In this document: positions 1 through 64,000 of the stretch, piece after piece
Layout: every line of letters starts with the position of its first letter
How positions within the stretch are numbered: position 1 is the first letter of the stretch
NCBI RefSeq assembly: GCF_009914755.1
Contig: NC_060932.1
DNA from: the human T2T-CHM13v2.0 reference genome, Homo sapiens
DNA length: 64,000 bases
Direction: 5' to 3' (one strand)
Translations under genes and position numbers: made by a program
The notes under the pieces: model-generated
The model's input: the letters and a program-made list of their open reading frames with translations, nothing else
Databases searched by the model: none
What the model was told of the DNA's origin: nothing

Positions 1-706
1 GGGGCTGACCCCCCCACCTCCCTCCCGGATGGCACGGCTGGCCGGGCGGGGGGGCTGACCCCCCACCTCCCTCCCGGATGGGGCGGCTGGCCGGGCGGGG
101 GGCTGACCCCCCCCAACCTCCCTCCCGGACGGGGTGGCTGCCGGGCGGAGACGCTCCTCACTTCCCAGATGGGGTGGCTGCCGGGCGGAGAGGCTCCTCA
201 CTTCTCAGACGGGGCAGCTGCCGGGCGGAGGGGCTCCTCACTTCTCAGACGGGGCGGCTGGACAGAGACGCTCCTCACCTCCCAGACGGGGTCTCGGCCG
301 GGCAGAGGCGCTCCTCACATCCCAGATGGGGCGGCGGGGCAGAGGCGCTCCCCACATCTCAGACGATGGGCGGCCGGGCAGAGACGCTCCTCACTTCCTA
401 GATGTGATGGCGGCTGGGAAGAGGCGCTCCTCACTTCCTAGATGGGATGGCGGCCGGGCGGAGACGCTCCTCACTTTCCAGACTGGGCAGCCAGGCAGAG
501 GGGCTCCTCACATCCCAGACAATGGGCGGCCAGGCAGAGACACTCCTCACTTCCCAGACGGGGTGGCAGCCGGGCAGAGGCTGCAATCTCGGCACTTTGG
601 GAGGCCAAGGCAGGCGGCTGCTCCTTGCCCTCGGGCCCCGCGGGGCCCGTCCGCTCCTCCAGCCGCTGCCTCCCAGGCGGCGCTCGCCGGCACGGCGGCA
701 AAGACT
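1..706 (-). mobile_element. SVA_F1 (MAST2-SVA) retrotransposon, 5' part: VNTR (~1-581), residual Alu-like domain (~582-617), MAST2 exon-1 segment (618-706); continues off the left edge
   Basis: GC-rich SVA VNTR units; minus strand reads GCCTTGGCCTCCCAAAGTGCCGAGATTGCAGCCTCTGCCCGG; no CCCTCT hexamer, replaced by MAST2 sequence. Confidence 0.95.
618..706 (-). other. MAST2: Captured fragment of MAST2 exon 1 spliced to the SVA Alu-like domain (not a functional gene copy)
   Basis: Minus-strand translation [29 protein letters not shown] matches the MAST2 N-terminus as I recall it ([29 protein letters not shown]); ends GAGCAG and joins CCGCCTGCCTTGGCC of SVA. Confidence 0.92.
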
Positions 707-808
707 CTGTTTTTGTTTTTGAGAGGGAGAGTTTCGCTCTTGTTGCCCAAGCTGGAGTGCAATGGTGCGATCTCGGCTCACTGCAACCTCTGCCTCCCGG
801 GTTCAAGC
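707..808 (-). mobile_element. 5'-truncated Alu right-arm fragment (AluSp/Sq-type 3' end)
   Basis: Minus strand ...CCAGCTTGGGCAACAAGAGCGAAACTC plus A-rich tail abutting the MAST2 segment. Confidence 0.88.
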
Positions 809-908
809 CTACTATTTTCTTCTAAGAGTTGTTTAGTTTTAGCTGTTACCTTTAGGTCTTTGATCCATTTTGATTTCATTTTTGTATGTAAGTTAAGGGT
901 CCAACTGC
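809..908 (-). mobile_element. Old L1M ORF2 fragment
   Basis: tttaggtctttgatccattttgatttcatttttgtatg resembles antisense L1 ORF2. Confidence 0.6.
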
Positions 909-1025
909 TTTTTTTTTTTTTTTTTTTTTTGAGATGGAGTCTCGCTCTGTCGCCCAGGCTGGAGTGCAGTGGTGCGATCTCAGCTCACTGCAAGCTCCAC
1001 CTCCCGGGTTCACGCCATTCTCCTG
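909..1025 (-). mobile_element. 5'-truncated AluY fragment
   Basis: Poly-T followed by AluY-diagnostic gcaagctcc(a)cctcccgggttcacgccattctcctg. Confidence 0.9.
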
Positions 1026-2394
1026 AACATAAGCTATTTTTAAACATTGACTTGGTATATGAATATAGGAAAGTGACATCACTATTCTGTAATCCCATTT
1101 GAAATGTTAACCTTTTCAGTTATGGATGAGAATTAGGAATAAAAAGTAAAGAGTGGGATGCATCTTCTAGTTCTTAACAAATGTTAATTAAGGCTTCTTG
1201 GCTGCAAAGCAAGCATTATGAAATGTGAAGCTTTCTTAGGAATGATAAGCTTGAAAAAATCACCATTATAACCAGAGCAGTTTGAGGCTGAACTTAGTAG
1301 AAGATTAAAATTTCCTTTTAAATCATCCTAAATTTTAAAACTATATCATTAGCATGGTATTATCCATATGCTTTCCTCGACTGTTTAATTACAGAGGAGG
1401 CAGTTAAGCAGATCAAGAGACTCTATTAACAGACAAACCCAAAAGCAAATATGATGAAATGTAATTACAGGGAGTAAATGATCTGGAGTCTCCCAGAGCC
1501 TCCCAGAACTCTAAGAATATTCTAAACATGATTTATGCCACCACAAAGTGAACCCATACTTACCATCCATTTTCCCCACAATCTGCTTCCTGTACTAGAT
1601 AGAGAAAGCACACACATTCAGATAAAATAACTGTCAATTTGCACAATGATATAGGACTTTTAAAGCCACTTCCTGCTTCCTACTCATAGGATTTTATATT
1701 ATACTTGGTAGCTCTAGAAAGGTTTTATTTCTATAACCTATAAAATGATGGCCACACGCATGACTAAGATGCCAAGACCCCTAAAATAGTGAGGGAAATG
1801 CTAGAGAATTAATGTGATTCAGGTACTTGAAGGAAACGTCCAGTCATCCAACTCATGGCATTCAAAGGTCATATAATTTGAAGGGCTAGGACTGGGCTGG
1901 TGCTGATAGTTAGGGATCTCCAGCAGTGACATATTCAGGTAGATAGACTCACAATTCCATGAAAATCTGTCTGATTTGAAAAGTAGTCTCTACAAACACA
2001 GGGTAGGCTTCAATTTATTAGATGTGGTGGTATCTTGAATACAGGGCACAACACTGAAGAAACAATTCCTCAATTCCTACATGGCTTCTAGGTATAAGGC
2101 TCTTATGCAGCAAGGCTTGGTGTGAATTAGCTCATGCTCTGGATAGGAGTTGGTCTATAGGCAGATTATGGAGTACTCAGAGTTGGGTGGAGCTGGAGAT
2201 GGACAGAAAGAACTAAAGAACAGTAAAATTAAAGCTAAGTCTTCTGTTTACAAAGGGGAAAAAATCTTTGTTCTAGACTCAATCCGGTCAAATATAAACA
2301 TACTGGATTTTTATTTGCTCCTCTTTCTCATACTCCACTATATTCCTATAATTCAAACAGATTCAACAAACGTGTAATAAACTCTGATTTTCAA

Positions 2395-2570
2395 ACACAT
2401 TCACATGTTACTTAACCTTTACAACTGTCTCGTGAGGCTGCTTTTATAACACCTGTTCGTGGTTCACAAAAAAAAAAAAACTGAAGCACAGAAAGATTAC
2501 CCTAAATCACAGTTAAGTAACGTCAGAATCAGAATCTGTATGCACATCACTGAAATCCAAGTTCATAACC
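2395..2570 (-). mobile_element. MIR fragment
   Basis: aactgaagcacagaaag...aaatcacagttaagtaa resembles the antisense MIR core. Confidence 0.55.
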
Positions 2571-3078
2571 ATGATATAAATGGTGACTTACATCTGCATA
2601 GCAAGTTAGAATTCTTAAACCACCTTATCAATCCATAATCTCATTGATCCTACTAGTGATTTAGTCAGGAAGAAACCAAGATATATATTAACCGTATCTG
2701 TTATTTCATTGCCTTCTGCCTAGTAGTGTGCCATGCACATAGAAGGCACTCCATAAAAGTTTCTTGACTTTCAAGTCCGAAAGTTAGAGGTTATCTAATT
2801 GAAAATTATATTTTTAAAAACTTCCTTTTGGTATAAAATGAACTTCTATGATAGTATTAATTTCGGAGTTTCCTGGCTAAGAAAAAGAGTATTTGAAATA
2901 GGGTTAGAGTCCATAAAATACCATCTTATAGTCAAAATACATTATAATTTTTAAATTTTCTTTTCAATGCACCAGATAAATATATAAGCTTCAATATAGG
3001 CCATCAGAGGATTAAGAAGAAAACCTTGGGTTTCAGAAACATCAGCTCAGTTTTGAGTCATCTTCTGATAGACTTTCT

Positions 3079-3370
3079 TTTTTTTTTCTGAGACAGAGTT
3101 TTGCTCTTGTTGCCCAGGCTGGAGTGCGATGGTGCACCTTGGCTCACTGCAATCTCCACCTCGCAGGTTCAAGTGATTCTCCTGCCTCACCCTCCCGAGA
3201 AGCTGGGACTACAGGCACGCACCACCATGCCCTGTTAATTTTGTATTTATAGTAGAGATGAGGTTTCTCCATGTTGGCCAGGCTGGTCTCGAACTCCTGA
3301 CCCCAGGTGATCCCCCTGCCTCAGCTTCCCAAAGTGCTGGGATTACAGGCGTGAGCCACCGCACCCGGCC
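3079..3370 (-). mobile_element. Full-length AluSp-like element
   Basis: Alu dimer; 14-bp TSD CTGATAGACTTTCT at 3065-3078 and 3371-3384. Confidence 0.95.
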
Positions 3371-3847
3371 CTGATAGACTTTCTAACGCACATCTACATA
3401 GAACACATTTCTCTTCTGACTTGTTCATCCAATTTGCTCTGTTCCTTTATTGTAGTAGCTAATGACCAGTTGTAAGTATGTAGGTATACTCGTTAGGTCT
3501 TCCAGATAACACAGACCTAACTTATTTGTCAAATGATAAAAAGAGGAATAAATGAATAGCTTAATGGTTGGATCAATGACTAATAAACTCGTGCATATCA
3601 TTTGTGTTCATTGTGAACATATACATATTCCTATACATGTATATTATATGTACATATATTTGTGCATTACATATAAGCATACACTTAAAAGTAGAATACA
3701 AAAAAAGTGTGTTAATTGTACTAATATCAATGAGCTACCTTATGCTTCCATTATTATGATTGTTATGTTTCTAAAAAGTTTAGCTTAAATTGCTTTCACA
3801 CATCAGTTTTAAATGAAAAGGGTGAGGTTACAATAAACATGATAGTA

Positions 3848-4150
3848 AAATCATAGGATATTAAAATTGGAAGAGACCATGAGGTTTCCCTAATTCATCT
3901 ACTTACTTGAGAATGTTTTGTAATGTATACTGGGAAAATGGCTGTTTGTTCACTATTTAAATAATATGTTCATCCCCATCAAAGGCAGCCTGTTCACTAT
4001 AGGGCATTAGAAACTTATTGCTCACATTGAACCAAATCAGTCTGTTTGTAGCCCTCACCTGGTGGGTGTAGTTATCTATTAAGAAGGAACACAACTTCTC
4101 TATATTTTATACAAGGATTTTTCTTAGTTTTCTATTCAACAATAAACTTT
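3848..4150 (-). mobile_element. L3/CR1 fragment
   Basis: ggcagcctgttcact...agaaacttattgctcacattgaaccaaatc resembles the antisense L3 3' region. Confidence 0.5.
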
Positions 4151-4434
4151 TCTATTTCCTTTACTCCTCAAATATCATTTATTATATAAATAATTTGTTT
4201 AAAAATTATTTTTATGAATTAATAATTACTTTATAACATACTTTATATGTTTGTCTATGAAACAAACTAATTACAAGTTTGCAATTACTTCAAAATATCT
4301 TCTTCATGCTAATCAATGAAATCTTTAAATCTTTAAGAGGCTACATCCTATTCTTAAATTCTCCTTATTCTTTTTAATTGTAGATTTTATTCTTTTTAAA
4401 CCGCACATTCTTAGGGAACCCTTTTTATACTTTT

Positions 4435-4980
4435 CTCAGGGCTCAGGGTAGCAAGCAGAAACCACCACATGTGTTTTTAAGAAGAAAGATATTTAAAACA
4501 GAAATAGCTGCTTGTACACTTCCTGGAAAGACCTGAGGAATAGTCTCAACAGTGGAATGACCTGCTAAGGTAAGCATTCTAAAGTGACACAGGAAGGGAA
4601 AGGATAGCCCACTGCTACTGAGTTCAAGAACAAACTGCCGTGGCTCTGATCAAGATCAGGAAGCTGCAATCAAGAAATCAATGCCAATGCCAGCACCTCT
4701 GCATGGACACCGGAACTCAGAGTCCTTCCTCCTCTGCCACCACAGCTGATTTTCAAGATCATGAAGCTGGAGAATGGACACCGATTCCTCCACAGCCTTG
4801 CTTCCCAGCAAGAAATATTCCAAAGGCTCTAGGAATATGCCCTCTACTACAATTTTGCCTTCAAAACTTGCATAAGTGCATTGAATAAGTGAGAATTAAC
4901 TTCCATGCGAACCTGAGTTTGACGAGAATGTTGGAAAGGTAGATTCCAGCCTTCTATGTTCAGCAGCATAGGCTGATACC
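4435..4980 (-). mobile_element. Degenerate MaLR LTR (MLT1N/M-like)
   Basis: caggg...gcaagcagaaaccac start and MLT1-like internal motifs; highly diverged. Confidence 0.4.
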
Positions 4981-5134
4981 CTTAGAAGATGGTGAGAATG
5001 AATCCAAAGTGCCAACTGTTCATATCCTGAGAAATACCTAAGCTTTCAGTATTGCTAGAAAAATGCAACTAACTTTTATTAATTATCAGATATATTATCA
5101 GATATATTTGATATTTATCAAATATCAGATATAT

Positions 5135-5280
5135 TTGAAGTATTATGTTAGCCACTTTGTACACACAAGTTCATTCAATCTTCAAAATCCTGTTGCTTAT
5201 CATCATCATCGTTTTGTAGAAAACAATACAGGCTCAAAGAGGTTAAGTAATTCGTTCAGGTCCACATTGCTACTAAATGT
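5135..5280 (-). mobile_element. MIR fragment
   Basis: aggctcaaagaggttaagtaattcgttcaggtccac. Confidence 0.6.
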
Positions 5281-6682
5281 TGACCCCACGGTCTCATTTG
5301 TCCCTTCTTCCTTCAAGTTCAAAAATATTTGTCTTCCATCTTTTTCTTTTGAGGAAGAACTTACTTAGAGTGTTGTAAAGCATCCTGAGCCATCACTGGG
5401 CAGTTTGAACTGTTATAAAGTTCTTTATTATTACTGTACCTAAACCTCATTTTTCTACACTCCACTCCTTCGGAACAAATTCAATGATTCTAGTGTACCT
5501 TGTACAGAGTAACACTGTGTGTGGATGTGTGCTTTATCAGTTTTACTCTTTTTCTTTCCTTTTTTGGATGTTCTTCCAGACTACTTTGAGCTAGGATTAC
5601 AATTAATGCTATAAATAAACAAGCCCCACTAATGTTTTCAGCCCAAGTCCATGTTTACAAGACAACTCTTTATTATGAAGTATGGTTGTTCTTAAGTTAT
5701 CCAACCAAGGCAAGGCAAACGTATAAGGGAATTCGGGGAGACAATGAGTATAAAACAAACCATTGATTTCTTTTGTAAGTTATTCAGAGAAGATGTATTG
5801 TATCTATTAGAGGTTATAGCCCATTGCACTGTAAGCTTTTCCAAGAGAGAAAGAAACAACAACAATGATTTGTTCCCTGGAGAAAAGTATGCCCACCAGT
5901 GACTGGTAGAATGAGCCACATGATCACACTCCTTTTCTCCCTGCAATTACAGTACAACAAATGTTCTAAACTAATCAGCAGACAAATGACTGTTACAATC
6001 TGCTTCAGCAGCCTACATTTCAGAGCGAATATTTAAAGCCTTGGTCTTTTCTAGGCAAATTCTTTTGAACTTCTGTCCTAAGCACAGAGCTGTTAACAGT
6101 TTCCCTAGATAAATAAGATCCTGATGTGATGGTAATACCATCACTGTGATATATTTATTGTTCAATTTTCCTAGACCATTTCAGGCAACGAGTTTATAGA
6201 GCAGTCATATTATTGCTTATGTGCAATAGGCTAGCATACGTTTTTTACATGCTTGTCACCAACAAGAAGATGCTGTTTCATTCTTTTGTACTAGAAATTG
6301 TTATTCTCTTTAAATTGGGGAAAAGTAAACAATAGAGATGAAGAGCTCTTGAGTTGGTAAAGGAGAGTTTCCCAAATCACCCTGTTCTGTTCTTTAGGTT
6401 TACAATCCATTTAAATTCTCCATTACAAGTATATATCCTTACAAGTATATAGGTATATAATACAGCTCAGTGAAATTAAGTGACTAAAACCCATGCTGCC
6501 TGATACTGAGATAGCCAGTCTTGCATAGAGAAGCTAGAGTTAAATGGCGTCCATGCGTATCACCAAAGGAAAATGTGAATATTGAGAGCTAGATCTGCAT
6601 GAGTTTAAATTTCAGTGAGAGCTTCCACTATCCCAGAATTCTTGATATTTTTATTGGGTTAGGAGAAAAATAAACTTTAAAG

Positions 6683-6708
6683 GTGTGTGTGTGTGTGTGT
6701 GTGTGTGT
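6683..6708. repeat. (GT)13 microsatellite
   Basis: Directly visible. Confidence 0.95.
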
Positions 6709-7561
6709 AAAGTGGAAGAACAGAATTCACAGAATAAAGCTTCAGCAGAATATGGAGGTGCTAACTGACAACTCTGAGAAAAGGAAGCTCAAGGGACACT
6801 AAAAACAATCCCATCTGCCTTTGTGAAAAAGTGAATCTGAATGAAGGAGCAGTCAGGTTTCAATGCTCCATGAGCCAGAAGAACCCCATCTCTGGTGCCT
6901 GGTCTCTGAGAACACTTAGCAGTGACTGGATTCCCCCTATACATGCTCTCTCCATTACTCCAGTAACTGGAGCCAGCTTTTATGGCATGAGAAGAGCGGC
7001 ATCCAGGGTAAAGCTGTGCTGGGTCCCACACTAGCTGGGGACTTGCAAATACCATTTGACATCTGTTTTTGCTCTGTATAGCATGCTCCTGTGTGTATAT
7101 TTCTAGTATACGCTAGGGTTTAGTATCTGCTGTTGGGATAGGGGAGACACTTCTGGTGAAAAAAAATAAGAATGAATTATTTAGGGAATTTCAGAGGTAA
7201 GCTACATAAGCAAATGTGTATACATATATATATAATAGAGGTAAGCTACATAAGCATATACACTATATATATATATATATATAATAGTTCTCTGGCTTGC
7301 TGAAACAAAATAAAAGTTAAATAATTAGCTGTAGAGAAAAAAGAGCTCCAGAATTGGTCTAGGGATCTAGTTGGAAGGATCCAATGAACAGTTATTTCAG
7401 GACACCATGGATGAGATAAATCTATGATGGGATTTCAGCATTTGTACCACTCCATTTAAGGAGAAAGCATTTTATTGATGTAGCTTGGACACCCAGCCCA
7501 CCCGTTTTCTGGAAGAGGTCAGGCCAACTTGATTGTCTTTCCATGGTACTATGGTGTAGGG

Positions 7562-7788
7562 CAAGCTTATCCAACCCATGGTCTGTGGGCTGCGTGCAGC
7601 CCAGGATGGCTTTGAATGTGGCCCAACACAAATTTGTAAGCTTTCTTAAAACATTATGAGATTTTTCTCTTTTTTTTTCATATTTTTTTCAGCTCATCTG
7701 CTACTGTTAGTGTTAGTGTATTTTATGTGTGTCTCAAGACAATTGTTCTTCCAATGTGGCCCAGGGTATCCAAAATTGGAAACCCTTG
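7562..7788 (+). mobile_element. MER30 (non-autonomous hAT-Charlie DNA transposon), full length
   Basis: caagcttatccaaccc...ttggaaacccttg termini; 8-bp TSD GTGTAGGG/GTATAGGG. Confidence 0.9.
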
Positions 7789-9859
7789 GTATAGGGGGAA
7801 TCCCTCAAGTGACACACAATGCACTGAATAAGAAAAGGGGTAAAGGATGCTAGGTAGAAACAGAGAAGACATCATGGTCATTAGAGGAGTGGAAGATATG
7901 GTACTTAGTACAGATGAGGCAAGAAAATAAAAGCAAAACATAAAAACAAAAGGAAAAGATGAAGTATAAAGAGAAAACCAAGAAGACAAAAAGAGAAATA
8001 AAAGAAAATAGCTGGAAAAGTAGAAAAGAATAAAGAGGAAAAAGCCATTGAAAAGAGAACCATTTACTCTAATCCTTGGTCAATGACTGACATCAATATT
8101 ATTACTTTCTTTAACTGAAGAAATTGAGGTTTAGTGAATATGAGTGACTTGCTAATAAGCACACAGAGTAGAGCTGGCAGAATTGGTCAAAACCAAGAGT
8201 TTTTCTATTGTAGAATTTTCCCCTTGCAATCATCTTTTTGTCCAGAGACTATGAAAGAGATCTCCACCAAGCCCAAAAATGTTTTAATAATCAAAGAGAA
8301 TTACCCATTTTTTACAGTTATTGTGTACTAACTGGAAGGCAGGCCACACTGGTCAAAAGCCAACTCAATTCAATTCTGTATTAAAGGACAAGCCATGTGC
8401 TGCTGAATTACAGGGACAGGGAAGTCAGATGTCAAATTGGGAGGGGCTAGAGGGAATCAATGCAGTAGATTTTTAAGACTGAGTTCTCCAGGTGGCAGCC
8501 AGCAGAAATAGCCTGTTTCTAACTTAAGGAAATTTATAGCCCTAGGGGACTGCATATCAGAGGTTAACTCACATACATGTCACAGGTTAATGCTATAAAA
8601 CGGTGGTTTGGAATCAAGAACACAACTGGACATGCTCAATGTGCATATGGCAAAATGCTACAAGATGCCATTAATATATTGAATGAAATAATCAGAAACC
8701 CAATGACTTCTACATCCAAAAAAAAAAAAAAAAAAAGAGCCAACTATTAAAAGGAAGCATGAAGTAGGGCTCTCAGTAATGTCCTAAAATGAGATCTTCC
8801 AGTTTTGGGTCTTAGAGAAATCCAAGATCCATATGCACTCATGGTGTAATATCGCTACCACAAAACTAATTTAAACTAGGCTTTCAACTAAAGAAAACAA
8901 ATGTCCACAATTAAGGAAGAAAGAGTCTACCACCCTTGCAGGAGTCCTGTTAATTAGCTACAGTTACGTCCCTTAAATGATTTGAACAATAACACCCTTC
9001 TGGTGTCATAGCACTTTATCTCCTTAAAGTGTGATTTCCAGCCAAGTACCTAGAATTGAATGAGAGTTCTCTGTTAGGAAGAGCAACACAGAAGAAGAAG
9101 CTACCATGAGCATAAATTCAACCTGGAGGAAGTCTGATTTGCTGCATTTTTTCGGGGGCTACAGTTGGTCTTCAAGCACCTGGGATGATTGAATTGGTTC
9201 TGTGACGTCTCAGCTGCCCTCCTGCTAATGTTGAGGGATAATCTACACATATTTAGAAGAAGAGACCCAGAGAAATCATGTCATCCAACTCCATGTTTTC
9301 TGAGAAAATAGAAAATCGAGGAGAAGTTGCTTCCTGACCACTGTAGAAACAGAGGCTAGAATTTTGGCTAACTTGAAATTCAGTGCTCTATTACTTCACT
9401 CTTTCAGCAACATCCTCTGCCTTGAATGTACAGCCAACTACCTGGTTATCGCTTTTTCTGAATACAACCAAACATATACGTGTGACTGGCTTCACAGATT
9501 AACCAAGCAGAAGTCAACACACCAGATTTCTTGATTATATTACAGAAATTCTTCTCCTGTTTAGCATATAAAGGCACTCTCTCTATTTCATCAGACTATA
9601 CTCAATGCAGATTTTCTACAAATGTCCCAGGCTCCAAATAAACCTGATTATATCCAGTGGAATATAGGTAGTTTATCTAATGAAAAGCAGGTAGGGAAAC
9701 TAATGGAAATCAGGAAGCCATTTTAAAATAAATGAATTGGTTTTGTTTCCTTTGGGTTTCGATTTCAGCAGAGGTAATATTTGGAAAGCCACCTTGATCT
9801 CTGTAAGGCTGCTTCCTGCTGTAAAGTATTAATGTGTCCCCATCTCTTATTCCACTTGC

Positions 9860-10165
9860 TCTCTCCCCAACCCATTTATCTGCCTAGATCTCTTTCAATA
9901 TTCAAAACTTCTCTTAACTGTTACTACTCCAAGAAAGCCTCCCTGGTCCTCTTTGAGTAGGGCAGAACTTCCTTTCAGACCCTCCCATTTTCCTTCAATG
10001 GACTTGCTTCAGTTTTTGATTTTTATGTAGTAGCTATATTTAGTAATTAATGTTCCTTTTTGTTTCCCCAAGATTACAGTCCATGGGAGGAAAAAGACTG
10101 CATATCTCTAGTACAGCACTATCTCCCCAGCACCTAGCACAGTTCCAGGAGTAGAAGCAGTTTCA
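9860..10165 (+). mobile_element. L2 3' fragment
   Basis: tatctccccagcacctagcacagttccagg is typical of the L2 3' end. Confidence 0.6.
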
Positions 10166-10170
10166 TATAG

Positions 10171-10463
<293 letters not shown>

Positions 10464-10719
10464 TCAATTAATATGTATGCTTAGACACATTTTCTTTCAA
10501 GCAATAGAAAATTGTGTCTCACAGCAAATTTATTGCTTTTATTTTTTAAATTAAAAAGATTAAATCACTGCAGGTAAGTAAGTAGAAAGATCAATGATAG
10601 ACCCAGTCACAAAATATTTATAAAGCCACATATTTTGAAGTAATGTTTATTCTATGTATTTATCTTTAAAGATAACATTTATGTATGAGGGATATTAATA
10701 AGAGTTATTTCAAGAAGAT

Positions 10720-11290
10720 TTATTTATTCAGCCACTCCGTCATTCAACATTTCTTTGGTAACTTATAGTGTCAGGCTTAATATTGGGCTGCTAAAAATAC
10801 TGAAATTAATAGACTTGCTTCCCATATTTGGGAGCTCACAGTTTGCTTTTGCCATGGAAGAGTAAATTAATCATAATAATAGCAGTTGATGAGGGTACTA
10901 TAGGTCCTATACTATAGGTACTATAAGTCCTATAGATAAGGGAGGGCAGAGATGGAACATGGACGAGGGTCCCCCTCCATCATTCAGTCTAGAGGTAGAA
11001 ATGAAGGTCAGCTATTTCCATGAACAGCTGATGCTTAAGAAGGGTCTTGAAACACAAAGGAGAGTTGTTATGGTTGAGGAGGGAGGGGTGTTCTAGGCAT
11101 GATGAAAGGCAAGGAGGATGAGGAAAACTTGGAAAATCCTATGATCCATAAGCTTGTTGGTATGAATTAATTCCAAGGAGATGTGTGGTGTGAAGAGAGA
11201 AGAGAATAGAAAGGGAACTAAATCTGACAGAAATCTCTGTGCCAACATGATGATGATCTTTAATGTGTGTGTGGCCATTGGTCTGGTGCT
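10720..11290 (-). mobile_element. L2 fragment (appears to run across the 11157 duplication boundary)
   Basis: cattcaacatttctttgg...ggagctcacagttt...gtgttctaggca...ggccattgg is collinear with antisense L2; the distal part is weak. Confidence 0.55.
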
Positions 11291-11960
11291 TGCTCGATTC
11301 CATCGGTTTCTTTCAGCATGCAGTAACAGAATACAGCATAACTCTATGTAGACACTAATGTCTGGTGAGCAAAAGCATAAGAACTTAGTTCCATTTAATG
11401 AGCACCTAAAATGTGGACATTCAGTCATAATCCTCACAACCACTGCAAGGTGGCTGGTATTTATCCTATTTTACCAAAATAGGAACTAAGATTCGGGTAA
11501 GTTACACAAGATTCTTGAGGTCACACAGTGGGTTAGGGACAGGGCAAGAAAGAAATCTCAGGTTCATGGTAAATCCAAAACTCATGCTCCCTTTTCTTCT
11601 ACTCAGTGGTGATGAGTCAGCATCACACTAGGGATGGTTCTGATTACTCTAGGCTAAATCTGAATACATATTTGCTTTATTTAATCAGCCTACACAGAGG
11701 TTTCTTTTCAGCACAAAGAAGGGCCATTTGAAGCCATCCAAAAATAATTCCTTTTTTCTTTTGAGAATTAAGTTATTGGATCACCCTAATAAAAGCAAAG
11801 CAACAAAACAGAAAGATGTTCAGATTTTTCTCTTTTAAAACTAGGATCAAACAACATAAATAATCCATGGAAGATGCAGGATCCAACTAACCTAATGTCT
11901 TCCAAGTTGATCTTCTCTCTTTCTAAACTGGTTACTTTCTCACATTAATTATATTTGGCA
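11157..11960 (+). repeat. Arm A of an ~800-bp inverted duplication (partner 13848-14663); contains a MIR at ~11390-11590
   Basis: Manual alignment to the reverse complement of 13848-14663, ~95% identical. Confidence 0.97.
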
Positions 11961-12354
11961 CTGCCTCCCTCAATGCATCCATTGGCAGTGCATCCACTGA
12001 TGGCACTTAAAATGAAGAGCCTCATGAGGTCAGGGATGTGGGATAATGATTTGAACTATATTCAACTTTGGGAGTTCAAACTTTTTAAAATCTGCCAACC
12101 TCACAATTGGGATTAAAAGGCCAGAAGATCTATCATAAAAGAAAGTGAGCCTGCTAGAACTTTTATCAATTCACCAACAGGGCCTGAAGACTGGATGGAA
12201 GCAAAGGGGAGGTGTGATACAGGGAATAGTATTAACAGCTAGCACTTGAATATAGGTTGATCAGCTCTCCTAGTGGGATTTGTAAGTAGTTAAAGAACAA
12301 GGTATGATCATTAATTTTACATGTCAACTTGGCTGGGCCATGGGGTGCCCAGAT
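11961..12354 (+). repeat. Segment B, direct duplicate of 14713-15433 without the L1 insertion; ends ~50 bp into an MLT2 LTR
   Basis: Manual alignment, ~94% identical. Confidence 0.95.
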
Positions 12355-12415
12355 ACACTGAGGGAGGCAGAATGTGGGCTCAGTCACCACCAGACTCACT
12401 TGTTGGTGATATCAA
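12352..12415 (-). repeat. Segment C, 64-bp inverted duplicate of 14668-14731
   Basis: gatacactgagggaggcagaatgtgggctc...gatatcaa matches the reverse complement of ttgatatgacc...ctcaatgtatc. Confidence 0.9.
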
Positions 12416-12559
12416 ACTTTGGATTCTGACCCAGCCAGGATCCCTGTTGTATGAAATCTTAAAGTCATAGAGTTTGAGTGCTAAAGGGATCTTACAGGAC
12501 TGATGTCTTCTGTTCCCTTAACCAATGACACATCACAGTCTTAATTAGAAGCTGAATTG

Positions 12560-12790
12560 CAACAGCCACAAATACTGAGTTACAAAGTCCTTACTGTGTG
12601 CCAGATGCTGTGTTCAGTACTCAGAAGATTTATCTTATGAGGTAAGTTCTATGAGGTATATGTAATTAAAATCCTATTTTTAATGATTTTAAGATGTCAA
12701 GAAAGGTTAAAATAATTGCCTAAAATCACTTATCCAAAAATGAAGAAAAATTTTGGTTTGCCCTCTTGCCAAATCCAAAGAAATCTCTGT
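12560..12790 (-). mobile_element. MIR fragment
   Basis: cttactgtgtgccagatgctgtg...aaaggttaaaataattgcctaaaatcac. Confidence 0.55.
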
Positions 12791-13105
12791 ATTCTATTGA
12801 ATCTGGATATAAAGAATTTCCTGTAGTGTTTGACACACGGTAAGCTCTTTTAATAAAAGATTACCATCTCATATAAAGCTAATTGTATCTGTAAATTCCT
12901 GAAGAAAAGTGGCTTTTCTTTTTCTGCTTTTATTCTTATTATTGCCTCCTAAATACCAGGAGGTCAAGCGCAAATACTTGCCCAGTTGATGAGATTTTGT
13001 TGCGACTCACCTCCGAAATGGTCAAAAGTACATATTTCATGTTGCCTTTGTGTATTAAGTAGTCAATTCTGGAGTGGATAACAGCTATGATATGTTCTTA
13101 CTAAC

Positions 13106-13409
13106 TTTTTTCTTTTTTTTTTTTTTTTGAGACGGAGTTTCACTCTTGATGCCCAGGCTGGAGTGCAATGGCACGATCTCGGCTCACCTCAACTTCCGCC
13201 TCCTAGTTCAAGCGATTCTCCTGCCTCAGCCTCCCGAGTAGCTGGGATTACAGGCATGCACCACCACTCCAGGCTAATTTTGTATTTTTAGTAGAGACGG
13301 GGTTTCTCCATGTTGGTCAGGCTGGTCTCGAAATCCCGACCTCAGGTGATCCGCCCGCCTCGGCCTCCCAAACTGCTGGGATTACAGGCGTGAGCCACCT
13401 CGCCCAGCC
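13106..13409 (-). mobile_element. AluSp, full length
   Basis: Sp diagnostics (ttctccatgttggtcagg, cccgacctcagg); TSD GTTCTTACTAA(C/T)TT. Confidence 0.95.
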
Positions 13410-13847
13410 GTTCTTACTAATTTAATCAGTAGGAAACAAGAGAAAAACCTTGCTCAGGTTTGCAAGATTTGATACCCACTAAGTTTTCCAGAACTCAGAG
13501 TTGAGGTGCAATAAAGGAGTAACTAAAACAAAACTTAAAGAGTAAAATAAATTACTGACTGAATATTTAGGGAGTCTGAGATAGTTAATTTAGCAAACTT
13601 CCCCAACTGTGATGTAAGTCTTGCTCACAAAGATTAAATAAATATGTTCTCACGTTATGTTTTGCATCAGTTTGCTGAACTTGCACAGAAGTTAATAACA
13701 AAAATAAAATCAAAAGTGACAACAAGGCAATCTAAGCAATGTTCCATGGGTTTCTTTGCCCTGTTGGGGAGCCTTCTTGCATAGGAGATATAAAGTCTTT
13801 TCCTAGCCATATGTACTACAAGTTTTGTCCTTGGCCTTTGTTATATA

Positions 13848-14663
13848 TGCCAAATAGAATTAATGTGAGAAAGTGAACCAGTTTAGAAAGAGAGAAAGTC
13901 AGCTTGGAAGATATTAGGTTAGTTGGATCCTGCATCTTCCATGGATTATTTATGTTGTTTGATCCTAGTTTTAAAAGAGAAAAATCTGAACATCTTTCTG
14001 TTTTGTTGCTTTGCTTTTATTAGGGTGATCCAATAACTTAATTCTGAAGAGGAAAAAGGAACTATTTTTGGATGTTTTCAAATGGTACTTCTTTGTGCTG
14101 AAAAGAAACCTCTGTGTAGGCTGATTAAATAAAGCAAATATGTATTCAGATTTAGCCTAGAGTAATCAGAACCATCCCTAGTGTGATGCTGACTCATCAC
14201 CACTGAGTAGAAGAAAAGGGAGCATGAGTTTTGGATTTATTATGAACCTGAGATTTCTTTCTTCCCTTGTCCCTAACCCACTGTGTGACCTTAAGAATCT
14301 TGTGTAACTTACCTGAATCTTAGTTCCTATTTTGGTAAAATAGAATAAATACCAGTCACCTTGCAATGGTTGTGAGGATTATGACTGAATGCCCACATTT
14401 TAGGTGCTCATTAAATGGAACTAAGTTCTTATGCTTTTGCTCACCAGACACTAGCGTCTACATAGAGTTATGCTATTGCTATACTATGCAGTATTCTGTT
14501 ACTGCATGCTGGAAGAAACCAATGGAACTGAGCAAGCACCAGACCAATGGCCACATACACATTGAAGATCATCATCATACTGGCACAGAGATTTCTGTCA
14601 GATCTAGTTCCCTTTCTATTCTCTCTTCACACCACACATTTCCTTGGAATTAATTCATACCAA
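13848..14663 (-). repeat. Arm A' of the inverted duplication
   Basis: Reverse complement of 11157-11960; explains the twin ORFs starting MVVRIMTECPHF on opposite strands. Confidence 0.97.
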
Positions 14664-15051
14664 TTACTTGATATGACCAAAAAGTGAGTCTGATGGTGAC
14701 AGAGCCCACATTCTGCCTCCCTCAATGTATCCATGGGCAGTGCATCCACTGATGGGCACTTAAGATGAAGAGCCTCATGAGGCCAGGGATGTGGGATAAT
14801 GACTTGAACTATATTCAGTTTTGGGAGTTCAAACTTTTTTAAATCTGCCAACCTCACAATTGGGACTAAAAGGCCAGAAGATCTATCATAAAAGAAACTG
14901 AGCCTGCTAGAACTTTATCAATTCACCAACAGGGCCTGAAGACTGGTTGGGAGCAAAGGGGAGGTGTGATATAGGGAATAGTATAACAGCTAGCACCTGA
15001 ATATGGGTTGATCAGCTCTCCTAGTGGTGTTTGTAAGTAGTTAAAGAACAA

Positions 15052-15369
15052 CATGGATGAAACTGGAAACCATCATTCTCAGCAAACTATCGCAAGGACA
15101 AAAAACCAAACACTGCATGTTCTCACTCATAGGTGGGAATTGAAAAATGAGAATACATGGACACAGGAAGGGGAACATCACACACCGGGGACTGTGGTGG
15201 GGTGGGGGGAGGGGGGAGGGAGAGCATTAGGAGATATACCTAATGCTAAATGACGAGTTAATGGGTGCAGCACACCAACATGGAACACATATACATATGT
15301 AACAAACCTGCACGTTGTGCACATGCACCCTAAAACTTAAAGTATAATAATAATAAAATTTTTAAAAAA
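15052..15369 (+). mobile_element. 5'-truncated L1PA3/4-like 3' end
   Basis: End of ORF2, 3' UTR G-rich tract and A-tail; TSD AAAGAACAA at 15043-15051 and 15370-15378 at a TT/AAAG site. Confidence 0.95.
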
Positions 15370-15380
15370 AAAGAACAAGG

Positions 15381-15838
15381 TGTGATAGTTAATTTTATAT
15401 GTCAACTTGGCTGGGCCGTGGGATGCCCAGATTAAACATTATTTCTGGGAGTGTCTGCAAGGGTGTTTTGAATGATATTAGCATTTAAGTTGGTGGATTC
15501 AGTAATGTAAATTGCCCTCTTCAATGCAGATGGGCATCATCCAATCCCTTGAGGAAGTGAATAGAACAAAAGAACTGCTTCACCTCAGTCATCTCATCTC
15601 ACATTCTGCTGACATCTGACTGGAATTTATATACCATCAGCTCTCCTGGCCCTCAACCTTCAGTCTCAGACTGAAATACACCCGTAGCTTTCCTAGATCT
15701 CTAGCTAGCAGACAGCAAATCATTGGATTTCTCACCATCCATAATCATATAAGCTAATTCCTCTCAATAAAATATGTGTGTGTATATATATATAATCTCC
15801 TATTGGTTCTGCTTCTCTGGAGAGCCCTGCCTGATACA
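15381..15838 (+). mobile_element. MLT2-family (ERVL) solo LTR
   Basis: tgtgatagttaattttatatgtcaacttggctgggcc...ctgataca; 5-bp TSD CAAGG/CAGGG. Confidence 0.9.
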
Positions 15839-16335
15839 CAGGGTATGCCACTAGATACACTAATACTTGGGTAATGCACCCACCATGGGGATAACAGAGG
15901 GTGGGAACTTGTCCCTTCCCACTCTGCAGGGAGGCTGATTGGGAAATGAGAAGCAGAGAGGCCAAAGTGAGAAATAGAAATCTACCTCTGCTTAGGTGGA
16001 AATTTCTGCAGTTGATGCTGTCACCAGCTAAGTGAGCTCCTCAGGACAGAGGATGGCAGAGACACTACATCAGTATCTGAGAAGTAAAGGCAATGCTGAG
16101 CCCCAGAGCCCAGCAAATAGCAGGAGCACATGCTTCACATTCTGATACCAGAATAACCTACATCTGGTTAGAAGATAAATACCACCTTTTTACCTTTGTG
16201 GAAAACAAAATTAAATCATTTTAGCTAAATACTAACCATAGTAATCACAGCTATACAGCTATAGTTTATTGAGCATTAAACAATATTGACTTTATTGTGC
16301 TATGTGGCAAATACCACGTCAGACACTCCATGTAA

Positions 16336-16695
<360 letters not shown>

Positions 16696-17534
16696 TAATT
16701 CTCATAACAACTCAAGTGTTGCCAATCCAATTTGAAAGATGAGGAAACCACAACTTTGGGAGATCTAACTCTTTACCCATCACATGGCTAGAACTCAAAT
16801 ACAGATCCAACGTGTCTTGAATTCTCACCCTTTCCACTATGATACGGCAGCAAGAAGAAGGAAACACCCCATGCATAATAGACATTTCCTGGCCGCCATT
16901 GTCACCCTTGATCCAATTCTTTCACCTAGGAGTGTTACTACCACATGCCTACAAGCAAGGAATGCCATTTCAGCTCGTGAGACTATTTGATGTTGGGAAG
17001 TCTGTTTGCTTTGGCCTATAACACTGGAAATGAAAGACTGGTCTGGATAAACCAATGACTGATATTTCTTGTTTGTAAAAGATGTGACTTACAGGCCAGA
17101 TTCGCCACTAAATCAACCAACCAGAGAGCAAGCCCTTCACGTTAATCATGACTAAATAGAAGACTTGTTTGTCTAATACAGATTTAGAGATATATGAATT
17201 AGAGGCAGGCTGGTTGCATTCAAGAGTAATTAATGAATGAGAAAATGGGGTATTTGTCTCAGTCTAGTATAGCACCCCTGCCACTTCCGAGATGGCATAA
17301 TGATTGGAAATAACCTAGAAACATATCTCTTCTGACTCTCAGTTCAGCAAAATCAAGAAGGCTAGAAAGTGGTATAGCTGGAACTAGAATTCCAAACCCA
17401 TTATGTATTTCACTATATCACTATATAGCAGTAATAGTAGCAATATAATAACAACAATAAAAGTAGTAATAATAATGAGAAAATGAGGAGGAGAAGCAGA
17501 TAAGGGGGAGGAAAATGAAAAAAAGAAACTATGA

Positions 17535-17780
17535 CTGTCATTTAATGAGCACTTTCTACATGCACCGGGCTAAACCCTTTATGTGTATGATCCCACTGAA
17601 TCCTCACAGGAGAACTGAGAAGTAATCACATTAAGCCCTGTTCAGTGAATGACAAACTTGACTCTGGGAGTTTATGTGATTTGTCCAAAGACACACAGTG
17701 AGTGAGTGCAGGGCTGGATTTGAAACTTAAAACAAGGATATGCTGACCCCCAGAACCTCTCATGCTAACCTCTTCTGAGT
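17535..17780 (-). mobile_element. MIR
   Basis: catttaatgagcac...aatcctcacag...gtgatttgtccaaagacacacagtgagt. Confidence 0.65.
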
Positions 17781-18125
17781 ATTGCTCAGAATGATCACAG
17801 CCCCTGACCTCAACCGTGGCTCAATCTAGTGGGGAAAAGGTTTTAACTCCATTACATTCTAAAGAGAGTGTGTCTCTGGAAAATTCTTCTAGTTTCTCGG
17901 GACCATTTCTTCATCAATAAATGGAAATAATGCATAATTTGGCTGTCACTTCTTGTTGTCGGTAATGTGAATTACATTACACAAATACAAAGCTACTTCA
18001 TCATTACTGTAGTAGTATTAGTAGTATTATTCCTCTTATTCTTATTCCTACAGCTCTCTTGCTGAGCCAAGACTGGAGTTATGTAGCAACGTCACAATAT
18101 CCCCCTCTACTTTTCTTCTTTTCAG

Positions 18126-18265
18126 GGAACTAGAATGCTACTGTCACTTATGTATATCACCTTTTCTGTACGTGCACAATGTGGCTCAACTACCAGATAA
18201 GTTTACGGTGGAAATGCTGGCCTGCTGTTTGCACCCTGAAGAAGTTCCTTGCTGATGATGAGCAG
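18126..18265 (+). other. Candidate 140-nt non-coding exon
   Basis: Acceptor ccccctctacttttcttcttttcag| and donor CAG|gtgagc; stop codons in all three frames. Confidence 0.4.
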
Positions 18266-18509
18266 GTGAGCGCACCCCTGTTTCGTTGCTTTCTCACCCT
18301 TAATCACTTTATGCTGCATTTATTCTTTTGAAAAAGATATACCATGGACACTGGCCAATAATAAGGATTTAATGTATGTACCTATGTCCTCTGTTTTATC
18401 TTCCCCTCATGAATGGGCAGTAGCCATGAGAATGAGACACAAGGAGGTGGAAGTGACAAGACACAGGAAGATTGTGGTTTGTCCATGTCACTAACCAACT
18501 AAAGGAACT

Positions 18510-18875
18510 CTAATGACCTAGTGAGCAGGGGCTACATCAGTCTTGTACATCACTTTATATTTAGTGTCTGGCCTAGTACCTGGTGTAAGGGGTGTGGAGA
18601 GAGATCTTAATAAATAATTGATGAACTCATGAATCAAAATAAAAATAGTCAACACTTAGGGAGTGTATGTGTTCAGTGGGTAAGGCACTGCCCTAAGCAT
18701 TTTACATGTGGTTTCTTATTTAATTCTTTCTGTGATTATTCTTCCATTTTACAGATCAAAAGTGGAAACTTAAAGAAGTCAAATAACTTAGTGAAGGTTA
18801 GCTAATGTCAGACAGAAATTTAAATCAAGACTGAGTGACTCTAGTGGGGGCTTTTAACGACTGTGCTCTACCACC
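18510..18875. mobile_element. L2 3' end (+, ~18510-18635) followed by MIR (-, ~18645-18875)
   Basis: cctagtacctgg...aataaataattgatgaa; cattttacagat...aagtcaaataactt. Confidence 0.55.
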
Positions 18876-21834
18876 TCTCTCATCCAACTCTCTATAACTT
18901 TATAGAGGAAAGGGAGAACTGAAGACATGTTGTGACTCACCAGAGAAATTTCATGGCTTCAAATAATGCCTATGTGTAGGAGTTTCCTGGAACTGCAGAA
19001 ATCTATGCCATGAAAAGGGAGAAAGAAGAAAAGCACAGTTCCATAAGGGAAATACATAGGAAAAACTTTTCCTTGGAATCAATGGGTGCATTACTGAATT
19101 TTCTAAGTTATCAGAGGCTTTGGCAAATGGAAAGGAAAGTCTAAAAGGAGCCTTGGAGGAGGAGAAGTCAGATTCCAGAAGTTTCAGAGATGATTCATTA
19201 CTTGTACAACCCAAAAGGGATGTCAGAAAGTGCCCACAGGGATTAAGTTGTGGGAACACTGATTCCAAGAGCGCTGGGCTGACTTGAAGACAGACGTTTT
19301 TACAGCAATTTAAGGCTAAGGATGAGTGAATACATTGAAAGTTTTAAGAGCAGGGTCATGTATGATGTATTCAGGAGGTGGGGGAAAGGCCAAGAACAGC
19401 CAAGTTTCACTTGGTTGTAATTCCACTCTACGGTCCAGGAAGAATTAATGTTTCCATATAATTTATAAATAAATGGTGGCTGGAGACAATATAGCTAGAT
19501 GGAGTTAGTGAGATTATGTCCTACACAGGACAAACTTGAAACACGTATGAGACAACTTAAAAATCATGTGCAACTGTGGTGGTAGAGGTGGAGGTTTATC
19601 CCTGAACAGTTTTGTCAATATGTAAACATTTTTTAAGAGGAGAAGAACGATTGACTAAATTATCCAATTTCCCGTTGGTAACCTAGAGTCCCATTTCTTC
19701 AGGGCCCAGTTAAACATCTGAGGCCCTCTATGGAGTTTTTTTTTAATCCACTCAATATCCAATGTCATGTGGCTCTTCTGACTCCAGTCACTCTAAGAAC
19801 CTGTGTCTCTAATTGAACATTTCACACTGATGGCATTAGATCATGCATCTAATGGACGTGACTCTCCCTTCCCACCAATCAGTTGTGATGCTTTAAGAAT
19901 AGAAGCTGTATCTTGCATGTCTTTTTAATTATACAAGAAGGAAATAATGGCATTGCTAAATGAGCATGGAATCTAGATGCACACAGAGCAATTCTCAAAT
20001 AATGTTCTGTCCTATTGTTGCATAATTTTGAGCAAGTGAAAAAGAGAATACTTGTAGATACCCTAATGTATGACTACGTGTCTATGCCCAATGTCACCTT
20101 CTAGAAATCTAGGGCCTCAAGCCACTATGTTTAGGCCAAGTACAATTTCTCTGACCCCAAGCATGACCAGGAATGAGTGTCATTTGCATGTGGGATATAT
20201 GATTTCAAACTGAGAGGGCCATCATAGAAGCAGCATGTTAGGGAAAAGCTAAATCACAACTCAGGAAGATTAGAAAAGCTAATCTACTTTCGAAGAATGT
20301 AGATGGGTCAGAGGGAAGGAAATCTTGGCTCAATCAAGAGGAAAGTCAGGAGAGAGCCTGAAATAATGCTCTGAATCTATCAGTTTTGTATCAGCGATTT
20401 TTTGAGTGACAGCACAAATGAGTCCTCTACTCTGGGTGCATCATACTTGTGTTGTCATCTACTGGGGAGCTTCAGCTTCCTCATATGCAAAAGAGAATGA
20501 GAAAGAATATCTGCCTCACCAGATGGCTGTGGGCATTGTGTAAAGTAACATAAGTGGCAGCATCGAGCAGAACCTGAGTCTCTTTCTTTTGCTTACTATC
20601 TAATAAAGTGTTTATGCTCAAAACATGTTAATTGAATGCACGACTATGTGAATAAAAGAGCTAATTAATCCTTGCTAGGGTCTTGGACACTGTCTCCTCT
20701 TCTGCCTTAAAATTCCTTTTCCCAGATTGTAGATTTAGGAATTGATGTATTTCTTAATTGCCTGTCAGTAACACAAAAGGTTAATTTTGTGTCCCTGCCA
20801 GCTCTGGTGATTGAAACATAGAGAAAGTGGCAAGGAGTATCTTGAAAGAGCAGGGCTTGAAGGTTTGCCACATTCTGTTTAGTTATAATGAGTATTTCTT
20901 TGGCAGGGATTATCTGGAAGGCCATTGGTAAATGGAGAAATGATGTCAATAAAGTATAGAAGTTGTGCTGATCCCTGCACAGTTTTTTCAATATGTGGGT
21001 ATTTTTGAAGCAATCAAGGACAACAAGTAAAAAGAAAGATCAGAAGTAAAAATTGAAAATCTATGGAAGGGACTTTCTTTAGTGCAAGTGGTAGCTAATT
21101 TATTGGCTTCCAGAGCTGCAGGCTTTCCACTATGTTAACCTAACAGGGAGGGACATTTGTGCAGACAAAGAACTACGACGACATCTCCTTCTGAATTGAA
21201 ACAATGAATGAATGGAGAAAGCTACATCTTGGATCAGACTTTTAAGATTGATCATTGTGCGCTCTAATAGAAGCAAATGACCTTCAAAGACCTACATTGC
21301 TAAGAAAGAGGATTAAGCCCCATATTTAAGGGGACAAATATTGACTGTAATGTAGGAAGAAGCCAGTAGCAATCTAACTGTGTATTATGTTTCCAGTTAG
21401 AATAGTTATTGTTTTTATTAGGGTTCTAGCTAGAGTCTCTTATAAATTTTGAGTCATCTTCCTCTAATCTGATTTTTCTCATAAGGTTTGTGATTTTTCG
21501 TAAGCATTTTCGTAGAACATGAGTTTTTTGGGGAAATACATAGTGTCATGGAAGAAATGTTACGAATACTGTAAGAGAGACATCAGAGGATCCCAGGGCT
21601 GGTGTCCTCTGTGGGGTTCTACCTGGTTAGGATTCTATCTAAGGACTTTTCCAATTAATGACTAGGAATGGCAAGCTGAGGAACGAACCAAGGGGTGAGA
21701 GAATGTGAGATCAGACCATGGGAGCAGGAGGAATAATGGGACTAGAAGTCCATGCAGAACCTATGGTGAAGATGAGGTGAGCAGAGAATTTCAGGAGCCA
21801 AGGGAACTTGAAAAAGAGGCTCAGCCAATGTTGC

Positions 21835-22230
21835 TGTTATAAATATAATTTTGTCCTCCACACCCCAAATTTATTTGTTGAAGCTGTAGCCCTTAATGAG
21901 ACTATATTTGGAGACAGGGTTTTTAAGGGGCTAATTAGTGCTAAATGAGATTATAAAAGTAGGGCCATGATCCCACAGGACTACTGGCATTGTAAAAAGA
22001 CGAAGAGATACTAGAGACCCCTCCTCTCTGCAGCACACACAGAAGAAAGGCCATGGAGGACAAAAGGTGGTCATCTGCAAGTCAGCAAGAGGACCTTCAC
22101 CAGAAACCCATCCTGGAGACGTCATGATATTAAAATTCCAGTCTCCAGAACACTGAGAAAATAATATTTCTATTGTGTAAGCCACATAGTCTGTGATATT
22201 CTTTTATGGCAGTCTAAGCAGATTAATACA
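21835..22230 (+). mobile_element. MLT1A-type MaLR solo LTR
   Basis: TG...attaataCA termini, MLT1A body, TSD GTTGC/GTAGC. Confidence 0.85.
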
Positions 22231-22660
22231 GTAGCTCCCCCAGGTTAAGTGGCATGGATTAGGTATCAAATTTAATACACCCATGTAGGCTGTCCCTACA
22301 GGGGGACCTGGACACTGTGGCAATGTTACATGGAGGGAGGAGGGGGACAAGAATGAGTCTGATGTGACCTCTGCATCTCTGCATTCCAAGATCCCCTATC
22401 TTGTGGAATAGAGTGGGGGCATAACATAACACACCTATAGGTGAGAAAGAAGAATAAATAGGTCCCATGTGAAGAACACTCACATAGTGCTATGGGGTCT
22501 CAAAAAAAGAGGAGCACCCTTCCAATAGCAGTGTTAATAAAGGATCTATAGAGAAAATTGCATTTAAAGGCTCTATGCCTTTCTTTATAAGGCCATAGGC
22601 CTAGTAGTCAATTTTCCACATATTTACCTAAAATATATGATTCATGCATGTACTTTATTT

Positions 22661-22970
22661 CACTTTTTATTGAGGTATAATTTACATATCATAATGTGCT
22701 ATGAATATATACCTCAATGGATTTTTACATGTGTATATCCTCACATAACTACCAGCCAGAATAGATATAGAACATTTGCAGCATGCTGAAAACCTCCTTC
22801 ACAGATCCTCCCAAGGAACATGACCTCAATCGTCAGAGACCTCAATCATTTATCATAGATTAGTTTTTAACTTCATTTTGTTTCAGACTTTTACATAATA
22901 ATTTTATGTCTGTGACTCTCGACTATGTTGGTGTCTACTGTAATAGCTTGTTCTTCATTCTTATGCAGTT

Positions 22971-23012
<42 letters not shown>

Positions 23013-23380
23013 TCACATTAATTCATTCTACTTTTCATGGAAATAGGAGTTATTTCTACTTTGGGACTATTATCAATAAAGCCATATACAAAAATTATTT
23101 GGACAGAAATGAATGCATCTTTTGGTGAAAAACCCAGCATATTTATATGTGTAAAACCAAGGAGTATTCACACGTGGACACAAACATATACCACGAAGGA
23201 GCTGAATTGCTGAATCCTAAGATGTATGCCTGTTTAGCTTTAGCAAATCCTGTCATTACATCTTCAAACTGAATGTACAAATTTATAATCTCATTCTCAG
23301 TGCATAAACATTCCAGTTGCTCCATGTCCTTAACATTATCGTTATAATTCTAGCCATTCTGGAAGAGGTTTAAAAAGTGT
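22661..23380 (-). mobile_element. Old L1M (ME/MD-type) 3' region containing (GT)18 at 22975-23010
   Basis: tttttattgaggtataatttacata...gatatagaacatt is a typical antisense L1M 3' end. Confidence 0.75.
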
Positions 23381-25069
23381 TTCAAATGTTGAATATTTAG
23401 CATAATTGTCACATTTCATATGTGTTATGATAGATACTGTTTCAAGCATTAAATGGATTCATATATTTTCCTGGTTTGCTTATGTGCAGGATATTTTCAG
23501 GCAAATTTGTCAAAGGGCACTTTGGTCCTAAATGACTAAAAATATTCCATAGTATTAAAAAGCCATCCAAAAAGAAAAAGATCCCGAGAAGACTAAAAAA
23601 ATTTTTAAAAGAGACTTTAGCCTGTACTTGTGGAGTACTACATACATGATATATTTGAATTTTAGATAAATGTTGTATTATGTGGATTGAACATTTGCTA
23701 GTCCTATGATATCCAAATATACACCACCCAGGGACAAAAACAATGTTTGTTACTTAGTAAGTGTGAGTCATTCAGAAAATATGTGCTAATTGCCTTAAGA
23801 GTATTACTTTTAGGCAGAGTGGTGCACCTCTGCAAGATAAATGAGTTTCAAATGAAATTGGGAGAGAGGGGTTAAATTAAAGCACTCCAGCAAAAGGGCT
23901 TCATTTTCCATTTTGCCTCCCAAGTGTCTCAGTAGATAAATACCAGCTGATTACCAATGAGTAGAGTTGCTTCCTCAGTGGAATTTTGAGGATTGATTAA
24001 TATGTCTCAGAAAGCCAAATCAAATATCACGGGAATGGCTTATGAAGAAAAAATTATCCTGAGCCAATTTTCCACCAGTACCAAAGTTGATGTTGTCTTT
24101 CCAAAAATGGGTTTTTCTGTAGGTTGGTGCAGTTAAGACACTCATACCAGTGTCCTAGTTGAGCCACACTTTCCTAAAATAAGCAAATGTTGCTGAAGCT
24201 TGACTACACACCAGGCACAAGACTAGAAGCAGGAGACAAATGAAAGAATCGTGGTTCAGATTTCCAACAGCTCTCATTCTAGGATAGATTGTAAACCAAG
24301 CACTGTGATGTACAACCAGCGTAAGTGTGTGCAGGGGAGGCTTGGAGAAGCTGGAAAACTATTTGCTGTTAGAATGATAATCACTGTGATTTGACTCCTG
24401 CCTCTGATGCTACTTACAAGCTGAATGTCCTATGAGTTATTTAGTCCCTTTAAAATTTATTTTTATTTGTTTCACAATGATGGTGATGATACTTAGAGAT
24501 GTTGCATATAAAGCGCTTGGCACAGGAAAGCCATATGATCCACAGTTGTTCATATTTTCCCATCCGGATGGGACAATTCAAAGCTGGTCATGACTTGCAT
24601 GGGATGCAGCTCCTTCCACTGTCAGGGGGAGCTTCACAGCCACTAAATCCTCTGACATTTTTATTTCACCCCTAAGCTTTCCTGACTTTGCAGGAAATTA
24701 GATGTGGGTTTTGAAGGATGCTGTAAACACTGGGCCTTTTTAGGTGGCTTTCAAAGAAGCAGGAAAATACAGGAAGTCAGAACAAAATTAAAAAGACATA
24801 AAATTTAAGCCATTGTCAATTTCTGCTGTTGTATCAGACTGGGCTGGATTTCGTGATAGTTCACGACCCTCCCAGAAACAAAGACTATCTTGTAGAATAG
24901 CTATATCTAAGAATGCATTCTGGTAGGAAAACAGGGCCATATGAAAACAGGGCCTGGGGCCATAGGAAGTATCAGTTCAAAATCTGAAATCAGAATCAAA
25001 ACCTACATCTTTCCTAATTTCAGATTCAGAGCAGATAATTGTCTTCTAACCTAGTATTATTTGGAGCTA

Positions 25070-25847
25070 TGTGGGAGGCTGAGTAATGCCTCCCACTTCC
25101 ACCCCAAGGATGTCCATGTCCTAACCTCTGAAATTTGTGACTACGTCAGGCTACATGGAAAAGAGAAATCAAATGCAGATGGAATTCATGTTGCCAGTCA
25201 GCTGACCTCAAAGTAGGATTAGCCTGGATTGTATGAGTATGTCTAATATCATTGCAAAGGTGCTTAAAAGTAGAAGAGGGAGGTAGGAAAAAAAATCAGA
25301 GGGGAAGATGACTATGGAAGAAATGCACAGAAAGATGTGGCATTGCTGACTGAAGATGTCAGAGGGCCATGAGCCAAGCAATGTAGGTGGTGTCTAGAAA
25401 GGAAAAAGGATTCTGACCAGGACCCTCCAGAAAGGAACACACTGCCACACTGCTGCATTCATTCCTTGATTTTAGCCCAGCAAGACTCATTGTACACTAT
25501 TTTTTTTTTTTTTTGAGACGGAGTTTCACTCTGCTGCCTAGGCTGGAGGTCAGCACTGAAGCCTCTGCCTTCTAGGTTCAAGCGATTCTCCTGCCTCAGT
25601 CTCCCAAGTAACTGGGATTACAAGCACTCACCACCATGTACGGCTAATTTTTTGTATTTTTAGTAGGGTTTCACCATGTTGGCCAGGCTGGTCTCGAACT
25701 CCTGACCTAAGGTGATCCACCCACCTCGGCCCCCCAAAGTGTTGGGATTACAGGCGTGAGCCACTGTGCCTGGCCCCCATTTTACACTTCTAACTCCAGA
25801 ACTGTATATGCGGTGGCTTTTGACAGCAGCCATGAAAAACAGATATC
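25070..25847 (+). mobile_element. MLT1D LTR interrupted by an Alu
   Basis: tgtgggaggctgagtaatg...gatgtccatgtcctaacc...gcagatggaatt; resumes at ttctaactccagaactgt. Confidence 0.85.
25500..25775 (-). mobile_element. AluS with small internal deletions
   Basis: Antisense Alu; TSD-like CATTGTACACT/CATTTTACACT. Confidence 0.9.
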
Positions 25848-26060
25848 AACTGCAACCACAGAATGGAACAAAATGCTGTCATTTACCAGCCCCTAAACTG
25901 ATCTTACTTGTGAATTATTCACTGGCCTGGAAGTCATACCAAAGCATGGTCACTGGTTTTCCTAACAACAAAACCACCCCTACATTTACTATTATTAGTG
26001 TAAAAGTATTTTATTAATAACTATGATTCATTTATACAACATAGTTATTAGAAACAGTGA

Positions 26061-26500
<440 letters not shown>

Positions 26501-26568
26501 CAGATAAGGATTCTTATATGCACATGGCCATGAGAGAAATGAGACACAAGTATATATCCAACTCCTAA

Positions 26569-26944
<376 letters not shown>

Positions 26945-27712
26945 TCAAAATTTCTAAACCATGATATGTACAGGAAATGTTCTATCTGAAGAGTTCTCTG
27001 ATACTGAGGGAAAAAAAATGTTCATATTCAGACCCAGGTAAATGCAAGTTCAGTGTGAAACATCCAAACTTCTGTGAGAAAAAAAAAAAAAAAACAGATT
27101 ATTTTTATTAGGCAAGAATTACTCTAAAAATATTTTGAAAACAAGCATCTCTCAATGAATGTAAAACATACTTTTTTATTCCCAAAATGTTCATTAAAAC
27201 AGGAACTTTGGAGAAACTGGCATAGTAATGCCTTTCTATAAATCAAGGTGTCAGCCAGAATTAAATTGGTCATTGGATATGAAAATGCTTTGTAAATCGT
27301 GCCTTTTGTGTGTATTGGTTACTTGCTATTTTTCAGAAAACACTAATAGTAATAGCATAAATTTCTGTAGCCTTTGGAATATTTAAAGGTCTTCAAAGGA
27401 AGCACTCTCACTAATTAATTAATCAAGATCTCAAAGATGGGCTGGGCAGGCATCTTCATAAATAAAGAATAGAGGCTTTGCATTTAGTTCCCTTTGAAAG
27501 ACTCTTACCCAAAGGCAGCCATGCGCCATTACTGTGTGAAACACAGGACACTAAAGATGGATGAGACATGGATTCTTCCCCAAGGAGTTTGTCTACTGGG
27601 AACAACTAGAGCATAAATAATTCCAATATGGTGGAGAAAATGATAGTATTAAATGACTTTGCCCAATGCCACACAGAGAGAATTAACCCCAATTTCCTGG
27701 CTTCTAATCCAA

Positions 27713-27915
27713 TCTCTCTCTCTCTCTCTCTCCACACACACACACACACACACACTCACACGCGCCACATAAACACACACACAATCTGTCTCTCTCTCTG
27801 CCTCTCCCCTGCACACACACACTCTCTCACTCGCTCGCTTTCTGTTTCCCTCTCTCTTTCCCCTACTCTCTCTCTCTTTCTCTCTCTTTCTCTCTTCAGC
27901 CCTTTCTTTCCTCCT
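27713..27915. repeat. Compound (CT)n/(CA)n microsatellite
   Basis: Directly visible. Confidence 0.9.
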
Positions 27916-28154
27916 TAGGATCATCTTGCTTCTGTGCACACAGAAGAAGGCAAGCACCTCTTTGTCTTCTCACAACTCTCCAGACTGAAGTTCACCCCAG
28001 TAAGGGACGGTTCTTGGTTCTTTTCTTCAGATGTCCTCAAACTGCTTAATGCAGTTATAAGCAATGACAAAAATGGGTTGAGGTGCAGCTGAGTCACATT
28101 CCTCTCTGCACTTATCAGTATGCTAGGCAGTTAGCAGCCCATATGAGCTGATCC

Positions 28155-29060
28155 ACTAATTCATTCAGTAAACAGTTATTCAACATCTACTATGTTGTAG
28201 GAAATGTGGTAAGAGCTGATGTTATAGAAATAACTCCACTAATTATAATAGCTATTGCCTAGAGTGTATTTATTATGCACTAAGCATTCTTGTAAATATT
28301 TTGCATTAACTGATTTTATTCTGATGAGAAACATACCATTATGATTGTCATTGTACAGACAAGAGAACTGAGAGAGAGGTTAGGTGATTTGCACAAGACA
28401 CCACTGGTAAGTGAGTGAGCCTCAATTCAAACTTGAGAACTTGGCCTGATCTCACATACTTAACCATTACACCAGTTCCTGACTTTGAGAATATTTGTGT
28501 GCCTGGTGATTTCCAGGGTATTATCTGTGGCCCACTGGTGGGTCTCCAGGATCTTTTGGATAAGAAAGGAATGGATACAATTCTTTGTTATTGCAGAGTC
28601 CTTAATCCATTACCAAATAACAGTGGGAGAAGCATGCTGTGAAGCATTTTGCCCCTTGTAATTGAGTGAAATCCAAAATGCTAGAGAAACACGGGTTTAG
28701 AGAGGGAGGGATGGCATTGAGACATCACTAATGTGTTGTCTTAAGCGCTCTGACAGAGATCTGTAGAAACTTGGAAGGGCTGCTCAGGGCTGCTAGAAGA
28801 AGATGACTTGTGGACAGAGATTTAAAGATTTGTAAGAGCTAGACTAGCTTGGGGAAAAGTAGTTGAGGGGGAAGTGTGTTTCGGGGGGAAAATAGCAGAT
28901 ATAAATACAAGTAAGACATGAGATAGTATGACAAGATCAGAGATCTACTTTCAACTTTTAGTTCAATGTTGCTAAAATATTAGGTGGAAGAAAGACAACA
29001 GTAAAGACAAAGTTGGAGGGAGAGTAACAGCCACATCGTGAAACACCTTCTGTATTGTCA
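28155..29060 (-). mobile_element. Degenerate L2 pieces with an intervening MIR (~28250-28470)
   Basis: ttcattcagtaaacagttattcaacatctactatg; aactgagagagaggttaggtgatttgcacaag. Confidence 0.5.
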
Positions 29061-29559
29061 TCAGCATAAATTTACTAACAAACTATCAAAACCTCTACTG
29101 TTTGGCATTTTCGCCTCCAGAAGCAAACAAGAAGAATGAGGCAAGAAAAGAAATAAAGACTTCTCAATAGTCACAGGGGTCTGCTGGTACTTTGGGTTAT
29201 TTCGCAAGGTGATTTTATTCAGCAGCTCTTAATTAAACCAAAAAGTTGTTGTCTAGTCCCAGTTGGAAAGTGAGAGTTGTGTGCATTTAGTATTCAAATA
29301 CTGTAACAACTCAAGAAATTACAACAGAAGATCTTTGCTGTTAGATCTTATTTTTTTAAAAATCTGTTTCAAATTTTCTGCAATGTATTTTATACACTGT
29401 TGTGTAATAGGTTAGTTGAACACTGCCCATGGAATCATAGTTACTGCTCACTTACTATGAGTCCCACACTGGGCCCAGTGTCTTGTAGACATTCTTTCAT
29501 TTATGTCCTAAAACAAGCTTGTGACATATGTAATATTAGCTGAAGAAAAAGAAATTATC

Positions 29560-30110
29560 CCAATTTTAAGATTCAAAATGACGGTGTTGAGCACCATTTC
29601 ATACTTACTGGCTGTTTAGATATTTTCTTTTTAGAAATGCCTAAAGTTTTTGTCTATTTAGTTAAAATTCAGTTATTTGCTGTTCTTGTCAATTTTTAGG
29701 AGTTTTTAAAAGTATATTCAGGTTAATGAACCTAACTTTTTACTTTATAATTTTTATAATGTCCAGTTTATCGATTTTTAAAATTTATAGTGGGTTCCTT
29801 TTGTGCTTTTCTTTTTCTTTTATTTTATTTTAAATTCCAGGATACACGTGCAGGATGTGTAGGTGTGTTACATAGGTAATCATGTGCCATGGTGGTTTGC
29901 TGCACCTATCAACCCATCACCTAGGTATTAAGCCCCACATGCATTAGCTGTCTATCCTGATCCTTTTGTGCTTTTCAAGCAATCTTTGCCAACAATGAGA
30001 TTATGAAGATAATTCTCCTATATCTATGTTTTATTCTAGGAACTTTAGAGTTTTACTTTTCACATTTAAGTCTATGACTCATCTTAAAGTTTTGTGTCTG
30101 GTGTCAGTTA
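29560..30110 (-). mobile_element. L1M ORF2 fragment, antisense
   Basis: gttgagcaccatttcatacttactggc...cacatttaagtctatga. Confidence 0.7.
29812..29960 (-). mobile_element. Very short 5'-truncated L1PA (PA10-13-like) 3' end
   Basis: L1PA 3' UTR; perfect 16-bp TSD TCCTTTTGTGCTTTTC at 29796-29811 and 29961-29976. Confidence 0.9.
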
Positions 30111-30116
30111 GGAGAT

Positions 30117-30535
30117 CATATTCATTTCCTAGGGTTGCAATCACAAATTATTACAAACAGAATGGCTTAAAACAAAGGAAACTTATTTTTCACAGCTATG
30201 GAGGCCAGAAGACCCTAAACAAGGTGTTGATAGGACACACTACCCCTGAAGGCACTAGGCCAGGATCACTTGTTATCTTTTTTTAGTTTCCTGCTGGCTC
30301 CAGGTACTGTGTGGCTTCTGGAAGTATAACTCCAATCTCAGCCTCTACCTGTACATGGCTGTCTCTTCCATTTTCTCCCTTTGAAATCTCTTATAAAGAC
30401 AGTTGCCATCCAGAATGATTTCTTCTCAAGACCCTTCACTTAATTACATCTACAAAGACCCTTTTCCAACAGAAGTCACATTCAGAGGTTCTGGATAAAC
30501 TTATCTTTTAGGGGTCTAGTACTGAACCCACTGCA
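30117..30535 (-). mobile_element. MLT1B-type LTR
   Basis: tttcctagggttgc...ggcttaaaacaa...cttaattacatctacaaagaccctttt. Confidence 0.8.
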
Positions 30536-30539
30536 AAGG

Positions 30540-31400
30540 TTACACAAAGCTTTCAGAAAAATGGAGAACAGGAATATGCCCCAATTCATTTTATGAAGAT
30601 GATACAATTCTAATACCAAAAGCAGAAAAGAATATGACCTCTCATCCTCCGCAAAAAATGTAGACCCATATTTCTCATAAACATATAAGCAAAATCCTAA
30701 ATAAACTATTATCAAATGAAATTTAGAGATATAGTAAAAAATATTACATCGTGACCAAATGGGACTTATCCTGTGATTATTATACAGTTTTATCTTTTAA
30801 AAAATTAATCAAGATAACTAACCACAAGATAAGCAACTTTGATAATCATCAAAATAGATGAGAAAAACAACATGATATAAGTATACATAGAAAGGCATTT
30901 AATAAAATTTGGCACGTTTTCAAGATGAAATTCTCAGGAAACTGGGGATAGAAGAAAGCCTCCTTAATCTGACGCAGGGTAACTACCAAACAAAACAAAA
31001 TAAAAACCTAGCATGACACTTTGTAGGGAAAATCTGAACGCTTTCACCCTAAGATTGGGAACATACTAAAGATTTCTATTATTGCTATCTCTAACATTAT
31101 AGAGGAGATTCTAGCCATTTCAGTAAGGCAAGAAAAAGGGGGAAACACGTACAGATTGGGAAAAAATAAAAGTAAAAATATCTTCACTCACATATAATGC
31201 ACATATACGTTTATTTTATAGTATATTTAAAATGCTCAAAAGAATCTACAACAGATAAAAATTGTTAAGAGAATTTAGGAAGGTTGCTGAATGAAAGATC
31301 TGTGTACAAGTATTGATCATATTTCTGTATATTAATAATTAACGATTAGAAAATTACTTAACTTTTACATGCTTATAAGACTATAACAATGAAATAATTT
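30540..31400 (+). mobile_element. L1M ORF2 (RT region) fragment, sense, decayed
   Basis: ccaattcattttatgaag...ctaatacca; aaggcatttaataaaatt; cagtaaggcaagaaaaag. Confidence 0.8.
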
Positions 31401-31458
31401 GAACCAAAACTTTTCCTCTCCTACTTTGGTCTTTTGGCTTCCTTTTCTTTTTTCTTTT

Positions 31459-31605
31459 TCTAATTATAGATTTTATTTGTATTTTTTAGTAGAGATGGGG
31501 TTTCACCGTGTTAGCCAGGATGGTCTTGATCTCCTGACCTCGTGATCCGCATGCCTTGGCCTCCCAAAGTGCTGGGATTACAGGCGTGAGCCACCGCACC
31601 CGGCC
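31459..31605 (-). mobile_element. AluY left monomer only
   Basis: ccgtgttagccaggatggtcttgatctcctgacctcgtgatccg; right arm absent. Confidence 0.88.
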
Positions 31606-32040
31606 CAGGCAAGCAATTTATTAACCTGCCAGCTGCCCCCTTAACAGTCAAGGGAAACAGCCCCAAGTTTACAGAATGAGGGGTTTATGCTGGGGAGAGG
31701 AGTTTGAGGGAGTTCTTTGGTATGGCCGCATCCCAGGGTTGTTTGCTGGTTAATTTTGCCACATAGCACCTTGTGATGTTTATTACAGGAGGTGTAGGTA
31801 AAAGTTTGTTTATGCTTCCCACCACTTCACCCTGTGCGGCCTAGATGGTTTGTAATTGGGGTTTGCTTATTGAAGCACGGTCTGATAAGTGGTCTGGGGG
31901 CTTCACCATGGTGCCTAGATAACGGCTTAGAAATGTAAAGAGGCTTGGGGAAATGGTGGGCGGCATGGTGAAGAGTTGCAGAGCATTAGGGGGAGGGGGG
32001 CCGCACCAAGAAGCTTTCTTGGGGCAGTTTGTCCCTAACA
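31606..32040 (-). mobile_element. ERV LTR (family unresolved), 3' end missing
   Basis: Minus strand starts TGTTAGGGACAAACTGCCCC; AATAAA near the left end; abuts an MST LTR. Confidence 0.65.
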
Positions 32041-32350
32041 ATAATGTTTGGAGATGGGACTTTCAGGAGGTAATTAGAATTAGATAAGGTCATGAGGGTA
32101 GGGTCCCCATGATGGAACTAGAGGCTTTATAGGACAGGAAAAGAAACCTGAACTGACCCACATGATCTTGCCCTCTCACCATGAGATGCCCTTCACCATG
32201 TTATGATCAACAAAAAGGCCCTCATCAGATATCCATACCATGCTTTTGGACTTCCCAGCCTCCAGAACTGGTTGCTAATATATTTATTTAAAAAAAAAAA
32301 TTACCCAGTCTGTGGTATTTTGTTACAGCAACAGAAAATGAACTAAGACA
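32041..32350 (+). mobile_element. MSTC/D-type LTR lacking its 5' ~70 bp
   Basis: ttagataaggtcatgagggt...ttggacttcccagcctccagaact...aactaagaca. Confidence 0.85.
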
Positions 32351-32660
32351 AAAGGTTTACGTAACTCAGGAAATTATACTGCCAGATTCAACTCAGATAT
32401 TCTGGGTCTACAGCTCTTACTTTAAATCATTAACACAAAACTACAACCCACCCCCGCCACCACCCCGCCATTTGAAAGGAATATCATCACAGGGCATATT
32501 ATTTTAAAAGTATTTATATCAGTTTATAAAATCATTATGACAGTTATAGAAACAGGAAGGCTTACAGGATACCCCCAACTTTTTATGAATTTTGTCAGAG
32601 TTAAAAACTTCTTATGATGTATGTCAGAGTTTAAAACATTGACCTACAATCGTTTATTTA

Positions 32661-33090
32661 TGTTCTATTCCCTAAAAGGTTCCTCAATCATACCAATCTA
32701 CTGGGCGAGGTGTGATAGCCCCAAAACAGGAAGTGGTCAACTCGCGTGTTGGTAAAAAGAATTTACCAACAACAGTGTAGGTTTGAAAAAGGAAAGTTTA
32801 TTAGAAAGGAGGAAAGCTACAAGAGTGTAGCGGGATGCCTCGGCGAGAGGACTGAGCGCCCCCTGGTGGATATATCATCGGGGTATTTATGGAGCTTAAG
32901 GCGGGAGCTTAGGGTTGTAAAATGAGTTTCAGGGATACATCGAGACTTTAGTTACTTATAAAAGCTGAAAGAGGCCTGGAACCAGATGCGACCAGGTGGT
33001 CTTTGTTCCCTTCTATTAAATACCTAAGATAAGGAGTTTTGCCTCCGAATAGTCTGTTTGGTGGTCACCAGGTGATTTTCACTCTCCTTA
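32661..33090 (-). mobile_element. ERV1 solo LTR (MER83/MER84-like)
   Basis: Minus strand T(A)AGGAGAGTGAAAATCACCTGGTGACCA...GGAGGCAAAACTCCTTATCT...AGAACA; 4-bp TSD TTTA. Confidence 0.75.
32855..32869 (-). promoter_or_regulatory. CTCF core motif CCACCAGGGGGCGCT
   Basis: Matches the canonical CTCF core consensus; binding not demonstrated. Confidence 0.7.
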
Positions 33091-33225
33091 TTTATGTTCT
33101 TTCCTTATCAGAAGATCAAAGGAACTTTTATTTGTTTATTATTTGATTGTTGATCCTTCACTTGTGCCAAGATTGTGTTTCATCAAACACCTCTTTCTCT
33201 CCCTTGCATATTCAACCAAGGCCAA

Positions 33226-33687
33226 AGTATTAGTTTCCAAGGGCTGTTGTAACTCAGTACTACAAACTGGATGGCTTAAACCACAGAAATTTACTGTCTC
33301 ACAGTTCTGGAGGCAAGAAGTCCAAAATCAAGATGTTGGCAGGATTTGTTTTTTCCGAGGACTGTGAAGGAGAATCTGGTCCATGGCCCTCTGGCTTCTG
33401 TTGGTTTGCTGGCAACCTTTGGTGCTGCTTGGCTTCTGCTGTATCACCCCAGTCTTTGCATCATCTTCACGCAGTGTGCTTCCCTGTGTGCACCTGCACA
33501 CAAACTTTCTCTTTAAAAGGACACTAGTCATATGGGATTTGGGCCCCACCCTTACTATAGCGTGACCTCATCATAACGAATTACATCTACAACAAACTTA
33601 TTTCCAAATAATGTCATGTTTTTGAGGTACTGGGTATTAGGATTTCAACACAGGAATTTGGGAAGAGATACAATTCAACTCACAACA
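33226..33687 (-). mobile_element. MLT1C LTR
   Basis: gtattagtttcc...cagaaatttactgtctcacagttctggaggc...caattcaactcacaaca. Confidence 0.88.
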
Positions 33688-34019
33688 GCGACCATAGTAT
33701 TTATTTATTCAGTTAACAAAACTAGCATTTTTCCCACCCTATATAATTAATAACTTCTGGCAGAGGAAGGACATCTGGAGTCAGTTACTCCAGAACTACA
33801 AATGAGAAAGAGAAATGGGTTTCAAAGGAGAAATCAGATTCTGTTACCAGATAAAATATGGAATAAATGTTGGGCAGGCATTGACAACAGAATTTTTATA
33901 CTCTTGAACATTTTCTCGTGTGTCTTTCACTTTCTAATTGAGAGAAGGCTGGATTCCCCTCTTATCACGTCACTTAGCTTGTGCTAAGCTCATAAATATT
34001 TTTTATTGATGAGGTTAGT

Positions 34020-34340
34020 AGTATTTTGTCTAAAATATCCACTGCTCTTTCTTGCAGAAGGCTAATATTTGTTCCCTTCTAGGAAGTGAGGCTTGTGCAC
34101 GTGACTTGCTTTGGCCAATGGAATTGGAAGTATCATGTGCAACTTCTGGCCAGAGGTTTTAAAAGACACTGGTTCTTTTCCATTTTTCCTCTGCAATAAA
34201 CATGGCTACATCCAGATAGAGCCTGGACGTTTAAATGAAGACATGGAGTACAGCTGCCATCAACCCATAGTGAAAAAACAGAGACTTTGAGCTTTGAGGT
34301 AAGTGACTTCACTTTGATCACTGTCAGGATTTGGTGAACT
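34020..34340 (+). mobile_element. MLT1I/J-type LTR fragment
   Basis: cacgtgacttgctttggccaatggaa...tgtgcaacttctggccagagg. Confidence 0.6.
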
Positions 34341-34391
34341 TTTTTATAAGAATTTACACCTTATTAGATCTTGTGGGTGCCCCTTCCAGTT

Positions 34392-34608
34392 CCAGGGTCC
34401 CAAATTCAAATGCCTCTGGGAACTGAACAGGTAATTTCACATGATTCTAAGGCCAATGGTAATTGTACTAGGGACAGCTAGGATCAGAGGTGAAAAGAGT
34501 GCATACCCCTGGCTAAAAGCATGTCAACTTAAATCCTTTTCAAAAACTCCGCCAAACCAAACCTACTTTCTGCAAGAAATCAGTCCTGGGACCACCAGTT
34601 GACCTCTC
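34392..34608 (-). mobile_element. MER102-like hAT element
   Basis: caaattcaaatgcctctggg...gccaaaccaaac...ccaccagttgacctct. Confidence 0.55.
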
Positions 34609-37600
34609 CAGCTACACCGGGCAGTTCTCTCAGTGCAGCCCAGGGTGGCAATTCCTACAAGCTTATAGGGATTAGTTCTTAACAGACTGGAGCCTGAATT
34701 GGAGCCTGAATTCCAAGTAACTACCAAGGATCTTTCTATAGGGAGATCAACGCTAATGAAGGGCATTGTATAGAGCTACAAAGAATGGAATTTAAGCCAT
34801 CACAGTACAGTTGCATGAATAAACTTTAATTTTTTTAAATTATCTGTTGTAAGACAAGGAAACAAACAAACAGGTTTTCCTCAAGGAGAGAACATGCCCC
34901 AATAGCTGGCTTCCTTTCATTTCATCCTGAAATCCTTGTTTAAAATAACTTAAATCATCGGAGAAGCACTAAACTTCTCCTTACAGCTAATCTGTTCAGC
35001 AATGCCACAGAAGAATGCAGACTGAATAGCAAGTCTGAGCAGATTCCCTGGGACAGGACCTCTTGAAAGGACAGGGGAACTGTTTTCCTCAACATAAAAG
35101 GGAATAGAACACATTTGCTCCGTTTTTTACTTTTCTGTTCTGAAATATGAGAAACACTTTCAAAGAGTTCCTTAGGAATCCCTAAGAATAAACTATTTCT
35201 GTCCCCACACACCCATTTCTCTTTGTGGAAATCAGATTACACCCTCCCAGTGATTTCTCAGAAGAAAATCAAAGCATACAACTCCGGAAACATTCAAAAT
35301 AGTCTCCCTTCCTCAGAGCGCGCTGGTAGCTGTGTGGATCCAACGGCACTGTGGGAGTCTGAGTTCATATCCTGGTATTGCTAGGCAGATGACATCACTC
35401 TTATTTTCCATAAAGAGTTGTTCCATATGTGCTGCTAGCTGAGAAAAACACACATATGTGGCAACTGTAGATGAAATATACGTGCAATGTGAGCCCAGTC
35501 CAATTCGCCTCTTAAAAGAAACAGCGACACTATTTAAGCTCTGTTTAAGCAATACTGATAAAATAGCATTTTCTCTTCTGACTTTAAAAACAATTCCCAA
35601 GCCTGCATGGAATCAATTTCCTCAAATAGTTATAAACCTTTTGTTAAGTCTTCTTAACATAATAGGTTAGCTTTACATTTGGGAGTCACTAGATATAACA
35701 GAAATAATAGGTTATGTTTTCCAAGAGCTTGTAGCATGCTGGGGTAGCCTCCTCAAATGGTGTGCTTCCCACTTTAGAGGTGACAGAAACTCAGCCTCAG
35801 AGAGGTTATATAAATTGTGCAGTTATGCTGCTGATACTGGGGTCTGAGTTTCCATCCCTGGCAAATCTGAAAGCAAACCTAGAGCTCCTTCCACCTGGGT
35901 GTGTTCAGAAAACAATGAAAAGGTGAAAGGCAAAGAGTTGTTTCTGATAATATTGTTTTGGAATGGGATTATGTGCCGAACCTCTTCTCTCTGGAATGCT
36001 TCAGAGTCAATCTGTTCCCTCAATTTTTTTTTTTTTTCATTTCATTCTGAAGGCAGGCTGGAGTAAGAGAAGCAGACACTTTGAAGCCCTTTAGAAGCAA
36101 AATAGCACATAAAGTGAAGAAGTCACAGTGACTGCTGTCGTTCCGAAAGCGCAGACTGCATTTCCAAAAGGATTTGATCTTGTCTGAGTTTAACCCGGAA
36201 GATTACAAATCTGTGTCACTGGCAATACTATTAATTCCTAGAGAGTTTTACTAATATCTTTTCTCTATCTTGTCTGCCTTAAAACTTTCCCCAAGGTACC
36301 GGGTGAACAGAATTCTTTTCCTTTATAATTGTTGTAATCTCCCATTTTCTCACTGACCTCCCCTATCCCCCCAAAACCTTTCTAAATCTTCCTAAGTGGC
36401 AAATTAAAGGATTTGCCCCTGGTGCTGCCTCTGACCCTTTAGAAGCTGAATGACAATTGTTTCCTCTCTTTTCTTCCTGACTCCTCCCCTTATCCCTGTC
36501 TTGGGAAGTTGAGCTTCTTCCAGTGAGGTCTTTCCCATCAATCCCAGGGACCTCCTCTGCTCTGTTTGTCTACAATCATGAGATTGGGCATTTCTTCAGA
36601 GTTTAAAATCAGGCTTTGCAATTTGACTTTTGGGGACTGGGAACAGAGTGTGGTATGGGGATAATTTTTTAATAATGCCTTGGTCTCTTACCCAGAGAAC
36701 TGTCAGCCAACCCCACTCTCCAATCCCCAGGGGAAACTGCCAATATTACCATAGGAAGGATCAATAGAGTTGCCTCAGCAACAGTAATCAGCCATGAAAC
36801 CATTTTTCCTGGCTGTTTGGATACACTGAGTGGACTGGGAGCAGAGGTGTGTCCTTCCTGTCTTTCACGGAGTCCATGGATATGAGTTGATTGTATTCAC
36901 TGGATCCAGTCCCCTGCAATGGGCACTAGGTGAGGTCACAGCCTGAAGAGGATCTGTGAGAAGCCTGATTTCACTTGAGATTTCCTAAGAGAGCCTTTGA
37001 AATATGCCGCCACATCCTAAAAGTTTTCAAGAACATTTGTCAGGAGCCAAATTTCTAGGAGTCAGAAATGTATATTTAACAGCCGACTCCACTCTGGTCA
37101 TTTGCTGAGATCTGCACCCCTTGTTCTGGCATAGAAAAGAAAAGAATCAGTTGGAATCAGGGTGGAAGAATAAGACTTGGCTGTTAGCTGCAAAGACAAG
37201 GAGCAGGCAGAGTAGATTGTGGGGTTTTTTTCCCCGCTCATTGATTCCAGCTTTAGCCCAGCACAAGTTTATTTTTAAAAATGTGGATGCTCCATTTTCA
37301 GAGAGTGATCTAAAAATATATGCCTGCATGCCTGTGGCTGTAATGTGTATATAAATCCAAAGCCACAAAAGAAAGTGATTATATTATACTCAGGAGCTCA
37401 GATGCATTACAAAGCAGAACTGGAGGAGCCCTCCCTACCTTCCTCATCAGGAAAGAACGTATGTGCACATTATGTCCATGTATATATTTTCAGAGTGAGT
37501 TTCATGAATGAGTAAGATAGGTTTTCTATGCAGAGTAATTTAAGGACACCAAGAAAGGCTGTTTTTCAAGTATGATGCCATATTGGCCCTCTATGCTGTC

Positions 37601-37639
37601 TAAAATGACACCCTTGGCAAAAATAAAACTATAAGAATG

Positions 37640-38095
37640 AAAGCAAACGTTGATTAGGGGTGCTGTTTCCACATGTTAGGCATCATGCTTAGTCTTTTCA
37701 GGTTTCACTCCCTTTACTCCACATTAGAACAAAGTAAATCAGGTACTGATATTATTATGATGTAACAGATGAAGAAACTGAAGTTAATGAGATTGAGTAA
37801 GTTGTCCAAAGCCATGCCCAGAAGGAAAATGTTTTCTGATTCCACAACCCATGTCGTTAACAACCACATGATGAGAGGCAGTGTGCACGGTGGTTAAGAA
37901 TGGGCCCAGCTTCTAGCGCCAGGCTGCCTGGATTTGAAACTGAAGTCTGCCTAATACCAGCTTTTTCATTATAAGCAAGCTATTTAACCTCTCTGTGCCT
38001 CAGTTTCCTTCTCGGTAAAAAATAAGGATAATAATTTGACTCTTAGAGTTGCTGAAAGGAATCAATAGGTTAATTGATGTAAAGCTCTTAGAGAA
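37640..38095. mobile_element. Two adjacent MIRs head-to-head (- ~37640-37870; + ~37875-38095)
   Basis: acagatgaagaaactgaag; tatttaacctctctgtgcctcagtttcctt. Confidence 0.75.
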
Positions 38096-38227
38096 TGAAA
38101 GTCATCAGGGACTGGCAAAGTTTTACTTTTTGCATTGCACGGCCACCCAAAGCCTATACTGCATAGTGAATGTGTTTTCTTTTACAAACGAGTAGAGTAC
38201 TAAAAGCTACAGACTCAGACAATCTGC

Positions 38228-38842
38228 TGTTGAGGCTCAGAAAAGCCAATACTCCAAAATGAAAGTCTCATAAGCAAAATTTCTCTTGGAACTTCTGCCC
38301 TCCGGTCTCTCGCCTCTTCTTCTCTCCTGAGGAATAGTAATTAGAATACCTCTTCCCCAGGATGGGTCAGAGAAACCAGAACCCCTTTCCCCCAAAGCCA
38401 GTTAGAAAGCCTGAAAATATTACTCTAACCTTCCCTCATCTTTCTGTGTAACAGCAGGCCATTAAGAAATTGAGACCTTTATTCCAGAGAAGTCCTATCC
38501 CATACCTGGGAGGAAAAAAAATAAAAAGCTACAACAGAGAGGCCAAGAAGAATCTGGACAGACAGGCCTTGGTGGGTTTCCTCACTCAACTACCATTAGC
38601 TCATAACCTTTTTGTCCAATCGCATTTCTACATGACTGTCCTGGCTTCATTGAACCTAAGCATAAAATCATACAGCTTCTCCTGTATCTTTGGGTCTTCA
38701 ATCTGAAAGCCATTGTTGAATAAAAGTCTAATCAAATAAATTTGTTATCCATTTCTCTTGTTAAACTGTCTTTTGTTATAAGAGTGTCAGCTGCAACTTT
38801 AATGATGGGAAGGAAAGGGATAATCCTCTTTCTGCCCCTACA
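38228..38842 (+). mobile_element. MER39B-like ERV1 solo LTR
   Basis: tgttgaggctcagaaaa...ccaaaatgaa start; ...ctgcccctaca end; AATAAA near 38720-38740. Confidence 0.85.
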
Positions 38843-39006
38843 CAGCCATTCATGTTAATATAGATTGCTTCATTTAACTAGCTCAGATGAGGACAATGAA
38901 AGATTGGGCATATGGTTTGGGGCTGGGGAAAATTAACTCCAGTGTTTGGAGTAGTGATAACGGAGGTTGGGGGGAAAATGGAGTGGTATGGCTAACTAAA
39001 GGGCTG

Positions 39007-39420
39007 TGATATCGTTTGGATATTTGTCCCAACCCAAATCGCATGTTGAAATGTAATCCTCGATATTGAAGGTGGGGCCTGGTGGAAGGTGTTTGGATCA
39101 TGGGGGCAGATGCCTCATGAAGGGTTTAGGCCATCCCCTTGGTGATAAGTGAGCTGTGGGTCTGAGCTTCCCACAAGATCCGGTCCAGATGTTTCTCGTC
39201 TCTCTCTCTCCTCTCTCTCACTCCCATTTTTACCATATGATGTCCCTCTTCTTCATTCACCTTCTGCCATGACTGAAAACTCCCTGAGGCCTCCCTAGAA
39301 TCCAAGCAGGTGCCAGCACCATGCTTCCTGAAAAGCCTGCAGAACTGCGAGCCAATTAAATCTCTTTATAAATTACCCAGTCTCAGGTATTTCTTTATAG
39401 CGTGCAAGCATGGCCTATCA
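39007..39420 (+). mobile_element. MSTB-type LTR
   Basis: tgatatcgtttggatatttgtccc...aaattacccagtctcaggtatttctttatagc. Confidence 0.9.
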
Positions 39421-41576
39421 CAGGCAGCACAAAGGCCCTGGGCCCTTAAAAGGAAGGAGAAAGAGAGTAAGAATTAGTATAGGAAGGCATCGGCAAAATT
39501 CTGTAAACAGCCAGATGTTTTCTACCCTGCAGGCTGAAATAAAACATCATACACTTAAACATTTTTGAAATCTGCTTTTTGAACCAATCTTTAATCTGCC
39601 ATTGAAAAGGAACCATTTTTTATTTTCATAATTTTTTTTTTTTACCTGGGAGCTGAAAGGGAGACTTAGTGTAGACAAAGAAGTCACTGGGCTGAGTAAG
39701 ATGGAATCTGCTGCTGCCCTACTCCTCTCCACCCAGGCAACCTGAACTTTCTGGGGAATCCAAGAGCCAAACAGGGAGATTCTGACCACCCAGAAAGGGA
39801 CAAGATTCGTGCTTTACCTGAAAGAAGGACCAGGAAAGACTTCCTATGGGCCATTTCCATTGATTTTTGGGGAGACTATCTCTGATACAATGGAAATATT
39901 TTTAGTGGTTAATTTCATTTATTGCGCATATATGTTGGTAATCCTAGTGCTGGATAAACCTTGCTTTTAATAGCAATTTTCTCTTGAGCAAGCAGCTCAC
40001 CATGTTTGAGCCTCGGTTTCTTTAGCTGCCAAATGAGGACACAATGATGATGTCATTATTAGAAATACATAACCAATTTTTTTTTTTTTAAAAAGACATA
40101 ATTGCTGATAGAGAGGAGGAGCTCAATAAATGACAGTTCTTTCTGTTTGGCACACCAAGTCTCTGCCCTTGACTGAAGAGGTTACAGATACATTATTCCA
40201 ATAGTTAAGCCAATTATTGCCAATATTTATTGAGCCACCACAAAAAACCCAAGAGTGAACTGGGCACTAAGGAAGCAGAATTTAATCTCTGCATTTAGGA
40301 AGCTAGTAGTCTAGTGGAATATGGTTCAAGTACAATGCAAGGTATTTTTGGAAGTAAATGTAGAATTGTATGCTACAAACATCTAGTACTTTAGATTTTA
40401 GGAAACAGTGAATTCAAATGGAGCTGAGATCAGCACAGAATCCTTCAGGGAGGCGATGCTAGTGCCTAAGTCCTAAAGGGTGAGCATGATCTGGGTGGGT
40501 GGGAAGGTGAAAGAAGGCAATGTTCATCTTTAACCCACCATTACATGAGAAATGACTCACAAAATAACCTTGCCTCACCTCAAAGGAGGCCACAGTGTTA
40601 TTCATTTTCTTGGAAAGAGAGCTAAAGTTTCCAAGGCATTTTGAAAAGAGAATTGGATGCTACACCTTTTTATGATTCAACCATTTCCAGATATGATTCC
40701 ATTAAGTGCCTTTTTAAGACTTCTGCTATCATTCTCTGAAGCTCAGGGAAAAGATTCTTTGTGGTTTGACATTCCTTTTCATTTACTCTGGAGGAAAACT
40801 CACCATGAAAATTTCCATATGTTCATCTTCTCCTGTACATATTTATATCAACAGTTTCCCTTTTAACAACTTTCAAAATGTATGCTCTTTCCAAAGTTAT
40901 TTTCCCTAAAAGTAATTCACCAGTAACATAATTCATAGATTACGGGGACTGCACAAAGTTATAGAGGCAGGTGTGACATTTCTACTTGGTAAAAGTCATT
41001 GTCCCAGAGCATAACAAGGGGCAAGATTTACCCACTGGCTTGAGGTATTCACATTGTTCTATTATGATCTGTGATAAACTTATCACTGCTGAAGCAGGCT
41101 GTTGGTTTTAGCAAGAGATTGTTACCATATATATTTGTGATATAAAATCCATCTTAATGAAAAAACATAGCATGTGGGTGGGCAAGAGAGGCAGTCAGTA
41201 AATGCAAAATCATGAGATTGGAAGCTATTGATTTCCGTACTCCCTCCACCCCCAGGTTCTGTGAAACTGAAATAAGAAGCAAAAGTTAAATAACATGAGA
41301 ATATTTGAACTTGCAAATATCAAGCCAGGAATTTCCTAAAGAAGCATTACAGGCTTTTTATAATGAGATAGTCAATCCCATTATCCCAAAGAGTCCAGTT
41401 TAGTTTTGGCATTTACATACACTGCCTTAATAGCCTGGTGTAATTCTGAATATATGTTTTAATAGGTACATGTATGTAGGCTAAAGAAGAGACAGCATTT
41501 AACAAAAGTATGGTTTGGCCATGTTCATACTCCCTAATAGCCATAATCAAATATCTCCTCATTCTGTTGTGTGATT

Positions 41577-41577
<1 letters not shown>

Positions 41578-41622
<45 letters not shown>

Positions 41623-42032
41623 TTTAAGTTCTGGGGTACATGTGCATAACTTGCAGGTTTGTTACATAGGTATACACGTGCCACAGTGGTTTGCTGCACC
41701 CATCAGCCAGTCATCTACATTAGGTATTTTTCCTAATGCTATCCCTCCCCTAACCCCTCACCCCCAACAGGTTCCAGTTTGTGATGTTCCTCTCCCTGTG
41801 TCCGTGTGTTCTCATTATTCAACTCCTAGTTATGAGTGAGAACACGCAGTGTTTGGTTTTCTGTTCTTGTGTTTGCTAAGAATGATGGTTTCCAGCTTCA
41901 TCCCTGTCCCTGCAAAGGACATGAACTCATCCTTTTTTATGGCTGCATAGTATTCTATGATGTATATGTGCCACATTTTCTTTATCCAGTCTATCATTGA
42001 TGGGCATTTGGGTTGGTTCCAAGTATTTGCTA
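41578..42032 (-). mobile_element. L1PA7-like 3' fragment whose tail has become (TA)21 (41580-41621)
   Basis: tactttaagttctggggtacatgtgca...gcaaaggacatgaactcatcc. Confidence 0.9.
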
Positions 42033-44092
42033 ATGGGCCACATACATGCTTAACCAAGGAGACTCTTCCAGAGCATCCTATGTCTTTATGCCTTTAGACC
42101 AAAGTAAATGTGTATTGGAAATAGAGATGGACCAACACCAGAAAAGCCACACTGTGATCTGAGAACATCATTTATGATCTAGAACATCATTTATCCCTCT
42201 GCCATGTTTTCATGCTTGAAATGAAGAGGTAGACTAGAAAACCTCTAAGGTTCCACCATCACTGATTTCTTGCTAAGATTAAGAAGAATCAATGGAAATT
42301 AGCATGGACCATCTACAAAGGAGAGCTCTTGATGTGCTCCTCACTGCATGAAGCACAGCTCAAGCATTTTCCCACTTTCAACTCTTGGGCTGTTGGCCAA
42401 GATAAATGAGTTGCTATGTGGAAAGCACTGAACACATAGCTCTCTAAAATTTAAAAGAAAAAAAAAAGGAAAAGAGAAAGGGGCCCTATTAAGCAGGTAC
42501 TGTTATTTTCCCTATTTTATAAAAGAGGAAATTGAGGTTGTAGATAGGTAAAATATTCCACCCAAGGCCACCCAAATAACATGGCATGAAGCCATGACTC
42601 AAATTTAGGGCCCTCAAATCCAAAGTTCACATTGAATTGCTGTTTATAAATCTGAAAGTAAGAGAGTTGCATAACCATAGAGCAAAGAAGATGCCCAACT
42701 CTTCCTGAACAACAGTATAGGTGGTCAAAAATTTTAAAGGTATTGTGTTTTGGTGATGCAAGTGGAAGAAGAACCAAAAGTAATGGTAAGCTAGAACTAT
42801 TAGAGATGGATTTGGGATTTGAATTTTCAAGATGGATGTGTTCCAGGTTCATGTACTGCTGAGCAGTTAGTTACATTTAATGCTTGTTTCTCATTTTAGT
42901 TCACATACCTTTCAAATAAGAAGTATATGAAGTAAAAGCTTGGATTTGCTATGTTTATAGTCTTATTACAACTTTTAATAAAGTTGTTTCCTATGCAAAA
43001 ACAAAATGGCCAAGATTCTGATCTCACAAATATAGGTTTCCTCCCTTGCTTTATTTCTTGATCCATTCGTCTTTCCATTTATTTATTCAAAAGCACAACT
43101 ATTAAACAAAGCTTTAGGGATACTCAGAAGAGAAAGGGGGATGTATTGCTGGGGAATTAAGGAAGGTTTTTCAAAGGAAATGCAGGTTGAATTTGGTATT
43201 GATGAAGGAGAAGGAGTTCACTGAATATCCAAAAGGGAAGCGAGTCAGGGGTTGGCATTTCAGACAGTGTTCCGGGGATGATTACAGATAAGATGGCTTT
43301 TTTGAGATGGTGAAAAGTTCAGGAGGTGGTTGAAGGCTACGGGGATAGGATGAGAATTTCTTGCTATGTAGGAGTGAGAGAAGGACACCGTGCGATGACA
43401 GACAAAGTAAGTTTTGAACCATACACTAAAGGGTTTGAGTTGAATGGAGAATTTACGTTAGAAAGTAAATTGAAAGGGATTTTCAAAGGAAGGATGGAAT
43501 CATTCCACTGGGTTCGGATGAGGGGAGTTCAGACTGGTTTCCTGGTTGTAAGAAAAGGAATTCATTCTACGCTGTAAAATGTTATTCCAATGATAAATTC
43601 TCTCACTAGCATATCCACTTTGAAAAACAACGTTATGAACTTCCCTGCCCTGTAATTCAGGAACCATAGAGATTTAGATCATGCATCTTTGAAGTGTTCC
43701 CTACAGTGTAATACTGGCCACCCAGCCTGCAGCATCTGCTCCGTCTGTGTCCAGTTTCCTTCTCTTGCACCACGACCGATGCAGCTCTTCTTTTTTGGTG
43801 TACCTCAAATCCAGAAGCACACCACTTCTGCCTCCTTTTCAGGCTGGCTTTCTCCATTCTTCTCATTCTTGCTCCTTCCCCTCTTTCCTTCTTTCTTTGT
43901 ACTCATTTTCCTCCCACCCTCTGTTCTTCCCACTTTCCCTCCCTCCTTTTCTTCCTTCCTTCCTTTCTTTTAAAATCAAGTGAACACAATTATCCCCGTT
44001 TTCCAGATGAGGAAACATAAAGAAATGAAGTGACTTGCCCAGGGTTGCTGATCTCTATTCTATCTGCATTCTCCTGAACTGCCTTTACCCTA

Positions 44093-44250
44093 TATTTTAG
44101 AAATGGATTTTAAGGGCAATATTTAGAAATCAAAAATAAAACTAAATTTTAAAAAAACTAATTTTAAAATTTTTAAAATTTTATTTTAGAAATGGATTTT
44201 AAGGGCAATATTTAGAAATCAAAAATAAAACTAAATTTTAAAAAAACTAA
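44093..44250. repeat. Perfect 69-bp direct duplication (44093-44161, 44182-44250) with a 20-bp spacer
   Basis: Base-by-base identical copies. Confidence 0.95.
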
Positions 44251-44399
44251 AATTTCTCAAAGAACTTACAGTATTTCACGGGTAGGACAAAACTATAGGC
44301 CAAAAAGAAAGCTTCAGATTTCCATATAACATGCCAGTTGTATATTTTGCCATATAATTATTATTGATCAGAAAATATTGAGTTTTTTGCTACTTTTTA

Positions 44400-45210
44400 A
44401 AATTAAAAACTGTGATTTCCTTGTAATATTGTGACTCATAAGATAATACTGAATTTAAAAAAAAGTCTACCACTATATGACAAATACACAGTTTTCATTT
44501 TCTCATATTCCCATTTTATTCCATTCAAATATGTTTTACATGAATAAAATCATACTATTTATAAAATCCTGCTTAATATTTTTATGCTGATATCTACATT
44601 GTGCAGTGTTCACATTTATCATATTTAAAACATATATTTTACTACCTAATAAACTTATGGATTTAATTATCCTCCTATTGTTGCATATTAGGTAGACATA
44701 ATAGTTTTTGCTCCTAGAAGTAGCACTGTAGTGAAAATTTCTTACGTATGCCATTCAGTCTTGCTAAATTGTTTTATTAAAATAAATCTCTCACTAGACT
44801 ATAAACTTTTTCAAACAGTTTTTGCCTTGTTTGTTTTTGCAGATCAAGTGCTCAACTGGGGCACACAATTAGGACTTTTTGAATAAAATAAATAAAATAA
44901 TTCTAAGATTCATAATCATTGGGGCAAAAGATATGAATAGCTATCTGGCTTTTAATATTTGTTAAATATTACCTAAAGAGTCATACAGTTTCCAATGACT
45001 TTAGCAATGTACAGGTTTCATCACAATAGGACAGTACTGGCTGTTAAAATTTTAAAAAATTTTATGAATGTCATTGTTGTTAGTAAAAGAAGTTGCTTTA
45101 ATTTAGAAGCCTCTGATTAGTTTTTTTCTTTCAACTATTTTTTTGTTGTTTACTAATTTTTCTTTTAAGAAATTATGTCCTTATAAGTGAGAATCTCCTT
45201 AAAGTATTTT
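44400..45210 (-). mobile_element. Highly decayed L1ME-type fragments
   Basis: gtagtgaaaatttcttacg...cattggggcaaaagatatgaata resemble old antisense L1M. Confidence 0.45.
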
Positions 45211-46825
45211 TCATTAGCCAACATTTTTGTCTGTGAAGAGGAAGGAGAAAGAAAAGAAGGAGGAAGAAGAGAAACTTCTAGCCCAACTTTTCCACTTCAG
45301 GGAGTAGATTTTAAATGTGTTTCATTCAGGACTGCCATCTTAACTAGACCCAACGGCATGAAATTTGAAAGCATATCAAGTTTACCTTTTCAAAGGAGAT
45401 GCTGCTAAGTGAAGTTAGGATATTCATGTATATTCAGAACTTTCAAACTGTGCCCCAGCATCAAATGCCAAAATACTATACAGCACATAAACATCTTTGT
45501 TCTGCTGAAAATGATATTGCTCGGGTCAAAATGTCTCTATGGCAATATTTCTAACTCAGGAAATTGTTCAGGGAATTAATGTGAACTACACTTCCAGAAG
45601 CTAAAATGAAGTGCCTTTGCTTTGGAAAAGCACAGAGTTTCCCTTTGTTTATAGGTACCCTAATTTTACATTTTACTTAAGCATCTTATGAGGAACTTAA
45701 GAGATATATTTAGACATGGAAGCTCTTAAGTGTATATCAACTTCGTTATTTATAAGAATAAAACTTCTCTAAGAGGAAGGAAACAAACATGAATTTAGAA
45801 TGTCCCTTGCAGGAATCACTAGGCGCTTTCACTGTTATTTAATCTTTACAACATTTGAGGTATATATTATTGTCACACAGAGAGATTAAATAAATTGACT
45901 AGGTCACACGATTATTATATGAAAAAGCTAGACAAACTCTCTCTGACACCAGAGGTTTATACTTTTTCATTGACTGCCGTGTTGGACACAGTTTTAGCTT
46001 CTAAGGCAAAATGATCTGAAAATGTTCAAAGATGACTGATTAAAAGCAGTAGAATAGGTTACTCAGTCAGATGAACTATGCCATTTTTATCTGTCTATAC
46101 GGCATAAACTATGAAACTGTCCAAGGAAATCCCATTACATTCCACCCTCAAAATATATTTTTCTGTTCTGCTTACATTGTTTTTTGCCAACCATTTTGTT
46201 TTTAACAATCAACATCATAGAATGTTAAATTAGAAGAGGTTTTAAGCGTCATCTATTCCAACCACCACATTTTAGATATTGCAAAATGATGGTTTACAAA
46301 CTTGCTCATAGTTACATATTCTTATGATAATTGAATTTGAGACTAATATTGGTAGAAATAATTTCTTTGTGTAATATTTTGAACCACAGAAAATTAAGTT
46401 CATAACCATTTTTCTAACGAGTGAGTGAATAAATGAAAGAACACTTATTTTCCCTGTTCCTTTTTTGTTTTGTTTTAAGCTAAATAGGGCAGGACTGTGG
46501 TGCCAGACATATACATAGATTTTTTTAAGGCACTAGACCCTGTGACTTTAGCTACTCAAGGAGAAATGCCCCTTTTGTAATTTTGTCTTTTTCTCATCCT
46601 GATCGGATGTTAAAAGAAACAATGCAAAAATCTTTCTTCTGTTTAACATGAAGACTTTATTATAGAAATCTGACTTAGGTACGTCATCTCCATGAGGACC
46701 TGTGGGAGGCATTGCCTTTAAAACCACCTATATAGAATAACTGTAGTTCTTCTGAGCAATTGACTTACTTTTACCTAATAAGAGCTATGATTTTCACACT
46801 TAAACTATTTGCATCTTTATATTGA

Positions 46826-46927
46826 CTGCCAAACAATGTGTTAATGGTAAAGGTATTTACAAAGTTTTTATCACAAAATTAATTATGATAAAATATGAAA
46901 AGTAGAAAAAAACACATTGTTTGGCAG
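46826..46927. repeat. Inverted repeat: perfect 17-bp arms CTGCCAAACAATGTGTT/AACACATTGTTTGGCAG with a nested 8-bp stem
   Basis: Arms 46826-46842 and 46911-46927; inner TTTTATCA (46866-46873)/TGATAAAA (46886-46893). Confidence 0.9.
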
Positions 46928-47813
46928 ATTTCTTAAAACAAAGTTTCTGAGGTCAAAGAGATGATGTGAGTCTGGAACTTAAAAAGTGTCTAACTATTTT
47001 TTACCTCTCTAAGGCAAAGTATAGGAAAATGTATTATCTCTTGAAAATTAGTAATAAAATATTTTCCAGAAGCATTGCAGCAATTCACATTTGTGAGAGC
47101 ATCATTTATACTAGAGAGCTAGGAATCTTTATTGTCATTATTACTGTATTATTTTTAGTATTGTTATTACTAAGACGCAATAACATATGTCATTATTTAC
47201 ATTGATTTATTTTAGGCTTCAAGATAATTGACCAAAATACCAAAAGATATTCAGTAAATAAGTATTTTGTGAAGGCTTTCTTTTGCGTCAGGCAAAGTTC
47301 TAAGGTCTCTGCTTAGTCCAGCAACCCAGTCATCATTCGTAGGGTAATTTAAAAATTCTGATCAAATGAGGGTGAGTGCTTTCAGTGGATTCACCAATTT
47401 GGTCAACAGGCAGTTAATAAAAGCTTCCCATGTGACAAGCACTAAGACAGGGACCAGGGCTACGGTAGTGAGTAGTGGTTTTATTGGGATTCAGTATGAC
47501 TCATAACGGACATTGGTTTTAGTCCTATAGCTTTTTATTGTTTTCCTTCTCCTTCATCATGTAAAAATAGACATTTCTCAATACAATATTTCCAAGTTTG
47601 ATTGATTATGATATGGAAGCTGCATAGTACAAAAACATAATTATTAAAATTTGGAATGAAACACTTGCTTTATTTTTTATGTTTGTTCTGTTTGACCTTG
47701 GGAAACTACCGTTATGTGCCAAGCACAGTGCCAGTTTTTGCCAGCTTGCTTGTATTTTTCTGCTAATAACCTTATAAGAAAAAGCTACAGACATCAACAA
47801 GGAGTTTAGAGGC

Positions 47814-47879
47814 ATTTGTAAAACTGGCTAACACAATGGTACCTACATCAAATGGTTGTTGCAGTGATTGAATAAGATA
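47814..47879 (+). repeat. 66-bp dispersed copy of 54850-54915, flanked by direct repeat AGGCATT
   Basis: 59/66 identical, no gaps. Confidence 0.85.
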
Positions 47880-49193
47880 CAGGCATTGACAAGAAGTATA
47901 AAGGTTTCAATACGTTTTTCCTGTAGTTGCTGATCCTTAAATGGGAAAAAGATTGTCTCATTAACTTCCTGTAATAACAAGGCATAAGGAGAGGCTGATG
48001 AACTATCGCCCACCTGCCTCCCTTACTGAGTTCTCCTGTAACAGCTAAGGAGTCTGGTACTGCCAACTCGGTTCCTACTGCCTGCAACCATGACAAAAAA
48101 TCACAAGCTGCTTTCCTATGTAAACGCCTGCTTTCACTCCCTGACTCCAGCATATTTAGGAGACAAACCTCCCGCCCCGTTTAAGAAGCCTCCATTCAGC
48201 ATGACCTGCAATCAGAGACTGGAAACAGGCAGAGGAAGCCTCATAGCAAAAGATGTTTTTCCTAGGGGGAATCTATTGAAGCCAGGGTTTTGTCGCTTTT
48301 GACAGAGAGCTTAATTAGCCTTTAACTCTTTAACCACAATGTGATCTTAAAGTATGGAGAGGAAATTAACCACCACTGCTCTGAGTCACATGGAAGAAAT
48401 TAAAGTAACGTCCTCCTTCACTAATCCTCTTTCAAGGCACAATAGTAAATATGCATTATATTTAACAATCATGCTCCCCTGGAGCTAAGCATGGGTCTCA
48501 GTGAAAATAAATACTCTCTAATGTGTCTCAGAATGCTACCCTAGAATCACAAACAAAAAGTCTTGTGACTGCATCCCCAGCAGAATGCACTGCCTAATGA
48601 CAAGGACTGGGATCAATATATAGGCTTTGAGGGTTGATTTGTTATCTAGGATTTATAATTCATTTTTGGTTGCAAAACAGAAGCTCAGTTAGGTGTGATG
48701 GTCACTTCCCAAGTCTGATGCTCTTCCAGTCTTGGAGATAGTTGTAGAGAGAAGTGTTGGGAGTGCTGGGTTCTAAGGCACAGAGATGACATTGATGAGT
48801 GTCCTGGCTATATCATTTACCTACTGCACATCTGATTTCTGTAATATGACAACACGCATTTAGTTAATTATATATATTTTTTCATTATACATATACTTTT
48901 TCATATAGATTTGTAATATATATTCATTCAGATACATAAATGTATAAACATAAAATATATGACTATATAAACTCATATATAAATACAGAAATATGTAAAT
49001 GTATACATCTATCTAAACATACACATACATAAATATATACACAAATATATAAAAATATCTTTGCATAAATAAAGCGTGGATGTATCTATTTCCTTGGATG
49101 TGGAAAAGGATTGCAGGGGTTAGTGTCTTATTTATTTCCTCATGAAATCACATTGCAAATATATATCTCATTGCAGTGAGATATATTTGCATC

Positions 49194-49399
49194 TACTATG
49201 GTTTGGATCTGTGTCCTTGCCAAATCTCATGTGGAACTGTCATCCCTAATGCTGGAGGTGGGGCCTGGTGGGAAGTGATTGGATCATGGGAGCAGTTTCT
49301 AATGGGTCTGTGAAACAATGAGCCAATTAAACCTCTTTTCTTTATAAATTACCCAGTCTCAGGTATTTCTTTATAGCAATATGAGAACGGACTAATACA
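49194..49399 (+). mobile_element. MSTA/B LTR with a large internal deletion
   Basis: Both termini present; perfect 5-bp TSD GCATC; only 206 bp. Confidence 0.9.
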
Positions 49400-49404
49400 G
49401 CATC

Positions 49405-49605
49405 TAGCTCTGCATCCTAAACACGTTATTCACTAGCTTTGTGACCTTGAGCCAGGTATCTGTGTAATAGGGATAGAAATAGCCATTAGATTATAGGGTC
49501 TTCACGAGTCTTATACATTATAGCGTTGTCGTGAGCTGATGTGCGTAAAGCATTTAGCACAGAGCTGGGAATATATTAAGTGCAAAATAAATGTTAGCTA
49601 TTACT
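49405..49605 (+). mobile_element. MIR
   Basis: ctagctttgtgaccttgagc...aaagcatttagcacagagctgg...aataaatgttagctatta. Confidence 0.75.
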
Positions 49606-50429
49606 ATATGTCTATATCGCTATTTCTCTGTATATATAAAGCCATAATTAAATATTAGAATCCTCTGAATATTGTGCTTGAAAAGGGACTCTACTGCTTT
49701 TCTAAAGGACTCTTTAAACATATTGATGTAGTCCAATATAAGGGAGATAAAATCCAGAAATGATGTGACTGTGTCAAGGTCACAAGGGGCTGTGGTCTCT
49801 TGGTAAAAGGAAGGTCTCAGGAAAAAATTTGGGATGGTTGGTTTAAGAAAAACTCATTGGAATCGGTTAATAGGTTGTTGAATGAAAGGGAATTGATTTA
49901 ATCCTTCTACTGACACTACTGCCTCTATTGTCTCCCCGACTCACACATGGATGCCCACACATGCAACTGCCCCAAAAAACTCACCCCCACAACACACACA
50001 AACACATACCTGTTCACTCACATATTCACGTGAAAACACATACACACCCGGAGTCTGCTGGGTGCAGAAGCTTCACAGACTGTTATTTTTCATTTCCACC
50101 TTGCACGCTACACACTGAGTCATCAAGAATTACCTTGTTTTGAATGGTAGGTCAATCCTACCAAATCAGGGTGCCTTGGATGCTCCTTTTTCCTACTCTT
50201 TGCCTGACCCATCTATTGAGCTTTCACTATATTAAGCTGTTTACAGGTATTGTTTCCTTTAAAAATTATAACCACCTAATCAGGTAGAGAGTAGCCACTT
50301 ACCAATTTTTTTTTTTTTTTTTTTTTTTACTCATAGAAGTTAAGCGAATTGGCCCTATCCCAGAGCTATTTGTTGGCAATATCATGATTCAAAACCAGTT
50401 CTGTGTCACCCCAAAGTCCATGCTGTATT

Positions 50430-50682
50430 CCAGGGTTTCCTAAGCTGGGGGTCTCAATTCATGAATATATTTAAGAAACTCGATTAAATAAGTTTCAGCT
50501 AGCATCTAAAGTAATTGAAACAGAATGGAAGAAAAAAAGTGAGTATATTACACACAGTAAGTGTTGGTTAGTGCAGTTTTGTAAAAGTTGTCTAAATATG
50601 CACGTGTTTGTGTGTTCTGGAGAGCTACATAAAATAGATTTTGTATTATAGGACTCAATCAGAAAAATGTTGAAAACTACAA
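50430..50682. mobile_element. Probable hAT-Charlie fragment
   Basis: cagggtttcctaagctggg start and ...gttgaaaactac end resemble Charlie termini. Confidence 0.4.
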
Positions 50683-51082
50683 CTCTGCTCTATACAGCTG
50701 GGTTCAGTCCAGTCTTTCAGCACTAGAACTTTACTGGAGCCCATCAGCCAGAATAAATTGCTTCCGCATGTGTGTTCCCCAAGCACAGCGAACATTCCTA
50801 TCCTATAACCCTAATCAAATTGCACTTTGGTTTCCTCCTCGAATAGTGTCTATGTATATGTGACTCCTTCCTCCTGTGCCTTTCATCTCTGCTTCTCCTG
50901 GTCTAGCGCAGCAACGGGGAGAAAATGAGCACTCAGTGAGTGATTATTGCCTTCGCCTTGATGAAATTAAAAACTCATTTAAGAGCTGATTTCTCCAATT
51001 TTTGTATCTACTGGATTTCTCTCTATTATAGCCTAACCTGAGACAATTTTACTTTTCCTTAGCATCTACAGCAATGACAGGC

Positions 51083-51230
51083 TAAAGAAGAAAAGAACAA
51101 GGAGGAGGAGAAGAAGAAGGAGAAGGAGGAGGAGAAGAAAGAAGAGGAGGTGGAGAGGAAGGTGGAGGAGAGGCAGGAGGAGGGGGAGGAGGAGGAAAAG
51201 AAGAAGATGACAGAGGAATGGAAAAAAGAA
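51083..51230. repeat. GA-rich low-complexity (GAA/GGA) tract
   Basis: Directly visible. Confidence 0.85.
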
Positions 51231-52167
51231 TAGCATATGCAAAATTATTAATTTGGGTAAGACTTCAAAAAGAAGATAAACTTAGTACTATTTATTTAAT
51301 ATAAGTTTTGATATTAAAAATATAAGAATTTATCCATAGGCCCACAAAGTCCCAAGAGCTGATAATTAATAGCTGGAGGAATTTGGTTATATCCAGAGCA
51401 AGGACCCTTTGGGCTATTAACCAAGGAAGAGAACATCAGAAGAGAAAGAAATGAGAACTTTCCACCCCCTCTTCCTGAACTATCCTTTTGCTAGCACACA
51501 AAACCAGGCCAAGAATTGCCTCCTGAGGCTAGAGAGGGTTTGACTGTACTTTTTTGGCTGTTTATGTGGTTTTACTGCTTTATATTTTCACATGCCTTTG
51601 TGGAAGGGAAGAGGAAATATAGTCCTGAGAGTCTGTTCTCACGAAGAGGAAGCCACAGCAAATCCTGATAGAGGCAGAAACCCCTTGGGTCATATTTTCC
51701 CTTGCTCTGTTGTAGGAGGAAAATACTTGAGTGACTGGGTTCATCTTCTCACATAAATAAGGAGTTCTTTATTTGGAATCAGTGTTGACCAACTAGGGCA
51801 TTGGAAAGCACAGTATATTCTCACTTAAGGGCTAATATAATCCAGTGGAGTGACATGAATTAGTTAGTGGTACACAATTCTCAGAGAAAGTCACTTTATG
51901 AGTTCTTCTATTTATATTTTTCTATTATTATTATGATTATTACACGATTGTCTTATTCTATAGTGTTACTTTTTAAGGGCCTCTTATCCTACTCTCTAAG
52001 ATTAGACCTATAAGCCTTGCCAGAACGTAGAGCTTAACATGGAGACAGGATACAGGGTACATGGAGGCTGGCACTGTTGTAGATCCCATGACTTTTTGTA
52101 AACTATGATCAAAAACAGAGAAATTGACACTGCAAAATATGATCCTACACGTTTAAATAATTCACTT

Positions 52168-52524
<357 letters not shown>

Positions 52525-52794
52525 TTAAGTGGAAAGTATTTCTATTCAAGTCTCAAACCCTAAGTTATCTTAACCTATTTGGTTAGATAAGAAAAATATA
52601 CTGGTCGAAATTAAGCCATTTCTTTGATAAGAAAAATATACTGGTCGAAATTAAACCGAGAGAACCTTGGGAATGTAAGTGTGCCACAGCACACCCCTTC
52701 TTCCCATCTCCCACTGCGATGAGTTACTACCTCCTAATTCAGGGTGAGTCTTCTTCTTTCCATCTTGACCATTACTTTCTTAGTTCCGACTCTG

Positions 52795-53200
52795 TCACCT
52801 AATTACATCAGCTCTTGAAAAGCAGAGGATGTTCTCTGATTGGTGGTAGAAGTAGAAGTAAGAGAGATTCAACCATAAGAAAAATTTTACATGCCATTGC
52901 TGATGTTGAAGATGGAAGGGCCATGTGCAAGGACTGGAGCTGGGAGAGGCCCCCAGCTGACAACCAACAAGGAAGACCTCAGTCTTACAACCATGAGGAA
53001 CTGAATTCTGCCAATAACAGGAATTGAAAGAAGAGCCCAAGGTCCAGATGATAATGCAGCTAGCCACCACATTGATTTCAGCCTATTGAGACCTTGAGAA
53101 CCTAGTTATACCACCTAGACTTCTGACCTCCAGAGCGGTGAGATAATAAATGGGTATTGTTTTAAGTTGCTAAGTTTGTGGTACTTTATTATAACTAATA
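52795..53200 (+). mobile_element. MLT1E-type LTR, 5' truncated
   Basis: gacctcagtcttacaaccatgaggaactgaattctgccaa...gttgctaagtttgtggta...ctaataca. Confidence 0.8.
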
Positions 53201-53323
53201 CACTAGCACATAGAACTCTGTGCACGGTAGTCATTCCTCTTTTAGGAACAAGAAAATTTCAGCTAATTGAAGATTTACTATCTAACCAAAATATACAACT
53301 ACTGGATAACTAAGAAAATGCTA

Positions 53324-53662
<339 letters not shown>

Positions 53663-53701
53663 TCATAGCAAAGTTTACTAAATTAATATGTTTATATTTC
53701 T

Positions 53702-54010
53702 TTTCTTTTCTTTCTTTCTTTTTTTTTTTAGACTGAGTCTCCCTGTGTTACCCAGGCTGGAGTACAGTGGCACTATCTCAGCTCACTGCAACCTCTGCCT
53801 CTGGATTCAAGCGATTCTTCAGCCTCAGCCTCCCGAGTATCTGGGATTACAGGCACCCACCACCATGCCCGGCTAATTTTTTTCTTTTTTTAGTAGAGAC
53901 AGGGTTTCACCATGTTGACCAAGCTGGTCTCAAACTCCTAGCCTCAGTTGATCATCTGCCTCGACTTCCCAAAGTGTTGGGATTACAGGCGTGAGCCACT
54001 GTGCCCGGCC
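53702..54010 (-). mobile_element. AluS, tail-to-tail with the preceding Alu
   Basis: Full antisense dimer; TSD TATGTTT(A/G)TATTTCT. Confidence 0.93.
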
Positions 54011-54933
54011 TATGTTTGTATTTCTAAAGCCTGAAGTTCAAAACCACATACTAGTTGGAAGAGGCTAGATCCTAGGCCAGGTATACAACTCAAAACCAAA
54101 GACTCTTCATTCTCTACTGTACCAGGAGATTTGGCCACTTTTACAGATCTGGAAGTTAGTCTCATATTAAGATTAAGTCATTATCTCTCAATTCATCTAT
54201 CACAAACATATACACAAATAATAATAAATAACATCCTCTTATAGAACTTCAAATTTTGCAAAGTACTTTAATTATCTTCATGTTCTATGCCCACAATTGT
54301 CAGAGGTGGTGTTCAATTCCCATATTTTAGGTAGACTAGGAGACCAGGATCTCCACTATTAACTTCCTCAACCACCTCCGTCCTCACCTGTAATGGCTTT
54401 AATTCCCAAGGACTCTTATTCAAGAACCACATTTCCTACGTATCTGTGTGATCTTGGCCAACAAGAGTAGGTAACACTTGCTAAGCCCTTACTATGTGCC
54501 AAGAATGAGTCTAAATACTCTACTTCTATTAACTCATTTATTGCCTTCTTTCATTTTGCTAATTGCCTAAGAGTTAGCTATATTTTTGCAGAGTAAAATA
54601 ATATATAACATTAATGGAGTGCTTACTATTCTAAGTATATAATTGTATTAACTTAGTTTATGCTCACAACATTGTTAGATAGATCTCATTGTGCTTCTCA
54701 GCTTTTAAGATGAGTAAACTAAATCACAGAGTAATTATGTAATTCGCTTAAGATCATGGAGCAAAAGCCAGAATTCAAACCCAGGCACTGGGGTCCCAGA
54801 GGTCTCATACTTACTTTTCAGGTCATGTTGCCTGAGCTTTATTCTCTTTATTTGTAAAACTGGCTAACGCAAAGGTATCTACATCAAATGGTTGTTGGAA
54901 TAATTGCATAAGATATTCGCTTGAAAATATTTT

Positions 54934-55237
54934 GGCCAGGCACGGTGGCTCATGCCTGTAATCCCAGCACTTTGGGAGGCCAAGGTGGGCGGATCGCCTG
55001 AGGTCGGGGGTTCGAGACCAGCCGACCAACATGGAGAAACCTTATCTCTACTAAAAATACAAAATTATCCGGGCATGGTGGCGCATGCCTATAATCCCAG
55101 CTACTCGGGAAGACTGAGGCAGGAGAATTGCTTGAACCTGGGGGGCAGAGGTTGTGGTGAGCCGAGATTGCACTATTGTACTCCAGCATGGGCAACAAGA
55201 GTGAAACTCCATCTCAAAAAAAAAACAAACAAAAAAA
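54934..55237 (+). mobile_element. AluSp inserted in a MIR
   Basis: gaccaacatggagaaacc and caacaagagtgaaactcc; TSD GAAAAT(A/G)TTTT. Confidence 0.93.
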
Positions 55238-56734
55238 GAAAATGTTTTGTAAGTGCTAGAAAATAACATGTAAGTACTAGATATTATTGTAACTATGGGG
55301 AACAGTTAAACTAGAAACCAATATTGACTGTTGAGTACCCAGTGAGTTCACCTGAAAAGACAGGATTAACATTTGTTGAATGCCTACTAGCTGACAGTGG
55401 GGTTTTTAAAAACTCCTATTGCCTTATTTTGAGATTTTTGATGGCCAATGTATAAAAGAGCAAACAAAAGTTCGGAGAAGATTTAGTAATATGTCTATAT
55501 GACTCATCTGGAAAACAACACAGGCAGAATTAAAAGCCGAGTGTGACCATGTCTGAGACCTACTTTCTTTCTATTTCACCATGATGATTTATGAGAACAA
55601 AGGAGATTGTCTCCCTATGGAATGTGGTCATGAGATGCTCATTTTGCTTCTCTTCTTTAATGATGAATAAAGTTATCATATGGAGTATTGTACTATTGAA
55701 AATAAAATATTTCTCTGTTTTCTGAGTTTTCTCATCCTGAAAGCCAAATTTCTCAACTAGAAAATTTCCATTTTAAGATTTAAGTTTTAGTTTATCTAGA
55801 TCATTTATTTAAAAACTGCTGGACCCATTTTACATACTTGGGTTTCAGGCCTTGTGCTGACAAATTTCCAAGGAAGGGAAATGAGTCTCAAATGTAGCCA
55901 GATTCCAAGGATGGGCAGAGTAACACATAGGAAATGCCTTCAGAAGTTCTTTGTCCTAAATTTAAACATGAGCTTCCCATCAAAACTTGGATTCAAGTCC
56001 TCACTCTTGTTTTTACTGTGTGTGATTATAAACAAATAATGTAATTTTCAGAACTTCATTTCAGAAAATGGGATTATTACATCTGCCTCATATGCCTCTA
56101 TGCAATACATAGTATTAAATAAAATGTGGCTGTCACACAGTAAATGTCCAATAAATGTTCATTTTCTTTCTACCAGTTCCTTTCTAGAATAAAGCTTTGG
56201 ATAACTAGAAGTGAAATCAAATTCATTGCCATATTCCTGGAAGTCAGGAGTGGCAGATAAAGATAAGTTCATATTGGAAGGCTAGAGAATGCCAACAGTT
56301 AGCTTTCTTTGGGCTTAAGTGGAATATATCAGTTAGGACCCCTGGTATATACATTACATAAAAGAATAACTTTTAAATGTCATTAATTCTGGAGTTAAAA
56401 GGAGAAGAGTAGTTGGGCCAGTGTGATGGCTAAAATAATGATAGATGGAGTAAGATGTGGTGTCAGGAATTTAACTTTATTTTCATCCCCTTAACAGGGA
56501 CTTGATGGGAATTGTCATGTGCTTCTTGAGTATGAAGTCATTTCTTTCCTTGCTCCTGCATGCTATTCACACAGAGGCCACTCCAGGGAAAAGCATATTC
56601 TCATTCATGAAATAAACTTCTGGCCTGAATCCCTGTCTTCTTTTTTTCTCATTAGATGATGGGGTCTGTCGGCTGGCATTTATTAGGAAATTGATGTGAT
56701 TTAGAGCAATCAGAGGATGCTCTGATCAAATTTA

Positions 56735-57150
56735 ACTTCTTCCAGTTCCTTGAATGGCACAAGCCCTTTTTTGCTTCGGGGCCTTTGCACATGCTCTTTC
56801 CCCTCCCTGCCTGGGAGTGCTTCCCTTTCTCCATGCTGCTTCAGGCCTTATTTGTTCAGAGAATTGTTCTGTGACCCCACCCATCTTCCTGAGACACCCA
56901 TCTTCCCAAGACTAGTTAGTGTCCTGTAGGTTTCCGGGCATTTAATATGTCATTTTCTCAGCATTCTATGTCATTCTTTGTTCACTAGATTCCTCCCCTG
57001 AGTATTATGTAACTGCAGCGAGGACTTGATCTGTCTTGCTCACTGCTGTATCTCTGTGATCTGCACCATGTGCAGCACATACCAGGCACTCAAATAAATG
57101 TTTCTTAAATGAGTTCATAAAAGAATGACTGAATGAAAATGAATGAGTCA
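56735..57150 (+). mobile_element. L2 3' region, followed by a MIR (~57160-57330)
   Basis: gggcctttgcacatgctc...tgctcactgctgtatctc...ggcactcaaataaatg...gaatgaa. Confidence 0.75.
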
Positions 57151-59280
57151 AGTTCTTGTGATGTAGCAGAAAGAATATTGAACTGTGAAACAGAATGCCT
57201 CAGTACCATTCTTAGCTTCAATTTTAACTAGCAAAGTGACATCTAGGCCACTTTAATTTCTTATGCTTAAAGAAGCTTATATATTATTATCTCAAAAGGT
57301 TGTGAGAATTAAATCAAGTGTCTGTGTATTGGTGGATGCTTGGTGAAAAGTGAGTTCTTTCTCACCGTGAGATTAATCATGGATGGAATTGTGTGATCAC
57401 TAAGGTTTCAAGAATTGGCTGTGTTACTGAAAATCATTGGCCAAAACACCATCTCCTGGCCTACTGATCAGGTAGAAGCTGTGAAAGAACTTAATCTTGA
57501 GGAGCTACTGGGAAGGTGGGAATCTGAAGGTGGGACCTATGTCCTCACTTTTTCCTTCTGGAGGGGAATGTGGATCTGGATGGGGGCATGGATGGCACCT
57601 CTCAGTGAGACAGGCCTCTTTCGGGAAGACTCCTGCTCTGGCATCAATGACCCTAGTCATAAAGATTGTTCATTTTCTAGTTTTCTGGGCTTCAAAGCAA
57701 CATATATGAAGTGCCATAGGCTGGAGGGAAGCACACACCCTTTCTCTCTCCTGCAATGACTTTTGTGCTACAGGGAATCCTGAGAAGTATTGAGGAACTC
57801 TTTGAGGTTCTTTGGAAATGTGAATGTTATATATCCTCATTAGCTCCTGCTCCTGGCACTGGACTGGAGGTTCTTGGATATACCTGCCAATGTGTTGTGC
57901 TGGGGTTACTTTCCATTGAAATACCTCAAAAAAATATTGCAAAGACAAAATTATAGATCCAGAAGCTAAAAACTTCTGGCAGCTCCTTCCTTGAGAGATC
58001 CCTTGCCTAATTATCAATTCCAACCATAGTGCATGAAGGAACTGGATGCTAGATCCTTATTAAATCATGCTTTTATGGGGGATGGGTGGGACACCACTGA
58101 AATGGACCCTGGCAGGCAGGCCCCTACAAAATGCTCTTTGGCTAGCCCAGACAATGGGAAGATGTGATTTCCTGCTTGTTGTGGAGGCCTTGGAGTCTAG
58201 GCATTGTTTTGTTTATTTTCTGCTCTGCTATGGGATTTTGGAAAATCTAGAGCATTTCTCTACACTTTATGTGACACTAATTAGACTACAAACCTGTCAC
58301 ATGGAGGGATCTTGGACTTTGGGGCGAGACTAAACTGAGCTTAAAGCCCATCTTTCTACTTATCAGTGATGTGACCATGGACTCATCACTTAACCTCTCT
58401 CAGCCCATTTCTTAACACTATAAAAATGTCTACTTTTGGGGGTCGTTTTGGAGTTCAAATGAGTCAACATATGCAAAGGGCCTACAAGTACCTACCAACT
58501 AGTAAACAAGGTATCCCTTTCCTTAATACTGCTGTTTATTTTTTAAAAAGTGAATGAGATAATTATCTAGAAAAGTAGTGTTTTTGTGGATATAAGTTTG
58601 TCAATCAAGGGCAATTGTTTTCCACCCAAATATATTTGAATATTCTTGAGTCTTAAATAAATTTAATATTTATTTACAACATGTTATAAATATAATATGC
58701 AAATATAGTATACAAAATAACACCTGATTGGGTGGCTGGCAATTTATGACACCAGGAATAATAGAGGTAAAACCTTTAACATTTTGTTTTTATAATTTAT
58801 AAGTTTTTCATACGGCTCACAATAAAATCACATATTCAGTCGGATCAATAATCATGAAAACTGAGACAACAGAAGTAACACCGATGGAAGAGAATAAAAT
58901 TGTAAAAAAAAAAAAAAAGGATTATATGGTGACAGTGCTTGAGCTTTTGTCAGGTATTCAGCTTCCAAATAGCTGAAGCAAAAAAGGGAAACATGAAGAA
59001 TTATAAAAAGTCTCAACTTTTATGCAAGGAACCCCATTTACATTATCTCATTTAAGAGCCACAAATTACTTACAAGGTTAAAAAATGAAGTACACTGGTG
59101 TCAAGTATCTTTTCCAGCTTCCATAGCAACCAAGGGCAGACCATAATCCATCTAACTAGAAACTCTATACTCTTTCCACAGCATTGTGCTCAGAATGAGG
59201 GGAGTGTCTCGCCCTTTCCCTGCTGCCTCTGTCTAACAAAGATGTGACTCTGATCATCATATAGAAATATAGAATTCCTA

Positions 59281-60792
59281 AAACCAATATAGAATGCCCA
59301 AAGAGCCTGAATAGCCAAAGAAATCCCAAGCAAAAAGAACAAAGCTGGCAGCATCACATTACCCAACTTCAAACTATATTATAAAGCTATAGTTACCAAA
59401 ACAGCATGGTACTTGTACAAAAATAGACATATAGATGAATGGAACACAATAGAGAAACCAGAATTAAGCCCAGACACCTACAACCATCTGATGGTCAACA
59501 AAGTTGATTTAAAAAATCAATAGGGAATGGACTCCCTATTCAATAAATGGTGCTGGAATAACTGGCTAGCCATATGCAGAAGAGTGAAACTGGGCCCCTA
59601 CTTTTCACCATATACAAAAATTAACTCAATGTATATTAAAGATTTATATGTAAGACCTCAAACTATAAAAATCCTAGAAGAAAACTTAGGAAATACCATT
59701 CTGGACATCAGCCTTGGGGAAAAAAAATGTATGACGAGGTCATCAAAAGCAATTACAACATAACCAAAAATTTACAACTGGGAACTAATTAAACTGTAGA
59801 GCTTCTTTACAGCATAATAAACTGTCATGGGCATCAACAAAAAACTTGCAGAATGGGAGAAAGTATTCACAAAATTTGCATCTGACAAAGGTCTAATATC
59901 CAGAATCTACAAGGAACTTAAACAATTCAACAAGCAAAAAACAACCCCATTAAAAAGTGGGCAAAGGACATGAACAGACACTTCTCAAAAGAAGACAGCC
60001 AACAAACATAGAAAAAAATGCTAAATATCACTAATCATCAGAGAAATGCAAGTCAAAACCACAATGAGATACTGTCTCATGCCAGTTAAATGGCTATCAT
60101 TAAAAAGTCAAAAAATAATACATGCTGCAGAGGCTGCAAATAAAAGCAAATGGTGGTAATGTAAATTCATTCAACCATGTGGAAAGGAGTTTGGAGATTT
60201 CTCAAAGAGCTTAGAACTAACCTTCAATCCAGCAATCCCATTACTGGATATATACCCAAAGGAAAATAAATGATTCTACCAAAACTACACACACACTAGT
60301 ATGTTCATTGCAGCACTAGTTACAATAACATACATGGAATCAACCTAGCTGACCATCAATGGTGGATTGGATAACGGAAATGTGGTAGGTAGAAAACATG
60401 GAATACTACACAGCCATAGAAAAGAACAAAATCATACCCTCTGAAGCAACATGGATGCAGCTAGAGTCCAGTATCCTAAGTGAATTAACACAGCACAGGA
60501 ACAAAAAAGCAAATACCACATGTTCTCTCTTATAAGTGAGAGCTAAACATTGGATACATATTGGCATAAATATGGGAACAAAACAATAGACATTTGGGAC
60601 TACTAGATGGGTGAGAGAGAGAGAGCAAAAGTTGAAAAATTACCTATTAGGTACTATGCTCACTACTTGGGTGATAAGATCATTAATACCCCAAAACTCC
60701 ACATTCAAAATATGCTTTATACAGCTATACATGTAACAAAACTGTATATGTACCCCCTGAATCTAAAATAAAATTTGAAATTATAACAAAAG
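59281..60792 (+). mobile_element. L1PB3/4-like 5'-truncated LINE-1 (decayed ORF2 3' part plus 3' UTR)
   Basis: ORF2 remnant ([17 protein letters not shown]); L1PB-type 3' UTR; degenerate TSD AGAAATATAGAATTCCTA/AGAAACATAGAATCTTTA. Confidence 0.9.
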
Positions 60793-60859
60793 AGAAACAT
60801 AGAATCTTTATTGTATTTACTGCCCACAGTCTGCGGACGCAGAATGGAGAGGATTCAGT

Positions 60860-61060
60860 GTCATGCTACACATGGCTTAACCTATTCAATTTACAACACT
60901 CCTTTAACATAAGGATGATCACAAACCCCATTTTATGAACGTAAAACTGAGACACAGACCAGTTGAATGAGTTGTCAGCTATCACGTCATAATCTAATAG
61001 ATGACATAGCCCATGTGGACGCTACACCATTTGGTTCCAGACCCCAGGTCTCAATTACTA
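60860..61060 (-). mobile_element. MIR fragment
   Basis: ccccattttatgaacgtaaaactgagacacaga. Confidence 0.55.
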
Positions 61061-63469
61061 CAGTAGATTACCTTAGTAAAGCCTGTGACTTTGATCCCAT
61101 CTACCTATGAGAAATAAGGAAGCCCGTAAGGCCAGGAAATGCTGGAAAGAAGCAGAGTGGAAATCTAAGACCCCAGTTGAGTTTGGGGTCCTTCCACATA
61201 AAAAGCATTTAGTCTGTGTGGTTTGAACCTGAATCACCTGCTAGGGAGGCCTGAAAGGCTCTGATCAGTTGCCAAGGATCCAAAGCCTTTAGAGAAAAGG
61301 AGACTAGACCTCAGGATAAAATAGGCTCAGAGGAGTGAGGAGGGAGGTGGGAATGCTTTTTGGTGGAGGAAAGAACATCTTCCCTGGGTATCCTAAAATT
61401 CCTTCTCTGGGATTTCCAGGAAGTAAAGAGTATATGTCCCAAGCCAGGATTCTTGGCTCCATTATCTGAGTATACTTACATGTGGTAATTAACATTAATA
61501 TATCAGTATGATTTCCAAAATCTTAAAATCAATGGCTTAATTCATTGCTTAATGAAAATAAATCTTCTACCAATAGTGTTCTATCCAACTTATCCTTTCT
61601 GAGTCATTCTGATGATTATTTCTGTGGGAATTTCTGGATCTCTCATAGTGATGATAATATGTTGATTGACTGATGATTGATTGATTCACAGTCTTGTTGC
61701 AGAAATGTTTTAAGCAGCTTCCTTAAAACATAGCAAGTTACTGTAAGTTGGCCCAAGGTAGAGAAGAAAACAAAATTTTTTTAAAGGAAAAAGATTCAGA
61801 ATGACCTTCCAAATTGCTAGGGAGCGATCACAAATTATTTTAAGCATTACAGCAGTCACTGAAAAACAAGAACAGAATAAAACAAAAAAAAGGTAGTCAC
61901 ACAACTCTATGTGTACATAGTAGATAGAAACGTGCACTAGGTACTTAACATGACTTTTCTCTAATCCTAGCAAAATCTTTGCAAGATAAGTAGCATCATC
62001 TCTGTAACTACAGTAGGAATTAGGACAGAAGTCTAGCTCAGTGTTCCACTGATGTAATATTTGAAGCCAAATATATTTAGTTCCCGAGTCTGTGTTCCTG
62101 TCAAAGAAAGATGCTGTTTCTCTTCATTGTGCGTGGAGAAGCTTTAGTGGACCTATAACCTAGTGGGTTTTCTTTTTTCTACCTTCCTTTGCAGAGATTC
62201 TAGGGAAATGTATGAAGTTGCAAAGTGATTACATTACAGGAGGGCAGCCAGCAAACCTGCCAAGTTGAGTGTGAGTATTTGTTCAATACTTACATCAGGG
62301 TGAAGTTCAAAGACATGCAACTCTTGCAAAAAGCCAAGACATAGGTCTTTTAGACTGAGCCCCTTGCAGTTTCTTGAACTAGTTTCTCAAGTCTATTATC
62401 TCCACCTGCCACCTCCCTGTGTTCTTGTGAAAGGAAACCCCTCAACCCATATTTTATAAGCTCAAATGAAGCCTTTCCCCCACATACTCTCTCTTACCAG
62501 CAGATTCTGTATCTTTTTGTTATACTTGGCTGGACAGTCGTGATTGATACCTGCATACTGCCCTTCTAATCCCAACTGTGTAGCTCCATAGCAATCTCAC
62601 TTCTGAAAGAGCTGTCTTTACATTTTACACTTGCGAGAGGCCAACTTTTCTGTCTATAGAATAAATGTTGGCACTTCACCATGCTTTCTAAGTCGTTGCC
62701 TATTTTTCTTTTCTTTTTTTATTTTTTTTAAGTTTCCACTATCCTCACTGGGAGAAAACTGAACCAATAACCTAGTTCAAAGGCATGTTTTAAAAGAAGC
62801 AATCAAATGAACATTTATGAGATAGCTGTTGTTACTTTTTGTGTTTTAGATGCTTATTTTCCAATTGCTTTCTGAGGAGCATCCCCAGCGGAGATTGACC
62901 CCTATATCATTGCACATATGACCTAGTTCAAGGGGGGTTCCCGTGGTCCACCTTTCCACAAGTAATAGAGGTAAATGAGTTATGAGGCTAAGCTATGACT
63001 TCAGTTAGCCAATGAAAGTCTTGCTGCCAAGTACATGCGACAGTGAAGGTCAGATTATTACAGTAGTGGTCTCAGCAGCACCTTCCTAAGGGTAATGAGA
63101 GTTATGTTGGCTGAGGCTATGGAGATGTTGGATAAGGTCGATCTCAACACAATCCCCTATACCTTCTTACCATGAACCATACATAGATGTTACTGTCTTT
63201 ATTTTAATTACTCAACTCAATTTTTATGTACATGTCAGTTGCCCTAATAAATCATATTCTCCCTAAAGCTAAAAGCTATGTTTTCTTTGTCCTCTTTCTT
63301 ACCTCCAGAGGTTGGCACAGCACTGGATGGGGTTGAGAGGTAATGTGAAGAACAAGGGAAAGAGCCACCAGTGCAAAGGCATGGAGGTGAAAGACAGTAT
63401 AATCTGGTCCAGGATTCAAGTAGAATAGAAAGGAGGCCTTCTCAGACCCACTCTGAAATTCATTTTCTC

Positions 63470-63999
63470 TGTGGGATAGATTAATTGCAAAAATGACCCA
63501 AATTCTTTACCCTTCCTATAGCCTCGCCCTTTGCCATATAACTTTGCATTGCCTCACACTCTAACTCTGGGCGTAACCATCTGACTTCTTTTGGCCCATG
63601 GGGTATGAGCGTGCGTGACACAAGCACAGGTTCGAAAGTGTTTGTACAGTTGCTCTTGATTACTGTTGTAGTTCTGCCACTGCTGTGAGAATATATCTGG
63701 ACTACCCTGAAGAAGGATGAATGACAAGTTGTCCTTGATTGTCCTGGTTGAGGCCATATTAGGTCAGCAGACAGCCTGTAAATCCAGAAGTCTAGACAAG
63801 AGCAGCAGAACTACCAGACAACTCATGGCTGAATACGCACTATGGGAAAGCCCAGGTAGCATCAACAAATACTCCTCTCCTCAGAGGACTGGAGTCCTCT
63901 GAGCAGACACAGGAGCAAAATAAACATTGATTGCAGTATGCCACTGAGGGGTGTGGTTGTTCATAGCACAGGATTTTGTGGCAGTAAATAACTAACACA
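63470..63999 (+). mobile_element. MLT1H-like MaLR LTR
   Basis: tgtgg...gcaaaaatgaccc...ccctttgccatataactttgca...gccactgag...ataactaacaca. Confidence 0.75.
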
Positions 64000-64000
64000 T

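What the first reader, a model, noticed from the sequence alone, without database searches (positions are those of the whole stretch)
11157..15433. Complex duplication-inversion-duplication explained by three template switches
Seen: order X-A-B-C-Y-A'-C'-B'-Z, where A'(13848-14663)=rc of A(11157-11960), B(11961-12354)=direct copy of B'(14713-15433), C(12352-12415)=rc of C'(14668-14731), and Y=12416-13847 is single-copy. The MLT2 LTR is cut off in B but complete in B'-Z, and an L2 appears to cross X-A, so both outer junctions look ancestral. Inference: the ancestor was X-A-rc(Y)-C'-B'-Z. A polymerase jumped forward at 11960, reversed strand at ~12354 (imperfect microhomology TGCCCA[TG]GAT), copied C-Y-A' backwards and returned at ~14663 (microhomology CCAA). 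This is a FoSTeS/MMBIR-type event; ~5-6% divergence between copies suggests it is of simian age.
Basis: partly seen in the sequence, partly recalled or inferred. Interest (0 to 1): 0.8.

Follow-up and report, generated by a model that had tools for sequence, protein, structure and literature searches.

The report
Old inversion flanked by inverted duplications
A 4.3-kb stretch of a human chromosome 8 gene desert carries the readable scars of one ancient copying accident that inverted 1.4 kb, duplicated both of its flanks and pasted in a 394-base neighbouring piece; it is a known kind of rearrangement with no sign of function.

Summary
The layout X-A-B-C-Y-A'-C'-B'-Z is real at the stated coordinates. 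The copies differ by 63 of 1252 aligned bases (5.0%), evenly across segments. Apart from the LTR stub, A, B, C, Y and X have no other copy in the T2T genome, so these are local duplicates, not transposon copies.

B is the derived copy. It stops about 52 nt into a roughly 460-nt LTR that is complete at B'-Z. An L1 3' end with a 9-nt target duplication entered B' afterwards.

The ancestor needing fewest new junctions is X-A-rc(Y)-C'-B'-Z, with three. That makes this a fixed "dupINVdup" carrying a 394-nt templated insertion at one junction, and the direct orientation of B favours replicative template switching.

- Junction A|B is blunt.
- Junction B|C shares GAT.
- Junction A'|C' carries a 4-nt filler, not a clean CCAA overlap.
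- The age fits the ape stem or Old World monkey split, not the base of simians.
- L2 continuity across X|A and all outgroup tests could not be run.

This is a new example of a known kind, of modest interest.

The parts
10450..11156 (.). X: single-copy left flank. The boundary X|A lies at 11156|11157.
   Evidence: A genome search with 10450-11500 finds only itself and A' from 11157 onward. Similarity to rc(A') stops at 11157.
11157..11960 (+). A: 804-nt left arm, inferred to be the original copy.
   Evidence: 799 bases align to rc(A') with 35 substitutions and 3 indels totalling 22 nt. There is no other genomic copy.
11960..11961 (.). Junction J1 (A|B): a blunt join with 0 nt of microhomology.
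   Evidence: Three-way comparison of the junction with both parental templates.
11961..12354 (+). B: a 394-nt direct copy of 14713-15051 plus 15370-15432, inserted at the A/C junction. Its last ~52 nt (12303-12354) are the first bases of an LTR, cut off at the junction.
   Evidence: All 38 matches elsewhere in the genome fall in query 1124-1204, and 34 of them end at 1197-1201, i.e. within about two bases of window 12355.
12352..12354 (.). Junction J2 (B|C): GAT is shared by both templates (3-nt microhomology), inside an imperfect TGCCCA[TG]GAT match.
12352..12415 (-). C: a 64-nt inverted copy of 14668-14731.
   Evidence: (I6, 92%). After the shared GAT, 5 of 61 bases differ.
12416..13847 (-). 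Y: a 1432-nt single-copy spacer, inferred to be inverted relative to the ancestor. It contains an Alu at about 13099-13411.
   Evidence: No second copy in the genome. The Alu matches many window Alus.
13848..14663 (-). A': an 816-nt inverted copy of A.
14664..14667 (.). Junction J3 (A'|C'): the 4-nt filler TTAC, found in neither template.
14668..14731 (+). C': the original of C. It runs without a break into B' and overlaps it by 19 nt (14713-14731).
14713..15432 (+). B': the original of B, now interrupted by the L1 piece.
15052..15369 (+). L1 3' end with a poly-A tail, inserted after the rearrangement. Its target-site duplication AAAGAACAA lies at 15043-15051 and 15370-15378.
   Evidence: It is absent from B, which has one AAAGAACAA at 12292-12300. 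39 of 39 scored non-self genome copies are 95-97% identical. It differs at 9 of 294 positions from the majority state of its closest copies. The name L1 is my recognition of the sequence.
15381..15838 (+). Solo LTR of a high-copy family (reader: MLT2, name not checked). It is complete here, with possible 5-nt flanking duplications CAAGG (15376-15380) and CAGGG (15839-15843).
   Evidence: 2557 first-look candidates. 39 of 48 non-self matched pieces run across 15433|15434, and family matches span query 10-12 to 469-470. The flanking repeat is read.

Best explanation
This is a neutral, fixed scar of one complex rearrangement in a gene desert. [quoted passage not shown]

The ancestor was X-A-rc(Y)-C'-B'-Z. 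During replication or break-induced repair the growing strand took these steps:
1. It copied X-A up to 11960.
2. It jumped about 1.5 kb ahead to the position now at 14713 and copied 394 nt, reaching about 52 nt into an LTR.
3. It switched to the opposite strand about 375 nt back, at 14731, using the shared GAT. It then copied backwards through C', Y and A to 11157.
4. It returned to 14668, leaving a 4-nt filler, and went on through C'-B'-Z.

All the switches lie within about 2.7 kb. The event happened roughly 20-30 million years ago, on the ape stem or near the split from Old World monkeys. An L1 3' end later entered B'. Nothing suggests a function.

Shown here: the layout, the uniqueness of the segments, the truncation of B, the junction sequences, the even divergence, and the later L1 insertion. 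Inferred: the polarity (by parsimony), that it was a single event, the replicative mechanism, and the date.
For: - Layout and significance.
- Uniqueness: A, C, Y, X and the non-LTR part of B have no other copy in the 3.1-Gb T2T assembly at the tool's sensitivity. One search gave 2 of 2 matches local, one search gave 4 of 4, one search gave 2 of 2, and one search gave 2 of 2. In one search, 5 of 43 matches are local and the other 38 cover only the LTR stub.
- B is derived. The LTR family aligns across 15433|15434 in 39 of 48 non-self pieces. In B every family match stops at the B|C junction. The complete LTR has near-matching 5-nt flanks.
- Single event. The divergences of 35 of 799, 23 of 392 and 5 of 61 are homogeneous (chi-square p = 0.28).
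- Polarity. Of the four possible choices of original copies, only (A, C') needs three new junctions. (A', C') needs four, and the two choices with C as original need five. Under (A', C') it would also be a coincidence that the A' and C' source pieces abut within 4 nt (14663 and 14668) in a 1.6-kb source.
- Replicative mechanism. There is copy-number gain. B is in direct orientation between two inverted joins. The templates are all local. There is no long homology at any breakpoint. The junction signatures are 0 nt, 3 nt and a 4-nt insertion.
- Literature. CNV-flanked inversions, the group that includes dupINVdup, are attributed to MMBIR/FoSTeS or to synchronous repair of several breaks in PMC5338099 (passages read).
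- Timing. The L1 piece, absent from B, differs from the majority state of its closest copies at 9 of 294 positions (3.1%). That is close to the per-lineage 2.5% since the duplication.
Against: - No outgroup genome could be consulted, so the single-copy ancestor and the orientation of Y are not observed.
A genome search found nothing, and 10 stop-to-stop frames gave no Pfam match above cut-off.
- Only one of the three junctions has clear microhomology, and the CCAA reading of J3 fails. The junctions alone do not separate template switching from end joining.
- Substitutions are clustered. The longest identical run is 152 nt (P = 0.007), so gene conversion between the arms may have lowered the divergence and made the event look younger than it is.
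- Right after the event the two arms were identical 800-nt inverted repeats 1.9 kb apart. Later flipping of the spacer by homologous recombination cannot be excluded, so the inversion may not belong to the original event.
Confidence: 0.68

Rival explanations
1. Same ancestor and the same three new junctions, but the original event did not invert Y. It inserted rc(B'1-394) and rc(A) between two tandem copies of the 64-nt C' stretch, giving X-A-rc(Y)-C*-rc(B)-A'-TTAC-C'-B'-Z. Homologous recombination between the then identical 800-nt inverted arms A and A' later flipped the 1.9-kb spacer into today's order.
For: Flipping the spacer between A and A' leaves all three junction sequences unchanged (my reasoning on the layout). 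The arms are 804 and 816 nt, still about 95.6% identical at aligned bases, with identical runs of up to 152 nt. Such arms are the classic substrate for inversion by non-allelic homologous recombination (established knowledge).
Against: It needs one more step than the direct model. There is no direct evidence for a flip. It predicts the same outgroup state, so it cannot be separated with present data.
Confidence: 0.13
2. The ancestor was X-Y-A'-TTAC-C'-B'-Z. A 1259-nt mosaic (rc(A'), then part of B', then rc(C')) copied from the stretch 1.4 kb downstream was inserted between X and Y, with no inversion.
For: The three source pieces tile one contiguous stretch, 13848-15432. Multi-segment templated insertions are known products of replicative repair (established knowledge). 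Nothing measured here proves that X|A is ancestral.
Against: It needs four new junctions against three. It must treat as chance that the inverted A' piece ends at 14663 and the inverted C' piece starts at 14668, yet the two were placed on opposite sides of B. Alternatively it must invoke a circular intermediate opened exactly there. I estimate roughly 9 chances in 1600 for two independent breakpoints to fall that close in the source.
Confidence: 0.08
3. Breakage rather than replication. [quoted passage not shown] This is the model proposed for Drosophila inversions with inverted duplications. B would have been added at one joint separately or by a repair polymerase.
For: This model gives exactly A-rc(C')-Y-rc(A)-C'. 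Duplications of 46 bp to about 1.9 kb were reported at the breakpoints of 17 of 29 fixed Drosophila inversions (PMC1885836; abstract, Fig. 2 legend and passages read). One blunt junction and one with a 4-nt filler look like end joining.
Against: It cannot by itself produce B, a 394-nt direct copy that starts 19 nt before break d and lies between the inverted joints. An 804-nt unwound overhang is long, a difficulty the authors themselves note.
Confidence: 0.08
4. The similarities are independent insertions of transposable-element copies, or an assembly artefact.
For: Part of B is an LTR start, and Alu and L1 pieces lie in the region.
Against: Apart from the LTR stub, A, B and C occur nowhere else in the genome. 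The copies are 5% diverged and carry indels and a private L1 insertion, which a collapsed or doubled assembly would not give.
Confidence: 0.01

Closest known systems
dupINVdup / paired-duplication inversion, a complex structural-variant subclass of human population and clinical catalogues (Collins et al. 2017, PMC5338099, passages read; Brand et al. 2015, seen only as a reference there)
   Same: The reference order P-Q-R becomes P-rc(R)-rc(Q)-rc(P)-R: an inverted middle with both borders duplicated in inverted orientation. There is one head-to-head and one tail-to-tail junction and no long homology at the breakpoints.
   Different: This case is small (0.8 kb and 64 nt of duplication, 1.4 kb inverted), whereas the catalogued variants are mostly kilobases to megabases. 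It is apparently fixed and about 5% diverged rather than polymorphic or de novo. It also carries an extra 394-nt direct templated insertion at the head-to-head junction, so it has three junctions, not two.
FoSTeS / MMBIR replicative template switching (Lee, Carvalho and Lupski 2007 and Hastings et al. 2009, recalled; Zhang et al. 2009, seen in the reference list of PMC5338099)
   Same: Several junctions lie in cis, with copy gain, mixed orientations, short-range local templates, and a 0-3 nt microhomology or small insertion at each junction.
   Different: Only one of the three junctions shows clear microhomology. The event is an old evolutionary fixation read from one genome, not a patient rearrangement with a parental reference.
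Inverted duplications at fixed Drosophila inversion breakpoints, staggered-break model (Ranz et al. 2007, PMC1885836, passages read)
   Same: A fixed inversion whose two ends carry inverted duplicates of non-repetitive sequence, in a similar size range (46 bp to about 1.9 kb).
   Different: Those inversions are chromosomal in scale. The model has no place for the direct insertion B.
Short-range template-switch mutations and microinversions in great apes (PMC8755829, abstract and passages read; Walker et al. 2021, as cited in it)
   Same: The strand-switch-and-return logic leaves an inverted copy of nearby sequence.
   Different: Those events span about 10-33 nt and depend on pre-existing short inverted repeats. 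This one is 100 times larger, creates its own inverted repeats and adds a third switch.

Membership tests
dupINVdup (inversion flanked by inverted duplications) | Both borders of the inverted segment are present twice, with the second copy inverted and on the far side of the inverted segment. | tested here: met
   A at 11157-11960 and rc(A) at 13848-14663. C' at 14668-14731 and rc(C') at 12352-12415. Y lies between them.
dupINVdup (inversion flanked by inverted duplications) | The middle segment is single-copy and inverted relative to the unrearranged allele. | tested here: inconclusive
   Single copy is shown. Inversion relative to an ancestor rests on parsimony, because no outgroup or alternative allele is available.
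dupINVdup (inversion flanked by inverted duplications) | Exactly two novel junctions. | tested here: not met
   There are three novel junctions, because the 394-nt piece B sits at the head-to-head joint. I therefore file it as a variant of the class with a templated insertion.
FoSTeS/MMBIR product | Two or more junctions in cis joining nearby segments in mixed orientation, with copy gain. | tested here: met
   Three junctions lie within 2.7 kb of template. A, C' and part of B' are gained.
FoSTeS/MMBIR product | Microhomology (about 2-15 nt) or short insertions at the junctions. | tested here: inconclusive
   J1 has 0 nt. J2 has 3 nt (GAT) within an 11-nt imperfect match. J3 has the 4-nt insertion TTAC. 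About 5% later divergence blurs the reading.
FoSTeS/MMBIR product | Error-prone synthesis leaves extra point mutations near the junctions. | tested here: inconclusive
   There are 9 adjacent double differences against 3.1 expected (P = 0.0027). A control of L1 copies gave 1 against 0.65 expected. The changes cannot be dated to the event without other species.
Non-allelic homologous recombination between pre-existing repeats | Breakpoints lie inside long, highly similar repeats shared by the two partners. | tested here: not met
   No breakpoint (11157, 11960, 14668, 14713, 14731, 15432) lies in a repeat shared with its partner. The Alus at 10165-10442, 13099-13411 and 16348-16687 are away from all of them.
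Independent transposable-element copies | The segments belong to a family with further copies in the genome. | tested here: not met
   Only the last ~52 nt of B (the LTR start) has other copies.

The most novel reading that the evidence does not exclude
The differences between the copies are not ordinary drift alone. The excess of adjacent double substitutions (9 among 63 differing sites, including GC>AA and GG>AA) and their clustering would be a 20-30-million-year-old fossil of error-prone polymerase synthesis during the template-switch event itself. That would make this locus a natural record of the mutational cost of replicative repair in the germ line.
Probability: 0.12. Interest if true: 0.55.

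Novelty: new member of a known kind. Interest (0 to 1): 0.3.

Why it matters
It is a clean, fully legible old example of a rearrangement class that is mostly known from living patients and population surveys. All three junctions, both template sets and a later datable insertion can still be read after about 5% divergence. That shows such complex events do get fixed in primate genomes.

It gives a small test case for three questions:
- Does the inverted-repeat product later toggle by recombination?
- Does gene conversion keep the arms alike?
- Is repair synthesis mutagenic?

It lies in the gene desert distal to MYC/PVT1 on 8q24 (location from the hub's note). No gene is annotated in the window, and the nearest functional element, a RefSeq enhancer, lies about 19 kb away, so no phenotypic consequence is expected.

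Tried and rejected
- I looked for other copies of old repeats that might run across the junctions. nhmmer of 400-nt tiles against the rest of the window found only Alu and L1 matches, plus a few chance-level hits with E between 0.03 and 0.7.
- Whole-genome DNA searches of X+A, C+Y-left, Y-right+A' and A'-C'-B' found only the local copies. So neither the L2 claim nor any repeat-continuity test of X|A, C|Y, Y|A' or A'|C' could be made.
- A Pfam scan of 10 of the 18 stop-to-stop frames listed for 10450-12000 looked for LINE protein remnants. It gave none. The single hit was to a bacterial membrane family at 16.4 bits, below its 23.5-bit cut-off, which I read as chance.
- I tried to polarise the six B/B' differences inside the LTR stub against 14 family copies. 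About 3 look derived in B, 1 looks derived in B', and 2 are unclear. That is too few to say anything.
- I tested for uneven divergence along A by halves. It was not significant (Fisher p = 0.41).
- A literature search for LINC00976 with 'inversion' returned 0 papers. I made no search by coordinates, so I make no claim that the locus is undescribed.
- Two literature calls failed on term syntax. The first was re-asked in other words and the second was dropped.

Full report
**1.

- A (11157-11960) is the reverse complement of A' (13848-14663): 93.06% over 821 columns including 22 gap columns, E = 0.
- B (11961-12354) is a direct copy of B' in two blocks. 11961-12300 matches 14713-15051 at 94.1% (E = 3.5e-147). 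12292-12354 matches 15370-15432 at 90.5% (E = 1.6e-18).
- C (12352-12415) is the reverse complement of C' (14668-14731): 92% over 64 nt. BLAST stretches this to 72 columns, E = 3.1e-21.

Base-by-base alignments with flanks show that similarity starts and stops sharply at the stated positions.

Counting substitutions only:
- A differs from A' at 35 of 799 aligned bases.
- B differs from B' at 23 of 392.
- C differs from C' at 5 of 61.
- Together that is 63 of 1252, or 5.0% (standard error 0.6%). There is no heterogeneity between segments (chi-square p = 0.28).

**2. These are local duplicates, not transposon copies**

The T2T assembly that holds the window could be searched.
- A query of A+B+C gave 43 matches. 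Five are the local copies. The other 38 all lie within query 1124-1204 and cover only the last ~52 nt of B.
- Queries of X plus the left of A, A'-C'-B', C plus the left of Y and the right of Y plus A' found nothing but the local copies.
- Inside the window, sensitive tile searches found only Alu and L1 relatives.

**3. Which copy of B is original**

The end of B' and the start of Z belong to a high-copy LTR. There were 2557 first-look candidates, and family matches span query 10-12 to 469-470, which I read as window 15381-15838.
- 39 of the 48 non-self matched pieces run straight across 15433|15434, so B'-Z is an intact old junction.
- The LTR starts TG and ends CA. It is flanked by CAAGG and CAGGG, a plausible 5-nt target duplication matching at 4 of 5 positions (my reading).
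- In B the same family matches stop at the B|C junction.

The family name MLT2 could not be checked.

**4. A later insertion**

B' is longer than B because of a 318-nt element (15052-15369). It ends in a poly-A tract and is bracketed by AAAGAACAA, which is present once in B. I recognise it as an L1 3' end.
- Its 39 scored non-self genomic relatives are 95-97% identical.
- It differs from the majority state of its closest copies at 9 of 294 positions, or 3.1%.
- Each duplicate lineage has accumulated about 2.5% since the event (half of 5.0%).

The L1 therefore entered soon after the rearrangement, within error. This fits its absence from B.

**5. Polarity**

No outgroup genome is on hand, so I enumerated the possible ancestors.
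- B' is fixed as the original copy.
- If A and C' are original, the ancestor is X-A-rc(Y)-C'-B'-Z. Only A|B, B|C and A'|C' are new junctions.
- If A' and C' are original, the model is insertion of A-B-C between X and Y. Four junctions are new. The near abutment of the A' and C' source pieces (14663 and 14668), which nevertheless ended up on opposite sides of B, is left to chance.
- Either choice with C as original needs five new junctions and two rounds of copying, because C spans the C'|B' boundary.

**6. Junctions**

- J1 (A|B, 11960|11961) is blunt. The A template continues TATATAAC and the B' template is preceded by CCCACATT, so no base is shared.
- J3 (A'|C') reads ...CATACCAA-TTAC-TTGATATG.... 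The A template would continue CAAGCTT. The Y-C' template reads ...ATCCAAAGT-TTGATATC. Priming at CCAA would therefore give AGT, not TTAC.
- J3 thus has a 4-nt filler or a scrambled patch, and the claimed CCAA microhomology does not explain it.

**7. Mechanism**

The core pattern P-rc(R)-rc(Q)-rc(P)-R is the dupINVdup class of complex structural variants. CNV-flanked inversions, the group it belongs to, are attributed either to MMBIR/FoSTeS or to synchronous repair of several breaks (PMC5338099, passages read).

The staggered-break model for Drosophila inversions gives the same core (PMC1885836). It cannot place a 394-nt direct copy between the inverted joints when that copy starts 19 nt before one breakpoint. 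Serial template switching within about 2.7 kb does this naturally.

The junction signatures alone do not prove it.

Homologous recombination could have flipped the spacer at any later time without changing any junction. The first product may therefore have been a non-inverting insertion. Both versions predict the same outgroup state.

**8. Age**

A paralogue divergence of 5.0% (Jukes-Cantor about 5.2%; 95% range roughly 3.8-6.2%) lies between my recalled genome-wide values for human-orangutan (about 3.4%) and human-macaque (about 6.5%). It is far below human-marmoset (about 10-11%).

That points to the ape stem or the time of the Old World monkey split, about 20-30 million years ago. 'Simian age' is too broad.

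Substitutions are clustered, with a longest identical run of 152 nt (P = 0.007). Gene conversion may therefore have erased some divergence, and the date is a minimum.

**9. Seen in passing**

Nine of the differences are adjacent pairs, against 3.1 expected under random placement (P = 0.0027). A control of private differences in 30 L1 3' ends gave 1 against 0.65 expected among 85 differences.
- The control is small and not fully comparable.
- Multi-nucleotide mutations are a normal part of divergence.
- Error-prone synthesis around structural-variant breakpoints has been proposed (PMC4937565, listing and start of abstract only).
- This locus could test that idea once ape sequences are aligned.

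**10. Verdict**

The structure is a new example of a known kind of rearrangement. It lies in a stretch with no annotated gene, and no function is indicated.

Noticed in passing
window 11157-12415 against 13848-15432: Differences between the duplicate copies are clustered. There are 9 adjacent double substitutions where 3.1 are expected (P = 0.0027), including AC>GT twice in the same CAAC context, plus GC>AA and GG>AA. The longest identical run is 152 nt (11570-11721, P = 0.007). Possible causes are ordinary multi-nucleotide mutation, gene-conversion tracts, or error-prone synthesis at the event.
   Followed up: partly
window 15052-15369: A young L1 3' end with a poly-A tail and the 9-nt target duplication AAAGAACAA was inserted 11 nt upstream of the LTR start, counting from the break at 15369|15370. 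It is 95-97% identical to many genomic copies.
   Followed up: yes
window 11335 / 14474-14489: A 16-nt indel lies between A and A'. A' has the extra bases, in a stretch where GCATA recurs. This looks like slippage or deletion between short direct repeats. A 5-nt indel lies at about 11196.
   Followed up: no
window 10165-10442 and 16348-16687: Two Alu elements in opposite orientation (85% complementary over 264 nt) bracket the whole rearranged region at a distance of about 6 kb. They are not at any breakpoint.
   Followed up: no
window 11941-11946 and 14707-14712: The hexamer CACATT lies 15-20 nt before junction J1 in A and also directly before the start of B' in its template. It may have helped bring the templates together, or it may be chance. 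I estimate roughly a 1 in 10 chance of such a match within 20 nt on each side.
   Followed up: no
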